In this document: positions 1-64,000 of the stretch, piece by piece
Numbering within the stretch: the first letter of the stretch is position 1
Layout of the letters: each line of letters starts with the position of its first letter
DNA from: an uncultured archaeon
GTDB taxonomy: Archaea > Thermoproteota > Nitrososphaeria_A > Caldarchaeales > Wolframiiraptoraceae
Length of the DNA stretch: 64,000 nucleotides
Direction of reading: 5' to 3'
Assembly (NCBI GenBank): GCA_938083505.1
Contig: CALKCF010000006.1
Location: 64,001 to 128,000, forward strand
The notes under the pieces: model-generated
Told to the model about the DNA's origin: nothing
The model's input: the letters and a program-made list of their open reading frames with translations, nothing else
Database searches by the model: none
Translations under genes and position numbers: made by a program

Positions 1-78
1 CTCATTGAGAAGCAAAAGGAAGTGTTGTTGGAAGGTGGTCTCCTTTCCTACATAAAGAAGAAGGCACGAACATCCTGA
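1..78 (+). CDS. 3' end of an aconitase / isopropylmalate dehydratase swivel-domain protein (partial)
   Basis: Frame 1 reads LIEKQKEVLLEGGLLSYIKKKARTS*; GGLLxY is the typical C-terminus of aconitase/LeuD proteins. Confidence 0.6.
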   Translation, partial: LIEKQKEVLLEGGLLSYIKKKARTS

Positions 79-193
79 ATGTCAGCTGACGTATGCATTT
101 TAGCTGTGCACCTTTGGTGGATGGAGGGCATAACTATATATCTTCCCGGTCGGAAAGAATCATGAATACACGCAAGTAAAACGGGTGGGTCTT

Positions 194-649
194 TTGCCAA
201 CGAGGTTAAGAAAAATAAGAAAACTAAGGGGTTCGAGGACGTGCGGCTGGGGGCAGATAGGGCAACATAGAAAGCATGGCTCTAAAGGAGGTAGAGGTAT
301 GGCGGGAAGCCATAAGCACAAGTGGACTTGGATTTTGAAGTATGCGCCCGACTATTTCGGCAAGCATGGTTTCTTTAGACCGAATATGAGGGTTTACAGG
401 ACAATTAACCTAAAACAACTCTGCGAAATTGCTGAGGCGATTGAAAAAAGCGAAAACGCACAGAAGATAGACAATATGCTGCTTGTAAACCTCAATTCCA
501 TGGGTATAGAAAAGGTCTTGGGCGGTGGCGATGTTTATAAGCCGCTATTGGTTGTCGCGGAGAGATGGACTGAGCAGGCAAGTAAAAAAATATCTGATGC
601 TGGGGGCAAAATTATAAAGCCTGACGAGCTAACCGCTTTAATAGGATAA
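194..649 (+). CDS. rpl15: 50S ribosomal protein uL15
   Basis: RKLRGSRTCGWG..GQHRKHGSKGGRGMAG motif; probable TTG start at 194 after GGTGG; precedes secY. Confidence 0.95.
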   Translation: MPTRLRKIRKLRGSRTCGWGQIGQHRKHGSKGGRGMAGSHKHKWTWILKYAPDYFGKHGFFRPNMRVYRTINLKQLCEIAEAIEKSENAQKIDNMLLVNLNSMGIEKVLGGGDVYKPLLVVAERWTEQASKKISDAGGKIIKPDELTALIG

Positions 650-656
650 AGCGGAC

Positions 657-2090
657 GTGGAACGGTTGTCGGCAGCAAGAGGGCTCATTGAAAGCATAAG
701 CCGGTTTATGCCAGAAGTAGCTAGACCAACGAGGAAAATTGGTCTAGCTGAAAAGCTCGTGTGGACGGCCTTGGCTATGCTCATATACCTCATCATGGGA
801 GAGGTGTACCTTTATGGTGTACCGAGGGGACAAGTTACTGAACAAATCTTTATACTCCATGTTGTTTTCGCTCAAAAAACTGGAACTTTGACTACGCTCG
901 GTATTGGACCAATAGTCACGGCTGGCATACTCCTCCAGTTGTTGGTCGGTGCGGAAATAATAAAATTGGATTTAAAGAAACCTGAGGATAGGGCACTTTT
1001 TACGTCCGCAAGCAAGATTCTATCACTTGTGGTTGCCGCAATTCAAGCGCTCGCATTCAGTGTGAGTGGTATGTTTGGTACAATAACGACGGTGCAAGCA
1101 GCTTTAATATTCATCCAGCTTATGATAGCTACATTCGTAATAATGATGCTTGATGAGTTGATACAAAGAGGTTGGGGGCTCGGTAGCGGCATAAGTTTGT
1201 TCATAGCTGTCGGTGTTGCACAAGATATAATGATTAAGTTGTTTTCGCCAATGATTGTATCCCCAGATGGGCTTTATCAGGGAGTCATACTTGCGACGTT
1301 CCAATCGCTCCTTTCTGGAGGGGGAATATCTCCAGTAATCATGCGCACTCACAACATGCCAGACCTTGTTGGTTTCATGACAACCATCATTCTAATTTTG
1401 GTGGTGATATATCTTAACGCGGTTGAGGTCGACATACCAATATCCTACGCCAAGTTCTCTGGATTCAGAGCAAAGTATCCAGTGAAGTTGCTTTACGTCT
1501 CAGTCATACCAGTAATCTTTGCTAGCATGATATTCGGCAACGTTTATTATCTAGCGTCAATTTTATGGAATACTTACAATCAAGATGGGAATAACGTCTT
1601 TTTGAATTTGTTAGGTACATTCAAGAAGACTGAAGGGGGACAAATAGTACCGACAGGTGGGTTAGCCTACTACGTGACATCACCTGGTTCTATAGAAGGT
1701 TTATTGAAAGACCCGATTAGGGGCATCGCATACGCTGGACTGCTCATCGCGCTTTGTCTACTATTTGCTAAGTTTTGGGTAAATATAGGCGGACTAAGTC
1801 CTTCGAAAGTGGCGGAGCAATTAGTCAGCGCAGGTATGCAAGTCCCTGGATTCAGGAGGGCGCCTGAAGTTATAGAAAAAATAATAGGGAAATACATTTC
1901 GACAGTCACGGTATTGGGAGCGATACTCGTTGGACTTATAGCAGGTGTCGCAGATTATACCAACACCTTCGGAACCGGTACTGGTCTCCTCTTGTTGATA
2001 GGAATTATGTACCAGTACTACCAACTCTTAGTTAGGGAGAGGCTTACAGAGATGTATCCAGCATTGGGTAAGATCCTCGGTGAGACCTGA
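657..2090 (+). CDS. secY: Preprotein translocase SecY/Sec61alpha
   Basis: Multi-TM; LGIGPIVTAGILLQLL, GWGLGSGISLFI, QVPGFRR motifs. Confidence 0.97.
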   Translation: MERLSAARGLIESISRFMPEVARPTRKIGLAEKLVWTALAMLIYLIMGEVYLYGVPRGQVTEQIFILHVVFAQKTGTLTTLGIGPIVTAGILLQLLVGAEIIKLDLKKPEDRALFTSASKILSLVVAAIQALAFSVSGMFGTITTVQAALIFIQLMIATFVIMMLDELIQRGWGLGSGISLFIAVGVAQDIMIKLFSPMIVSPDGLYQGVILATFQSLLSGGGISPVIMRTHNMPDLVGFMTTIILILVVIYLNAVEVDIPISYAKFSGFRAKYPVKLLYVSVIPVIFASMIFGNVYYLASILWNTYNQDGNNVFLNLLGTFKKTEGGQIVPTGGLAYYVTSPGSIEGLLKDPIRGIAYAGLLIALCLLFAKFWVNIGGLSPSKVAEQLVSAGMQVPGFRRAPEVIEKIIGKYISTVTVLGAILVGLIAGVADYTNTFGTGTGLLLLIGIMYQYYQLLVRERLTEMYPALGKILGET

Positions 2091-2602
2091 TGAATCCAAG
2101 TAGTTTTTCTATGCTACTTATAATAATCATAGCGATACTGACAGTATCAATAACAAATTTCATCAGAAAGTCCATAATTAAAAAACAAGATATGGAAAAG
2201 ATGATAGAGGCAAACTTATTTAGGCAAGAACTTATGAGGGCAAAGAGGCGAGGCGATCAGAAAACCATTCAGAAGCTAGAAAAGCGGATGGATTATATAA
2301 AGAAGATAGAGTTCGAGATCATGAAGAAGAATCTTGTGGTAATGATAATCAGCATGGCACTTTTTCTAGGTGTATATTGTATCATGTCCATGTCTTTCGG
2401 CGATATCGGAGTACCACTACCTGGCGACTTTTTTATACCTCTTATAACTCAAGAAGGTGCGTTAACTTTTTATGGATGGTACATCTTAGTGTTCTTTGCA
2501 ATAAGTTTGCCTCTCTCTAAGGCATTTGGTCTAGGTATGATGGGTGGTGGTCTTGCCGAGAAGAGCTCTCAGGACAAGAAGCAGGAAAAGAAAGCTAGTT
2601 AG
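2090..2602 (+). CDS. DUF106 / EMC3-TMCO1 (Oxa1 superfamily) membrane protein
   Basis: TM, coiled coil, two TMs with FYGWYIL; conserved position after secY. Confidence 0.8.
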   Translation: MNPSSFSMLLIIIIAILTVSITNFIRKSIIKKQDMEKMIEANLFRQELMRAKRRGDQKTIQKLEKRMDYIKKIEFEIMKKNLVVMIISMALFLGVYCIMSMSFGDIGVPLPGDFFIPLITQEGALTFYGWYILVFFAISLPLSKAFGLGMMGGGLAEKSSQDKKQEKKAS

Positions 2603-2843
2603 AAAACCGGGCGGTAAGCTCGTTATTCACTACTTTGCTGAAAGACCAGGAGTGCCACGTTGTGGTAAGTGCGGTAAACCGCTGCACGGTATCTGTGTCG
2701 AAAAACCTTCAAAGACCTCCAAAAGTGAGAGAACGGTATCGAGGATTTATGGAGGAAATATTTGCTTCTCTTGTCTAAAAGAAGCGCTAACGAACCATGC
2801 ATACGATCTTTGGACAGCATATGAAGCGCAAGTTGGACGGTGA
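2553..2843 (+). CDS. rpl34e: 50S ribosomal protein eL34
   Basis: RKPGGKLVIHY, CGKCGKPLHG, RIYGGNICFSC; TTG start after GGTGG. Confidence 0.93.
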   Translation: MPRRALRTRSRKRKLVRKPGGKLVIHYFAERPGVPRCGKCGKPLHGICVEKPSKTSKSERTVSRIYGGNICFSCLKEALTNHAYDLWTAYEAQVGR

Positions 2844-2895
2844 TACATCATTTAGAAAAAGCTTTTTACGTTAGGAGAAAATTTACAAGAACACC

Positions 2896-3009
2896 ATGTC
2901 GCTGGAGGCATTCTTTGATCAAGTGAGGCTAAACATTTATTGGCTGGTCTTGTTCGTGTTGTTTTTAGTGCTAACGTACATTGTGAAAACTCGTGGTGAG
3001 AAAGCCTGA
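2896..3009 (+). CDS. 37-aa single-pass membrane microprotein (below ORF-track cutoff)
   Basis: MSLEAFFDQVRLNIYWLVLFVLFLVLTYIVKTRGEKA*; hydrophobic core, basic tail; stop overlaps putative priS start (CTGA). Confidence 0.55.
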   Translation: MSLEAFFDQVRLNIYWLVLFVLFLVLTYIVKTRGEKA

Positions 3010-4244
3010 GCTTCCTAACAAGCGAAGATGCCGAATACGTCCATACATTTTTTAGCGAATATTACACAAAAAACGCAGAGAACGTATACATACCCAACAT
3101 GATTGAAAGAAGGGAATTTGGCTATTTCACCTTCGGGCAAAAGATCATGATAAGACACGTATCATTAAAGAGCCCGTCCGAACTGTTTGAGTTGATAAAA
3201 AAAGCAACACCTTTGCATATGTACTACTCGGCTGCCCACTACCGATACCCCCAAGCCCCAATGGAGGAAAAGGTGTGGTTGGGTGCAGAGCTTATATTTG
3301 ACATAGATGCTGACCACCTGAACCTTCCGTGCAAAGAAAGACATGACTTTTCGATATGTGAAGACTGCAGAAGTATGCTATCACCTACATCAGAGCGGTG
3401 CAGTACTTGTGGTAGCATAAAGGTTAGACGTACTGACTGGGTTTGTGAAAACTGTATAGAGGCAGCAAAAGGAGAAATTCATAAACTTTTGGAGTTCCTT
3501 GAGGTGGATTTCGGCATTTCATATTCGAAGATTTCGGTGAATTTTTCAGGAAATAGAGGTTTCCATACAGTAGTAAACGATGAGGGACTTTTTACACTCG
3601 ACCAGATGTCAAGAAAGGAGATCACTGATTACATTCTCGGAAGTGGGCTTGACTTTGCACTTTATGGGATACCAATTGATAGAAGACGTTACCCCTCAGC
3701 AAAGTTCGAATATACGGACGGTTCATGGAGAGGTAGGTTGGCAAGAGCCGCTTTTGAGGTCATTAAAGACCTCCATAAACCACGCATCGCTGATAGAATG
3801 GTAAAGCTGATTGGGAATAAGGAATACAATAAACTATTGCAGATAAAAGACTCGTTGCTAAAGTCGTGGCTGGACTCCCCTAAGTGGGATGCTCTAAAAC
3901 CCAGCGTCACAAAAGCGATTGCGACATTGGCGATAGAGGAAGCGAGGGGCATGATAGACAGCATTGTTACGACGGACATTCATCGGCTTATAAGACTTAC
4001 TAACACGCTGAACGGAAAGACCGGGTTTTTGGCAAAAAAGCTTGAACACGATACATTGGATCAATTCAATCCCTTTACGGATGCTGTCGTAATGCCTGAC
4101 GAGCCGTGTAGGGTGCACGTAATATACATGCCAAAAACCCGCATTCTTGACGAATGGTATGGACCTTATAAGAACGAGTATGTAAAAATACCAACCTACC
4201 TCGCTGTCTTACTACTCTGCAAAGGTATTGCGACCATCACATGA
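3006..4244 (+). CDS. priS: DNA primase small subunit (probable CTG start)
   Basis: REFGY, ELIFDIDAD, FSGNRGFH, DIHRLIRL motifs; Cys-rich insert; frame open upstream of 3099 to CTG 3006 with GGTGA SD at 2995. Confidence 0.93.
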   Translation: MSFLTSEDAEYVHTFFSEYYTKNAENVYIPNMIERREFGYFTFGQKIMIRHVSLKSPSELFELIKKATPLHMYYSAAHYRYPQAPMEEKVWLGAELIFDIDADHLNLPCKERHDFSICEDCRSMLSPTSERCSTCGSIKVRRTDWVCENCIEAAKGEIHKLLEFLEVDFGISYSKISVNFSGNRGFHTVVNDEGLFTLDQMSRKEITDYILGSGLDFALYGIPIDRRRYPSAKFEYTDGSWRGRLARAAFEVIKDLHKPRIADRMVKLIGNKEYNKLLQIKDSLLKSWLDSPKWDALKPSVTKAIATLAIEEARGMIDSIVTTDIHRLIRLTNTLNGKTGFLAKKLEHDTLDQFNPFTDAVVMPDEPCRVHVIYMPKTRILDEWYGPYKNEYVKIPTYLAVLLLCKGIATIT

Positions 4245-4287
4245 TAAGGTAACAGTTTAAGAGTTAGGATTTCATAACGTTGATGTG

Positions 4288-4854
4288 ATGTCGGAAGGGA
4301 CTGTAGAAGATTTTTACGAGGAGCTTATGAGTGTATGGCTTAAAGAGAGGATGCAGGAAAATCTTGCGCCTATGCCGCAAGATTTTGAGACCAAATTGTA
4401 CGCCTATGCATCTTCGGTGAGACAACAACTGAAAGTGTCCGACAAAAAGGCGGTATCAACATTAATCAAGTACGCAGAGTTAGATGTTGTTAAAAAATTA
4501 TTATATTCACTTTTTGAAATAAGGTTTAGAAAAATTATTCGTGCTATAATCAAAGGTGCCCAGCTTAATAACCTTCTAAAGGTGGAGAAGAGGTTCGTCG
4601 AGGAACTTTCTAAGTTAATTTACGAGTATAAAGGGCGGATAAATTCTATCGCATACGAGCTCAGGATTCCAAAACTTGTAGAAAGGCCAGCAAAGTATAA
4701 AGTTGTTTGCTTTATGCAGACATTTCCAAAGATTGTATGCGAAGACCTGAAGCACTATGGACCGTTTAGACAATACGATATTGCCGCTTTACCACTAGAA
4801 AGTGCCAAGCTGCTTGTAGCAAAACAAGCAGTAAGGCTTTTAGAGTTGACTTAG
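4288..4854 (+). CDS. GINS complex protein (Gins51 type)
   Basis: Helical A domain (FEIRFRKII) then B domain (YGPFRQYDIAALP..A..LV); adjacent to priS. Confidence 0.8.
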   Translation: MSEGTVEDFYEELMSVWLKERMQENLAPMPQDFETKLYAYASSVRQQLKVSDKKAVSTLIKYAELDVVKKLLYSLFEIRFRKIIRAIIKGAQLNNLLKVEKRFVEELSKLIYEYKGRINSIAYELRIPKLVERPAKYKVVCFMQTFPKIVCEDLKHYGPFRQYDIAALPLESAKLLVAKQAVRLLELT

Positions 4855-6032
4855 GAATGTGTCACCGTCCAAGTGAACAATTCGTCGCCATGATAGGATA
4901 GCAACATACAACCTATAATGAGCTTCTTAGGGACTGCATCGACCTTCGTATAAATTTTAACAACATTCCTTTTGCTATCTATATCGCTTAAAAGCCCTAT
5001 ACCCAAGCAACGCCCGTCAGCATCAAATAAGTATGACAGAATACCTATCTTATTTTTTAAAAGCGATTCTGTGTTTAACAGTTGCGTATTTGTAGTCTCC
5101 GTATTGTAAACATCTATCAGAGATTTTACATGTTGTAAAGGATTGACCGTTACGTTATATGCTTCCGTGGGTATCGTTGAAAGCTTAAGCCAAGAAAGCG
5201 GCATGGTCTTTATGGAACCATCCTTTAAGTATCTCCTGAATGAGCTTTCTCTAAGCCTTTTGCGTGCGCCATGGTCCCGCCTGTACACATACCCCGATTT
5301 GTCCACAACGGCGCATTCTATACCAACTTCCCTACAATAGCTCTCAACCTTTTCCTGCGATTTATCGAGGAATACTACAAGAGAGGGGTTAATAACGTTG
5401 AGAAGGTTAACCTTATGTTCCTCTGCGTCCTTGCCCTCTATCCAACCATCACAATCGATAACTGTATAACATTCTTCGTTAAATGTGTAATTGATGAGTT
5501 CGCCAGTTTTTTTGATGTGATATTCCTTCGCAAATGAAGGTGATGTGAAACCAATAGGTATCATAAAGTCCGCCTTAAGTTGGTAAATGTCTGGGACTTG
5601 TTTTGTTATTAAAACAGACCCCACAGTAGTGGGTGGACATATATTCGATTGACCTAAGTCTAAGTCTATCAAGCACACTTTTTTATACTCGCTCAATAAC
5701 GAGTTTGTGATGAAAGTAGTTAAGGATGTCTTCCCTGAATCTGTTCCCCCCATTATTATAATCTTCTTATGATTCTTAACAGTTTGAGATGCCAATGTTT
5801 TCCAATCCTCCGGTATGGTGTCTTGGTCCACTATCTCAACCGATGAGTCCTCTCCTAAGCTCAGCTCGACCTCCATACCTACATCTGTAAATATTGGTAG
5901 CGCTCTTGAGTCCCTTACGAAGAGTGGTTTTTTTTGGGTTAATGTATACCCGAAGACCCTTCCAGAGCCCGATAGTAGCTTCACAGATGCTGGACCTTTA
6001 ACAATCAGGGTCTTGCCGGCCCCTACGTTCAT
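4851..6032 (-). CDS. Clp1/Grc3/Nol9-family polynucleotide 5'-kinase
   Basis: GGTDSGKTS Walker A, DLDLGQSNICPPTTVG, IDCDGWI; ATG at 6032 after GGAGG. Confidence 0.85.
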   Translation of the reverse strand: MNVGAGKTLIVKGPASVKLLSGSGRVFGYTLTQKKPLFVRDSRALPIFTDVGMEVELSLGEDSSVEIVDQDTIPEDWKTLASQTVKNHKKIIIMGGTDSGKTSLTTFITNSLLSEYKKVCLIDLDLGQSNICPPTTVGSVLITKQVPDIYQLKADFMIPIGFTSPSFAKEYHIKKTGELINYTFNEECYTVIDCDGWIEGKDAEEHKVNLLNVINPSLVVFLDKSQEKVESYCREVGIECAVVDKSGYVYRRDHGARKRLRESSFRRYLKDGSIKTMPLSWLKLSTIPTEAYNVTVNPLQHVKSLIDVYNTETTNTQLLNTESLLKNKIGILSYLFDADGRCLGIGLLSDIDSKRNVVKIYTKVDAVPKKLIIGCMLLSYHGDELFTWTVTHS

Positions 6033-6039
6033 AAAGCCC

Positions 6040-6687
6040 TTACCTCCCACACAATATTAACTTTCCTCTAGTTTTAACGAAGAACATGAAGGCTGCGCTT
6101 TCATCAGATGGACGTGCAGAGATAAAAACGTTCCTTCGGTTAGAGCTATCTTCTGATACGAGTATCGTCTCAACTTGGCCGGCTCCCAGAAACCTTTCGT
6201 GAATGTCTTTTTCAAGAGCATAAGAAAGGTCACCCGCTCCCTTTCCGATTACTATATACTTTCTACAGGTTTTGTGTATATTAAAGAACTCGTCGATATC
6301 ATCAAAAAGGTAGCGTTTGTCAGAATATGTCGAAGTTCTGAGTAATATATCCTCAACAAAGAAGGCGCAACCAGTCCTTTTTTCGCCAGGATCTATAGAG
6401 ACCGTTACGAATTTTGGACAATCTTTCCCAAAAGTTATTTCGTACGCCCTATCTATGAGGTTTTTATACGAAGGGAAGTCTTCAACAAATAGAACAGGTA
6501 CGGGAAGTTTGGAATTGTCTTTTTTACTGGTTATAATCACCTTTGCGCTGAAGGGCAGCTCGGCAAGGCTACTAACAGATAAAACTTCTATACCCCTCCT
6601 CCGACCCTCAGATATTATATTATGAGCCGCTTTAAAGTCGGATAGAAAGAGACCGATAATTGCCCTATGTTTCCATCCCTTTTTCAA
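6040..6687 (-). CDS. Hypothetical protein with RNase H-like (YqgF/RuvC-type) C-terminal domain
   Basis: VSIDPGEKRTGCA, IVIGKG, LVSEDSSN, DESAA pattern; directly upstream of the Clp1 kinase. Confidence 0.6.
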   Translation of the reverse strand: MKKGWKHRAIIGLFLSDFKAAHNIISEGRRRGIEVLSVSSLAELPFSAKVIITSKKDNSKLPVPVLFVEDFPSYKNLIDRAYEITFGKDCPKFVTVSIDPGEKRTGCAFFVEDILLRTSTYSDKRYLFDDIDEFFNIHKTCRKYIVIGKGAGDLSYALEKDIHERFLGAGQVETILVSEDSSNRRNVFISARPSDESAAFMFFVKTRGKLILCGR

Positions 6688-6823
6688 TTCACAGAAACAT
6701 CTACTGACATGTATTTAGTCTTTGGTTAAAATTTAAACGTAAATTAACTCAAGTATCCTATTTCTACATCGATTGAAAATAAGGGTTTTATAGAAAAAAG
6801 TAGTGAAGCATTATAGATGGGCG

Positions 6824-7081
6824 TTGGGAAGGAAGAGGAGAAAGATAATACGGAAGACTGTTAGACCGCCACCCTCGATCTTCATCTGTCCATTATGCAA
6901 CCATGAAGCTGTATCTGTAGTACATGAAAAAGATTCAGACGTTGCTAGAGTAACCTGTGGATTCTGTAAAGTATCCAGAGAGGTGTCCTGGTATCCATCC
7001 TATACTCCAGTGGACGCTTATGCTGCATGGTATGATATCGTTACTAAAGAGGTTGGAAAGATTGAAACCGGGCAGAGTTGA
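6824..7081 (+). CDS. elf1: Transcription elongation factor Elf1
   Basis: (M)GRKRRK, FICPLCNH, CGFC, PVDAYAAWYD. Confidence 0.88.
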   Translation: MGRKRRKIIRKTVRPPPSIFICPLCNHEAVSVVHEKDSDVARVTCGFCKVSREVSWYPSYTPVDAYAAWYDIVTKEVGKIETGQS

Positions 7082-7847
7082 GCGTTACATACTCGATGAG
7101 ATAGAGAAAAATGGTTGCATTCATATGACGCTGCTCGACCCAGATAACTTTTATCCGGAAGAGATGGCAAAATGCGCAAGGATGTGCGAAGAGCAGGGCA
7201 CGGGTGCCATAATGATTGGTGGTTCCATACTTCAATCGCAAACAGCTCTGGACGAATGTGTTAAGATTGTGAAAGAAAATGTCGCAATACCCATAATACT
7301 TTTTCCCAATAACATCAACGCGATAAGCAGGCATGCTGATGCTATATGGTTTATGTCACTGTTAAATTCGACTGACTGGTATTACATCGTTGGTGCACAA
7401 ATGCAAGGATCGTTCATAATTAAGAGGTACGGTCTCGAGCCCCTACCAATGGGTTATTTAGTTTTCGGTTCGGATACAGCGGTCTCGGCTATAGGAAGGG
7501 TGCTTCCACTTCCACCTAATAAAGGGGAAGTTGCTGCCGGATATGCTCTAGCCGCTCAGTACCTTGGAATGAGGTTTATATACCTTGAGGCTGGCTCCGG
7601 CGCGCAAAACCCTATACCACCAGATACTGTAAGAGCTGTTAGGGATGCTGTTGAGATAACGATCGTAGTCGGTGGTGGAATTACCTCTTCCAAAGATTCT
7701 TATATGGTGAGTAAAGCGGGCGCTGACATAATAGTTACGGGAAATATCGTTGAAAGAAGCAAAAACGCTGAATTGTTATCGAGGATAATCAGAGCTGCAA
7801 AGGAAGGCGCGGCCTCAAGACAATGGCCAAAGAAGACGCTACTCTAA
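7062..7847 (+). CDS. Geranylgeranylglyceryl phosphate synthase
   Basis: HMTLLDPD, IMIGGS, FMSLLNS, YLEAGSGA, VGGGI; TTG start after GAGGT. Confidence 0.93.
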   Translation: MKPGRVERYILDEIEKNGCIHMTLLDPDNFYPEEMAKCARMCEEQGTGAIMIGGSILQSQTALDECVKIVKENVAIPIILFPNNINAISRHADAIWFMSLLNSTDWYYIVGAQMQGSFIIKRYGLEPLPMGYLVFGSDTAVSAIGRVLPLPPNKGEVAAGYALAAQYLGMRFIYLEAGSGAQNPIPPDTVRAVRDAVEITIVVGGGITSSKDSYMVSKAGADIIVTGNIVERSKNAELLSRIIRAAKEGAASRQWPKKTLL

Positions 7848-7918
7848 TACAGTGACTTAATGAAGACCAATACCTTTTGAAATAAATATAATTAGCCTTA
7901 ACTGGAGAAACTCTTGGT

Positions 7919-10900
7919 TTGTATGGGATACCACCTGAGTTCGCTGAATACTATGCCCGGATTGTGGAAAAGGTCAAAGAAGAACACAGGATAGCATCCG
8001 AAGCCAGGAAAAAGTTGGGCACAATTATTGACGAGGTCGAGACGATAATCGCTGAAGACATGGCTGAGAGGGTAGAGTTACTTGTTGGTCCTGAAGGTAT
8101 AGCTGAGAAGATAAGATCTTTAAAAAAGAAACTTTCAAGAGAACGTCTAGCATTTAAGCTTGCAGAGGATATCATATACACTTCGATAGGAAAGCTGAAA
8201 GAAGAGGTTGCTATTAAGCAGGCGCTCTGCACCGCGCTCGCAGTCATGACACCGCCATGCATAACTGCTGCGCCGAGTGAAGGTATTGCAGATGTGAAGA
8301 TTAAAAAGAATCCAGACGGGACAAATTATCTGGCAGTTTACTTTGCAGGTCCTATAAGGGCTGCTGGCGGAACTGAGCTAACAGCAACCGTCATATTGGC
8401 GGACTATATCAGAAGGTTGCTGAATTTGGACAGATATAAACCTACGGAGGAGGAGATCAAACGGTTCAAAGAAGAGCTTAGGACTTATGTACGTATGGTT
8501 AGCAGATTTCAGTATAACGTTCCGGATCACTTGATAGAAAAAGCATTAAGAAACATACCCGTGGAGGTTACGGGCGTTCCTACGGACAACATTTTGGCAC
8601 CATCTTATAGAAACCTACCTAGAGTTGAGACAAACTACTTAAGAGGTGGTGCCCTGAGGGTCATAAACGACGGTATAATCGGAAGGGCAAGAAAAGCGCT
8701 TAAGCTTGTCGAGATGCTCAGTTTATCCGGATGGGAATGGTTACGTGAGGTTGCTGAGGAGTTCAGCAGAATGCACTCTGCTAGCTCAGCCGAAGAGAGC
8801 TATCTAAACGAGGTCATAGGAGGTAGACCCGTGTTTTCCTTGCCAGATGCATTTGGCGGATTCAGGTTGAGATATGGCCGTTCTTATAACACAGGCATGG
8901 CAGCCGTCGGCGTACATCCTATGACCATGAAAGTACTTGAAGGTTACATAGCAACGGGCACACAGTTAAAGCTCGATTATCCCGGAAAGGGCGGTGTCGC
9001 GATGCCAGTAGACACCATTGAGCCGCCAAGGGTGCTACTAGACGACGGGTCTGTTGTAAAGGTTGATAACGACTTAACTTATGCCGAAATAAAGAACAAG
9101 ATTGTAAAGATTCTTTTCCTTGGCGATATTCTAATATCATTTGGGGATTGTGTAGAGAATAATGTTGAACTTAGACCAGTCGGTTATTGTGAAGAGTGGT
9201 GGGCACTGGATTTAAAAAAAGAAGTAACGAGAGCTGGTGAAATTGAAAAAGTCGCGAAAATGCTGAACATAGACTCCGAGCGTCTCAGATTCTTAGTAGA
9301 GAAACCCCTTCTCATCAAACCAACGGATAGGGAAGCTTTAAAGTTGAGCTTCAAACTAAAAGTTCCGCTTCATCCAACTTACTGTTGGTTTTGGGAAAAC
9401 ATCAGTGTGAATGAATTAAAGATGTTAAAAGACTGGTTAGAGAAATCTAGGACGCGATGCAAAATTTATAATGGAAAGGTTTGGCTACCGTTTGATGAAA
9501 CGATACACAACATCTTGATCAAAATGGTACTCGAGCATCGGATCGACGGAAAGTATGTGGTTCTCGACATATCGAGCTATAGGGTGCTTTTAGCACTTCT
9601 GGCACAACCGAGAAATGTGCTGAATTCCGTAAACGATACTCTGGAGGCAATATTTGTAATTTCAGGCATAACTCTAAGAAGAAAAGGCGAAACTTTCCTA
9701 GGCACGAGGATGGGCAGGCCGGAAAAGGCGGGAATGAGAGTAATGAAACCACCCGTGCACGTGCTATTCCCAGTAAGTCTTAAAGGAGGTGCGTCAAGAG
9801 ATTTAATGAATGTCGTTAAATCTGGAGAAAGAGTGCTCGTAGAATTAGCCCGACTTGAATGTCCAAAATGCGGCTCCATAAGTTGGAAATCCGTTTGTGA
9901 AAACTGCGGCGCAAAAAGAAGACCAGTAGGTATATGCACAAAATGCTCGTTAAAAAATTATAACATTGAGATTAAAAATTGTGAAAGATGCGATGGCAAG
10001 ATTTCTTATACAGATAAGTTTTCTCTGGACATTAGGACAGAATTTTTGCAAGAATGTAAACGTTTATTCACTGAAATGCCTGAAAAGATTAAAGGGGTTC
10101 GTGCACTCACAAGCAGAATCAAAATTCCGGAGGATATTGCGAAAGGAATTCTTAGGAGCAAATACGGCCTGTCTGTTTACAAAGATGGGACCGTCAGGTT
10201 TGACGTGACGAACGCACCACTTACACATTTTACACCATGTCAAATCTCAACAGATGTTAGCGTTCTAAGAAGTTTAGGCTATACCCATGATGTTGAGGGT
10301 AAGCCATTAACGAGCATGGACCAGATATGTGAGCTGAAACCCCAAGATTTAATAATACCTAGAAAAGCTGCTGAGCACCTCATTAAGGTCTCTAAGTTCG
10401 TAGATGAGGTTTTGGAAAAGCTCGCTGGTATGCAACCTTACTATATGTGTAATAAACCTGAGGACTTGATCGGTAAGCTAGTTGCATCGCTTTCCCCACA
10501 TACTTATGTAGCAACTGTAGGGAGGATTATCGGTTTCATTGACGCTGACGTATGTTTTGCGCACCCCCTCTTTCATGCATCGAAAAGGCGTGATTGTGAT
10601 GGTGATGAGGATAGCCTAATGCTTTTGCTTGATGTTTTTATAAACTTCTCTAGGATGTACTTGCCTGACAGAATTGGTGGAAAGATGGATGCCCCCTTAC
10701 TAATAACACCAATAGTCTATCCAGATGAGGTTGATGAACAGGCTCATAATTTGGATATCGCCTACGCATATCCGTTAGTGTTGTATGAGGCAGCAGAAAA
10801 GATGGAACCATCTGCCAAATTATCAAACGTTATCGCAACAATAAAATTGAGACTTGGATCTGCTGAACAGTACGGTGGATTTGGGGTTACGCATATAACA

Positions 10901-11365
10901 CATAATCTCATTGCTAATGTGAGTTCTGCTTATAAGCAGAACAGATCAATGTTCGAAAAGGTCGTGGATCAAATAAGGTTAACGGAGATGTTATCTTCTG
11001 TCAATATAGAAAAAGTTGTCGAGAATATCGTATCGTCGCACATACTTCCGGACGTTGCTGGTAACATGAAAGCATTTTTTGTTCAAAGTTTCAGATGTAA
11101 AAAGTGTAATGCTAGGTTCAGACGGCTTCCGCTAAATGGGCAATGTAATAAATGTGGCTCTAATTTAATACAAACAGTTTTCCGCGGAGCTATCGAGAAG
11201 TATGTTGAATTGTTAGAATATACAGTATCTAAGTACATACATACTCCATATCTTAAGGAGAGGGTAAGTATAGTAATAGAGAATATTCGAAGTACATTCA
11301 TATCTCAAGGCGAAACGTCGTTGAACACGAAGCAAGTTTCACTAGAGAACTTTATTGGAAGTTGA
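7919..11365 (+). CDS. polC: DNA polymerase D large subunit DP2
   Basis: YFAGPIRAAGGT, GGFRLRYGR, RMGRPEKA, KRRDCDGDED, C-terminal Zn fingers; no intein evident. Confidence 0.97.
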   Translation: MYGIPPEFAEYYARIVEKVKEEHRIASEARKKLGTIIDEVETIIAEDMAERVELLVGPEGIAEKIRSLKKKLSRERLAFKLAEDIIYTSIGKLKEEVAIKQALCTALAVMTPPCITAAPSEGIADVKIKKNPDGTNYLAVYFAGPIRAAGGTELTATVILADYIRRLLNLDRYKPTEEEIKRFKEELRTYVRMVSRFQYNVPDHLIEKALRNIPVEVTGVPTDNILAPSYRNLPRVETNYLRGGALRVINDGIIGRARKALKLVEMLSLSGWEWLREVAEEFSRMHSASSAEESYLNEVIGGRPVFSLPDAFGGFRLRYGRSYNTGMAAVGVHPMTMKVLEGYIATGTQLKLDYPGKGGVAMPVDTIEPPRVLLDDGSVVKVDNDLTYAEIKNKIVKILFLGDILISFGDCVENNVELRPVGYCEEWWALDLKKEVTRAGEIEKVAKMLNIDSERLRFLVEKPLLIKPTDREALKLSFKLKVPLHPTYCWFWENISVNELKMLKDWLEKSRTRCKIYNGKVWLPFDETIHNILIKMVLEHRIDGKYVVLDISSYRVLLALLAQPRNVLNSVNDTLEAIFVISGITLRRKGETFLGTRMGRPEKAGMRVMKPPVHVLFPVSLKGGASRDLMNVVKSGERVLVELARLECPKCGSISWKSVCENCGAKRRPVGICTKCSLKNYNIEIKNCERCDGKISYTDKFSLDIRTEFLQECKRLFTEMPEKIKGVRALTSRIKIPEDIAKGILRSKYGLSVYKDGTVRFDVTNAPLTHFTPCQISTDVSVLRSLGYTHDVEGKPLTSMDQICELKPQDLIIPRKAAEHLIKVSKFVDEVLEKLAGMQPYYMCNKPEDLIGKLVASLSPHTYVATVGRIIGFIDADVCFAHPLFHASKRRDCDGDEDSLMLLLDVFINFSRMYLPDRIGGKMDAPLLITPIVYPDEVDEQAHNLDIAYAYPLVLYEAAEKMEPSAKLSNVIATIKLRLGSAEQYGGFGVTHITHNLIANVSSAYKQNRSMFEKVVDQIRLTEMLSSVNIEKVVENIVSSHILPDVAGNMKAFFVQSFRCKKCNARFRRLPLNGQCNKCGSNLIQTVFRGAIEKYVELLEYTVSKYIHTPYLKERVSIVIENIRSTFISQGETSLNTKQVSLENFIGS

Positions 11366-11425
11366 ACCGAAGTAAAAACAACATTAACAGAAAAATTTAA
11401 AACTACACCATAGTTTATCTTTAAC

Positions 11426-12703
11426 ATGTCGAGTGGATATAAATTTAAGTCAAAAAATTATGAGGAAGCTTTAAAAGAATCTCTTAATGCGTTCGAGCCT
11501 GCTGTATCGATAGAATACATACCGGTAACGGATGCTGTTGGACGTAGAGCAGCTGTAGATTTTAGGTCACGTTTTGATATGCCTCCTTACAACATGGCGT
11601 TTTATGATGGATATGCTGTCAGGTATGAAGATACTATCGGTGCAAGCGCTTCGAATCCAAAAAAGCTTAAGATTGTCGGGCAAGTTTTGAAGAGTGGTGA
11701 TGAAATAGGCTTAGCTGTTACCGAAGGGACAGCAATCTATGTATCATCAAACTCACCTTTGCCGAGCGGCGCCAATGCTGTAGTAAGGGAGGAATACACT
11801 AGCAGGGAGGGAGATTTTGTTCTTGTGAAGAAAGAGGTGGAATTGTATGAAGATGTTGTTCTAAAAGGTGAAGATGTGAAAGCAGAAGAAGCATTGATAA
11901 AGAAGGGGGCCTTGCTTAGACCCCAGGATCTTGTGTTATTGATGGAAATGGGAATCTATAGAATTCCAGTCTATAAAGAACCAATTATCGCAATAGCATC
12001 TGTTGGTGATGAAATTCTAGAAAAGTTTGAGAAAGGTAATCCATACCCAGATGATTATTGTGTTTTCATTTCAATGCTCTTAAGACTTGTCGGTGTAAAA
12101 ACTGTTTTGTTAGGCATACTAAGAGACAACCTAGAAGAGATAACCAACACAGTAATCAGAAATGTCGAACGTTATGATGCCATCGCTCTAATGGGTGGTG
12201 GTTCGAGAGGTGTTAAAGACCTTACCGGAGCCGCATTAAGTAGCGTCTGTGAAACCATATTCCATGCAACAACAATAAGTCCTGGTAAAATATCAGGTGT
12301 TTGGAAGGTAAAAGGAAAGCCAGCATTTCTTATTCCAGGCCATATAGGCTCTGCCATCGTATGTTTGTATAATTTTGTCATTCCAGTTATGTCAAAGATA
12401 TACTATGATGGGGTACCATTACTCAGCAAGGTTAATGCTAAGCTTGCCATAGATGTTGAGGCAAGACAAGGGTTGTATACAGTTAGGACCGTTAGCCTAA
12501 GCTCTAAAGCAGACGGTACGCTTGTAGCTACACCACTTCTGAAAAGGCTTGGTGGCTCGGCGCTCCTTACCACACTCTCGAAGGCACACGGTTACATAAT
12601 CATCCCGCCAGGAATGAAGCTTTCAGAGGGTAGTGTCGTCGAGGTAACACTCTTCAGTCCTTTCGAGTCGTTGGATTTTGTGAAAGAAAGCAAGAGTTAT
12701 TGA
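11426..12703 (+). CDS. moeA: Molybdopterin molybdenum/tungsten transferase MoeA
   Basis: PPYNMAFYDGYAV, LPSGANAVV, GGSRGVKD, IPGH motifs. Confidence 0.9.
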   Translation: MSSGYKFKSKNYEEALKESLNAFEPAVSIEYIPVTDAVGRRAAVDFRSRFDMPPYNMAFYDGYAVRYEDTIGASASNPKKLKIVGQVLKSGDEIGLAVTEGTAIYVSSNSPLPSGANAVVREEYTSREGDFVLVKKEVELYEDVVLKGEDVKAEEALIKKGALLRPQDLVLLMEMGIYRIPVYKEPIIAIASVGDEILEKFEKGNPYPDDYCVFISMLLRLVGVKTVLLGILRDNLEEITNTVIRNVERYDAIALMGGGSRGVKDLTGAALSSVCETIFHATTISPGKISGVWKVKGKPAFLIPGHIGSAIVCLYNFVIPVMSKIYYDGVPLLSKVNAKLAIDVEARQGLYTVRTVSLSSKADGTLVATPLLKRLGGSALLTTLSKAHGYIIIPPGMKLSEGSVVEVTLFSPFESLDFVKESKSY

Positions 12704-13590
12704 AAATGTTAACGGCCATAATACTTGCAGGAGGTCTATCAAAGAGATTTGGTGGAGATAAACTGCTTATTGAAATTAACAACACGACAGTGCTCATGAG
12801 GGTTGCAAAAGCGGTTTATGAGGTGGCAGATAAAGTCCTGATTTCCGTAAAAGACGAAATGAAGGGGCAACTGTTAATGGAAAAACTAAGAGATCTTTGT
12901 CAAGGAATCGTGACAGACCTAGAAGATGTGGAATTTGGCGGACCCCTTAGAGGCATGATTAGTTGTATTTCGAAAGTTGGTTTAAACGAGGTGCTTTTTG
13001 TACCAGGCGATATGCCTTGGCTGGAGGCAGACCCTCTGGTTTCTTTTCTCGAGACATGCAAATCCTACGATGCTACAGCGGGTAGCATAATATGGGATAA
13101 CGGGCTGGTAGAGGTGCTAATCCAGTACCACAGCAAAAATACCAAATTGGAAAAGATTGTCGATGCATGTAAGGCAAGAGGCAAGATTGCTAGGGTCTCC
13201 GATATGCTTAGGGCCTCTGAAAAAACATGTTATATACCTGCTGGTAACTTAACAGAAAAGCCATTAGTCTTCAACAACATCAACACATTAGAAGATTTAA
13301 TGAATCCTAAACCAAAAGGGCGTTTAACAAAAGGAGAGGTGGTCACTGTAATGTCAAAGCATTTTTGGAAGGCTTTAGAATCTTGGAAGTGTAAGAACTT
13401 TACGTCGGCCGCAGAGCTCTATGAATGCGAAGGAGATATCAATGCATCATTCGGCGTGAATCATATAGCTCTACATGCGTATATAGATGCCTCTATATGT
13501 TTTGGTTTAGGATCCATACATAATAGTAATTTAGAGGAGAAAATAAGTCGGGAAAGGTTAAGGCTCAATCTATCCCGTAATGAAGCTTGA
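12700..13590 (+). CDS. mobA: Molybdenum cofactor guanylyltransferase with C-terminal extension
   Basis: IILAGGLSKRFGGDK, GPLRG, PGDMP, FNNINTLEDL. Confidence 0.85.
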   Translation: MKMLTAIILAGGLSKRFGGDKLLIEINNTTVLMRVAKAVYEVADKVLISVKDEMKGQLLMEKLRDLCQGIVTDLEDVEFGGPLRGMISCISKVGLNEVLFVPGDMPWLEADPLVSFLETCKSYDATAGSIIWDNGLVEVLIQYHSKNTKLEKIVDACKARGKIARVSDMLRASEKTCYIPAGNLTEKPLVFNNINTLEDLMNPKPKGRLTKGEVVTVMSKHFWKALESWKCKNFTSAAELYECEGDINASFGVNHIALHAYIDASICFGLGSIHNSNLEEKISRERLRLNLSRNEA

Positions 13591-14152
13591 TCAAAGAGAG
13601 CAACATTTTGTAAACTTCGTCCTCATTCAACCCAGTCGTATCTAAAACGACGTCAAACGGGCTCAGATCACTTTCGAGCGAAATCCCATACAATCTGTTG
13701 TATATGTCTTTACTTTCCGAGTCACGCTTCCTCAACACCTCCTTTGCAACATCTACTGGCAACCCGCTCCTCTTTGAGAGTCTCCTTGCTCGTTCGTCCT
13801 CGCTAGCCTTAAGCCATATTTTGTAGCCATCTTTCAGTAACCAAGGTAGGACCCAGCTATCGATCACGACGTCGCCTTTAGATGCCAGCTCAAGTAGTTT
13901 TGCATCGACGAGCTTATCAAACTCTGGGTTTGACAACCTTTCTTCGAGAAACTTAAGACCATCCGGTTTCTCCCACCAGTCTTCGCCCCCTGGTCTATAG
14001 CCCCTTTCGATGGCTAGCTGTTTTAATGCCTGGCCACCAGAAATGTATTTAATGTTCAAAGCTTTGGCAAGTCTTCTAGCAACTGTACTTTTTCCTGTGG
14101 CGGCAAGACCGCTGATACATATTACTAACCTTCCTCTGCGGCAGTTTTCCAT
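13565..14152 (-). CDS. cmk: Cytidylate kinase (archaeal type)
   Basis: ISGLAATGKSTVA, ISGG, KIWLKAS..RARR, YGI, DVVLDT. Confidence 0.9.
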   Translation of the reverse strand: MENCRRGRLVICISGLAATGKSTVARRLAKALNIKYISGGQALKQLAIERGYRPGGEDWWEKPDGLKFLEERLSNPEFDKLVDAKLLELASKGDVVIDSWVLPWLLKDGYKIWLKASEDERARRLSKRSGLPVDVAKEVLRKRDSESKDIYNRLYGISLESDLSPFDVVLDTTGLNEDEVYKMLLSLIKLHYGID

Positions 14153-14453
14153 ACTTCTTAGTTTGACACGCGAATTAATAATTTTGGGCGTATATTAAGG
14201 AACACTTGTAACCTCAAAGCTTACCCTAAACTGTAAGTGTTGTTGGACCTTTACGTCAAAACACTTTTAGAAGCTTTATGATGCACTTATGCTAAGCTAG
14301 AAACGCGTCCAAAAACTATTTATAAAACACTTTTCTCTTAAATTAAATATAAAGTAAAATATTGTAGAAACTACTGCAGAGGCTGGAAATCGATACCTAA
14401 TTGTTGTAATGAACAGTCGTTTTGCCATCTATAATTTTCTCTCTAGAGGATTT

Positions 14454-14663
14454 ATGAAAAGAGCCCTATATTGAGGATTCCTTGTTAAGGGAGAAAAATG
14501 CAATCTTTGTGGTTCATATGCAGCAAATTGCCCGTTTGAGGCTATACAAATTCCGACACATACTAGCGAGCAGTTAGAAGCACAGATGAAAGTAATGCTG
14601 TCAGATATAGGAACCAAGCCTTTCGGACCTTATCAATTTATGAATAATGTTTGGACTGTTTGA
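14454..14663 (+). pseudogene. Decayed 4Fe-4S ferredoxin-domain fragment resembling an HdrA C-terminus
   Basis: MKRALY*GFLVKGEKCNLCGSYAANCPFEAIQIPTHTSEQLEAQMKVML; CxxCxxCxxxCP with third Cys as TAT; in-frame TGA at 14472. Confidence 0.6.
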
Positions 14664-14874
14664 ACACCCTCCGTAATAGTCAGATGATTCAAAACCCGTC
14701 GAATTTTATAGATTCGATTTTATGAGAAAATATGTGCAAAGTAGGACTCCAATCTTCGAAAGCATCTTTTAACCACCTTGTGATATATGAGATTTTTAAA
14801 TTTAAATTTTTTATTATTTTCTACAAAAATTATGTGAAGTCATTTTCGTATTATCGAAAACATGCATTATCTTT

Positions 14875-15363
14875 TTAGCAAGATATTTTGTTTAGGATTA
14901 GTTTGAAGAGTTGAGGGAACTCTTCTGGAAGTTTGTATACACCTATTTCCTCAAGATTCTCAAACGTGGCCATTATTTCACCCTTCATACTGTTTAAATC
15001 TTCTGCGTTTCTCACCAATGTTATTTTTATGACATCATCGCTTTCTTTGAGCAATCCGTAGAATCCTTCTAAGACCAGAATATCAGAGTCTCCACCCATC
15101 CTGACTAAGTCTGATAATGTTTCGATCTTTTTATCCCTTAACATAATTGCTATCTCTCCAGGAGATACTATTATGGTAGGGTTCGCCCCGGCTTCCTTGT
15201 GCTTCCAACTATCTTTTCCTGGCTTGTCAATGCTAAAATTTGCGTGGTGAACATGCTTGGCGCTAGCAACCTTATAATTCATTTCTCTTAGGGCCCTTAT
15301 CAGCATTGTCGTAAGTCTAGTCTTTCCGGATTTCTTATGCCCAAGAACTGCTATCACCTTCAA
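14875..15363 (-). CDS. mobB: Molybdopterin-guanine dinucleotide biosynthesis protein B
   Basis: GHKKSGKT, KHVHH, DKPGKDSWKH..AGA, LVLEGF. Confidence 0.92.
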   Translation of the reverse strand: MKVIAVLGHKKSGKTRLTTMLIRALREMNYKVASAKHVHHANFSIDKPGKDSWKHKEAGANPTIIVSPGEIAIMLRDKKIETLSDLVRMGGDSDILVLEGFYGLLKESDDVIKITLVRNAEDLNSMKGEIMATFENLEEIGVYKLPEEFPQLFKLILNKISC

Positions 15364-15509
15364 ACCTAAGCCACACCTTGTGAATGATTATAATTAATAG
15401 TGTGTTGCATTGTACTTATTAAATTATTGCAAAATTATGAAGAATTTGAGTAATTTTTCTCAAAATTGATGAAAATAAAAAGTTTAAGTTTTAATGTTTT
15501 GAGGTTTGA

Positions 15510-15940
15510 CTAATTTGTCTTTGGTTTTGCTCCTACCCTTACGATGGCTACTCCTTTCAAAGCTAAGTTAATTATAAGTAACACTATAACGACCCAAAAC
15601 AATGTGGACAGCGCAGACACGGACGCAACTATGTTCTCTCTGCTTTCCTTAAAACGTACATTTTTCTCTTCACTGGGCTCAACGAGTTAAATATAGAAAG
15701 CACAATAACCCTCCAGAACTGTAAAAGTTTGAGTAGTCAAGTCTTATCCCACATGTTGGACAAACTTCAACACACTTATCACACCTTATACGAGAAGAAG
15801 AATTTATCTTCATCTACAACTCCAGGAGGTCTGATGGTTTTGCTTCTACTAACACCAATTGAAGTTAGTAAAGCAGTAGATGCAAATAAACTGATCATAG
15901 AAATGGAAATGATGAAGCCTCGTCTGTTCAAGTCAGACAT
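15510..15940 (-). pseudogene. Frameshifted NapG/MauM-like ferredoxin with twin-arginine signal
   Basis: MSDLNRRGFIISIS...KTIRPPGVVDEDKF, frameshift near 15790, then (C>R)IRCDKCVEVCPTCGI; hydrophobic tail in a further frame ending 15510. Confidence 0.75.
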
Positions 15941-16308
15941 ACGTGATGGGAAACTCTGCTATATATTTTTTATAACATGAAGAAGAGAGCATCCGTCGTT
16001 CTCTATTCTAAAAATTTGGATAATTGTTTGAGATAATTTGGAAAAGCATAGAGATATGCATCTGTTTTGAATGTATAGACAGCTATGTCCTCGTCCTCCA
16101 CAAAAACCCTAGCGTAAAACTAATTGGTACAGAGTGTGACGTTCTAAGCAAAGAGTTTAAGGATTATTCATGAAATATAATAAAAATTTTAAAATAGTCT
16201 TAGTCTTAGTGAATTATGAAAAAGATTAATCTTTACTAATTCGCAGGGCTCAACGGGTGATAATGTATTTAACTTAGTCATTTATCGTGAAGAAATCGGT
16301 GAGAGAGC

Positions 16309-16590
16309 TTGAAGGCCGAGATCGGAAGAATATGTTTTAAGATTGCAGGTAGAGAGGCTGGACAAAAATGCGTAATCGTCGGTGTTATTGATAAGAATTT
16401 TGTTTTGGTGACAGGCCCGAAAAATTTGACCGGTGTTAGACGCAGGAAAGTGAACGTTTCACATCTAACCTTTACGCCGTATAAAATTAACATAAAGGAG
16501 AACGCATCAGACGAAGAAGTTCTAAAAACTATACAAGAATCCGGGCTTATGGATTTTATGAAAGAGGAGGCGAAGGTTAAGTTTGAATGA
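16309..16590 (+). CDS. rpl14e: 50S ribosomal protein eL14
   Basis: GRICFKIAGREAGQKCVIV..IDKNFVLVTGPK..TGVRRRKVN. Confidence 0.96.
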   Translation: MKAEIGRICFKIAGREAGQKCVIVGVIDKNFVLVTGPKNLTGVRRRKVNVSHLTFTPYKINIKENASDEEVLKTIQESGLMDFMKEEAKVKFE

Positions 16591-17634
16591 CGTAGTTGGG
16601 AGCCTTGTTCCACCCTGGCAACATGAGAGAAGGACAATAGTGAGGCTTGAGGCTGAAACCAACCCAAATTATGGATACAATCCTTATGAGAGACCTATCA
16701 GGATGCACCTGAAGTTAGGCGTTATTAATCTCGATAAACCAAAGGGACCTACAAGCCACGAAGTATCCTCGAAAATAAAAGATCTGTTGAGAGTGGAACG
16801 GGCTGGTCATGGCGGGACCCTAGGAGGCTTTAAGCCTGGGGACATCCGGCCGTTTCCGGCGTGTTGCCAATATTGTTAGAAGAATCTACAAAATGCGCTA
16901 AAGCAATTATGCAAGCCGGAAAAGAATATATCTGTCTGATGAGGTTACACGATGACGTTTCTGATGAAAAACTCTTGGAAGCAGTAAAGCTCTTCACCGG
17001 GCAGATATACCAGATACCACCAGTAAGATCGTCCGTTGTGAGAAAACCAAGGGTGAGAACGATATATTCAGCAGAGATAATCGAGCGGAGCGGCAGGGAT
17101 GTTTTGATGAAAATAGCTTGTTCTGGTGGAACTTATATAAGAAAATATTGTCATGACTTAGGGCTATACTTAGGATGCGGAGCACATATGCAGGAACTCA
17201 GAAGGACAAGAGCTGGACCCTATGAGGAGGGGTTTTCGTTCAGCTTATTGGATGTTTATGAAGCCGTTAAACTTTATAAAGAAAATGGTGAGGAGCGTAT
17301 GTTGAGGGACGTCGTTCAACCTGTAGAGACTGCTGTCAAATTATTACCAAAGGTCTACATATTAGATTCAGCTGTTGATGCTATATGTCATGGAGCTAAC
17401 TTAACGGTAGCAGGTATATCTAAACTTGATGATGAAATAAAACGCGGCGATGAAGTGGCTATCATGACATTAAAAGGTGAGCTCGTTGCACTTGGCAGAG
17501 CACAGATGAGTACTGAAGAGATTTTAAACATCCTCAAGGGAATAGCTGTGGATATTGAAAGGGTTATCATGGATAGGGGTACTTATCCTTCCGTCTGGAA
17601 AAGGGGCAGCAAAGATTTTAATGGTTCAATTTAA
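16583..17634 (+). CDS. cbf5: H/ACA RNA-guided pseudouridine synthase Cbf5, join(16583..16823,16844..17634), 343 aa after splicing
   Basis: LDKPKGPTSHEV, GHGGTL|D|PAVSGVLP restored by removing 20 nt, GTYIR, ELRRTR, PUA domain. Confidence 0.95.
16824..16843 (+). other. 20-nt archaeal BHB-type mRNA intron in cbf5
   Basis: GAGGCTTTAAGCCTGGGGAC; central helix CCCU/GGGG, bulges AG|G and AC|A; excision recreates the GAT Asp codon and the frame. Confidence 0.93.
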
Positions 17635-17658
17635 CCTAAATTTTGGAAGTAACTTATC

Positions 17659-17744
17659 GCCGGGGTAGCCTAGCGGATAAGGCGCAGGCCTTGAGAGCCT
17701 GTGACCCTATGAGGGTCGCCTGGGTTCGAATCCCAGCCCCGGCG
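17659..17744 (+). tRNA. tRNA-Ser(UGA)
   Basis: Acceptor GCCGGGG/CCCCGGC, anticodon arm CAGGC-CT TGA GA-GCCTG, long variable arm, TTCGAAT loop, G discriminator; no intron, CCA not encoded. Confidence 0.96.
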
Positions 17745-18225
17745 TCAACTACCACTGTTGGATTTTTGAACGAACCTACTTTCTGACAATTTCTCATTAT
17801 GATCTGAAAACGTCTTCATTCAAACAAGTGACGAAGTGTGAGCTGTTAGCAGATGGTATAAAGATTCTGGAACGTGAGAAAAACCGTAATGGATGTGGTA
17901 AGACATGGATGTCACTCTTCGTCTATTTTGTTTATATGCCTAGTTTTTAGCTGATAGACAGACAGCAGCAAAACTACCCTCATGATTGTCACCATTATCA
18001 AGAGGTAATTTGAGGTCCTAATGTAACTCTTTTCTGAAGGCATATCGCTTAAATTTTCCACGAGTCATTCTAAGGTCATTAGCTTTGTTGCGATTTCATG
18101 ATACGTAGAACATACCAATATTCGAAGTTTTGTTCAAAGAATTGAAAATTAATTTCCCAAATTATCAAACGATTTGAATTTATCTTAAAGGTTATAAGGT
18201 TGTATGATAATCTTAGGAGCTGAAC

Positions 18226-19341
18226 ATGGCAAAATGCCTACTTTGTGGTAAAACTTCTAACATAATATCGAGCAGCACCGGTTTCTGTGTTGAATGTATA
18301 AGGAGCAGGCCAGACGATGTCATCCCAACCATAATGCAGAAACATGCTAATGCGAGAATCGTGTACAACTTACCTTCTGAGCCTCCTAAGGGTACAGGGG
18401 TGAAGTGTACGATATGTGCTAACGAATGCGTGTTAGGTGATGGTGAACGTGGCTTCTGTGGCATTAGGTGTAACGTAGGAGGAAAATTATATTCGCTCTC
18501 TACACCTGAAAAAGCACCACTCTACTATTATCTTGACCCACATATAACAAACTGTTGTGCTGCTTGGTTCTGCCCTGCAGGCACAGGTTCTGGATATCCA
18601 AAGTATGCATGTAGAAACGGTCCCGAATACGGATACTACAACTTGGCAATATTCTTTTACGGATGTAACTTTGATTGCTTATTTTGTCAGAATTGGAGCC
18701 ATAAGAATGTAAGCGCTTCGTCACAAGTCACTGCAGAAGAGCTTGTCAACATCACCTTGAAGAATGATAAGATAACATGCTGGTGCTTCTTTGGAGGCTC
18801 TCCGGAACCACACTTGCCGTTCGTCATAAATGTTTCGCGAAAAGTTCTGGAATTAATAAAAGATAAGAGGGTCATGAGGATATGCTTCGAGTGGAATGGT
18901 TGCGGCAATGAGCATATGGTTAGAAAGTGTGGCGAATTAGCATTCGTTAGTGGTGGAAACATAAAGTTCGACCTGAAAGCTTTTGATCCTACACTTAGCT
19001 TGGCGCTAAGCGGTGTTAAAAACGACAAAGCTTATAAAAACTTTAGCATGCTATTCAATGAGTTTTACAGAGAAAGGAAAGAGTTGCCCGTCCTTACGGC
19101 TACCACACTTTTGGTTCCAGGATACGTTGATGAAAAAGAGATAGAGGGTATTGCTAAGTTCATATCGGAACATGATGAAAACATACCATATAGTCTACTG
19201 ATTTTTCATCCGGATTACATGATGCGCGACTTAACGGTAACACCCATCTCTCAAGTAAAAAAGTGTGTAGCTACAGCAAAGAAATACCTAAAAAACGTCA
19301 ACATAGGAAATGTGCATCTCCTTAGCATCGCACCGCCTTAG
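18226..19341 (+). CDS. Radical SAM protein, PFL-activating-enzyme-like, with Cys-rich N-terminus
   Basis: GCNFDCLFCQNW; CTICANEC..GFCG; TTLLVPGY; FHPDY. Confidence 0.85.
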   Translation: MAKCLLCGKTSNIISSSTGFCVECIRSRPDDVIPTIMQKHANARIVYNLPSEPPKGTGVKCTICANECVLGDGERGFCGIRCNVGGKLYSLSTPEKAPLYYYLDPHITNCCAAWFCPAGTGSGYPKYACRNGPEYGYYNLAIFFYGCNFDCLFCQNWSHKNVSASSQVTAEELVNITLKNDKITCWCFFGGSPEPHLPFVINVSRKVLELIKDKRVMRICFEWNGCGNEHMVRKCGELAFVSGGNIKFDLKAFDPTLSLALSGVKNDKAYKNFSMLFNEFYRERKELPVLTATTLLVPGYVDEKEIEGIAKFISEHDENIPYSLLIFHPDYMMRDLTVTPISQVKKCVATAKKYLKNVNIGNVHLLSIAPP

Positions 19342-19345
19342 TTAT

Positions 19346-20467
19346 TTAAGATACAGGTTTGTAGACAATGTTTAAAGATTCAGCAGATGAGTAAGCACCT
19401 TCCATTTCCTGAAACGTTGGTCTGCGTGCTATATCTGGATATTCGTCAGGCCTCTCGGCAACGATGTATTCAGGCCTATACTGCTCCATTATATTTACTA
19501 GAGCCCTAGGACAATTCTCGGATATCCACCTTAGGATAGGCTTAGTGCAACATTCCAAGTGGTTTGGCAATACAAGGTGTCTGATTATCATATCACCAGA
19601 GTCATGTGCTATTTTATGGTTCCTCGATACTATCTCAAAGTAGCGTGGAACTTTAGAAAGTCTGATTGCGCAATTGTCGTTTCCATATTTGAAGTCCGGT
19701 AACCATATATCTATCACATCAACTAAGAGCTTAATGCTTTCTAAAGACATGTACATATTACTATTCCAGAGCATCGGCACATTCGTCTCAAGATACTTAA
19801 TACCTTCAAGTATCGTGTAAAGGTTTGGTGTTGGTTCACCACCGACGAAGTTTATATTCAGTGCACCAGTAGTTCTCAGCTCTTTCATTATAAGAGCTAG
19901 CTTTTTTCCATCAATCTCTATACCGTTAAGGGGATCTTGCGATATATCCCAATTCTGGCAAAAAACACACCTAAAGGTGCAACCTGCAAAAAATATAGTC
20001 CCTGAACCACCATAACCTACTAAAGGCGGCTCTTCTCCAAAATGGTGAAACCATGTAGAGACCCTGGATTTGTTATTGACCCTACAAGTGCCGAGCTTTT
20101 TATCTTCGTATCTATTAACTTTGCACTTCCACTCACAAAAATGGCAATTTTTTAATATCCTTTTAGCGATCTCAACTTTTAGATCAACGTAGTTCACAGC
20201 CACAGGCTTCAGCTCATCTAATAGCATCCTATCATTCTTTATATCGTTCAAGATTTCGTTAAAGATTTTAGTGAGTCTTTCATGTTCTTCCCAAAGCCTT
20301 TCGTTCGAACTGGACTCTATGTTTACTTCGCAAGGTATCCTTTTCGCTATGAGAAACTTTGCGGGCTTTAAATTACTCATAACGCTGTAATACCACTTAA
20401 GTCTCTCCCTGACCTCCCGGTTCTGCCATACCGAGGTTGCGAATAGACGCCTCACGGGTGCGCTCAA
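19346..20467 (-). CDS. Radical SAM protein, PflX family
   Basis: CHFCEWKC, GSGTIFFAGCTFRCVFCQNWDIS, PDFKYGN, IIRHLVLP, NIMEQYRP. Confidence 0.88.
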   Translation of the reverse strand: MSAPVRRLFATSVWQNREVRERLKWYYSVMSNLKPAKFLIAKRIPCEVNIESSSNERLWEEHERLTKIFNEILNDIKNDRMLLDELKPVAVNYVDLKVEIAKRILKNCHFCEWKCKVNRYEDKKLGTCRVNNKSRVSTWFHHFGEEPPLVGYGGSGTIFFAGCTFRCVFCQNWDISQDPLNGIEIDGKKLALIMKELRTTGALNINFVGGEPTPNLYTILEGIKYLETNVPMLWNSNMYMSLESIKLLVDVIDIWLPDFKYGNDNCAIRLSKVPRYFEIVSRNHKIAHDSGDMIIRHLVLPNHLECCTKPILRWISENCPRALVNIMEQYRPEYIVAERPDEYPDIARRPTFQEMEGAYSSAESLNIVYKPVS

Positions 20468-20512
20468 ATAATTTTACTATAAGGTTACTAATCAAGTTAT
20501 AGGCACAACACC

Positions 20513-21115
20513 CTATGTTGCATAAAATCTAATGCCGCTTGCTATGAATTCTATCGCTATTGCCGCTATAAATACTGCCATTAACCTTGAAATAACGACC
20601 GAGCCTGTCTCGCCTAGGAAATTGTTTATAGGCTCCATAGCCCTAATTATTAGCCAAGTTATGAGTAATACAACTATAACCGATATTACGGTTACAAATA
20701 CACCAGTCGTCTGGATGTTAACTATAGTTAAGGTTATAGCACCAGGCCCGACCAGCAAAGGGAACGCAATAGGTACAACACCTATACTTCTGTCGGACAA
20801 GTGCCTTTCTTCCCACATACCATGGATGAGTATTTTAATGGAGATTATGAGCAGTAAAAGACCACCCGCTATCTTAAAGCTGTGAATAGAAATGTTAAAT
20901 ACTAAAAGAATACTCTGACCGGCCAATGCAAAGACGTTAAGCAGAACAAATGAAATGACTATAGCCGTCCTAAAAGTCTTGCTCCTTTCCTCTCGAGTCA
21001 TATTACTGGTTAAACCTATGAATATAGGTATGTTTCCGATAGGATCAACTATGATAAAAAGTGCGATGATGGATTTTATAAGCTCATCAATCGCTATTTC
21101 CATATACGGATTCAC
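20513..21115 (-). CDS. MarC family membrane protein
   Basis: IVDPIGNIPIF, FKIAGGLLL, VPIAFPLLVGPGAI. Confidence 0.92.
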   Translation of the reverse strand: MNPYMEIAIDELIKSIIALFIIVDPIGNIPIFIGLTSNMTREERSKTFRTAIVISFVLLNVFALAGQSILLVFNISIHSFKIAGGLLLLIISIKILIHGMWEERHLSDRSIGVVPIAFPLLVGPGAITLTIVNIQTTGVFVTVISVIVVLLITWLIIRAMEPINNFLGETGSVVISRLMAVFIAAIAIEFIASGIRFYAT

Positions 21116-21142
21116 ACTGATTGGTAATTAAAGTTTTACTCA

Positions 21143-22018
21143 CTATTTGAATGTCCCTGTTAATAAATTATTGAGTGGCTTCGCTTTAAACTCTATAACC
21201 ACGTGTTCCCTTGTTGCGGAATAAGATTTTACAACCCTTGAACATATTAGCGTGCTTGTATAACCTAGACGGAGACACAGTTCACTTATCCTATTCCATA
21301 GTTCATCTTTTCCGGTTCCTTTACTCACAAGTTCGTGAAAATGGATCGTAGCACCTCCGGGTTTAACAACACTTAGAGCCGCTGGCAAGGCCTCTATCGT
21401 TCCTCCAAAATAGCCCATTATAATCCTATCCGCTACACGGCCAAGCGTTGGTGTCAACTCTTTACAATCACCAAGCATAGGTTCCACTATATGTTCAACA
21501 TTGTTGAGTATTGTATTTATCTTAAGATACTTGTAAGCCTCTTCGTTGATTTCTATGGCGTAAACTTTAGAAGGCTTTGAGATCGCGGCACATGGTATTG
21601 AAAACTGACCTACACCTGCAAACATGTCGACTATAACCTCTCCAAACCTAACGGACTTCGCAGTTCTGAGACGTTCGTAACTATTTCCTAGACATAACAT
21701 CAATTTTGATACGTCGATCATAAACTTGTATCCATATTCTTTGTGGATCGTTTCGGCATTCGGATCACCATATATTAACTCCACAACCGGTTGCCTTAGC
21801 TTACCGGTAACACCTTGCAGCCTTAAAACGGTCTTCACGGTTGGGTAAAATTCTGCAACAGCCTTGCCCAGTTCTTTTAGGTCTATTCTTTCGTCTTGAA
21901 ACTTTACGAGTGCTACATGCCCTATAATTTTAGCTTTTTTAGGGAAGATATTTGGGTCAATTTCCGTGAATTTTGACTTTAAGAATTCCTTCAACGAAGT
22001 CCGTCGCAAAGTAAGCAT
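21143..22018 (-). CDS. Trm5/Tyw2(Taw2)-family SAM-dependent tRNA modification enzyme
   Basis: IGHVALV, HKEYG, GNSYERLR, DMFAGVGQF, ADRIIMGY. Confidence 0.85.
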   Translation of the reverse strand: MLTLRRTSLKEFLKSKFTEIDPNIFPKKAKIIGHVALVKFQDERIDLKELGKAVAEFYPTVKTVLRLQGVTGKLRQPVVELIYGDPNAETIHKEYGYKFMIDVSKLMLCLGNSYERLRTAKSVRFGEVIVDMFAGVGQFSIPCAAISKPSKVYAIEINEEAYKYLKINTILNNVEHIVEPMLGDCKELTPTLGRVADRIIMGYFGGTIEALPAALSVVKPGGATIHFHELVSKGTGKDELWNRISELCLRLGYTSTLICSRVVKSYSATREHVVIEFKAKPLNNLLTGTFK

Positions 22019-22076
22019 CCCTGAACGTCCCTTACCTTAAAATGGACATATGCTTATTTTGAAATGTTTCATAACA

Positions 22077-22277
22077 TCATTTAACTTTAACTGCATAGTA
22101 GCCTTCTTTCTTAATATTTAGGAGTGTAGCTATCTCTGAAAGTTCTGGTTTTATAAGTATTAGAAGACCTTGGTATGTTGAAGCAAGATTTGTAGATCCA
22201 CATACATCACATGTGTCACCCGACACTATTCTTTTACAGTTCCTGCATACTTTTTCTCTAACCGACACTTGTTTCAA
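22077..22277 (-). CDS. spt4: Transcription elongation factor Spt4 (RpoE2)
   Basis: CRNC..CDVCGS Zn ribbon, SEIA, GYYAVKV; follows rpoE1. Confidence 0.93.
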   Translation of the reverse strand: MKQVSVREKVCRNCKRIVSGDTCDVCGSTNLASTYQGLLILIKPELSEIATLLNIKKEGYYAVKVK

Positions 22278-22839
22278 CTTTTCTCTCGGACCCCTTTAAC
22301 TTTTTCACTTCTTCCTTTATCCATTCAATCTTACCTAAGAATGGTTGTCTAGTCGTTATACCGATCTTGCCTGAAGCACCACTCGTTAATGAGACTGCAA
22401 CTATTCTAGCTCTAACACTATCACCTACAATTAGCTTTTTTCCTGTCTTCTTTCCGGTCAGCATGGAATGTTTTTCATCATAATCTAAATAATCATCCAT
22501 TATTTGGGATATGTGGAGTAAGGCATCTACTGGCCCTATTCTAACGAAAGCTCCAAAATCCGTAAGCTCAACTACCTCTCCCTCAACTACTTCCTGGACC
22601 TTTGGTAGGTATGTAAGAAGCTTTAGCCTATATTTATGATATGTTGAACCATCCCGGGGTAGAAGATACCCAACCGGTTCAACGTCGATATCAACTATAG
22701 CTATGACGTATCCAAGTTCTTCATCGATTATACCTTCATATATGTTCTTTAACTGTTGCATAGCGACTTCTTTCAATGGTTTGTGAAATTCTTTTGGAGG
22801 AATACCTATCGCATTCTCAACTTCAAATAACATGAACAA
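22258..22839 (-). CDS. rpoE: RNA polymerase subunit Rpo7 (E')
   Basis: S1 domain FGAFVRIGPVDALLHISQI, RQPFLGKIEW. Confidence 0.96.
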   Translation of the reverse strand: MFMLFEVENAIGIPPKEFHKPLKEVAMQQLKNIYEGIIDEELGYVIAIVDIDVEPVGYLLPRDGSTYHKYRLKLLTYLPKVQEVVEGEVVELTDFGAFVRIGPVDALLHISQIMDDYLDYDEKHSMLTGKKTGKKLIVGDSVRARIVAVSLTSGASGKIGITTRQPFLGKIEWIKEEVKKLKGSERKVETSVG

Positions 22840-22912
22840 TTCTCATGCACCTTGTTACTGCCGATTAAACTAACTTATTACGGCACACTCTACTTGGCCT
22901 AATATATACTTT

Positions 22913-23308
22913 TCAGGGTATGAAACCCTCTACCCTTATTTCTCCTTTTTTGTTGAGATATATTACAGAAACATTGGAGTTTCTCAGAGCTCTCCTTAGC
23001 CCACTATCTAACGTCAATACAGGCAACCTCAACGCTTTAGCTGTCTTAAGCAGAGCAAGGTCTACGTTCTCCTCCTCTATGCTTGTATTTAACTGCTCGA
23101 ACTTCTCACAAAGAATAAGAGCCAAGCCTGCCCTTCTTGCCTTCATACCTCTACCCCTTGCCCTTGCAAGGGACCTGAGTTCTTCAACGACATTAGGTAT
23201 CACAACAGGAGCGATTTTTGTGTTCAAACTTTCTTCAACTCTTGCGAGTAAGTCTTCACCTAATTCTGCTATCCTCATTAAAAAACTGGTATCAACAAGT
23301 ACTCTCAA
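22913..23308 (-). CDS. PIN-domain nuclease (Fcf1/Utp24-like)
   Basis: VLVDTSFL, VVEEL, VDLALL, LTLD; conserved position between aIF2gamma and rpoE. Confidence 0.85.
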   Translation of the reverse strand: MRVLVDTSFLMRIAELGEDLLARVEESLNTKIAPVVIPNVVEELRSLARARGRGMKARRAGLALILCEKFEQLNTSIEEENVDLALLKTAKALRLPVLTLDSGLRRALRNSNVSVIYLNKKGEIRVEGFIP

Positions 23309-23316
23309 GGTGCAGT

Positions 23317-24561
23317 TTATCTTACTATACCGTAACCTATTAGTCTCCAACCAGTACCTATCTTTCTGCTTATCGTCACCCTGTCACCTATATTGACGCA
23401 TATCGGTCTTGTAAGTGCAAACTCCATAACCGTACCCGTCTTTTTTGTCACAACACCTTTTACTACTGCAGAATAGGCATTTATGACGAGTTGTTCCTTT
23501 TCTGACAAAGCTTTAACTTCAACGTCACCTTCAAGACCAACAACTTTGTTGAAAAGTTCGTACTCTAGATGGATGTGGTACATTGTTGGCGGTAAAGTTC
23601 CTGGCTTACCTACAACATTTCCGGTCAACCCATCAGATTTTGTTAGTGATGGATCAAGCTCCGTTTCGATACCTGTGAGTCCGCCGCTTACTGCCTCCTC
23701 AACGTTCTTGCCACCAGCACGTATATTCACAACCCTAGTGTATAACGGCTCATAGTTCTCCTGAGGTTTCTCTGGATTTTTCGGTAAACCTGGGGCTATC
23801 TCTATCTCATCACCCACCCGCACCTTTCCTTGAGTTATCGAGCCACCTATGACTCCTCCCCTAAGCTCGTCTGCACGTGTTCCCGGACGGTTCACATCAA
23901 ACGATCTTAATATCGGCATCCTGAATGGTAAATCTAAGTTTCTTTTGGGTGTAGAAATATATTTTTGGATTGCATACAGCAGGACGTCTATGCCTAGGTT
24001 ATGCTGGCCAGATACAGGTATTATAGGTGCATCGGCGACGTTAGAGTCTTTAATAAACTCTCTAATCTCCTTATAGTTCTGCAACGCTCTCTCTTTTGAT
24101 ACCAGATCGATTTTATTTTGAGAAAATATCAACTTATTGATGCCCAATATCTTTACTGCATGAAAGTGCTCGTTATCTTGAGGTTGGGGAAATTTGAACC
24201 TTGCGTCAACCACGAACAGAGCCCCATCGAAGAGGGGTGCGCTTGAAAGCATAGTAACCATCAACGAGTGATGACCTGGACAGTCTATGAATGAAATTGC
24301 CCTTTCGAACTCGGTTTTCGAGCCGCACTTGGGACAAATCTCCTCCGTCGTATAGTTATAAGGTTCTTCGCAAGATGGGCACCTATAGATAGGGGCGTCT
24401 GCATATCCTATTCTTATTGTGATGCCACGCTTAAGTTCTTCAGAATGCCTTGCAGTCCATACACCAGTAATGCTCTGCACGATCGTAGTTTTGCCGTTGT
24501 CAACATGACCTAATGTTCCTATATTAACCTCGGGCTGCTTTGGCAGCGGCTTGCTCATCAT
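23317..24561 (-). CDS. eif2g: Translation initiation factor aIF2 gamma
   Basis: GHVDNGKT, RGITIRIGY, DCPGH, NKID, RSFDVNRPG, WRLIGYG. Confidence 0.97.
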   Translation of the reverse strand: MMSKPLPKQPEVNIGTLGHVDNGKTTIVQSITGVWTARHSEELKRGITIRIGYADAPIYRCPSCEEPYNYTTEEICPKCGSKTEFERAISFIDCPGHHSLMVTMLSSAPLFDGALFVVDARFKFPQPQDNEHFHAVKILGINKLIFSQNKIDLVSKERALQNYKEIREFIKDSNVADAPIIPVSGQHNLGIDVLLYAIQKYISTPKRNLDLPFRMPILRSFDVNRPGTRADELRGGVIGGSITQGKVRVGDEIEIAPGLPKNPEKPQENYEPLYTRVVNIRAGGKNVEEAVSGGLTGIETELDPSLTKSDGLTGNVVGKPGTLPPTMYHIHLEYELFNKVVGLEGDVEVKALSEKEQLVINAYSAVVKGVVTKKTGTVMEFALTRPICVNIGDRVTISRKIGTGWRLIGYGIVR

Positions 24562-24632
24562 TATAAAGATTTTATTAATTTACGCTGTTTATATAGGTTA
24601 AATTCTCTATATATTTTACTATTTTTTTGGTT

Positions 24633-25061
24633 CTATGTATCTGGGCGGAGCTCCTTTTCGTCAAAAAATATCTTGACTTCCCTCTCATAAGATTCTGGGC
24701 TGTCGCATGCGTGAATTAGGTTGTCAGTCTTATCTAATGCTAGATCGCCCCTTATGGTCCCAGGGCTTGCCTCAGCAGGGTCCGTGGCACCTATCATCTT
24801 TCTCACGACGCTTATGGCATTCCTACCTTCGACAACGGCAAGGACGACCCTATCACTAGTCATACATGCTACTAACTCGTCGTAGAATGATTTACCTAGG
24901 TGTTGTCGATAGAGCTCCTCGACTTTTTCTCTCGGAAGCTTCGCAATCTTTAATTGAAGTATTCTTAAACCCTTTTTCTCAAACCTTGATAGTATCTCAC
25001 CGACGAGGCCTCTTTTCAGACAACTGGGTTTAAGTATTATGAAGGACCTTTCGACACTCAT
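24633..25061 (-). CDS. ndk: Nucleoside diphosphate kinase
   Basis: GATDPAEASPGTIRGD, NLIHACDS. Confidence 0.96.
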   Translation of the reverse strand: MSVERSFIILKPSCLKRGLVGEILSRFEKKGLRILQLKIAKLPREKVEELYRQHLGKSFYDELVACMTSDRVVLAVVEGRNAISVVRKMIGATDPAEASPGTIRGDLALDKTDNLIHACDSPESYEREVKIFFDEKELRPDT

Positions 25062-25073
25062 TTCCTCTTCCCC

Positions 25074-25280
25074 CTAATTTAATGACATATAAGCACGTCT
25101 CTCCTTACCGTAAAATTCCGTCCATTTAATCTTTCTGGGATCTTTCTTGTGTTCTAACATGTAGACTCTACACTTTCTGGAACAGAACCAAAAAGTGGAA
25201 CCATCATTCTTTACGAACAATATACCGTTGCCATGCAAAAACTCTTTTCCACAGAAAGAGCATTTATGTCTAGTTGGCAT
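25074..25280 (-). CDS. rpl24e: 50S ribosomal protein eL24
   Basis: CSFCG, FCSRKC, PRKIKWT. Confidence 0.95.
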   Translation of the reverse strand: MPTRHKCSFCGKEFLHGNGILFVKNDGSTFWFCSRKCRVYMLEHKKDPRKIKWTEFYGKERRAYMSLN

Positions 25281-25312
25281 GAACCTTTCATCCTACCCTC
25301 GTTTGAACGCTA

Positions 25313-25537
25313 CTACTTTATCTTTTCTGCTTCACGTTCTGTATCTAACAACAGAAGTATATCGCCAACCCTGACAGGTCCCTTAACATTTCTCGATATT
25401 ACCCTACCTTGGTATTTACCCTTGAGTATTCGAACCCTAACTTGTGTCACCTCTCCTGTGATCCCTGTCCTCCCTACGATCTGCTCAACTACTGCTGGTA
25501 CAGGTTCTTCAACTGACGGAGGTGCTTTCTCGCTCAT
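25313..25537 (-). CDS. rps28e: 30S ribosomal protein eS28
   Basis: [27 protein letters not shown]. Confidence 0.96.
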
Positions 25538-25542
25538 GTATA

Positions 25543-25935
25543 TCACTTCGACTTGCCGGACCTTATCTCGGCCACCTTTTTAGTTATCTCGTCAATGTAA
25601 CCTTTTGCATCGCCTGGATCTATTATAGAAACTGAACTTGCTGCAACCGATATGCCAGCAACCTCGCCTAACTCCTTCTTGGAAGGGACAAACATGTAAG
25701 GTATTTTCTTCTCATCACATAAGGCAGGTAAGAAGGCAACGATCTCAGGTGGGTCAACGTCCATTGCGATTACAACAAATTTAGCCTGACCCCTCTCGAT
25801 AGATTTTATCACCTCATTGACACCCTTACGGGTCTTTCCTGTAAGTCTCGCTATCTTTATCGCCTCCAGAGTTGCCTTAATCAGCTCCTCGGGTGGGTTA
25901 AAAGTCAAATAGTAAGCTCCTGTAGCAGATTTCAT
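25543..25935 (-). CDS. rpl7ae: Ribosomal / K-turn binding protein L7Ae
   Basis: [30 protein letters not shown]. Confidence 0.96.
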
Positions 25936-26064
25936 TAGCTTCTCCCCCTTCAGCCCACTTACACCACTTCTCACTTGTAAAAATTAGGCTTCTATTTATC
26001 TATATAGCTATCGGAGCTTACGTAATGCAAAAAGTGAATTAATACTTTTTAGCATCCATGTAAG

Positions 26065-27789
26065 ATGGGCATGAGGATGGAACTACGGGTGCTGATCCTT
26101 AAGTGGTCTTTAAAGAACGCTATCGAGCACGATGGAAAAGCTATCGTCAAAGCAGTCGTATCGAAAGTGCTCGGCGAGAATCCTGAATTTAGAAAAATGA
26201 TTGGAGAAGTATTAAAGTTAGCCGAAGAAGTTGTAGCAAACGTCAACCAAATGGGAGTTGAGCAGCAGATAAAGATGCTGGAGGAAATAGCACCCGCGTT
26301 ACTTGTAAAACATAAACCAAAAGAAAAGAAGTTACCACCATTACCGCATGCCGAGCCAGGTAAAGTCGTTACGAGATTACCGCCAGAGCCGAGCGGTTAT
26401 ATGCATATTGGGCATGCAATGAGCGGCATCTTGAACTATATGTATGCTAAGATATATGACGGAAAACTTTGGCTCAGGTTCGAAGATACAAATCCAAGAA
26501 AGGTCAAGCTTGAATATTATGAAAACTTTAGGAAAGGTTACAAATGGTTTGGGATAGAGTGGGATTATGAGAAGTGCAATTCAGAAGATTTAGAATCATA
26601 CTATAGTTATGCAAACGAGTTAATAAGAAGAGGTCTAGCATATGTGTGCTCCTGTAGCAAGGAAGATATGAGCAGAAGAAGATTTATGATGACTGAATGT
26701 GTACACAGACAACAGCCAGTCGAGTTGAATTTGTCACTATGGAAGGACATGCTGTCGGGGGTGTTAAAAGAAAGATCAGCCGTGCTCAGACTTAAGGGAG
26801 ACATGACAAGTAAGAATACAGTAATGCGAGATCCTACGCTATTTCGTATAGTCGAACATCCGCATCCAATCGTAGGTGATAAATATAGAGTTTGGCCGAC
26901 ATATGATATTGCTGCTGCCATAGAGGATGCTATTTGCGGTGTAACACACGTTCTGAGAAGTAGCGAATTTGCTTTACGTGACGAATTACAGAATTATATA
27001 AGATCTTTATTAGGTTTACAAAACCCAGTTTTTGTAGAATATTCTCGGTTCGAGTTTAAGGGCACACCTTTGGCTAAGAGAGAAATAAGACGTCTAATAG
27101 AGCAAGGGATAGTGTCTAGATGGGATGATCCAAGGTTGGCAACTGTCGACGGAATAAAAAGAAGAGGTTTACTGCCGGAAGCAATAAAGGAGTTCACAAT
27201 ATCCCAGACGGGACTAACGTATACAAAAAGAGTTTATGCGTGGGAGCTTTTGTATGCCATTAATAGACGCATACTAGATCCAATCGCGAAAAGGTATTTT
27301 CTCGTTCCCGACCCTATTTTGGTAGAAGTCGAGGGGGCGCCAGAAGTTAATGTTGAGTTGCCATATCACCCATCGGAACCGCTCGGCAAGAGGTTGGTAC
27401 ATGCTGATAACAAATTCTACATACCAAGAAAGGATGTGCAGGGACTTAAGGAGGGGGATACGCTTAGACTCAAGTACCTCTATAACGTTTCGATAAAAGA
27501 GGTCACTAAACATTTGGTGAAGGCAACCTTTGTGTGCAGAGACGTATTAGAAGGTGTGCCGATAGTTCAATGGGTAACCGAAGATTATGTTAAAGTCAGA
27601 GTTTTGGTGCCAGATGTTCTGTACCGAGACAACGGGCAAATGAACCCTGATAGCCTAAAGACCATACATGCGTTTGGAGAGAGTGCATGTGTAGAGATTA
27701 AATATGGAGAGAGAGTTCAGTTTGAACGTTTCGGCTTCTGTATAAGGGATGATGCGAACACCCTAGATTTCATATTCATACACACTTAA
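26065..27789 (+). CDS. gltX: Glutamyl-tRNA synthetase
   Basis: PPEPSGYMHIGHA, RFEDTNP, WPTYD, WDDPRL, QFERFGF. Confidence 0.96.
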   Translation: MGMRMELRVLILKWSLKNAIEHDGKAIVKAVVSKVLGENPEFRKMIGEVLKLAEEVVANVNQMGVEQQIKMLEEIAPALLVKHKPKEKKLPPLPHAEPGKVVTRLPPEPSGYMHIGHAMSGILNYMYAKIYDGKLWLRFEDTNPRKVKLEYYENFRKGYKWFGIEWDYEKCNSEDLESYYSYANELIRRGLAYVCSCSKEDMSRRRFMMTECVHRQQPVELNLSLWKDMLSGVLKERSAVLRLKGDMTSKNTVMRDPTLFRIVEHPHPIVGDKYRVWPTYDIAAAIEDAICGVTHVLRSSEFALRDELQNYIRSLLGLQNPVFVEYSRFEFKGTPLAKREIRRLIEQGIVSRWDDPRLATVDGIKRRGLLPEAIKEFTISQTGLTYTKRVYAWELLYAINRRILDPIAKRYFLVPDPILVEVEGAPEVNVELPYHPSEPLGKRLVHADNKFYIPRKDVQGLKEGDTLRLKYLYNVSIKEVTKHLVKATFVCRDVLEGVPIVQWVTEDYVKVRVLVPDVLYRDNGQMNPDSLKTIHAFGESACVEIKYGERVQFERFGFCIRDDANTLDFIFIHT

Positions 27790-27803
27790 CAAAGTTGAAA
27801 CAG

Positions 27804-28895
27804 CTAAAGCCTAACTTTTGGATGTTGTATACCCCTTTGCTTAACCCACTCCAACAGACGGCCAGTTATCGCAACCTTTGCCTTCTTAAGGGACCCTACA
27901 TCTCGACAGCCCGTTAAGAACATAGCGGTCTTCAATTCTGAAACCATTTGCTTTAGAAACGTTACAACCTTATCTGGACCGACCACGGCATGCTGAAGTA
28001 ACGGTCGAGCTATACCGGCCATACTCGCACCTATTGCAATGGCCTTAGCAACATCCAAACCGTTTCTTATACCACCCGACGCTATTATCGGAATTTTTGT
28101 CGATGCATGAGCTTCTATCGTGGCAGCAGCCGTTGGTATCCCCCACTCCAAAAATGTCTTACCTATAGCTGCGTGTTCAAAGAATCCTTTCTCTAATGCT
28201 CTTATTCTCTCGATTAACGCCCAATTAGTGCCACCGGCACCACCTACATCTATCACAGCCACACCTATTTCCTCAAGCCTTCTCGAAAGCTCGGCGCATA
28301 TTCCGTAGCCGACTTCTTTTACAATAATAGGGATCGGCAACCCCTCTGCGACACTTTTTATTGCCTCAAGCACACCCTTAAAAGAAGTCGTGCCATAAGG
28401 TTGAACAACCTCATGAAGCGGGTTAAGGTGGACCGCGAGCGCATTTGCATCAACCATTTTAACGACTTCTTCTGCTAACCTTATACCACCTTTGATGAGC
28501 TGCACACCGCCTATATTGGCGATAAGAAAAACATCTGGTGCGACGTCCCTTACAACCCTAAAGCTTTCTGCAAGCTCCGGCTTCTCCAAGGCTGCCCTTT
28601 GACTTCCTAACTCTATGGGTATGTTAAGTTCTGAGGCGGCTATTGCCAAATTTCTGTTTATTATCTCAGTACCTTTTGCGCCTCCAGTCATACCTTCTAT
28701 TAGGATTGGTGCAGAGAACTTTCTGCTAAGAAATTCTGTTGAGGTATCAATATCAACATAATCCAGCTCCGGTGCAGCAATATGTATAAGTTCTACAAAT
28801 TCAAACCATGTCGTCTTTTGCTTAAATTCAACATCTTTCTCTAAGCAAATCCTTATGTGGTCCAACTTCCTGACTTCTATGCTACTTTCACCCAT
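27804..28895 (-). CDS. fni: Type 2 isopentenyl-diphosphate isomerase
   Basis: RKLDHI, MTGG, GSQRAA, HLNPLHE, VKEVG, GAGGT, SGGIR. Confidence 0.95.
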   Translation of the reverse strand: MGESSIEVRKLDHIRICLEKDVEFKQKTTWFEFVELIHIAAPELDYVDIDTSTEFLSRKFSAPILIEGMTGGAKGTEIINRNLAIAASELNIPIELGSQRAALEKPELAESFRVVRDVAPDVFLIANIGGVQLIKGGIRLAEEVVKMVDANALAVHLNPLHEVVQPYGTTSFKGVLEAIKSVAEGLPIPIIVKEVGYGICAELSRRLEEIGVAVIDVGGAGGTNWALIERIRALEKGFFEHAAIGKTFLEWGIPTAAATIEAHASTKIPIIASGGIRNGLDVAKAIAIGASMAGIARPLLQHAVVGPDKVVTFLKQMVSELKTAMFLTGCRDVGSLKKAKVAITGRLLEWVKQRGIQHPKVRL

Positions 28896-28940
28896 TTGAA
28901 CCTTAAAGCTTAGGAACTACCTCTGATAAATATATGACGG

Positions 28941-29723
28941 TTATGCCACTTTGACCCTAGTGCCAACGACTTTCTGTCCCTTAATTACCGCTTCGACACG
29001 GCCTGGAACAAGGCCATTTATTATATAAACATCTATACCGTGTCTTGCTGCCGCGAGTGCTTCCTCAACTTTATAGAACATACCACCGGTCACATCACCT
29101 TCAATTGGTTCATATTTTAAGCTCATGTGAATTTTCTCGGTTAACTCTTCTATAAGAAAGCGTTGTGAGGTTTTTCTATCGAAACCATAAACACCATCGA
29201 CGTCTACGAGAAAAATGAGTTGCTTAGCTTTAAGTCTCATAGCAATGTAGGACGCTAATGCGTCACCGGAAAGTATTGTAAATTTTAACTTTCTATCAAA
29301 TACCGCATCTCCGTACATAACCGGAACGAGACCTATCTCCAGAGCCGAGAATATTGGATCAAAGTTGCACGTCTCTATATCTCCAGAATTTGTAGTGACT
29401 GTGCACGACGGTGGTATGCCTATTACCGGAAGGTCAACGTCATTAAGCGCAGACACCACGAGATCGTTAAGTTTTCTCATTGCGCTGACAGTCTCCACGA
29501 AGCCTTTAAGCTGCTCGGCTTTCTGGTAACCTTTCTTTATTCCGTATGCCTCAGCTATTGGATGGCCGAAGGATCCACCTCCATGGACAATAATCATCGG
29601 TGTAGGCCAGATCGACTTTAGCTCTCCACCTATTCTCAGAACAACATCCCGGTTAAAGGAGAGTGGTTCCTGCTTATTAGTTATGATAGAGCCTCCGAGC
29701 TTTAAGACTATTAATTTTCTCAT
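28941..29723 (-). CDS. ipk: Isopentenyl phosphate kinase
   Basis: LKLGGSIITNK, VHGGGSFGH, ILSGD, DVTGGM. Confidence 0.93.
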   Translation of the reverse strand: MRKLIVLKLGGSIITNKQEPLSFNRDVVLRIGGELKSIWPTPMIIVHGGGSFGHPIAEAYGIKKGYQKAEQLKGFVETVSAMRKLNDLVVSALNDVDLPVIGIPPSCTVTTNSGDIETCNFDPIFSALEIGLVPVMYGDAVFDRKLKFTILSGDALASYIAMRLKAKQLIFLVDVDGVYGFDRKTSQRFLIEELTEKIHMSLKYEPIEGDVTGGMFYKVEEALAAARHGIDVYIINGLVPGRVEAVIKGQKVVGTRVKVA

Positions 29724-29790
29724 ACTCTTTGACCGTGGAAAAATTATAAAAGGGGGATTAAATTGGTTTTGCTAATTGAACATGCTTCGC

Positions 29791-30198
29791 TTACGTTCGG
29801 GAGATTATTGGTCTGAACTTGTAACCATAGTATATGATGCCGTGTTCGGATTCTTGTCCTATTACTCTAAACGCCAACTCCACACGCATGCCTATTTTAA
29901 CATCTTCTGAATCACAATCCACTATCTCCGCGGTAAGTTTTGTACCGTCCTCCAGCTCCACAATAGCCATTATGTACGGTCCGTAATTATCTTTCTCAGC
30001 CGGTAATGTATGGACAACTGTGTAGGAGTATATAGTACCTCTTGGTGGGAGCTGGATCGTTTCAATTTTCTCAGAATTACAAACGGGGCACACGTTTCTT
30101 GGACCTATGTATGTCTTTCCACATACTGTGCACTTCGAACCCAGCAACCCATATCTTCTTTCAGCCAATTGCCATATTCTTGGTGACTTTGGCATCAT
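29791..30198 (-). CDS. DUF35 Zn-ribbon/OB-fold scaffold of the thiolase-HMG-CoA synthase complex
   Basis: CTVCG...PRNVCPVC, GTIYSYT, YGYKFRP; adjacent to thiolase. Confidence 0.9.
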   Translation of the reverse strand: MMPKSPRIWQLAERRYGLLGSKCTVCGKTYIGPRNVCPVCNSEKIETIQLPPRGTIYSYTVVHTLPAEKDNYGPYIMAIVELEDGTKLTAEIVDCDSEDVKIGMRVELAFRVIGQESEHGIIYYGYKFRPIISRT

Positions 30199-30205
30199 TT
30201 TTGAT

Positions 30206-31372
30206 TCATCTCCTTTGTCTCCCGAATATGTGAATTACACACGTGCTCCCGGAGCCACCGATGTTTTGTGTCATGCCTATTTCAGCGCCTGAGACCTGTC
30301 TCTTTCCAGCTTCTCCCCTTAGTTGCTGCACTATCTCAACAATCTGTGCGGCACCGGTTGCGCCTATAGGATTGCCCCTAGCCTTCAGACCGCCGCTTGG
30401 GTTAACGGGTATTCTACCACCGATCTCTGTCTCACCTTCTTCTATCATCAACCCTCCCTTCCCCTTTTCGCATAGGCCCAAGTCCTCATACGATATTATC
30501 TCTGTGATCGTAAAGTTATCGTGCAGCTCGGCAACGTCAATGTTCTTAGGTTCTATACCGGCCATCTTATACGCCTGCCTTGATGCACTTACAACAGCGT
30601 ACAGCGTAGTTATATCAAATCTGTCGTGCAAAGCGATGCTGTCCGATGCTGTGCCGAATCCAAGCACATACACAGGAGTGTCAGTATATTTCTTTGCAAG
30701 TTCTGCAGAACATAATATGATAGCGGCTGCACCGTCAGTCACAGGCGAACAGTCCAAGACGTGCAATGGATCAGAAACTATGGGGGATGCTAGTACACGT
30801 TCTACTGTGACCTCGAATTGGAATTGCGCTAACGGGTTCTTTGTTGCATTCTTGTGGTTTTTGACAGAAACCATCGCGAGTTGCTCGGGCTTTGTGCCAT
30901 ATTGAATCATGTGCCTCCTAGCGATCAAAGCAAATGCTGCCGGAAGCGTAAGTCCGAAGAAGGCCTCCCACTCTACATCCATTGCCTTTGCATGTACACT
31001 CATCGCCTCAGGTGCTGAAATGTCTGTCATCTTCTCCACACCACCAACCATCACTATATCGTATATGCCGGACGCTACTGCCATATAGGCTAAGTTAAAA
31101 GCCATACCGGAGGATGCGCATGCACTCTCGATCCTAAAGGCGGGCTTGGACCTCAACGATAAGTAATCCGCCAAAAGAGGCGCCACGTGTTCTTGTCCTA
31201 CAAAGCTACCTGCAGAGAAGTTACCCACGAAAAGTGCTTGAACTTCCTTCCTATTCATATTTGCATCTTTTAGCGCCTCGTTTGCTGCTTCGACGAAAAG
31301 GTCCCTGAGTTGCTTATCCCATCTCTCACCGAACCTTGTCATTCCGATACCTACTACCGCCACATCACGCAA
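30206..31372 (-). CDS. Acetoacetyl-CoA thiolase (archaeal type)
   Basis: ESACASS, DCSPVTDGAAA, ELHD, NPSGGLK, NIGG. Confidence 0.93.
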   Translation of the reverse strand: MRDVAVVGIGMTRFGERWDKQLRDLFVEAANEALKDANMNRKEVQALFVGNFSAGSFVGQEHVAPLLADYLSLRSKPAFRIESACASSGMAFNLAYMAVASGIYDIVMVGGVEKMTDISAPEAMSVHAKAMDVEWEAFFGLTLPAAFALIARRHMIQYGTKPEQLAMVSVKNHKNATKNPLAQFQFEVTVERVLASPIVSDPLHVLDCSPVTDGAAAIILCSAELAKKYTDTPVYVLGFGTASDSIALHDRFDITTLYAVVSASRQAYKMAGIEPKNIDVAELHDNFTITEIISYEDLGLCEKGKGGLMIEEGETEIGGRIPVNPSGGLKARGNPIGATGAAQIVEIVQQLRGEAGKRQVSGAEIGMTQNIGGSGSTCVIHIFGRQRR

Positions 31373-31382
31373 ACACCTCACC

Positions 31383-32453
31383 TCACAACACTATCTTTCC
31401 CCAGAACCTTGCGTAGAGACTATAATCAACGTACTTCTTTCTGTTGATGAAGTCTTCTACCTTAGGTGCTAGATCCCTTTTCCTTTCTATACCCTCTGCC
31501 ACGACTATACTAAAAGCATCCGACCCTGAACCGGAGCCAAATGACACCAAGAGTATTCTCTGACCCGGCTTAGCTTGGTCGAGTACTTTACATAGTCCAG
31601 TAGGTGAGGAGCCGGAATAAAAGTTTCCCACGATGGGTGACAGCAAACCTGGCAACACCTTACTATCACTGAACCCTAATCTTTTTGCAACCTCAACCGG
31701 GAATGAGCCGTTGGGCTGATGCGGAACTATATAATCAAAATCTTCTGGTGTCATGTTAAGCTCTTTCATTAAACCAGTAGCGGCCGCAATTATATGTCTA
31801 AAGTATGCGGGTTCTCCTGTAAACCTTCCGCCATGCCTTGGATACTTACTTAAGTCTCTTCTCCAAAAATCCGGTGTATCCGTACCTATCGAGTACTGTC
31901 CTTCAAAATATGCTATAGGGTCACCCAAGTCATGACCTATTATGAAAGCAGAGCCGCCTGCTGAGGCTGTATACTCCAGCACGTCACCGGGTAAGGATTG
32001 GGAACAGTCAGCAGCGATTGCAAGTCCGTATTTGATCATGCCAGACCTCGCCTGGGCTATGCAACTTATGATGGCTTCGGTGCCACCTTTGCATGCAAAC
32101 TCATAATCAGCCAATCTAACCGACATAGGGGCACCTATCGCGGCCGCTACTATAGTCGATGTTGGTTTAACAGCATATGGTTTCGACTCCGAGCCTGAGT
32201 ATATCGCTCCTATGTCCTTCGGACTAACTTCGGGTGCTCTTTTTAATGCATTCCTAGCAGCCTCCACAGCTATCGTAATCTGGTCCTCGTCTGGTCCCTT
32301 TACAGAAATCTCTTGGACCTTTAGCCCTCTCAACATATCCAAAGATTCGCCCCACACACGTGCTATGTTCTCTATCTTGATCCTATATCTTGGTATGTAA
32401 GAGCCATAACCGACTATCGCCGTCTTTTTATCTTTGAAAGTTACCATAAACAT
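31383..32453 (-). CDS. hmgB: Hydroxymethylglutaryl-CoA synthase
   Basis: [40 protein letters not shown]. Confidence 0.95.
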
Positions 32454-32461
32454 TCACCTAC

Positions 32462-33730
32462 TTAAGTAGCCCCTCTCAATTTTTGTAATATTTCAATCGC
32501 TTTGTCTAACCTTATAACTCCCTCCTTCACCATAAACTCTGCAACCTTGTCCACTTCGTCACCAACAGCACCAGCCATGACAGCAACGTTCTTTGCATGT
32601 AAAGACATGTGGCCTTTCTGGATGCCCTCTGCTGCCAGCGCTCTTAACGCTGCGAGGTTCTGGGCAAGACCTACCGCTCCGACGACTTCGGCCAACTCGG
32701 ATGCTGTCTTGACGCCAAGTATCTTAAGGCACACCCTCGCCAAGGGGTTTGTCTTTGTTGCGCCACCAACTGTACCTAAAGCCAAGGGCATCTCTAAGGT
32801 GCCGACTAAGTTGCCGTGCTCATCGAGTCCCCATTTTGATAGGGGCTCATATCTTCCGTTCCTCGCTGCATAGGCATGAGCACCTGCCTCTACCGCCCTC
32901 CAATCGTTTCCTGTAGCTATAACTACAGCATCCACACCATTCATTATTCCTTTGTTGTGCGTTGCGGCTCTGTAAGGATCAGCAGCTGCAAAAGCCCATG
33001 CGTAAACTATACCTTTTGCCACCTCCTCTCCACCGACAGCGTCACTTGGTACAACAGCTTTCACCCTCACGAGCCTCTTATCCGCTAGGTTAGATATTAT
33101 TCTGAGGTAGACCTTTCCACCAGTTATCTGTGAGATGTAAGGAGCGACAGCTTCGGCCATCGTGTTGACGGCATTCGCACCCATTGCATCCCTTACGTCC
33201 ACCAGAATATGGACGATGAGCATCGGCCCCTCAGGAGAATTGATTATTCTTACCTCCAAATCTTTAGCGCCACCTCCCAGATTCACTAGGACCGGGTCTT
33301 TCTCGTTGGCTATCTTAAGTATCTCGTCTTTAACCTTCAACACGTCAAATTTCGCACCCTCGATATCCTTAATTCCGACGACTTGCACTTGCCCTATCAT
33401 CACAGGTTCAGTAGTCATGGAAAATATCCCTCCGCCTTCCCTCATCATTCTTGCCGCGTTAGATGCGGCTGCGACTACCGACGGTTCTTCGATCACCATC
33501 GGTATCAGGTAGTCCTTACCGTTTATCAAGAAGTTTGTCGCTATACCCAGCGGTAGCCCAAAGGTTCCTATGACGTTCTCTATCATCTTGTTTGCCACGG
33601 ATAAATCTAACCCACCATGCTTCTTCAGAAGCTCGACCTCTTCGGGCGTAAGGTCAGCGAACTCTGCGACATATTTTAGCCTCTCTTCCGGCGAAAGTTG
33701 ATAAAATCGAGGTATTCTGGACGATTTCAT
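32462..33730 (-). CDS. mvaA: HMG-CoA reductase, class II type
   Basis: ENVIG, EEPSVVAA, DAMGAN, THNKGIMNG, GIQKGHMSLHA. Confidence 0.95.
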   Translation of the reverse strand: MKSSRIPRFYQLSPEERLKYVAEFADLTPEEVELLKKHGGLDLSVANKMIENVIGTFGLPLGIATNFLINGKDYLIPMVIEEPSVVAAASNAARMMREGGGIFSMTTEPVMIGQVQVVGIKDIEGAKFDVLKVKDEILKIANEKDPVLVNLGGGAKDLEVRIINSPEGPMLIVHILVDVRDAMGANAVNTMAEAVAPYISQITGGKVYLRIISNLADKRLVRVKAVVPSDAVGGEEVAKGIVYAWAFAAADPYRAATHNKGIMNGVDAVVIATGNDWRAVEAGAHAYAARNGRYEPLSKWGLDEHGNLVGTLEMPLALGTVGGATKTNPLARVCLKILGVKTASELAEVVGAVGLAQNLAALRALAAEGIQKGHMSLHAKNVAVMAGAVGDEVDKVAEFMVKEGVIRLDKAIEILQKLRGAT

Positions 33731-33751
33731 GATATAATTTTAAAAAAACGT

Positions 33752-33881
33752 TAGATAAATTTCTTACGTTAACGTAAAAAGAATGCTTTATGACGAATTT
33801 CGTAATAATGCACATTCACGAAAACATTTACCTAAATGTTTTCGCAAAATTCTGCTTTTATGCGGAACGGTTGTAACCGTT
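33752..33881 (-). promoter_or_regulatory. TATA-like element and four inverted repeats upstream of HMG-CoA reductase
   Basis: TTTATCTA about 30 nt before the ATG; palindromes at 33764-33777, 33788-33808, 33819-33844, 33866-33881. Confidence 0.55.
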
Positions 33882-33888
33882 GTTAGAA

Positions 33889-34872
33889 TCAACTTTTTAC
33901 AAGCCATGCTCTTACGCCGGCGTTGTTCTTCCTAACCACCATCGGTTGTCCACCATTCTCCTCAATTGCTTTACACACCGCCGCCCTTTTGCTCAACGTC
34001 GTTAGGCTTATCATGCAACCACCACCTCCACCGCCCGTTAGCTTGCTTCCTAAAGCCCCGGCCTTTCTCACAGCCTCTACCAACCTGTCTAAGGATTCAT
34101 GGGAGACACCGATGACCTTAAGTAGCTCATGGTTCATGTTCATCAGTACTCCCAGAATCACAAGGTCCATTTCCTTGAATGCTTTTAAAGCTAAATTCGA
34201 TATCCAGTTCATGACTCCCATAAGTTGGCTTATTCCTTCGATCTTCTTGGTTTTCTTCCTGCTTACTATGGATACGAACTTGCCAGTTGAACGCTGTATT
34301 CCCGTATTGCCCACAACAAGATCGATGTCGCGATTTATTCTCTTCGGTTTACTACCGTCTTGTATTCTCCAAACCAAAAGACCTCCATAGACTGATATAA
34401 GAGGATCTACACCAGAGGGCGTTACATGTACATACCTTTCTGCCTGCAATGAGAGTCTCCATATTTGCTCCTTATCGATTTCATGACCTAAAACCTTACT
34501 AACCGCCGCTACTGTAGCCACGGATATTGCTCCTGAGGAACCTAAACCTACAGATGATGGGATTGTGGAATATACATCTATGTTTAAGCCCTTCCTCTCA
34601 TCAAAATGATCCAAGACCGTTTTAGCCGCTATTCTCACAGGTTCAAGAAAACTCACAGACTTTTTACCACCCATAAGCGGTTTAGCGGCACCATTTTTGT
34701 ACTCACAAGCAAAACCCAAGTCTGAGCATATCCTTAACGATCCATCTTCCCTAATGGAGACTGATACCTTGACTACCCTATCTATAGCCATGACTATAGC
34801 AGGCACGTTGTAGACCACAAAGTGCTCACCATAAAGGATGACCTTACCGGGTGCTATGGCAACTGCTTTCAA
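33889..34872 (-). CDS. mvk: Mevalonate kinase
   Basis: APGKVILYGEHFVVY, GLGSSGA, PSGVD, KLTGGGGGG; TTG start after AGGTGG. Confidence 0.93.
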   Translation of the reverse strand: MKAVAIAPGKVILYGEHFVVYNVPAIVMAIDRVVKVSVSIREDGSLRICSDLGFACEYKNGAAKPLMGGKKSVSFLEPVRIAAKTVLDHFDERKGLNIDVYSTIPSSVGLGSSGAISVATVAAVSKVLGHEIDKEQIWRLSLQAERYVHVTPSGVDPLISVYGGLLVWRIQDGSKPKRINRDIDLVVGNTGIQRSTGKFVSIVSRKKTKKIEGISQLMGVMNWISNLALKAFKEMDLVILGVLMNMNHELLKVIGVSHESLDRLVEAVRKAGALGSKLTGGGGGGCMISLTTLSKRAAVCKAIEENGGQPMVVRKNNAGVRAWLVKS

Positions 34873-34994
34873 GGGTCTACATCCACCTAATCTGTCCAAT
34901 TTTTAAATTTGAGCGTTCGCTTATTTTTGTTTTCAGCTTGCCCACAAAGTTCCGAAATTCGCAACTGTCTCGCCAAATCCTAGAAGGTTTGGTA

Positions 34995-35372
34995 TCATAC
35001 CCGACCTTGGAGTATCCGTCTGTAAAAAGACTTCCTGATCCTGTCCACACCCCTAAAGAGGTCTCCTTGTCTTCTGTACCTAGCATTCATGACGTTAAGT
35101 TTCCTTTTACCCCCTTCTTCCTTTAGCAGCATGTACTTGACAGTCCCACTTGTTCCCCTATCCCTAAAATCTCTTTCAACCTCTACCAGCATATGGTACA
35201 TAACCCTGCCACCGTTTGCCATGACGGCGCTTATAGCAAAGCCGCATTTACCGAACTTTTCATAAAGGGCAAGCTCTTCAGCATAATGACGGTAAGTTAT
35301 TAGACCTATGACATGCTTATCCTCGATCTTTGTGAGTATGTCGCTAATAATGCTCTTTAGGCTAGTTCTCAT
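34995..35372 (-). CDS. Hypothetical protein (125 aa)
   Basis: ATG ORF filling the gap, co-oriented with neighbours; no motif recognised. Confidence 0.6.
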   Translation of the reverse strand: MRTSLKSIISDILTKIEDKHVIGLITYRHYAEELALYEKFGKCGFAISAVMANGGRVMYHMLVEVERDFRDRGTSGTVKYMLLKEEGGKRKLNVMNARYRRQGDLFRGVDRIRKSFYRRILQGRV

Positions 35373-35427
35373 GGATTTCTATAGAGTGGATGCTTACTTA
35401 TATTAGTAACCGTTCAAACTTTGAAGG

Positions 35428-36282
35428 CTACTGACTTTCTTCTAACTCTATTAGTATAGAAGCATAGCCCACGACTGCCGACCTATCACCGGTAACGTCC
35501 CCACTTGTTGCATACTTCAACAACCTGGCACTCTTGGCACCCAGAATCTTCGATGCCGTCATCATGGCAGCAACAGGTCCGTAACCACATGCTGTAATTC
35601 TATGCTTGAATAGCGCGTCATAAAATCCTTCAACATCCAAGGCACTTATACGTTCTATTGCCATCATATCTTTTTTCTTAGCAACAGAGTCCGGTTCGTA
35701 ATGTGTGAAATCAGATGAGGCTATGAGTAACACATCTTGCTCGTCGACCAATTCTGCTAAAACCCTACCAACTTCTTCTGCCACGTCCTTATCCTGGTTC
35801 AGCATTACTATGGGTACTAGTCTGAATGTTCCTAAAACATACTGAAGAAACGGGAGCTGGACTTCAAGCGAGTGTTCTTCCTCATGTGAATATTCGTCAA
35901 GGCTTATCAAATCCGAGCTCTTCGAGATACGTTTGGCCAATTCCGAGTCTATCGGTACACTACCAAGTGGGGTGTACCATTCGCCCTCCGGATATACAGA
36001 AACTTCTGAACCTAAACCAGCATGGTTGGGCCCCACTATAACTACGACCTTTGGTTTTCTTCTACCTTCAAGGGAAGCGTATGAGTGAGCTGCCACGGGT
36101 CCAGAATAAATGTAACCCGCATGGGGGCACACAAGCGCGGGTATTTTTTTATCACCCCATACATTTTTTGGTAATCTTCCTGGCCCTAGTGTATGTAAAA
36201 AAGCGTCTTTTATCTGTTCTATCAGAAGTCTCTGAGTGCCGGCATAAAAACTACCGGCAACGAGTGGCCTACGTATACCCAT
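35428..36282 (-). CDS. MEMO1 family protein (AmmeMemoRadiSam protein B)
   Basis: RRPLVAGSFY, PHAGYIYSG, GPNH, EHSLEVQLPF, ASSDFTHY, CGYGP. Confidence 0.93.
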   Translation of the reverse strand: MGIRRPLVAGSFYAGTQRLLIEQIKDAFLHTLGPGRLPKNVWGDKKIPALVCPHAGYIYSGPVAAHSYASLEGRRKPKVVVIVGPNHAGLGSEVSVYPEGEWYTPLGSVPIDSELAKRISKSSDLISLDEYSHEEEHSLEVQLPFLQYVLGTFRLVPIVMLNQDKDVAEEVGRVLAELVDEQDVLLIASSDFTHYEPDSVAKKKDMMAIERISALDVEGFYDALFKHRITACGYGPVAAMMTASKILGAKSARLLKYATSGDVTGDRSAVVGYASILIELEESQ

Positions 36283-36335
36283 CCCTAGCCTCCAGATATT
36301 TATTGATTGCCTGTTATTAAAACTTCATGCAAAGC

Positions 36336-36950
36336 CTAAGCGACCGATGTTGACATAAAGCTTTCGGGCAGTATCTCTGCTTCTTTCTCCGGCGTCAGCA
36401 AACCCCTCTCCATCAAGACACGCTTTGCTAAATACCAGAACGCGTACGGCAAAGACGACTTCCCCCTATTATTTATTGGAACAGCCAGATCTATGTTACT
36501 GAGCATATTGTCCGTGCTACAGAACGCTATTACCGGTATCCTCGCTATAGCAGCCTCTTCTATAGCCTGGGCATCATAGCGAGGGTCGGAAACTAGTATA
36601 AGTTGGGGTTCTGTATAGTACTTTAAGACCCTGTTCGTAAACATTCCCGAACGAATCTTTTGGACGACGGGTATGCAACCGGTAAGTTCGCAAAACCTCT
36701 GGACTGCTCTGATTCCGTAAATGTGCGTCGATATCACAGCGACTTTTTCCGGTGGAAAGAACGAGATGAATTTTGCAGCGATATTAAGCCTCTCGATCGT
36801 CTTTTTTACATCTATTAGGTAGATGCCGTCCTGTCTCAACTTGAATATGAACTTCTCAGCATGTTTCACCTTAACCTTTGAGCCGACGTGTACGGCATTC
36901 TTCACGAATAGCTCCATGATTTCTGCTTCTGCTGATTGCGTTGACTCCAT
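36336..36950 (-). CDS. rps2: 30S ribosomal protein uS2
   Basis: VHVGSK, RQDGIYLID, DPRYDAQAIEEA, PINNRG. Confidence 0.95.
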   Translation of the reverse strand: MESTQSAEAEIMELFVKNAVHVGSKVKVKHAEKFIFKLRQDGIYLIDVKKTIERLNIAAKFISFFPPEKVAVISTHIYGIRAVQRFCELTGCIPVVQKIRSGMFTNRVLKYYTEPQLILVSDPRYDAQAIEEAAIARIPVIAFCSTDNMLSNIDLAVPINNRGKSSLPYAFWYLAKRVLMERGLLTPEKEAEILPESFMSTSVA

Positions 36951-38207
36951 TTATCCACCCCCTAACGTCGCCATCCTTAACTTGCTGCCTAACTTTTCTC
37001 CGATTCTTAACAACTCGTTCACCTTTGCGACCCTTTCTCCACCAACTACGCCCGACTTAATTAATTTACACCCAAAACCGACCGCTATATGGGCAAGATG
37101 CCCCTCTGGTGTCTCTCCTGACCTATGAGATGCTACAGTTATCATGCCAAGCCCTTGCGCGACTTTACACGCATTCCATGTATCGGTAAGCGTCCCAACC
37201 TGGTTGGGCTTAATGATTACAGCATTAGCTGCTTCAATTTCGCCAGCTTTTTTGATAAGCTTTGCGTTAGTCACCACAAGGTCATCAGCGCAAACCAAAA
37301 CGTCCGGCACAGCCTTAAGTATCTCCTTAAAGCCCTCAAAATCGTGCTCCTCGACAGGGTCCTCAACATAGATCAGATTGAACTCTCGTATAAGAGAGAG
37401 TATGTAATTTATGTGTTCATCTCTCGTCATTTGCTTGCCCTCATTCTCGTAAATGTAGCATCCTATTTTCTCATCCCATAGGCTTGATGCGGCAACATCT
37501 ATGCCGACCCCAAGCTTTATGCTCGTCATTTCTGAGACCCTATCGGCTGCTTCAACAACACTCTCTAAAGCATTACGTATGCATATGTTCGGTGCATATG
37601 CTCCCTCATCGCCTTTTCCAAGTGGAAAGTTAGGCAACTTCTTCTGGAGAATTTTCCCCAGTTCCTTATGGACCAAAACATTTGCCATTATTGCATCGAA
37701 AGGTGTCCTGGGGTTAAGCGGGACCGTCAGTATCTCCTGTATGTCAGGCGCACCCTTACCCGCATGCTTACCTCCGCCTAATACGTTACCTAACGGCAGT
37801 GGAATAGTTGAAGCACTAGGATTCAAAAACTCGTAAAGCGGTTTACCCAAAGATGCTGAAGCGGCTAAGGCCGTTGCAAGGGATATGACATAAGCAAGAT
37901 TTCCCCCAATCTTTTCAAACCTATCAGTACCGTCGATCTCTTTGAGCATCAAATCTATTGATTCTTGTTCGGATGCATCAAGGCCTATTAAGCGTCGTCT
38001 TATGTCTTTCTCGAATATTTTAATGGATTCTCTGACTCCGCCAAAAGGATATGGAACAACTTCCTTCATGCCCCTACTTTTGCCGGCAGGGGCTGCGGCC
38101 ACTCCCAGACCTTTGGCAGTCATGATCTCAATTTCTATTGTCTCGTTGCCCCTGCTATCGAACACTATCCTCGCATGGGCATCTATAATTTTCGACGGGC
38201 TACTCAC
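36951..38207 (-). CDS. eno: Enolase
   Basis: [30 protein letters not shown]. Confidence 0.95.
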
Positions 38208-38428
38208 GTCCTCATGTCTCCCTTCTTACCGAACTTTAATCTAAATTCTACAACCTCGTCAAAGTAATCCTCCGCAGATATAAACATCCTCCTGCAGCAG
38301 TATCTCTTTACACCTAGCTCATCAAGAACCTTCGCAGGGCTCTCGCCCGCATCTACCCTAGCTTTGTATTCTTCCCATTTATCCGCTATGAGGGCACCAC
38401 ATGTGAAGCATCTAATCGGAAACATCAA
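38204..38428 (-). CDS. rpoN: RNA polymerase subunit Rpo10 (N)
   Basis: [15 protein letters not shown]. Confidence 0.97.
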
Positions 38429-38455
38429 GTCGAACTACACCAGCCCCAAATATTA

Positions 38456-38857
38456 TTACCTATAAGATTTTTGCTTGAACCTTCTTGCTGATCTCCTGTT
38501 TGGTTTTTTGGGCTCAGTTCTACGTGGGTCGTCCACCAATAATGCACGGTCAAACTGGAGTATTGCTTCTCTTGCCTTTAAGCTGTGAGCTGCGACAGCT
38601 TTTGCTATTGCAATCGCTATGGCATCAGAGGTGGCGAAAACTCCACCACCAGAAACCTTTACGTCAAACGTATGCGTTTTCCAAAATTTCTCATCAAAAT
38701 GCAGCGGGGTCAATATTTTTTTGATGAGAAATTCATGACCAAGCGCATTGACTGGCATGTTATTTACTAGCACTTCACCATTTCCATGCCTCACCTTGAG
38801 CCTTGCCACGGCCGTCTTCCTTTTTCCCACGAAGACTTGTTCGAGCACCTTACTCAC
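38456..38857 (-). CDS. rps9: 30S ribosomal protein uS9
   Basis: GKRKTAVAR, VSGGG, DPRRTEPKK, QKSYR. Confidence 0.96.
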   Translation of the reverse strand: MSKVLEQVFVGKRKTAVARLKVRHGNGEVLVNNMPVNALGHEFLIKKILTPLHFDEKFWKTHTFDVKVSGGGVFATSDAIAIAIAKAVAAHSLKAREAILQFDRALLVDDPRRTEPKKPNRRSARRFKQKSYR

Positions 38858-39339
38858 GTTTCTCTCCCACCTCTTAACTCCCTAGATATTTGCTCGATGT
38901 TCATGTGTCTTATAAGCTTACCACTCCTGTTTCTAATACTGGTTAGTTTGGCATCTTCAAAGGACACGAGTTTTCTATTCTTATACTTTTCCGGCATGCC
39001 TACGTACACTTTAAGCCTCTGCATTGCCATACTACCTTTAGCCTTATCCCTTGGGAGCATTCTCACTATTGCGTACCACACCAGTTTATCCGGCATTCTT
39101 GGATACCATACACTCGGCCTATGTATTGACCTCTTCTGGCTCCTTCCCAAAAGCATAAGATACCTCTCAAGTATGGCTTTTTTGTTTCCAGTGATTATAG
39201 CTTTCTCAGCATTTACGACAACGACCCTTTTACCCTGCATAAGGTTCTTCGCTATGTAGGACGCCATCCTGCCCAGCTTTAGGTTCGTAGCATCAACAAC
39301 TATCTCTTCTTCCTGTATAGAATTCTGAATGCTAGCCAA
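38854..39339 (-). CDS. rpl13: 50S ribosomal protein uL13
   Basis: VVDA..LGRMAS..AK, VNAEKAIITG, MLP. Confidence 0.94.
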   Translation of the reverse strand: MASIQNSIQEEEIVVDATNLKLGRMASYIAKNLMQGKRVVVVNAEKAIITGNKKAILERYLMLLGRSQKRSIHRPSVWYPRMPDKLVWYAIVRMLPRDKAKGSMAMQRLKVYVGMPEKYKNRKLVSFEDAKLTSIRNRSGKLIRHMNIEQISRELRGGRET

Positions 39340-39673
39340 TTATCTTCACACCCCTTCCTTTTGGGTAGAGTTTCATAAAATCCTCTATAGAGAAAACATT
39401 ACCGCCAGCTCTCGTAACCTTCTCATATGCGGATTTAGAAAAGGCAAAGGCAGAGACCGTAACAGGATGATCCATATTCCCAAAACCCAGCAACTTACCT
39501 GGGACGAATACAACATCATCATCTTTTGTATATCTATTCAACTTATGCACATTTACCACCCTCCTTCTCCTTTTTGGCTTATTCGCCTCTTCGAGAATAG
39601 CTCTCCAAAACCTAGACTCCTTTGCTAACTTTTTGAGCGTAAGGCATGCTTGTAAGTTAAGCATGCTACTCAC
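39332..39673 (-). CDS. rpl18e: 50S ribosomal protein eL18
   Basis: VNVHKLNRY, VPGKLLGFG, AFAFSKSA. Confidence 0.95.
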   Translation of the reverse strand: MSSMLNLQACLTLKKLAKESRFWRAILEEANKPKRRRRVVNVHKLNRYTKDDDVVFVPGKLLGFGNMDHPVTVSAFAFSKSAYEKVTRAGGNVFSIEDFMKLYPKGRGVKIIG

Positions 39674-40319
39674 ACCCCTTAATCGTACGCATCAAGTTGT
39701 TTACTTTCTTGTTAAGAATTCTAATGGCCTCGAGTACCATCCTCTTCGGCTTTAAGAATCCAAAAGATTCCACGAAAAGTATTCTCTTCTCAACATTTTC
39801 TTTAGATTCATATAACGTCGCTATACCCGGTTGCCATTTAGCGTGCTTCTTCCCCCTTCCAACCCTCACATAGAGCTCGAGTTCTATCTTCTCGCCGGGT
39901 GCTAGTTTAACGATCGGTATGTTCCCGCTGACAGGGACAACTGTTGTGTTTGGGTCTTCTGGTGTCATATCCCTAGAATATACGGTCATGGGCTGGTCAC
40001 CCGCTTCCGCTTTTAGAACATATCTAACAACGCATTTCTCGCAACCTAGTTTACTGCCACACGTACACTCCTCTGGTGGCACGTAACGGTCGATGTCTGA
40101 GACAAATGGAATCAAAGATATCCTGTGGGCAAGTATTTCGTTAGTCATACCAGAGCTATTCTCTATGATGAGTACTTCTTCGACCGCCATCGTGGGTACC
40201 TCAGATATTATTAGTCTTCTTATAGCGTTAGCTACTGCTAAAGGCACACCTTCAAACTCGACCTTTACTGACTTGCCGTCCGATTCCAGTAACTTTACCG
40301 CCATGTTTTCGCCGCTCAT
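39666..40319 (-). CDS. rpoD: RNA polymerase subunit Rpo3 (D)
   Basis: ANAIRR, EVPTMA, EILAHRI, IPIVKL, HAKWQP. Confidence 0.96.
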   Translation of the reverse strand: MSGENMAVKLLESDGKSVKVEFEGVPLAVANAIRRLIISEVPTMAVEEVLIIENSSGMTNEILAHRISLIPFVSDIDRYVPPEECTCGSKLGCEKCVVRYVLKAEAGDQPMTVYSRDMTPEDPNTTVVPVSGNIPIVKLAPGEKIELELYVRVGRGKKHAKWQPGIATLYESKENVEKRILFVESFGFLKPKRMVLEAIRILNKKVNNLMRTIKGCE

Positions 40320-40397
40320 ACCTTGCCGCTCTCTTCCGGCTTTTTATTAACTGTTGGCTAAATACCTTTTCATTAAAAAAGACGCCTTTATTTATGC

Positions 40398-42305
40398 TTA
40401 CATTTCTTCGACTATAGGTATGCCAAGAATTCTTAGGCAGTTGCCCATAGTTATCAGGTAAGCCTTAGTAAGGCTTAGCCTAAATTTCATGGTCTCCTCA
40501 TCATCCGTTAGCACGGGACAGGACTCGTAGAAGTTATTAAAGGCCGATGCCAAGCTATAGGCATAGTTGGCAAGCTTCTTGAGTAGCATCAGCTTTACGG
40601 ATTCTTCTACTACAATGGGAAAGAGAGATATTTCCCTAAGAAGGGTGATTTCCTGATTTTCTAAGACCTTACTCCGCCTAACCTCGCCCTGTTTTACTGG
40701 CGATTTTTCGAGTATCCTACAAGCCCTAGCATAAGAGTACTGTAAGTATGGACCAGTATCCCCTTCGATCTTTAGAGCCTCTTCTCTATCAAAGACTATT
40801 ATCTTATCCGCATCACCTTTCACAAGTGCGTACACTAGCGCACCAACGGCTACCTTCTCCGCGACGTTCTCAACCTTTTGAAGGTGCCAGTCAGGATGCC
40901 TTCGAGCCGTTTCAGACACTACCTTCTCTTTTATGGAGTCTATAACTGAATCGACCTTTACGTATATTCCCTCCCTACCTTTCATGTGAACGAACTCGAC
41001 GCCGCTGACGTTTAGGCCCATCCTCTCCGCCTCTTTTGCACTTAAAGAAACGACCTCATAGGCAAAATGTACATACCTTGAGGGGTCTGCACCAATTAGG
41101 CCAAGCACATACTTCACAATCTCCTGCGGCCTCCTCTGCCTTACGTCTATGACGGTCATCGTCATGTCAACATTCTTGACTTTAAAGTCAATATCACCGT
41201 CTATGTCAGTTATGAGTATATCGCTTTGATCCTTATTTTTGTCAAATAGCTTGTATTTGAAGTCTCTTTTAACAATTCCGAGTTTCCATGCAGCGTATGC
41301 TATATCTCTCGCTACGTACGTCGTAGTTCCATCACTTTTTACTAACACCTCGTCACCTTCTTTGCTAAGTATTTTGTGACCAGAGAGGTTCAACATCCAG
41401 CAACCCGTCTTGGGTCCAAAGGTAGCGAGGTAGCAGGCGTTCTTCTCTTTGAGTTTTGAAAATACTTCTTCCCATAACCCAAACGCGACCACATCGCTTT
41501 CCCTGTTCAGAATATCATAGAAAGCCCCCAATCTCCAGCAAGTCTTTAATTGTTCCTTCAAGACCTTTACGGCTATCTCCCTGCTGAGCATGAAACTATC
41601 GCTCGACCTATCCTCTATTTCCTTAATTAGCAGACGTTTCTTCTCGGACAGCTCAGGCTTCTGCTCTAACAGTCTATTGACCTCGACGTATATCTTGTCG
41701 CCGCAATATTCGTCGAACCTCATACCTTCTGGCGGTTCCATCGGATATCCCAGATACTTAATACCCAGTATGATGTCAGCCATCTGACTTCCGCTGTCGT
41801 CGATATAGTTTGCCACCAAGACGTCGAAACCCGCAAACTTATACAACTTGGCCAATGCACTACCAAGACACACATTCCTTGCATGGCCTACATGCAGTGC
41901 TTTGTTCGGGTTCACACTTGTGTGCTCTATCAGGACGCGTCTACCCCTCCCAATGTCGGACGAACCGTATGCATCTCCAGAGGTTAATACCTCTTCGATT
42001 ATCTTGACGGCATAGGAAGGCCAGTCAACATGGAAATTGATAAACCCTGGTTTGACGACCTCCACGGACTTTATCAAACCTTTTCTACTTTCGATAACAA
42101 CCTTAACTTTTAATGCGATATTTAAGGCAACTTCCATCGGACTTTTATTTAACCTCTTGGCAAGTTCAAAGGCAGAAGTGCATGAAACTTCACCATGCTC
42201 TGAAGATTTTGGTATCTCGAGCCTTGGGTCCGATAACCCGGCCTCCTTTAGGATTTCTGTTGATTCGTTAAGCAATATCTTCACGCTCAACGACTTTCTT
42301 CCCAC
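40398..42305 (-). CDS. argS: Arginyl-tRNA synthetase
   Basis: EHTSVNPNKALHVGH, KSDGTTTY, GDTGPYLQYSYAR, FYESCPVL. Confidence 0.96.
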   Translation of the reverse strand: MGRKSLSVKILLNESTEILKEAGLSDPRLEIPKSSEHGEVSCTSAFELAKRLNKSPMEVALNIALKVKVVIESRKGLIKSVEVVKPGFINFHVDWPSYAVKIIEEVLTSGDAYGSSDIGRGRRVLIEHTSVNPNKALHVGHARNVCLGSALAKLYKFAGFDVLVANYIDDSGSQMADIILGIKYLGYPMEPPEGMRFDEYCGDKIYVEVNRLLEQKPELSEKKRLLIKEIEDRSSDSFMLSREIAVKVLKEQLKTCWRLGAFYDILNRESDVVAFGLWEEVFSKLKEKNACYLATFGPKTGCWMLNLSGHKILSKEGDEVLVKSDGTTTYVARDIAYAAWKLGIVKRDFKYKLFDKNKDQSDILITDIDGDIDFKVKNVDMTMTVIDVRQRRPQEIVKYVLGLIGADPSRYVHFAYEVVSLSAKEAERMGLNVSGVEFVHMKGREGIYVKVDSVIDSIKEKVVSETARRHPDWHLQKVENVAEKVAVGALVYALVKGDADKIIVFDREEALKIEGDTGPYLQYSYARACRILEKSPVKQGEVRRSKVLENQEITLLREISLFPIVVEESVKLMLLKKLANYAYSLASAFNNFYESCPVLTDDEETMKFRLSLTKAYLITMGNCLRILGIPIVEEM

Positions 42306-42520
42306 CTAAGCCCCTAAGAGTTCTGATAAATCCTTGGGAAGGCGCTTATTAAAGCAAAAGTATGTCAAATCAAAATTAAAGGGACCTGACTTGTCATCCT
42401 CACAACGCCGGCCCTTGTACACCTAACCGGAACGGACGCCGTATTCCTTACAAGAATTTTGAGATACGATAAGGTAACACAAATAAGATAGTCCCGTAAT
42501 AATGTTAAGCTAGGCCGATC

Positions 42521-43675
42521 ATGCCGACAAATCTGCCGGCAGAAGCAAAGGCCAAGCTGGCTAAATATAGGGAAGCTAGGACGCATGAGGAAAAAATCAA
42601 GGCGCTGGAGGAGGCAATATCCTGCATACCGCACCATAAGCACACGGAGAAGATGCTCAGACAGCTGAAGAAGAAACTTGCCCAGCTCAGACGTGAGCTT
42701 GAGCACAAACCAGTAAGAGGTGGAAGAAGAGACGAGTGCAGTGTTGAAAAAGAGGGGGCGGCCCAAGTTGTACTAGTTGGTGCCACAAACAGCGGCAAGT
42801 CGTCGTTACTCGCGAGGCTCACAAACGTAACTCCTGAGATAGCCGACTACCCTATGACGACGAGAAAGGCCGTACCAGGTATGATGGTATATGAGGATGT
42901 CGAAATGCAGGTGGTTGAGCTCCCAGCTATTTTAACGGAAACGTTTGAGGAGACAAGCATAGCATACAAGAGCCTCAGTATAGCGAAGAATGCTGACCTC
43001 ATAATGGTCGTTCTTGATGCCTCGAATAGACCGCTCGAGCAGTTCAGAAAGATCGTTGAGATGTTAGAAGATGTTGGTATAGCACTAAAGAAGGCACAGA
43101 CGAAAGTCATACTTGAGAAGAAGGACAGTGGCGGCATAAGGTTCGTGACTTTTGGCAAATTTCACGGTACCGTAGACGATGTCAAGAAGTTACTTGAAAG
43201 TGTCGGTATAAGAAACGCTGTTGTCAAGATAATCGGCGATGCTACGATAGAGGACATTGAGGAGCAGGTCGTGTACGAATTCGTTTACAAGAAGGGGCTT
43301 GTAGTACTTAACAAGTGTGATATTAAACTTGAAAGCTCAAGCAAGGTCGAGGAGCTAAGCGCGCAACTCGGAATCCCGCTTGTAAAAGTCTCAGCAAAAG
43401 AAGGGAGAGGTTTGGACGAATTAAAACGGCTCATATTCGAAAACTTAGGACTCATAAGAGTTTATACGCAAAAGGACGGCGTAGTCGCACACAAGCCGAT
43501 AGTCGTTCCAAGCGGTACAACCGTCAGTCAGCTCGCGTACCTTATCCACAAGGAGCTTGCGGAGGGTTTCAGATATGCTAAGGTTTGGGGTAAATCCGTC
43601 AAAATACAGGGTCAAAAAGTAGGCGCCGACCATGTATTGCAAGACAAAGATTTGGTCGAGATATTTGCCATGTGA
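42521..43675 (+). CDS. DRG/OBG-family GTPase with TGS domain
   Basis: MPTNLP, GATNSGKS, YPMTT, NKCD, C-terminal TGS. Confidence 0.9.
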   Translation: MPTNLPAEAKAKLAKYREARTHEEKIKALEEAISCIPHHKHTEKMLRQLKKKLAQLRRELEHKPVRGGRRDECSVEKEGAAQVVLVGATNSGKSSLLARLTNVTPEIADYPMTTRKAVPGMMVYEDVEMQVVELPAILTETFEETSIAYKSLSIAKNADLIMVVLDASNRPLEQFRKIVEMLEDVGIALKKAQTKVILEKKDSGGIRFVTFGKFHGTVDDVKKLLESVGIRNAVVKIIGDATIEDIEEQVVYEFVYKKGLVVLNKCDIKLESSSKVEELSAQLGIPLVKVSAKEGRGLDELKRLIFENLGLIRVYTQKDGVVAHKPIVVPSGTTVSQLAYLIHKELAEGFRYAKVWGKSVKIQGQKVGADHVLQDKDLVEIFAM

Positions 43676-43796
43676 GAGCTTATACCATGGGTGTATGGGC
43701 CCTCTCGGAACAAAGCAATTTTACTAAACTTTCCAACCAAGTACCATGAATTCGTTCAGCCCGTTAGAAAAAATTTATACATTATTTAGGATAAGG

Positions 43797-44846
43797 CTAC
43801 TTCCACGATCTGCTCAGTAACAAGAGCGCGGCCACCGCGGCGAATACCGCTATGCCGAAAAGGCCTATGCCGAAGGATAGTATGGGGTGCGTAGGCATGC
43901 AATAAAGAGTGTAGAAGAATGAAGCAGACTGATTGTTCACACCATGCATGTACGAGACGAGCCAAACGCTGCCCGATTTAATGAAGGCTAAGCCGAAGAT
44001 CACGGATAGTGTAACGGTGTATGCGCTCATCAGAAGTATACCTTCAACGGGATAACCTGGATAGTTGTGACCCATGGTTATCAAGGGTGCATGCCAAACG
44101 CCCCATATCAGACCTACGAGCAGTGCCGCTTTCACTTTGCCTACAATACCCGCCAGCTCCGTTTGAAGGTAACCTCTCCAACCATACTCTTCACCAAACG
44201 TTACAAGCAGCGTGATAAAAGGTGATATTATTATTAGCTGAATTCCCATTAAGATGAGGGCACCTATCACCTCAGGTGCTCTATAGTCTGGGAGGGCAAA
44301 CAACTCCTCCGATCTGACGGGCGTACCTAAGCCGAGGTTGCAGTTTAACCACGCCATGCCACCATAAAGCAACACTAGAAGCGAGCTGAACATGAGGTAG
44401 TACTTGGGGCTTCCGAAGGATAGCCCGGCTTTACGGAAAGCATCGCCGCCCATCATAAACCTGAGAGCTACTAGAAATAAAAGACCTAGGATCGTCATAA
44501 CGAATGTCAATGTGTCTGCTAGTCCAACATACTGGGGTGAAATCCAAGACGCTATGGAAAATATTAGAAAGACGGCAAAGTATAAGAGGAAGAAGTAAAA
44601 GAAGAGCCTAGTTTTTTCTCGGAAAGTCCTGAAGTATATGTCGCTGTCCTTCTCGAAGAACATCTTAAGCACGATTGCCGAAAAGGCCGGCACGAGCATC
44701 ATAGCCATCATAGACGTTCTAGCCTCAACGGGTAGCTTGAGACCAAATGCCAAGACCATGCCTAAGTTTAAACCATAAGTCAGAGCAAAAGTCAATGCGA
44801 TGAATCGTATTATCTTTCTTTGGCTGGCATTGACCTCTGACAACAT
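43797..44846 (-). CDS. CPBP (Abi/Rce1-like) intramembrane metalloprotease
   Basis: GEEYGWRGYL, WGVWH, HGVNN. Confidence 0.9.
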   Translation of the reverse strand: MLSEVNASQRKIIRFIALTFALTYGLNLGMVLAFGLKLPVEARTSMMAMMLVPAFSAIVLKMFFEKDSDIYFRTFREKTRLFFYFFLLYFAVFLIFSIASWISPQYVGLADTLTFVMTILGLLFLVALRFMMGGDAFRKAGLSFGSPKYYLMFSSLLVLLYGGMAWLNCNLGLGTPVRSEELFALPDYRAPEVIGALILMGIQLIIISPFITLLVTFGEEYGWRGYLQTELAGIVGKVKAALLVGLIWGVWHAPLITMGHNYPGYPVEGILLMSAYTVTLSVIFGLAFIKSGSVWLVSYMHGVNNQSASFFYTLYCMPTHPILSFGIGLFGIAVFAAVAALLLLSRSWK

Positions 44847-44942
44847 ATCTAAAAACAACGCAACAAAAAGATAAGTTTTTAGCATCAGCTGGTGGGAATA
44901 ACGTTTATTACTTATACAGTAGCATGAATTTGAGGTGGTCAA

Positions 44943-45188
44943 ATGATGTATGAGGCTGCCTCAGTGCTGCTACTTTCACTCTCAGTAATTTTCTCAATAC
45001 TAGCAGTTGAGGTGAACAGCCTATATAGGGCTATCTTCGGACTTTTTGGTATGACGGCCACGCTAGGTATTCTGTTTATACTGATGGCGGCATACTATGC
45101 TGGTATAGCGCAACTGTTGGTTTATGCAGGTGGTCTGATAGCTCTCATGCTGGTTGTAGTCTCTCTGACAGAAGGTAAAGAGAGATGA
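44943..45188 (+). CDS. NuoJ-like subunit, N-terminal half
   Basis: Three TMs, QLLVYAGG motif. Confidence 0.75.
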   Translation: MMYEAASVLLLSLSVIFSILAVEVNSLYRAIFGLFGMTATLGILFILMAAYYAGIAQLLVYAGGLIALMLVVVSLTEGKER

Positions 45189-45442
45189 AGTTTGCAGAGC
45201 TACTAGGATCGGTATCAACCATTGTATTGGCATTCGTCCTCATCTACAGCTTTGCAACAAGCCCACCCGTGTATGAGCGGTGGAACGATGCAACCAGCAG
45301 GCTTATAACACCCAGCGCTATAGAATCCGGCAAAGCCATAAGCATCTACATATGGAGGGATCTATTCCCGGCAATAATCGCGCTAGCTATAGCTCTATTG
45401 GCCTTCATCATGGCACTCGTGGTCCTACTGAGGAGGGAGTAA
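45185..45442 (+). CDS. NuoJ-like subunit, C-terminal half
   Basis: Two TMs; lies between NuoJ-N and NuoK; ATGA coupling. Confidence 0.6.
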   Translation: MKFAELLGSVSTIVLAFVLIYSFATSPPVYERWNDATSRLITPSAIESGKAISIYIWRDLFPAIIALAIALLAFIMALVVLLRRE

Positions 45443-45445
45443 GCA

Positions 45446-45763
45446 ATGCAACTCTTTATTCTCTACTATGTTCTCACCGCCGTTATGCTTTTCATAATCG
45501 GCGTCTATGCCTTAGCGACGAAGAGGAGCATTATAAAGACGATAATAGGCGTCGAGATAATGATAAACGCTGCCCACCTAAACTTTGTAGCATTTTCTAC
45601 TAACTTCCCTGGAGGCATGATAGATCCATTCGCCCAGAGCGTCGTCCTCCTATCCATGGCCGCTGGAGCGGCAGTCATAGCGTTGGCCCTCCTGCTTAGC
45701 GTCCACGTGTACAGGACGTATAAGACACTGGACATAACAGTTCTGAGAAAACTGAGGAGGTAA
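45446..45763 (+). CDS. NuoK/MnhC-like subunit
   Basis: LFIIGVY, IGVEIMINAAHLNFV, C-terminal RTYKTLDI..L. Confidence 0.8.
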   Translation: MQLFILYYVLTAVMLFIIGVYALATKRSIIKTIIGVEIMINAAHLNFVAFSTNFPGGMIDPFAQSVVLLSMAAGAAVIALALLLSVHVYRTYKTLDITVLRKLRR

Positions 45764-45822
45764 CCGATTTTGGAGAATATATTTAATTTTAGGTACTCTG
45801 TGCCATTCAGTTTGGAAACCCT

Positions 45823-46044
45823 ATGAGGTTGGGCAAAGTCTTCGGCCTCTTTCTGATGATTGTCGCCGTAATGCTGGCTGCTTTTTACACAACGTGGTTT
45901 TTTGGCCTTATAAAGGGTCTTGACCCTGAGCTCGCCGTGAAGGTTCCGATGCTGATCATCGTCCTATTCTTCCTCTTCGTCGTAGGATGGACTGGGTACG
46001 TGATGTATACCACACCCCTGCCAAGGTCTATCAGAAGAGATTAA
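45823..46044 (+). CDS. Small 2-TM membrane protein, DPM2-like
   Basis: 73 aa; FYTTW, P.LAV.VP and GYVM pattern. Confidence 0.7.
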   Translation: MRLGKVFGLFLMIVAVMLAAFYTTWFFGLIKGLDPELAVKVPMLIIVLFFLFVVGWTGYVMYTTPLPRSIRRD

Positions 46045-46760
46045 GAGCGGATAAGCCTTCCTTCTGGTGTTATCTCGCCCCTAATTATTCTCGAAGACGA
46101 TATTGGCTTTCCATCTTCTGCAAGGATTATAGGACACTCTATCACGTCTAGGGGCTTCATCAAACCCTCAGTCCTTATGGCATTTATTTCCAAGGTTCTA
46201 AATACTGTAAATGGGCTGACCACTATTGCCTCCATAACAGCCTCGGTTACCGAGGGGCCATAAGGGTCATCGAGCTTAACTATCGTTGCGTTATCAATCC
46301 AGCCGTGCTTCTCCAGGGCTTTCTTCAAGTTATTTACGCGCTCATTGTAGGGCTTTACTTCGTGATCCTTTCCTAACCTTTTGGCAAGCTCATCGCTAGT
46401 AACACCTATGATCACTTTCTTACCGCTCCTGAAAGCCGTCAGAAGTAACGCGAGGTGCCCGTAATGGATTATATCGAAAGTGCCTCCCAAACATACACGA
46501 TTATACTTTCGCTCGGCCGGTAACAGGTTATTGAGCTCTTCCTCAAAATCTATCGCGTACATCCTAAGCTCATCCAAGATGACCATCGCCTCGCCCAACG
46601 GTATGCCCAACCTCACACTCAGCTCCTCCGCGCTTATGGACGGTTCGCTCGTAATTATTTTGTCCCTGACATAGGATTTGTGAGCGGGATAGAGACTCAT
46701 ACTCTTAACGGTATCCACAAGGACCTTCCATAGGAAATTTTTTGCATAATCTCTTCTCAA
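46041..46760 (-). CDS. coaD: Phosphopantetheine adenylyltransferase with N-terminal HTH-like domain
   Basis: GGTFDIIHYGH, GVTSD, DPYGP, DGKPISSSRI..GEI. Confidence 0.88.
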   Translation of the reverse strand: MRRDYAKNFLWKVLVDTVKSMSLYPAHKSYVRDKIITSEPSISAEELSVRLGIPLGEAMVILDELRMYAIDFEEELNNLLPAERKYNRVCLGGTFDIIHYGHLALLLTAFRSGKKVIIGVTSDELAKRLGKDHEVKPYNERVNNLKKALEKHGWIDNATIVKLDDPYGPSVTEAVMEAIVVSPFTVFRTLEINAIRTEGLMKPLDVIECPIILAEDGKPISSSRIIRGEITPEGRLIRS

Positions 46761-46805
46761 GGTCGAATATTCTATTTTTTCGGCGCGTAATAAAAATTAG
46801 CTGGT

Positions 46806-47747
46806 CTAAGATCGAGCGATTGTATAGGAAAATAACTCTATTATTTTTGATGCAACCTCGATGGACGCCTTTTCCTGAGCCTCTAACGTCTGAGCACCTA
46901 TGTGGGGCGTGCATATAACGTTTGGAAGCTCGAGCAACTTCTTGTTAACAGGCGGCTCCACACTGTATACATCCAGGGCAGCACCCCTCAGCCTTCCGGT
47001 TACTAGGGCTTCATAGAGAGCCTCCTCGTCTATTACCCCACCTCTCGATGTATTGACTAAAAACGCTCCTCGTTTTATGAGATGTATGTTGTCTCTATTT
47101 AGCAACTTTCTCGTTGAAGGTGTTAAGGGAACGTGGAGTGTTATATAATCCGATGCCTTCAGAAGCTCTGAGAGTGGAAGAAACCTTCCTGACACTTTCT
47201 TCAAAAAATCTTCGGGTATCAGAACTACATCGTTCAGTAGTACCTCCATATCGAATGCTCTCGTTAATTCTGCAACCCTCCTACCTACTCTTCCCACACC
47301 AATTATGCCCACGGTCTTTCCTCTTAGCTCCACACCCTCGTATTTTCCTTTTAACCAGTTGCCCTTTTTCATTTCATCATTTAGTAAGCAGATATTTCGT
47401 GAGAGGGCCAGCATGAGACCTATTGTTAGCTCAGCTGTCGCATTTGCTACGGCGTCCCCGGCACAGATCACCTCTATTCCCCGTTCACGGGCCGCATCGA
47501 CGTCTATGTTGTCCGTACCGACCCCAACCCTTGCGATTACCCTTAGATTCTTTGCCGCCTCTATAACATCCCTACCAACTTTTGTTCTACTTCTGACCAT
47601 AATTACCTCGTATTCGGAAACAACGTTCAACAACTCATCGTGTGAGATTTCCTCAACCACTGTAACCTTAAAACCTGCATCCTTCAGCCTCTCTATTCCG
47701 GCCTTATGAATCTTATCGCAGACCAAGACTTTCGGAGGGTTGTCCAC
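46806..47747 (-). CDS. serA: D-3-phosphoglycerate dehydrogenase-like 2-hydroxyacid dehydrogenase (no ACT domain)
   Basis: VRSRTKV, RVGVGTDNID, GVGRVG, NTSRG, TPHIGAQTLEAQ. Confidence 0.8.
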   Translation of the reverse strand: MDNPPKVLVCDKIHKAGIERLKDAGFKVTVVEEISHDELLNVVSEYEVIMVRSRTKVGRDVIEAAKNLRVIARVGVGTDNIDVDAARERGIEVICAGDAVANATAELTIGLMLALSRNICLLNDEMKKGNWLKGKYEGVELRGKTVGIIGVGRVGRRVAELTRAFDMEVLLNDVVLIPEDFLKKVSGRFLPLSELLKASDYITLHVPLTPSTRKLLNRDNIHLIKRGAFLVNTSRGGVIDEEALYEALVTGRLRGAALDVYSVEPPVNKKLLELPNVICTPHIGAQTLEAQEKASIEVASKIIELFSYTIARS

Positions 47748-47754
47748 CGAAGCA

Positions 47755-49146
47755 TCACCTTAGATACGGTAGCTCTTCGATCCATGAGTAAAGCTTCTTT
47801 AACTTTTCTATAGAATTCCTTATGACGTTCTCAGGACATTCCCATTTGGGCAGCTTTCCTGCGAAGAACTCGCTGTAAGCATACATGTCAAAGTGCCCAT
47901 GGCCGCAAAGGTTGAAGAGTATCGTCTTCTTCTCACCTGTCTTCTTACACCTTAAAGCCTCATCCATCACATATTTTATCGTATGCGACGGTTCCGGTGC
48001 GGGCACTATACCTTCGGTCCTAGCGAATATAGTTGCAGCCTCGAAGACGGATACTTGGTCGTAGGCTACCGCCTTAACATAGCCCTCCTTCACGAGTAGG
48101 CAGAGTGTCGGCGCGTCGCCATGGTATCTTAACCCTCCAGCATGTATAGGTGGCGGTATGAAGTCCGAGCCGACCGTGTACATTGCTAGAAGCGGCGTCA
48201 GCCGTGCCGTGTCACCGTGGTCGTATGTGTATATACCCTTAGTTAAGGTAGGACAGGCTGTAGGCTCGGTTGCGACAAACTCTGTATCCTTCTCGGCCTT
48301 CTTCGTCATCTTATCATAGTAGAATGGCCAAAAAAGGCCTGAGAAGCTGCTTCCACCTCCGACGCAACCAGTTACCACGTCAGGATACTCGTCCAGCATC
48401 TCCAGTTGCTTCTTTGCCTCAAGACCTTGAACCGTCTGGTGCATTAGAACGTGGTTAAGTACGCTGCCCAGCGCATACTTTGTGCCTTCGTGCGTCAGAG
48501 CATCTTCGATCGCCTCGCTTATCGCTATGCCTAAGCTTCCCGGATTTTGTGGGTCGCTCTTTAACACGTTCCTGCCGAAGTTCGTCCTATCGCTGGGACT
48601 TGGCAGAACCTCCGCTCCCCACACTTGCATCATTATCTTCCTATAGGGTTTTTGATCGTAGCTTGCCCTCACCATATAAACTGTGCACTTTAGGTTGAAT
48701 AACATGCAGCCGAAGGCAAGGGCAGAGCCCCACTGGCCAGCACCGGTCTCCGTCGTCAGCCTCTCCTGTCCTTCTTTCATGTTGTAGTAAGCTTGCGCAA
48801 CGGCCGTGTTGGGCTTATGAGAGCCGGGCGGACTCACACCTTCGAACTTATAGTAAATCTTCGCCGGCGTTTTTAGATACCTTTCAAGCCCTATCGCCCT
48901 GTACAGTGGCGTCGGCCTCCACAGGGCATAAACTTCCCTTATCTCCTCAGGTATCGGAATCCACCTATCCATGCTCATTTCCTGCTTAAGTAGCTCCTTC
49001 GCAAAAACTCTCTCAAGCTTCGCTGGCGAGACTGGAGCCCTCGTCTCGGGGTCTATCGGTGGAGGCAGGGGTTTTGGTAGGTCAGGCAGTATGTTATACC
49101 ACTCCTTCGGTATCTCATCATCGCTAAGGATCACCTTGCGTTGCAT
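47755..49146 (-). CDS. trpB2: Tryptophan synthase beta, TrpB2 type
   Basis: [48 protein letters not shown]; ATG at 49146. Confidence 0.95.
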
Positions 49147-49210
49147 GGTCTCTTTTTGAGTTTTGACCTCTAATAAACGTTGTGTGTCAAAATGAATGCA
49201 CTCATAATGA

Positions 49211-49351
49211 TGTACAAATTTGTACGTCCAATATACGTCGAAAAAATTCTGAGAAATTATTACGTTTTCGGAAAACATATAATTTAATAATGCATAGAAT
49301 CCTTACACTTAAGTTATAGAATGTTTGTACGAATATTTATGTGCATGTACA
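49211..49351. promoter_or_regulatory. TGTAC(A/G) boxes (TRP-box-like) in the divergent trpB2 / aminotransferase promoter region
   Basis: TGTACA-N4-TGTACG at 49211-49226, TGTACG at 49326, TGTACA at 49346. Confidence 0.55.
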
Positions 49352-49409
49352 GCATAGGACGTTGAACGAGTAAAAGATTTAAAGCACTTACTATATTAAC
49401 GATTTTTTA

Positions 49410-50549
49410 ATGTTGTTGGTGACGCCGGGCCCTACGGAGCTCCATGAGCGCGTCCTCGCTGCGATGTCCAAGCAGGTGATCAGTCACAGAGGGCCTGAGC
49501 TTCAGGAGCTCTACACTTCTTTAGTTGAGAAGTTTAGGAAGTTGCTCAAAACCGATGGTAGCGTGTTCGTTCTTGCATGTTCCGCCACGGGCGGTATAGA
49601 GTGTGCCGTGTCGAACATAATAAACAGGGGCGACAAGGTGTTAACACCAGTGTTTGGTGTTTTTTCAGAAAGGTTTGCTGAAGCCGCTAAGTTTTATGGG
49701 GCCGAAGTTACTTACGTAAACATCAAACCGCAAAGCGCTCCGAGCCCTGAAATAATCAAAAAAGTGCTCGAAGAGAAGACTTACGATGTCGCGTTGCTTG
49801 TGTACAATGAAACTTCTACCGGTACAAGGAGTAAAGATTTTAAGGAAATTGTCAGGGTATGCAAAGAGCGTGATGTTCTTGTCGCAGTGGATGCTGTCTC
49901 TGCTGCTGGGGGACTGCCCCTTGAAGTTGATACTTGGGACATAGATGTTTGTGTCATAGGTAGTCAGAAGTGTTATGCTGGCCCACCTGGCCTTTCGATA
50001 CTAACCGTAAGCGAGGATGCCTGGCATAAGATCAGGAGTGCCAGAAGGCCTTTCTACTTTGACCTCATAAAGTACATGAGGTTTTACGAAGAGCATCGTG
50101 AGACACCTTTCACACCAGCAGTTAACCTAATGTATGGAATGGACGAAGCGCTCAACATCGTCTTGGAATATGGGGCAGATCGTTGGGTAAAGAGACACAT
50201 GGACTTTGCTGATATTATCTACGAGGTCCTCGAAAAATCCAATATAAATCTCTTCGCAGAGAAAGAATACAGGTCTCCTACGGTCATATCCATTTCACTA
50301 CCTAACGGTGTAACGGATTCTGAAGTCCTCGAAGAGCTCAGGGTTAGGCACGGCGTGGTGGCCGCTGGCGGTATGGGGAGCATGAAAGGGTCGCTCATAA
50401 GAGTCGCCAACATGGGAAACTTGAGCGTTAAGAAGACAGTTAAGGTGTATGATGCCATTTTCGATGTCATGTTCTTTAAAGTTGGTGGTATAGATCGTCA
50501 GGCCGTCGGAGTTTTGGAAGAGCGGCTACGTAAAATGGGTTATCAATGA
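49410..50549 (+). CDS. Class V PLP aminotransferase (serine-pyruvate / archaeal phosphoserine aminotransferase-like)
   Basis: TPGP, SHRG, NETSTG, VDAVS, GSQKC..GPPGL, TPFTP. Confidence 0.9.
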   Translation: MLLVTPGPTELHERVLAAMSKQVISHRGPELQELYTSLVEKFRKLLKTDGSVFVLACSATGGIECAVSNIINRGDKVLTPVFGVFSERFAEAAKFYGAEVTYVNIKPQSAPSPEIIKKVLEEKTYDVALLVYNETSTGTRSKDFKEIVRVCKERDVLVAVDAVSAAGGLPLEVDTWDIDVCVIGSQKCYAGPPGLSILTVSEDAWHKIRSARRPFYFDLIKYMRFYEEHRETPFTPAVNLMYGMDEALNIVLEYGADRWVKRHMDFADIIYEVLEKSNINLFAEKEYRSPTVISISLPNGVTDSEVLEELRVRHGVVAAGGMGSMKGSLIRVANMGNLSVKKTVKVYDAIFDVMFFKVGGIDRQAVGVLEERLRKMGYQ

Positions 50550-50637
50550 ATTTTTGCTGGTGAATCAGTGAACTTCTTTCTGCAAAACATTTATCTCAAG
50601 TGTTTTTCAAACGTTAAGTAAAAACCGGAGGTGTAAT

Positions 50638-51516
50638 CTGACGTCTGCTAAAGAAGCACCTTTCTGGGACCACGTTAGAGAGTTAAGCATCAGGCTCAAG
50701 CGCATACTCATAGCGACGTTTGTCACAACGATATTCATGATGGTTTTCCCTGCTGACCCCGTTGCACTCGTCGCAAATCCCATTCAATTTTTGGAAATAT
50801 ACGAGCCCATCATAGCTAGAGTGCTCGCATCTATTAACGATTACATGCTTCCCAAAGGGGTAAAACTGATAGCTGGCGAACTTTCATCGCCTTTTGAGAT
50901 CTGGATCGTGGCTTCAATACTCTTTGGTCTCCTCCTCAGCATGCCCGTTGTTGGTTATGAGATATACGCTTTTGTTAACCCTGCATTTTATCCTCATGAA
51001 AGGAGACTTATCTATCCATTCCTGACGGCGTTTGTAGTACTCTTCTTCGTCGGTGTTGCTTTTGCGTTATTTCTTGTCTTACCAGCATTGATGAAGTTTT
51101 TAGTAATATTCGCCATGATGTTTAAGATAGAAGCGACCGTTACCGCTATCTCATTCTACACGATGGTATTTTTCACAGCATTAGCCACGGGCATCGTCTT
51201 TACTTTTCCCGTGGTGCTCATTCTCCTAATTAGATTTGGTATAGTCAGAACGGCTTCGTTTAAGAAATATAGGAGGTACGTCTACATATTAATGTACATA
51301 GTCGTAGCATTCATAACACCAGACGGTGGGGTAGCGGGCAACTTCATATTATTCATACCCCTTATTATGATGTACGAAATAGCACTCCTTATTGGTAGAA
51401 GGTATGAAAAGCAGAGGTTTAAAGAATTGTATGGTGAACTTAAGTGTAAGTTTTGTGGTGCGGATATTTCACCGGACGACGTGTTTTGTCCAAAGTGTGA
51501 TAGAGCTCTTAGGTAA
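50638..51516 (+). CDS. tatC: Twin-arginine translocase TatC with C-terminal zinc ribbon (probable CTG start)
   Basis: PFWDHVRELSIRL upstream of ORF-track start, FVNPAFYPHE, ITPDG, MYE; GGAGGTG SD before CTG. Confidence 0.9.
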   Translation: MTSAKEAPFWDHVRELSIRLKRILIATFVTTIFMMVFPADPVALVANPIQFLEIYEPIIARVLASINDYMLPKGVKLIAGELSSPFEIWIVASILFGLLLSMPVVGYEIYAFVNPAFYPHERRLIYPFLTAFVVLFFVGVAFALFLVLPALMKFLVIFAMMFKIEATVTAISFYTMVFFTALATGIVFTFPVVLILLIRFGIVRTASFKKYRRYVYILMYIVVAFITPDGGVAGNFILFIPLIMMYEIALLIGRRYEKQRFKELYGELKCKFCGADISPDDVFCPKCDRALR

Positions 51517-51735
51517 TACAACCGGAAGATCATTATTCGAAGGTAATTGCGCTACCATCTAGTCATGAAGTTTAATTTCAATCAATTACCCTTCCTAATC
51601 CTTAACTATCATAAAAGCATTACGGATTCGCTGCTACAAAAAGAAAGAAAAGCTATATTATACAACTAATCCCCCATCCGTGCAGGTGAGATGTACCGCC
51701 AAATTTAACAGAACCTTTAGAAGGGAAGGGTAGCA

Positions 51736-54700
51736 ATGAGGTGGAGCGTGACCTATTTGTCATTTTTCCAAGGTAGGTATGACCCCAAAAAAGTTGAAGA
51801 AGTCGTAGCGAATTGGTGGCGTGAGAGAGACGTTCAGAGAAAGGTTTTCGAGAGTAATAAGAACGCACCTATATTTTCCTTCTTAGAAGGGCCACCGACG
51901 GCGAATGGCCTCATGCATGTAGGGCATGTTAGGGGTAGGGTGTACAAGGACATAGTGCTCAGGTACCAGACGATGAAGGGTCTAAACGTCTGGAGGAGGG
52001 CTGGTTGGGATTGCTTGGGATTGCCCACAGAGCTAGAGGTTGAGAAAAAGCTGGGCATTACATCTAAGAAGGATATAGAAACGTTTGGCCTCGAACGGTT
52101 CGTTGAAGAGGCTAACAAGCTCGTAGACTTTTACATAGACCATTGGAAGAGGGCTTCTGAAAGGCTTGCGCTCTGGCTCGATTACGAAAATGCCTACGAG
52201 ACCAGAAAGGAGAACTATATTGAGCACGTTTGGACCTTACTCAAGAAGGCATATGAAGATGGAAACCTCGTTGAGAGCTTTAAGGTTGTTCATTATTGTC
52301 CTTCTTGCGAGACGCCACTTTCCTCACATGAGGTATCGCAGGGTTACGATGAAATGGAGGACCCATCCGTATATGTAAAGTTCCCCCTTAAACGAGGTGA
52401 AAATGAATATGTTGTAACATGGACGACCACACCCTGGACACTTCCGGGAAATGAGGCCGTCGCGGTAAATCCAAACGCAAAATACGTAAGATGCAAAGTT
52501 GGAGATGAGGTATGGATAGTTGGTGAAGAGGCACTGGAAAGGGCAATGAACGATATGGGTGTGGAAAGTTACGATGTAATTGAAAGGGTAAAAGGATCGG
52601 AACTTGTGGGTGAAGGCTACTGGCACCCACTTGCTGAGGAGGTCCCTGCACATAAAGAGCATAAAGATCCAGCTCATACGATAGTGGTTGCAGACTTTGT
52701 CATGATGACCGAGGGGACAGGATGCGTACACGTCGCGCCAGCACATGGGCCAGAAGATTTCGAGCTTGGTAAGTCGTTAGGTATACCGATATTCTGCCCA
52801 ATAAGGCCAAACGGTACATTCACAGAAGAGGGGGGTGCATATAATGGTATGCACTTTAAGCATGTCAGCGAACGGGTGTTACAGGACCTAAGGTCAAAAG
52901 GTCTCTTAGTAAAAGAGGGGAAGATCGTCCATATGTACCCCTTCTGCTGGAGATGCGGAAGCCCGCTCATATACCTAGCAAGCCGCCAGTGGTTTCTTAA
53001 GATAGATAAAATTAAGGAGAGAATGTTGGAGGAGAACAAAAAGGTGAGGTGGCAACCCCAATGGGCTGGGATGGGTAGATTTGGGGACTGGATAGCAGGT
53101 GCAGAAGATTGGTGTATATCGAGAACGAAAGTATGGGGTACACCATTACCAGTTTGGATCTGCACGAATTGCAAAGCGAAGAAAGTCGTGGGCAGTAAAG
53201 CCGAACTTGAAACTGCCATAGAGAAACCCGAAAATCTCAGGCTCTTAAGACCTTGGATAGACAAAGTGATTTTCAAGTGTGAAAATTGCGGTAGCAAGAT
53301 GAAGAGGGAGTCATTCGTCTTAGATACTTGGTTAGATTCTGGTGTAGCTCATTTCGCAGGTGTTGATTATTTAAGGAACAAAAATTTGTTCGAAAAGTTG
53401 TTCCCTTACGATTTCATAACTGAAGCCATAGATCAGACTAGGGGATGGTTTTATACACTTCTCTTCACGTCGGTGCTCTACTTCGGGAGAGCGCCATTCA
53501 GCTCCGTTCTTAACCAAGGACATGTACTCGATAGCGAAGGCAAGAAGATGTCAAAATCAAAGGGCAATGTAATATGGGCCATGGATGCTTTCGATAGGTT
53601 CGGCGTCGATCCCCTGAGATTATACCTTGTATCAAAGGCTAAACCATGGGATACAATCAACTTCGTGTCAGCAGAAGTTGATAAGGTTGCCGAGGAGTTA
53701 AACATACTTTGGAACGTCTTTGCTTTTGCAAAAACCTACTTTGACCTTGATAAATTTGACCCAGAAAGGCACCAAGTAAGGACGATGCTAAGGTACGCTG
53801 ACGTTGTTGATAAGTGGATATTATCAAAAATAAACTCCTTAGTGAAACTCGTGACGAAATCGCTTGAAGATTTAGAAATATACACAGCCGCCAAAGCTCT
53901 CAGAAGCTTCATTGTAGAAGACCTAAGTCACATTTACATCAGGAGCATAAGACGTAGGATATGGGTGGAGAAAGCTACCGTGGAGAAACTTACGGCATAC
54001 TCTGTGCTCTTCTATTTGATAATGAAGCTAGTGGCATTGTTAGCACCCTTTGTACCGTATCTGTCTGAATACTTGTTTGCCGCAGTAAAGCAAAAGGACG
54101 ATCCAGAGAGTGTCCACTTACTAAGTTGGCCGAAGGTTGACGAGGAGTTCATAAATCAAGAATTGGAAGACAACATGGATATCGTCCAGTCTGTATTGAG
54201 TAGCATACTTGCGGCGAGGCAGAAGGCGGGAAGAAAGCTCAGGTGGCCGGTTAACTCCATAACGTTGATTCCGAAAACTTTAAGAGTAAAACAGGCGCTG
54301 AATTGCTTTAAAGATTATCTGAAATCTCAAGCCAATACTAAAGAGCTCATCATACTGGACGTGGGTGAAAGGCCAAACTGGTTACGTAGGAGACCTAAAC
54401 CCATTCTCTCGTCTCTTGGCCCCAAGTTTGGCCCAAGACTCGGTGACGTCATCAGAATGATCAATTCCGTTCCGGCTGAAAGACTTGAGGAGGACATAGT
54501 AGACGATGGTATCGCAAAAGTGGTACTTCAGAATGGGACGGAGGTCGAGCTAACAAGCCATGAGGTAAGTTTCTACGATGAGGTACCAAAGAATTTGAGT
54601 TACGAGGACGGACGCTTTGCTGAGGTTTACGTCGACTTGACGGAGACGGAGACCATAAGATTGGTGTCGTTAGCCAATGAGCTGATAAGGAGAATACAGA

Positions 54701-54930
54701 TTATGCGTAAAGAAATAGGGCTTAATATTGAGGAGGTTATTGAGTGTGTATTGACGTCTGACTCTAGGGAGCTTATTGAAGCCGTTGAGAAGATGAGCGA
54801 TTACATCGAGGAAGAAACGAGGACGAGGTTGAAGATACATGAACAGCCGTTCGAGTCAAAAGAGCAGCTTTACAAAAAGGAGTGGAAAGTAGGCCATATG
54901 CATGTGATGATAGCTTTAAGCAAAAAGTAA
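51736..54930 (+). CDS. ileS: Isoleucyl-tRNA synthetase (true start may be GTG 51748 or TTG 51757)
   Basis: EGPPTANG.MHVGH, GWDCLGLP, WTTTPWTLP, DQTRGWF, KMSKS. Confidence 0.96.
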   Translation: MRWSVTYLSFFQGRYDPKKVEEVVANWWRERDVQRKVFESNKNAPIFSFLEGPPTANGLMHVGHVRGRVYKDIVLRYQTMKGLNVWRRAGWDCLGLPTELEVEKKLGITSKKDIETFGLERFVEEANKLVDFYIDHWKRASERLALWLDYENAYETRKENYIEHVWTLLKKAYEDGNLVESFKVVHYCPSCETPLSSHEVSQGYDEMEDPSVYVKFPLKRGENEYVVTWTTTPWTLPGNEAVAVNPNAKYVRCKVGDEVWIVGEEALERAMNDMGVESYDVIERVKGSELVGEGYWHPLAEEVPAHKEHKDPAHTIVVADFVMMTEGTGCVHVAPAHGPEDFELGKSLGIPIFCPIRPNGTFTEEGGAYNGMHFKHVSERVLQDLRSKGLLVKEGKIVHMYPFCWRCGSPLIYLASRQWFLKIDKIKERMLEENKKVRWQPQWAGMGRFGDWIAGAEDWCISRTKVWGTPLPVWICTNCKAKKVVGSKAELETAIEKPENLRLLRPWIDKVIFKCENCGSKMKRESFVLDTWLDSGVAHFAGVDYLRNKNLFEKLFPYDFITEAIDQTRGWFYTLLFTSVLYFGRAPFSSVLNQGHVLDSEGKKMSKSKGNVIWAMDAFDRFGVDPLRLYLVSKAKPWDTINFVSAEVDKVAEELNILWNVFAFAKTYFDLDKFDPERHQVRTMLRYADVVDKWILSKINSLVKLVTKSLEDLEIYTAAKALRSFIVEDLSHIYIRSIRRRIWVEKATVEKLTAYSVLFYLIMKLVALLAPFVPYLSEYLFAAVKQKDDPESVHLLSWPKVDEEFINQELEDNMDIVQSVLSSILAARQKAGRKLRWPVNSITLIPKTLRVKQALNCFKDYLKSQANTKELIILDVGERPNWLRRRPKPILSSLGPKFGPRLGDVIRMINSVPAERLEEDIVDDGIAKVVLQNGTEVELTSHEVSFYDEVPKNLSYEDGRFAEVYVDLTETETIRLVSLANELIRRIQIMRKEIGLNIEEVIECVLTSDSRELIEAVEKMSDYIEEETRTRLKIHEQPFESKEQLYKKEWKVGHMHVMIALSKK

Positions 54931-54944
54931 AAGTAGTGGAAAAC

Positions 54945-55838
54945 ATGTCCTTACATGAATTTGCTAAAAGATTTGGTGAGCTTACGGATGAAGATTTTTT
55001 CATCCTCTCAATCATGGAAAGGAATTTAACAAAATTCCGTGAAGTCCCGTATCAAGTAATCTTACAGTCGATCAACTTTAGTGAGGCAAAGTTGGAGCGA
55101 AGCTTGAAAAAGCTTCATGAACTAAGACTCATCTGGAGTCCGAGAGGCAAGAAGATAGCATACGTGTTAAACTACCTTGGTTTGGATGCTCTCGCCCTAA
55201 GAACGCTTTCACTAAAGGGAATAGTATCCGGACTGGGCATGTCCATAGGTGTGGGAAAAGAGGCTGACGTTTACGACGCGATAACCCGCGAAGGTAAGAG
55301 AGTTGCGGTGAAGTTCTTCAGGATCGGAAGGCCGAGCTTTAAAAAGTACGAAAGGGTCAGAGAATCCTTGGTTAGGGTTCATAACTACCTAGAAGCGTCG
55401 ATCAGGGCAGCTTACATGGAATTTAAAGCCCTGTTGATGCTTAAAGGAAAGGTACCGGTTCCTTCACCACTCTATAGGACGAGGCACGTCGTAGTAACCG
55501 AGCTGTTTGAAGGGGTCGAGCTCGCTTTGCTTTCTAAACTCGAGAACGCCGAAGAGGTCTTGTTAAAGATAATCGACGCCATAAAGTCCGCTTACGAAGC
55601 TGGCGTAGTCCATAGGGACCTTAGCGCCTATAACGTCTTGGTTAAAGCCGACGGGGGCATAATATTGATAGACTGGCCTCAATGGGTTGAAAAGAACCAT
55701 CCACAAGCACCCCTTTACTTGGAAAGGGATGTTAAGAACATACTGAGTTTTTTTGCCAGAAAATGGAATATTTGGAACATACCTCCGGAATATGAAAAGA
55801 TTATTGACGAGCTCCTTGGAAAAAGTATTAATATATAA
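54945..55838 (+). CDS. rio2: RIO2-type serine kinase with N-terminal wHTH
   Basis: GVGKEADVY, VKFFRIGRPSF, HRDLSAYNV, IDWPQ. Confidence 0.92.
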   Translation: MSLHEFAKRFGELTDEDFFILSIMERNLTKFREVPYQVILQSINFSEAKLERSLKKLHELRLIWSPRGKKIAYVLNYLGLDALALRTLSLKGIVSGLGMSIGVGKEADVYDAITREGKRVAVKFFRIGRPSFKKYERVRESLVRVHNYLEASIRAAYMEFKALLMLKGKVPVPSPLYRTRHVVVTELFEGVELALLSKLENAEEVLLKIIDAIKSAYEAGVVHRDLSAYNVLVKADGGIILIDWPQWVEKNHPQAPLYLERDVKNILSFFARKWNIWNIPPEYEKIIDELLGKSINI

Positions 55839-55871
55839 ATAACAAAACAACAGTGGTAGGGTCAAGGCGAT

Positions 55872-56555
55872 ATGGGTTTTTACCGATCACCTATAATATT
55901 ATGTATTGTTGGCATAGCGATTGCACTCATACCAACGGTCTTTTATATCGCGTACTCTCAAGAAGTTAGTTTTTTAAAAACGTTAGAAATTGAGATTATG
56001 AGCGGCGTACCAGCATACTTAGGGCTTTCGTTCGCAGGCCTCATAGTAACGCTCTTAGGATTGATAACTTTTGTAAGATCCATTAGGCGTGTAGAAGGAC
56101 CCAGTATATTATACAGTGGAAGACTTTCGACGTCTAGGATTGCAATACCGACTCAAGTAAGAAGACCTACAGTCCAGCAACCACCAGTAAAGCTTATCGA
56201 AGAGGTTGTTGAATCTATAAATAAAGAGTTAGAAGATGCCATGAAGAGAATAACCATGAAGCAACCTACACCCCACTCGACACCACAGCAAGAAGCTCCA
56301 CAGAAGATTTCCATAAAAGTGATTACGGCTGGTATGGATGAAGTATGCCCATCTTGCGGAGCTATAAACCCTTTGGGTCAGAAGGTATGCACTGAGTGCG
56401 GAGCAGACATTTATATTGAAGACCCCAACTTTCCGAGCTGTCCGGTATGCGGCGCTCCTTTAAAGGACCCACAAAAGGTAGACGATAAAATATGTGTTTG
56501 TAAGGTGTGCTTCAGTGAGTTAGAGATTCCAAAGAAGCTTTCGAAAAAGCTTTAA
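55872..56555 (+). CDS. Membrane protein with two TMs, Pro/Gln-rich linker and double zinc ribbon
   Basis: CPSC..CTEC and CPVC..CKVC pairs. Confidence 0.75.
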   Translation: MGFYRSPIILCIVGIAIALIPTVFYIAYSQEVSFLKTLEIEIMSGVPAYLGLSFAGLIVTLLGLITFVRSIRRVEGPSILYSGRLSTSRIAIPTQVRRPTVQQPPVKLIEEVVESINKELEDAMKRITMKQPTPHSTPQQEAPQKISIKVITAGMDEVCPSCGAINPLGQKVCTECGADIYIEDPNFPSCPVCGAPLKDPQKVDDKICVCKVCFSELEIPKKLSKKL

Positions 56556-56595
56556 GTATGATAAAAATATGTAAAACTAAGAATGCGTGATCTAT

Positions 56596-56838
56596 ATGCC
56601 AACGATTGAAAGACCTTTGACACTTATTGCTAAATACCTCAATAAACCAATTAAAGTTGTCTTAAAGAATGACTTAGTTTATGGCGGGATGATGGTAGAG
56701 TGCGACAGTTATATGAACCTTGTGATAGAGAAGGCTGCTGAGTATCAAGGGAACGGAAAGAAGGTACAGTACTCAAAGGTCCTGATACGCGGAAACAATA
56801 TAATCTACATCCAGTTAACTCCCGTTTTAGAGGATTAA
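56596..56838 (+). CDS. Sm-like (Lsm/SmAP) protein
   Basis: CDSYMNLV (Sm1), LIRGNNIIYI (Sm2). Confidence 0.93.
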   Translation: MPTIERPLTLIAKYLNKPIKVVLKNDLVYGGMMVECDSYMNLVIEKAAEYQGNGKKVQYSKVLIRGNNIIYIQLTPVLED

Positions 56839-56893
56839 TAGTGAGCATTAGATTTATACTATAGACGTTACGTCTAACGTCAGCGGAGTTGAC

Positions 56894-58123
56894 ATGAACA
56901 GCAACATAATCATAGAATCGTTAAAGCACAAACCCGTTAGTGAACATGTCTGCGAATTCGTCGAGCGAAAAGGTTTAGGTCACCCAGATTACATAATAGA
57001 CTCTGCATGTGAAGCTGCAAGCGTAGCACTCTCGAAGTACTATCTGCAAAATTTTGGGAAAATCCTGCATCATAACGTCGACAAGGGCCTGCTAGTCGGA
57101 GGAAGAGCGACTCCGAGGTTTGGTGGCGGTACTGTTGATGTACCGATTTACATACTGGTAGCAGGTCGTGCAACTGTAGAGGTGAATAGCCTAACTGGTA
57201 AGACAAGGATTCCGGTAGAGGAGATAATGAGAGAGGCAGTCAAAGAGTTCATTAGGAAAAACTTCAGGTTTCTTGATGCTGATAAGCATGTAGTGATAGA
57301 CTTTAAGGTAAGACAAGGCTCGGCTGATCTAAAAGCGATCGTAGAGGCATCCGATGAGGTGCCGTTGGCAAACGATACATCATTCGGTGTAGGTTATGCT
57401 CCCATGACTCAACTGGAAAAGCTTGTCTATGAGTGTGAAAGAATGATAAATTCAAAGGATTTCAAAAAGGAAATCCCCGCTAGCGGAGAAGATTGCAAAG
57501 TTATGGGCTTACGAATAGACAAGAAGATACACCTAACAGTTGCGGACGGTATAGTTAGTAGTCTTACATATAATGTAGATGAATATAAGGCGACGAAGGA
57601 AGCAATAAAGGACAAAGTTTTGGACCTAACCTCAAAGTATGCTAGCGATTTTGATGTTAAAGTTTACGTGAATACAGCTGATATATTCGGTAAGCACCCA
57701 GATGAGAATGTCATATACCTAACGGTCACTGGAACTTCTGCAGAAGCTGGCGACGATGGTAACACAGGTAGAGGCAACAGGGTTAACGGTCTCATAACAC
57801 CGAACAGACAAATGTCATTAGAGGCGATCGCTGGGAAGAACCCCGTATCGCATGTCGGGAAGATATACAACGTTGCTGCCAAGCTGATGGCAGAGAAAAT
57901 ATACGAGGAGACGAAGGGTGTCGAAGAGGTTTACGTAAAGATTCTCAGCCAGATAGGTAAGCCAATAGACAAGCCGCAGGTCGTCTCGGTTGAGTACATA
58001 CCCTCAAATGGGTGCAGCGAAAATAGCCTAAACTATGAAATTACGGAAATAGTGAATGAAGAGCTGAGGAACATCAGGGACATAACAAGGATAGTCTTAG
58101 AAGGCAAGATCACGTTATTCTAA
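56894..58123 (+). CDS. mat: Archaeal S-adenosylmethionine synthetase
   Basis: VERKGLGHPD, HHNVDK, ANDTSFGVG, GRGNRVNGLI, GKNPVSHVGKIY. Confidence 0.96.
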   Translation: MNSNIIIESLKHKPVSEHVCEFVERKGLGHPDYIIDSACEAASVALSKYYLQNFGKILHHNVDKGLLVGGRATPRFGGGTVDVPIYILVAGRATVEVNSLTGKTRIPVEEIMREAVKEFIRKNFRFLDADKHVVIDFKVRQGSADLKAIVEASDEVPLANDTSFGVGYAPMTQLEKLVYECERMINSKDFKKEIPASGEDCKVMGLRIDKKIHLTVADGIVSSLTYNVDEYKATKEAIKDKVLDLTSKYASDFDVKVYVNTADIFGKHPDENVIYLTVTGTSAEAGDDGNTGRGNRVNGLITPNRQMSLEAIAGKNPVSHVGKIYNVAAKLMAEKIYEETKGVEEVYVKILSQIGKPIDKPQVVSVEYIPSNGCSENSLNYEITEIVNEELRNIRDITRIVLEGKITLF

Positions 58124-58181
58124 AAAGACTATCATTTAATACTTGCTTGTAACTTATACTTATTATTTTTCGACAAAACCA

Positions 58182-59507
58182 TCACGTTGGTAGATTCAGT
58201 AACCTCAATATCGTTATGTAAACCTCGTTCTTTACTGGGAACCATATAAAAAACCAAACGAGCTGGGCAGACATTATAGCTGTTAGCAAAATTGTAGTCC
58301 AATCACCCCATTCCTTAAGTCGGCTCACACCCATCGCAAGTGCCGGCACTGTTGCATAAAAGTAAAATGGAAATACCCAACGTTCTAAGATATGCGCTAT
58401 CGGGAAGTATGGTAAGTAAGTAAACATCGCCCAGCCTAAGATTAGAACTTCACTAAAGGTGGCTTGGCCCCTCTTGATGTTGATTACCAGCTTATAGATG
58501 TAGATAGGGACGAGAAACCATATTGACCACCATAGCGGACTATAAATTCCCCAGTAAGCAACAGGATGGTAAACGGCAGAATCTGACCTAACAGTCTCTA
58601 CATAATAAGGTGCAGGCCTGAAAGGGTTTATGGGATTTATCCACGATAGAGGCATATCAACGTTGGACGGGTCTGTATACTTGAGTATAGTGTGATAGTT
58701 TAGCATGAATTTGATATGCTCAAAGGGTGTTTGAAAGGCGCCGTACACGTAGTCATAGAGCCACAGTCCTAAGAGGAAGGTGGCAGCTGCTGGTAGGAAT
58801 ACCTTACCAAGATTTCTAAGTATGAACGAAAGCCTGTCCAACTTACGCGTCTCTACTCTAAGACTTTGCGCGATAACGATTATTAATATCGGACCAACCA
58901 CGCTCAGGAAGCTGAGCTTACAAAGCAATGATAGACCCATGAACACACTTGCCATAACGTATACCTTTTTGAGGGCGAGGTAAATCGCAATAAGTGAGAA
59001 ACTCATAGCAGGTGCGTCAAGCATAGCTATCGAGCTTAAGTTAAACGACATGACATCGGTAGCGAATAGTAGGGATGCGATGCAACCTGCCGACCTTCTG
59101 TTAAAAAGTTCTTGGGCTATTAGGCCAACGAGCATTACGGATATTGCACCAGAAACCGCTATGAAGACCCTCCATCCGGCAGCGTTGCCTATGCCGTCAC
59201 CGAGGAGCAGCATACCTGCCATGATGATGAATTTGGAGAGGGGAGGGTGCTCATTGTTTGCCGCCTCATGTTTCATGAGCTTTCTTACTGCTGGAATGTA
59301 GTGAGCCTCATCGAAGATGAAGGCACAACTTTCGCCCCTTATCTCCATACACGCTTCAGGTGGTGCAGAAGGGTTTGGAATGTTTACTATAAGCAATTTG
59401 ATAACTAGAATCGTGGCTGTTAATATTATAATGAAGCGCTTTTGAAAAAATTCGTACATCCTATTAAGATGTATCATCATTAAAGGAGGGGGTTTAAAGT
59501 GTATCAT
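58182..59507 (-). CDS. GT39 / PMT-family lipid-phosphate-mannose protein mannosyltransferase-like
   Basis: FIFDEAHY, EHPPLSK, GWR, AMLD, PLSW; multi-TM. Confidence 0.8.
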   Translation of the reverse strand: MIHFKPPPLMMIHLNRMYEFFQKRFIIILTATILVIKLLIVNIPNPSAPPEACMEIRGESCAFIFDEAHYIPAVRKLMKHEAANNEHPPLSKFIIMAGMLLLGDGIGNAAGWRVFIAVSGAISVMLVGLIAQELFNRRSAGCIASLLFATDVMSFNLSSIAMLDAPAMSFSLIAIYLALKKVYVMASVFMGLSLLCKLSFLSVVGPILIIVIAQSLRVETRKLDRLSFILRNLGKVFLPAAATFLLGLWLYDYVYGAFQTPFEHIKFMLNYHTILKYTDPSNVDMPLSWINPINPFRPAPYYVETVRSDSAVYHPVAYWGIYSPLWWSIWFLVPIYIYKLVINIKRGQATFSEVLILGWAMFTYLPYFPIAHILERWVFPFYFYATVPALAMGVSRLKEWGDWTTILLTAIMSAQLVWFFIWFPVKNEVYITILRLLNLPT

Positions 59508-59518
59508 TTATCCAACCT

Positions 59519-61114
59519 TCAGCGGAGTATTTTCGTGACATACGGGCCTTCCTTTGCATACCCATGTTTGTAGTAGTATTCCCTGACACCCACACCACTT
59601 ATAACGGCAACCTTTCTACATCTTTCTTCGTTTGCGATATTTTCCGCCTCAGACAGTAATCTCAAACCGAGGCCCCTATGCTGCCAACTCATGTCCGACG
59701 GTTTAACACCCACCGGCGTCATTTGACCATACACGTGCAACTCTCTCACTAAGGCCGCATTCTTCAGCTCAGGTCTCAAAACTTCTGATGGTATCCTCAA
59801 TCTGGTGAACCCAAGAAGTACGTCGTTCTTCACATCTTCGTACGAAATAAAGTACTCTAAGCCGTTCGACGCTTCATATTTTATGGTCTTTAGTTCTATG
59901 TAGTTTGCATCTGGGTAGATTCCTTCCTTTAGGGCCCTATGGCCGATTTCACGACACCTTATACACCTGCAAGGTCTGTTCATGTTCTTTAATCTTCTTT
60001 CGATTACTTCCCTTAAGTTGTATAGTTTGTTCCCTGCAACCACCAACCGCAACGGTATTTCTCTCTGAACCCTAATTATCCTAACGTAATGAGGCACCAT
60101 ATTGAACCATTCATAGAGAACGTCAACAAGCTTCTCGTCGTCATAAGGCTTATACTTACCCTCCCGCCACATCTCGTAAAGCTCAGTACCCGGAAGAACT
60201 AGCGTAGGGTATATCTTCAACATGTCTGGCCTAAAGTTGGGATTGTTAAATATCTCCTTAAACATCTCCAAATCCTTCTCGTAACTGGATCCTGGTAGAT
60301 TAGGCATGAGATGGTAGCAAACTTTGAATGCTAAATCCTTCAGTATCCTTGTAGATGTAATAACGTCAGCGACTGTGTGACCCCTCTTGCAAATCTCGTA
60401 GATTTCATCGTCGAGTGCTTGAACACCCAACTCCACCCTAGTCACGCCCATCTCGAGAAGGGCATTTGCCTGTCCTAGCGAAACATGATCCGGTCTTGTC
60501 TCCACGGTGATTCCGGATATCCTCCTACTGCTGGATTCTGCCTTAGCTAAAGCCTCCTCGAATGATGCGGCCTCCAGCTCGGCTATCGCTTCCACACAAC
60601 GTTTCAGAAAGTGACGCTGGAAATCCTCAGGAAAAGCCGTGAAGGTACCACCTATTACTATGAGCTCGACCTTATCAACCTCGTGACCCATAGAGCGCAA
60701 AATCTCGATTTTTTTCCTCACTTGGAGATACGGGTCATAGGAGCTTATGCTAGCTAATTTGACTGCTGCTTCCTCGCCAGTATAGCTCTGGGGCGTACCG
60801 TGCTCAACGCCACCCGGACAGTAAACGCACCTACCATGCGGACACTTACTTGGAGGTGTAACAACTGTAATCACGGATACACCAGAGAGTGTTCTGACAG
60901 GTTTTACCCTTAATATGCGGGCGAGCTCTTTTCTCTCATCTTCATCCTCGACTGTACTCAAAATCTCTAAGTTTGACGGGACGTAACTGAGGTTCAGCTC
61001 TTTAGCAATAGATATCTTAAGCCTTGAAACGTTACCGTCAGCACTTCTATGATACTTCTCTATAAAGGCTTTCACGAAGTCTTTCATCAAAGCTTCTTTC
61101 GTCATCATTTCCAT
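59519..61114 (-). CDS. elp3: Elp3 tRNA U34 carboxymethyltransferase (radical SAM + KAT)
   Basis: KPVRTLSGV, CPHGRCVYCPGG, ETRPD, KIYPTLV, RELHVYG, QHRGLG. Confidence 0.96.
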   Translation of the reverse strand: MEMMTKEALMKDFVKAFIEKYHRSADGNVSRLKISIAKELNLSYVPSNLEILSTVEDEDERKELARILRVKPVRTLSGVSVITVVTPPSKCPHGRCVYCPGGVEHGTPQSYTGEEAAVKLASISSYDPYLQVRKKIEILRSMGHEVDKVELIVIGGTFTAFPEDFQRHFLKRCVEAIAELEAASFEEALAKAESSSRRISGITVETRPDHVSLGQANALLEMGVTRVELGVQALDDEIYEICKRGHTVADVITSTRILKDLAFKVCYHLMPNLPGSSYEKDLEMFKEIFNNPNFRPDMLKIYPTLVLPGTELYEMWREGKYKPYDDEKLVDVLYEWFNMVPHYVRIIRVQREIPLRLVVAGNKLYNLREVIERRLKNMNRPCRCIRCREIGHRALKEGIYPDANYIELKTIKYEASNGLEYFISYEDVKNDVLLGFTRLRIPSEVLRPELKNAALVRELHVYGQMTPVGVKPSDMSWQHRGLGLRLLSEAENIANEERCRKVAVISGVGVREYYYKHGYAKEGPYVTKILR

Positions 61115-61140
61115 AATCTTACAGACAAAAGGTCTTGCTT

Positions 61141-62154
61141 TTAATCCTCTTCGTTCTTTAATATTGACAATACCTCAGTATTCAGAAGTGCTATAGCCTT
61201 TTGCGGGTTAGGCCCTATTGGTGAGCCGATGACTATGTGTTCGTAGCCCAGGGACTGTATGGTGAGAAGCTTTTCAGTTACCTGCTTAGGTGTTCCATAA
61301 ATCGTGAAGTTATCAACCTCATCCTCAACGAGAGACTTGGCTTCTTGGAGATCCATACGCATAAGTGCCAACCTAACCTTCGATGCTTTTTCTGCGCTTA
61401 CACCTAACCGTTCGAGGACTGTATCGTTCGAGCCTGCAAGTATGTATGCGGCATATGGCAATGCCGCCTTTTTCGCAAGCAAAACGTCGTCCGATATTGA
61501 GACAGGAGTATGGGCTACTATGTCAATATTCGATGGGTTTCTTCCAACGTTCATGCTTGTATGGTATATTAAATTATACGCATATCTTAACATATCCTCG
61601 TCGGAGAAGTTTACAAGTATACCGTCGGCAAAACGTGTCGCCATCTTGAGCATGTTGTCACCTTGGGCACCAACATAGACGGGGATGTTGTTCTGATCTC
61701 CGAAGTTTAGTTTCGCATTTATTAATTTAAACGCAGTGCCGGAAAGATTAACGAATTCCCCCCTTAGTAGTCCCTTGATGGAAAGTAACGCATCCCTTAC
61801 CACACTCACTGGATTGTACCTCTCAAAACCTAGTTGCATAAGGCTCAGAAAGTCGCCCGCTCCTATGCCGCACACAACCCTACCCTTTGCCAAATCCGTT
61901 AGGGTTAAGATGCTCTGGGCTATGTATGCCGGATGATGTATATATGGGCTTAACACACCAGGACCTATTTTGGTATGCTGAGTAGCTGATGCGATAAAAG
62001 CCAAGGCGATGAATACATTTTTGTTATGATAGTGGTCGCTGACCCATATCGTATCGAAACAAAGCCCATCGATCACTTTGGCTAACTCTCTAAGGATTGT
62101 GAGATGCCATTTTGGTGTAAGTTCTACAGAAAGTTTAAAGGTCAACGAGTCCAC
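61141..62154 (-). CDS. F420-dependent LLM oxidoreductase, Mer-like
   Basis: SDHYHNKN, IGPGV..PY, GIGAGD, VYVGAQG, ADGILVN, GSPIGP. Confidence 0.8.
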   Translation of the reverse strand: MDSLTFKLSVELTPKWHLTILRELAKVIDGLCFDTIWVSDHYHNKNVFIALAFIASATQHTKIGPGVLSPYIHHPAYIAQSILTLTDLAKGRVVCGIGAGDFLSLMQLGFERYNPVSVVRDALLSIKGLLRGEFVNLSGTAFKLINAKLNFGDQNNIPVYVGAQGDNMLKMATRFADGILVNFSDEDMLRYAYNLIYHTSMNVGRNPSNIDIVAHTPVSISDDVLLAKKAALPYAAYILAGSNDTVLERLGVSAEKASKVRLALMRMDLQEAKSLVEDEVDNFTIYGTPKQVTEKLLTIQSLGYEHIVIGSPIGPNPQKAIALLNTEVLSILKNEED

Positions 62155-62260
62155 CGTTTACCATATATGCATTATTTAGTATGCAAAATACTTTAAAATT
62201 ATGTTTAGAGATCCATTAGGATTGGAAACGGTTATATTTTCATGGGTTTCCTAAAAACAC

Positions 62261-62995
62261 ATGTTGATCTCAAAAAGGGCGACCATGAAGGGGTATGTAT
62301 CTCACGGCTGCTACGTGTTTGGTAATAGTTACATTGGCAAAGGCACATTCATCGATACTAATGTTGTGCTAGGTTATCCTTCCAGAAGCAAGCTTTTACA
62401 AGTAAAATTCGAAGGTCAGCAAGTGCTTGAAGTTTTAGATAGTTTAAGCAACGGCACCAGGGTAGGCGATAATTGTATCATAAGGTGCGGTACCGTGATA
62501 TATGAAGACGTGAATATAGGAAACTGCGTAGAAACTGGCCATAATGTTCTGATAAGGTCTGGCTCACAAATAGGCGATAATTGTATTATAGGCACAGGAA
62601 CCCAACTTGACGGTTCTGTAAAAATTGGCAACAATGTCAAAGTGGAATCAATGGTATACTTACCTCATTTAACTGAAATCGGCGACAATGTATTTTTGGG
62701 ACCAGGAGTGAGGGTGACGAACGACCTGTATCCGCCAAGTAAAAGGCTAGTTGGGGTGCGCATAGAGAACGGTGCCTCTATAGGTTGCGGAGCGATCCTT
62801 TTAGCCGGCATAACGATTGGAAAAGGAGCGGTTGTCGCTGCTGGCGCCGTTGTCACAAGAGACGTCCCGTCTAACGTTGTCGTTAAAGGCATACCCGCCA
62901 GATTGCATGCAAGCAAAAACGACTTCTTAAAGAAAAAATCCGATTATGAGGCAGGAGCCCATGGTGCAGTATATAAACCATCTACTCATAAATGA
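62261..62995 (+). CDS. Hexapeptide-repeat (left-handed beta-helix) acyltransferase
   Basis: Repeated IGxNxxI units, TNDLYPP, GAVVTRDVP. Confidence 0.88.
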   Translation: MLISKRATMKGYVSHGCYVFGNSYIGKGTFIDTNVVLGYPSRSKLLQVKFEGQQVLEVLDSLSNGTRVGDNCIIRCGTVIYEDVNIGNCVETGHNVLIRSGSQIGDNCIIGTGTQLDGSVKIGNNVKVESMVYLPHLTEIGDNVFLGPGVRVTNDLYPPSKRLVGVRIENGASIGCGAILLAGITIGKGAVVAAGAVVTRDVPSNVVVKGIPARLHASKNDFLKKKSDYEAGAHGAVYKPSTHK

Positions 62996-63073
62996 GAGGG
63001 TTCTATAATGAATTTTAAGATTAAGTTTAAATTCACAAAATTTATATTGACATTCTGCTAAGGAGAGTATGTA

Positions 63074-63382
63074 ATGCCGGATATCTGTCCGCGCTGTGGG
63101 TTGCCAACATCGATATGTGCCTGCGGGACCATAAGTCGTGAGCAACAGCGTGTTAGAGTGAAGTTAGAGCTTAGGAAATGGGGCAAAGTATCTACCATCG
63201 TAGAAGGGCTGGACGGTAGCAAGAAAGATCTGATGGAGATAGCTTCAAAGCTAAAATCGGTGTGCGCATGCGGCGGCGCTCTCAAAAATGGTGTAATAAT
63301 ACTTCAAGGCGACCATAAAGAGAAGGTAAAAGAGGTTTTAATAAGCATAGGTATACAGCCTGAAAATATTGATGTGATATAG
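63074..63382 (+). CDS. Translation initiation factor aIF1 / SUI1
   Basis: ICPRCGLP, LKSVCACGG, LQGDH. Confidence 0.93.
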   Translation: MPDICPRCGLPTSICACGTISREQQRVRVKLELRKWGKVSTIVEGLDGSKKDLMEIASKLKSVCACGGALKNGVIILQGDHKEKVKEVLISIGIQPENIDVI

Positions 63383-63395
63383 GGTTAAAATGTGC

Positions 63396-64000
63396 CTAAC
63401 TGGTGGAACTGACGGCGGAAGGTTGTGTAGACGTCATACCTTCTAGAACGTCCTTTAGACCTTTGAACCTGTTGCGGACCGTTACCTCTGTTACACCAGC
63501 AGCCCTTGCTATGTCTTTCTGTGTTACATTCTGACCAGTCTCTTGACATGCCATGTAAAGTGCTGCTGCTGCCATACCTACAGGGTCCTTTCCTACGGTC
63601 GCACCTCTTGATGAAGCTAATGTTAGCACCTTAATGGCCTCTTGGACAACTTTTTCTTCCAAGTTTAGCTTTGACGCTATCTTGTAGAGATAGATTTTGG
63701 GATCGGAAACAGGTACCTTAAGGTTTAAGTGCTTCAAGAGCAAGCGGTAGCCCTGAGCTATTGTCTTTCTCTTCACCACAGGATATGCCTTCTCGAACTC
63801 CCTTAAGTCCCTCGGTGTGTCCATCATCCTGCATGCCGCATAAGTTGCTGCTGCCATTATGGACCTTATTGACCTTCCTCGAACGAGACCGGCTTTCAGT
63901 GCATTCCTGTATATCAGCATAGCCCTCTCTGCAACCGCCTTCGATAGATGTAGCTTGTCAACATATATTTCAAGAATGTTCACCGCTTGCTGGAGATTTC
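63396..64000 (-). CDS. tfb: Transcription initiation factor IIB (partial, 5' end outside window)
   Basis: LVRGRSI, GKDPVGMAAAALY, TQKDIA..AGVTEVTVRNR. Confidence 0.95.
   Translation of the reverse strand, partial: NLQQAVNILEIYVDKLHLSKAVAERAMLIYRNALKAGLVRGRSIRSIMAAATYAACRMMDTPRDLREFEKAYPVVKRKTIAQGYRLLLKHLNLKVPVSDPKIYLYKIASKLNLEEKVVQEAIKVLTLASSRGATVGKDPVGMAAAALYMACQETGQNVTQKDIARAAGVTEVTVRNRFKGLKDVLEGMTSTQPSAVSSTS

Follow-up and report, generated by a model that had tools for sequence, protein, structure and literature searches.

The stretch of DNA analysed here (the window; 64,000 nt, positions 64,001 to 128,000 of contig CALKCF010000006.1, assembly GCA_938083505.1) carries a plus-strand cbf5 gene, which the list of open reading frames breaks into a 98-aa ORF (16583-16879) and an out-of-frame 257-aa ORF (16861-17634). 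Pfam assigns the DKCLD domain to the first ORF and the TruB_N, TruB_C_2 and PUA domains to the second. As a previous sequence-only reading of this DNA had claimed, deletion of 20 nt (16824-16843) gives a single 343-aa Cbf5 frame reading ...AGHGGTLDPAVSGVLPILL, in which G and AT are joined to form the codon of the catalytic aspartate. The GTLDP motif is present only after this excision, and its combination with DKCLD, TruB and PUA domains identifies the product as a Cbf5/dyskerin pseudouridine synthase. Without excision, the N-terminal ORF reads Gly in place of Asp and meets a stop codon 18 codons later, so that the 98-aa product lacks the catalytic residue, as that reading had also stated. The features of the locus are listed in Table 1.

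Table 1. Features at the cbf5 locus, in window coordinates
Feature	Position	Strand	Remarks
rpl14e	16309..16590	+	upstream of cbf5, overlaps cbf5 start
cbf5 exon 1	16583..16823	+	DKCLD to GHGGTL, plus G of Asp codon
Outer (exon-exon) helix, 5' strand	16811..16817	+	predicted fold
Central 4-bp helix, 5' strand (exon)	16818..16821	+	predicted fold, covariation
5' bulge, 3 nt	16822..16824	+	predicted cut after second base (16823), rule from PMC2738675
Putative BHB intron, 20 nt	16824..16843	+	20 nt at this site in 7/7 Terraquivivens
Inner hairpin, 5 bp + 3-nt loop	16825..16837	+	predicted fold; compensatory variant in genome G003
Central helix, 3' strand (intron)	16838..16841	+	predicted fold, covariation
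3' bulge, 3 nt	16842..16844	+	predicted cut after second base (16843)
cbf5 exon 2	16844..17634	+	AT of Asp codon, rest of TruB_N, TruB_C_2, PUA
Outer helix, 3' strand	16845..16851	+	predicted fold
tRNA-Ser(UGA)	17658..17746	+	starts 23 nt past cbf5 stop

The start codon of cbf5 appears to be a TTG that overlaps the rpl14e stop codon, and the two genes probably share one transcript. Because the tRNA-Ser(UGA) gene follows so closely, the cbf5 transcript may double as a pre-tRNA. Two convergent radical SAM genes with unbroken frames lie just downstream (18226-19341, plus strand; 19346-20467, minus strand). The cytidylate kinase gene and rpl14e-cbf5 are usually neighbours in archaeal operons; in this window a cytidylate-kinase-like ORF, judged from its sequence, is found on the minus strand (13565-14152), apart from rpl14e-cbf5 (regions compared, 13565-14617 and 16309-17634).

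Sequence comparison assigns the host to Ca. Terraquivivens (Wolframiiraptoraceae, Caldarchaeales). Among named loci, those of Ca. Terraquivivens species are nearest, with identities of 82-87%, and six genomes of the same genus are equally distant. Relative to other Terraquivivens, dN/dS is 0.08-0.15 for exon 1 and 0.05-0.09 for exon 2 at dS 0.5-2, which on these alignments indicates that purifying selection acts on both exons. The gene is single-copy, a search for a second cbf5 in the host genome (98.5% complete) having found none. This genome also encodes two EndA paralogues, RtcB, Nop10, Gar1 and PolD; the PolD large subunit lies at about window position 7946, in agreement with the earlier claim that the split gene sits in a PolD-encoding lineage, and this lineage is not crenarchaeal.

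The sequence-only reading had drawn a canonical bulge-helix-bulge (BHB) motif across the junction, and every element of it recurs in our predicted fold: a CCCU/GGGG central helix, bulges AGG and ACA, an inner stem of 5 bp capped by a UUA loop, and an outer helix that carries one G.G mismatch. The junction region folds better than 200 of 200 shuffles (z -2.7). The exact BHB (-19.6 kcal/mol, p 0.23 at 37 C) competes with a slightly more stable fold in which the 5' bulge is absorbed into the stem (-20.0, p 0.44), and the two remain close in energy up to 80 C. Cuts placed between the second and third base of each bulge fall exactly on the borders that restore the frame, as had been proposed.

Comparison of 139 distinct cbf5 junctions, with introns of 11-41 nt, showed that all four central pairs are kept in 134. 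Pairing in register was found in 99.1% of cells, compared with 38-65% when the partner strand was slid, and the pair at the wobble position of the Thr codon occurs as C-G (90), U-A (36) and A-U (8). The Watson-Crick fraction among 112 junctions, uncorrected for relatedness, was 0.97, whereas shuffles averaged 0.60 and did not exceed 0.72. Genes with the intron preserve outer pairs -7 to -10 at frequencies of 85-100%, whereas pairs -8 and -10 form in just 13% and 32% of intronless genes. The flanking synonymous codons are restricted in intron-bearing genes only (mostly GGG, ACC/ACT, CTA and CCC).

A pre-mRNA intron in cbf5 has been described for the Sulfolobales and Desulfurococcales (Watanabe 2002; Yoshinari 2006; Yokobori 2009, PMC2738675). 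Its splicing was shown experimentally, its size is 16-44 nt, and it was traced to the ancestor of these two orders (PMC2738675); a 2020 paper lists the cbf5 of Crenarchaeota as the sole further case of an archaeal mRNA interrupted by a BHB intron (PMC7714728). The statement in the earlier reading that such introns occur in crenarchaeal cbf5 is in line with these papers. The Terraquivivens insert shares with them the gene, the insertion point after base 1 of the Asp codon, the BHB motif, a length within the published range, the lack of an ORF and a host with two-subunit EndA. It differs in that the host belongs to the PolD-encoding Caldarchaeales, in its full helix-bulge-helix-bulge-helix motif, where many crenarchaeal cbf5 cases are relaxed, and in its first base, G in place of the usual A. 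Archaeal tRNA and rRNA BHB introns, which are processed by EndA and RtcB, have the same 4-bp helix, two 3-nt bulges and cut after the second bulge base, and their ligated product is likewise a stem with a 7-nt loop; in contrast to these, the cbf5 intron sits in coding sequence, so that the fold constrains exon codons, and it contains no homing endonuclease ORF. The BHB site in the 5' UTR of Haloferax HVO_1309 is also an mRNA substrate of the splicing endonuclease (PMC7714728), but it leaves the reading frame intact, whereas the cbf5 intron breaks it. By position, motif, size and machinery, the Terraquivivens insert belongs to the known cbf5 intron.

The catalytic EndA subunit of the host has A. 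pernix EndA as its best match (E 2.5e-50) and aligns without gaps over the crenarchaea-specific loop around K44, which has been tied to broad specificity (PMC3241643); from the presence of two paralogues, the enzyme is likely to be hetero-oligomeric. ARAGORN called many host tRNAs with introns or odd anticodons, which suggests non-canonical tRNA introns. Splicing has been shown for crenarchaeal cbf5, whereas for Terraquivivens we infer it: by analogy with Aeropyrum and Sulfolobus, 16824-16843 is almost certainly a live BHB pre-mRNA intron. The two-subunit EndA would cut after 16823 and 16843, RtcB would ligate G to AU, and the spliced mRNA would encode the complete Cbf5, catalytic Asp included. 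Unspliced RNA would yield the dead 98-aa product, and Cbf5 output would then be limited by the tRNA-splicing machinery. The earlier statement that pseudouridylation would depend on tRNA splicing stands for the part that requires Cbf5; it does not extend to the Pus10-dependent part, since the host genome encodes a separate, intact Pus10.

Spliced forms were sought by sequence pattern and by protein search. A Terraquivivens-specific spliced-junction pattern had no match in JGI contigs. A broader spliced pattern matched four contigs, three of which represent one intronless Bathyarchaeia lineage on contigs of up to 84 kb and are genomic. Searches for the full-length spliced protein of Terraquivivens, Jordarchaeia and Bathyarchaeia returned only fragments or members of intronless lineages.

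The insert is widespread. It is 20 nt long in all seven Terraquivivens genomes and 13-23 nt long in 16 of 16 genomes from the three other Caldarchaeales families, while cbf5 is uninterrupted in 18 of 18 genomes of other Wolframiiraptoraceae genera. A sample of 401 Thermoproteota genomes, 358 of which yielded the cbf5 motif, contained 199 with an insert at the same G|AY site; this and the other distribution counts describe samples in which related genomes are not independent. Within Bathyarchaeia, 45 of 46 named loci have an insert of 17-40 nt. Carriers that could be named through neighbouring proteins include EX4484-205, Bathyarchaeota B24 and Culexarchaeum, and whole families among those searched are free of the insert (for example f5, 0/56, and f12, 0/29). 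The shortest case, in locus L157 (genome G044), is 11 nt, below the published 16-nt minimum.

Asgard archaea carry the insert as well, in 19 of about 124 genomes with the motif (141 sampled), from Atabeyarchaeia, Jord/Freyarchaeia and Sifarchaeia (Borrarchaeum). The central helix is perfect in all 16 Asgard carriers that were fetched, and three of the inserts sit on single contigs of 2.8-3.6 Mb. One further Asgard match (G442) was rejected as a chance match. Two second copies of cbf5 (G480:C131, locus L236, and G068:C32) resemble binning contamination from other lineages, and the former, which groups with Thermoproteota, was treated as such. Among 151 Halobacteriota genomes, the search pattern, which misses some variants, gave two matches, both judged by eye to be non-BHB and due to chance. 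The published two-order origin does not fit this distribution. The occurrence in a PolD-encoding lineage, which the sequence-only reading had singled out, is real but is not isolated, being one of a phylum-wide set that reaches Asgard. Our literature searches, which covered few subscription papers, found no report of a cbf5 intron outside Sulfolobales and Desulfurococcales, and no account of one in Aigarchaeota, Bathyarchaeia or Asgard. Thus, the kind of intron is known, and its taxonomic breadth is unreported in the searchable literature.

The breadth of the distribution could reflect old inheritance followed by loss or repeated insertion. Parsimony on a 113-row Cbf5 tree required 17 losses under a single gain and 33 gains under a gain-only model; the tree is a quick one with a weak backbone and many open forks, and these counts depend on the relative rates of the two events. 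Intronless clades are nested among carriers, and in one intronless Bathyarchaeia lineage codons of the intron-bearing type are joined exactly at G|AT, as would be expected after a recent, precise loss. The intronless Bathyarchaeia genes at L177-L179 and L261 retain such flanking codons and appear to have lost the intron recently and precisely. Judged from these sequences, the probable history is inheritance from the ancestor of Thermoproteota, followed by precise loss on many occasions, one of them in the genera that are sister to Terraquivivens. A TACK-Asgard origin of the intron is conceivable but falls somewhat short of probable.

Repeated gain, in Thermoproteota and separately in Asgard, would leave the splicing mechanism the same and would follow from a site predisposed to reverse splicing, since a short stem, made by the GT..DP codons on either side, is already present at the insertion point: the -9/+4 pair is present in 100% and the -7/+2 pair in 65% of genes even where the intron is lacking. 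Consistent with such gains, the patchy Asgard carriers fall into several separate groups among intronless relatives and include classes with extreme tRNA-intron loads (PMC11291895), and a 2026 preprint infers repeated gains of Asgard tRNA introns (10.64898/2026.10.13.758758). Against this, gain alone costs about twice as many events within Thermoproteota, the nested intronless clades and the loss footprint are left to be accounted for, and in every group most introns have A as their first base and a run of purines at their 3' end. Since the intron is partly forced by its pairing to the GTL codons, however, shared intron sequence is no proof of common descent. We regard repeated gain as the less likely history, though a serious competitor, above all for the Asgard carriers.

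In favour of a transfer of the intron-bearing gene from Sulfolobales or Desulfurococcales to Terraquivivens, the published introns come from those two orders only and the other genera of its own family lack one. However, Terraquivivens Cbf5 nests in Caldarchaeales (SH-aLRT 99), where the intronless genera form its sister group (96/98). A clade of Terraquivivens with the Sulfolobales-like sequences is rejected by an AU test (p-AU 0.014), and the other three families of the order carry the intron. Whole-gene transfer, to which the tree and the AU test apply (transfer of the intron alone lies outside their reach), was therefore rejected and is very improbable.

Programmed ribosomal frameshifting, which others have proposed for split cbf5 genes (noted in PMC2738675), would join the two overlapping ORFs without splicing. 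It gains some interest from the finding that a Haloferax Cbf5 with an Asp-to-Glu substitution is active in vivo (PMC5029457), since the unspliced codon is Glu in 117 of the 139 junctions. Cbf5 of S. solfataricus and S. acidocaldarius has been reported to contain Glu instead of the catalytic Asp (PMC5029457), which probably reflects mis-annotation of the intron. In Terraquivivens, however, the codon encodes Gly if left unspliced, and the downstream frame is W-G-H-P, with His before Pro, so that neither a frameshift nor translation in two pieces would supply Asp or Glu at the catalytic place. Insert lengths occur in all three phases, and an in-frame stop is present in all 34 introns of 3n length (16 family-level groups), where shuffles predict 11.9, and in 63 of 104 introns of other lengths (Fisher p 8e-7, uncorrected for kinship; per-group rate 0.56). 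Ten additional 3n introns read by eye each contained an in-frame stop. Frameshifting also leaves the covarying BHB pairs unexplained, and we consider it highly unlikely. The stops in all 3n introns suggest that full-length unspliced Cbf5 is selected against. That the split gene is a pseudogene or an assembly error, as might be suspected in an uncultured genome and given that cbf5 can be deleted in Haloferax, can practically be dismissed in view of the same 20-nt insert in seven independently assembled genomes, the low dN/dS (0.05-0.15) of both exons and the retained H/ACA partner genes.

The prediction that annotation pipelines would miscall such genes was borne out: all database proteins at least 73% identical to exon 2 are fragments of 225-256 aa without GTLD. 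Among the best 120 Bathyarchaeia-like Cbf5 matches, 118 are truncated, and the N-terminal Cbf5 piece of Culexarchaeum is annotated as 'hypothetical protein'. Mis-annotation of Cbf5 as fragments has consequences for gene-content and phylogenomic studies of the dyskerin lineage.

A genome-wide search for further split genes, also suggested by the sequence-only reading, proved not to discriminate without homology, as de novo BHB and frame-joining scans gave 49 and 1564 candidates, mostly chance. Two candidate mRNA introns were noted outside the window, both on the minus strand. A 31-nt BHB insert in the P-loop of EF-2 (AH|VDHGKT; G000:C3:139926, L263) recurs, with a covarying central helix, in 6 of 7 Terraquivivens genomes and in all four of family f3; the other 45 Caldarchaeales matches lack it. 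A small Lrp/AsnC-like gene (G000:C3:98857, L262) contains a BHB-like insert of 25 nt, which recurs at 25-27 nt in five of five Terraquivivens relatives; the copy in genome G006 has a compensatory change in its central helix.

The presence of the cbf5 intron across most classes of Thermoproteota and several of Asgard means either a far older origin than was published or a recurrent insertion hot spot. The many independent losses would provide material for studying how introns are lost. The rule that no 3n intron lacks a stop points, in a way open to test, to a harmful unspliced product or to incomplete splicing. Most tentatively, the intron may predate the TACK-Asgard split and may have been kept as a gate that ties H/ACA pseudouridylation to tRNA splicing, selection preventing unspliced RNA from ever giving full-length Cbf5, with EF-2 and Lrp/AsnC gated too in Terraquivivens; this combined proposal we consider rather doubtful. 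If it is true, EndA-dependent splicing of coding sequence existed in the archaeal lineage leading to eukaryotes.
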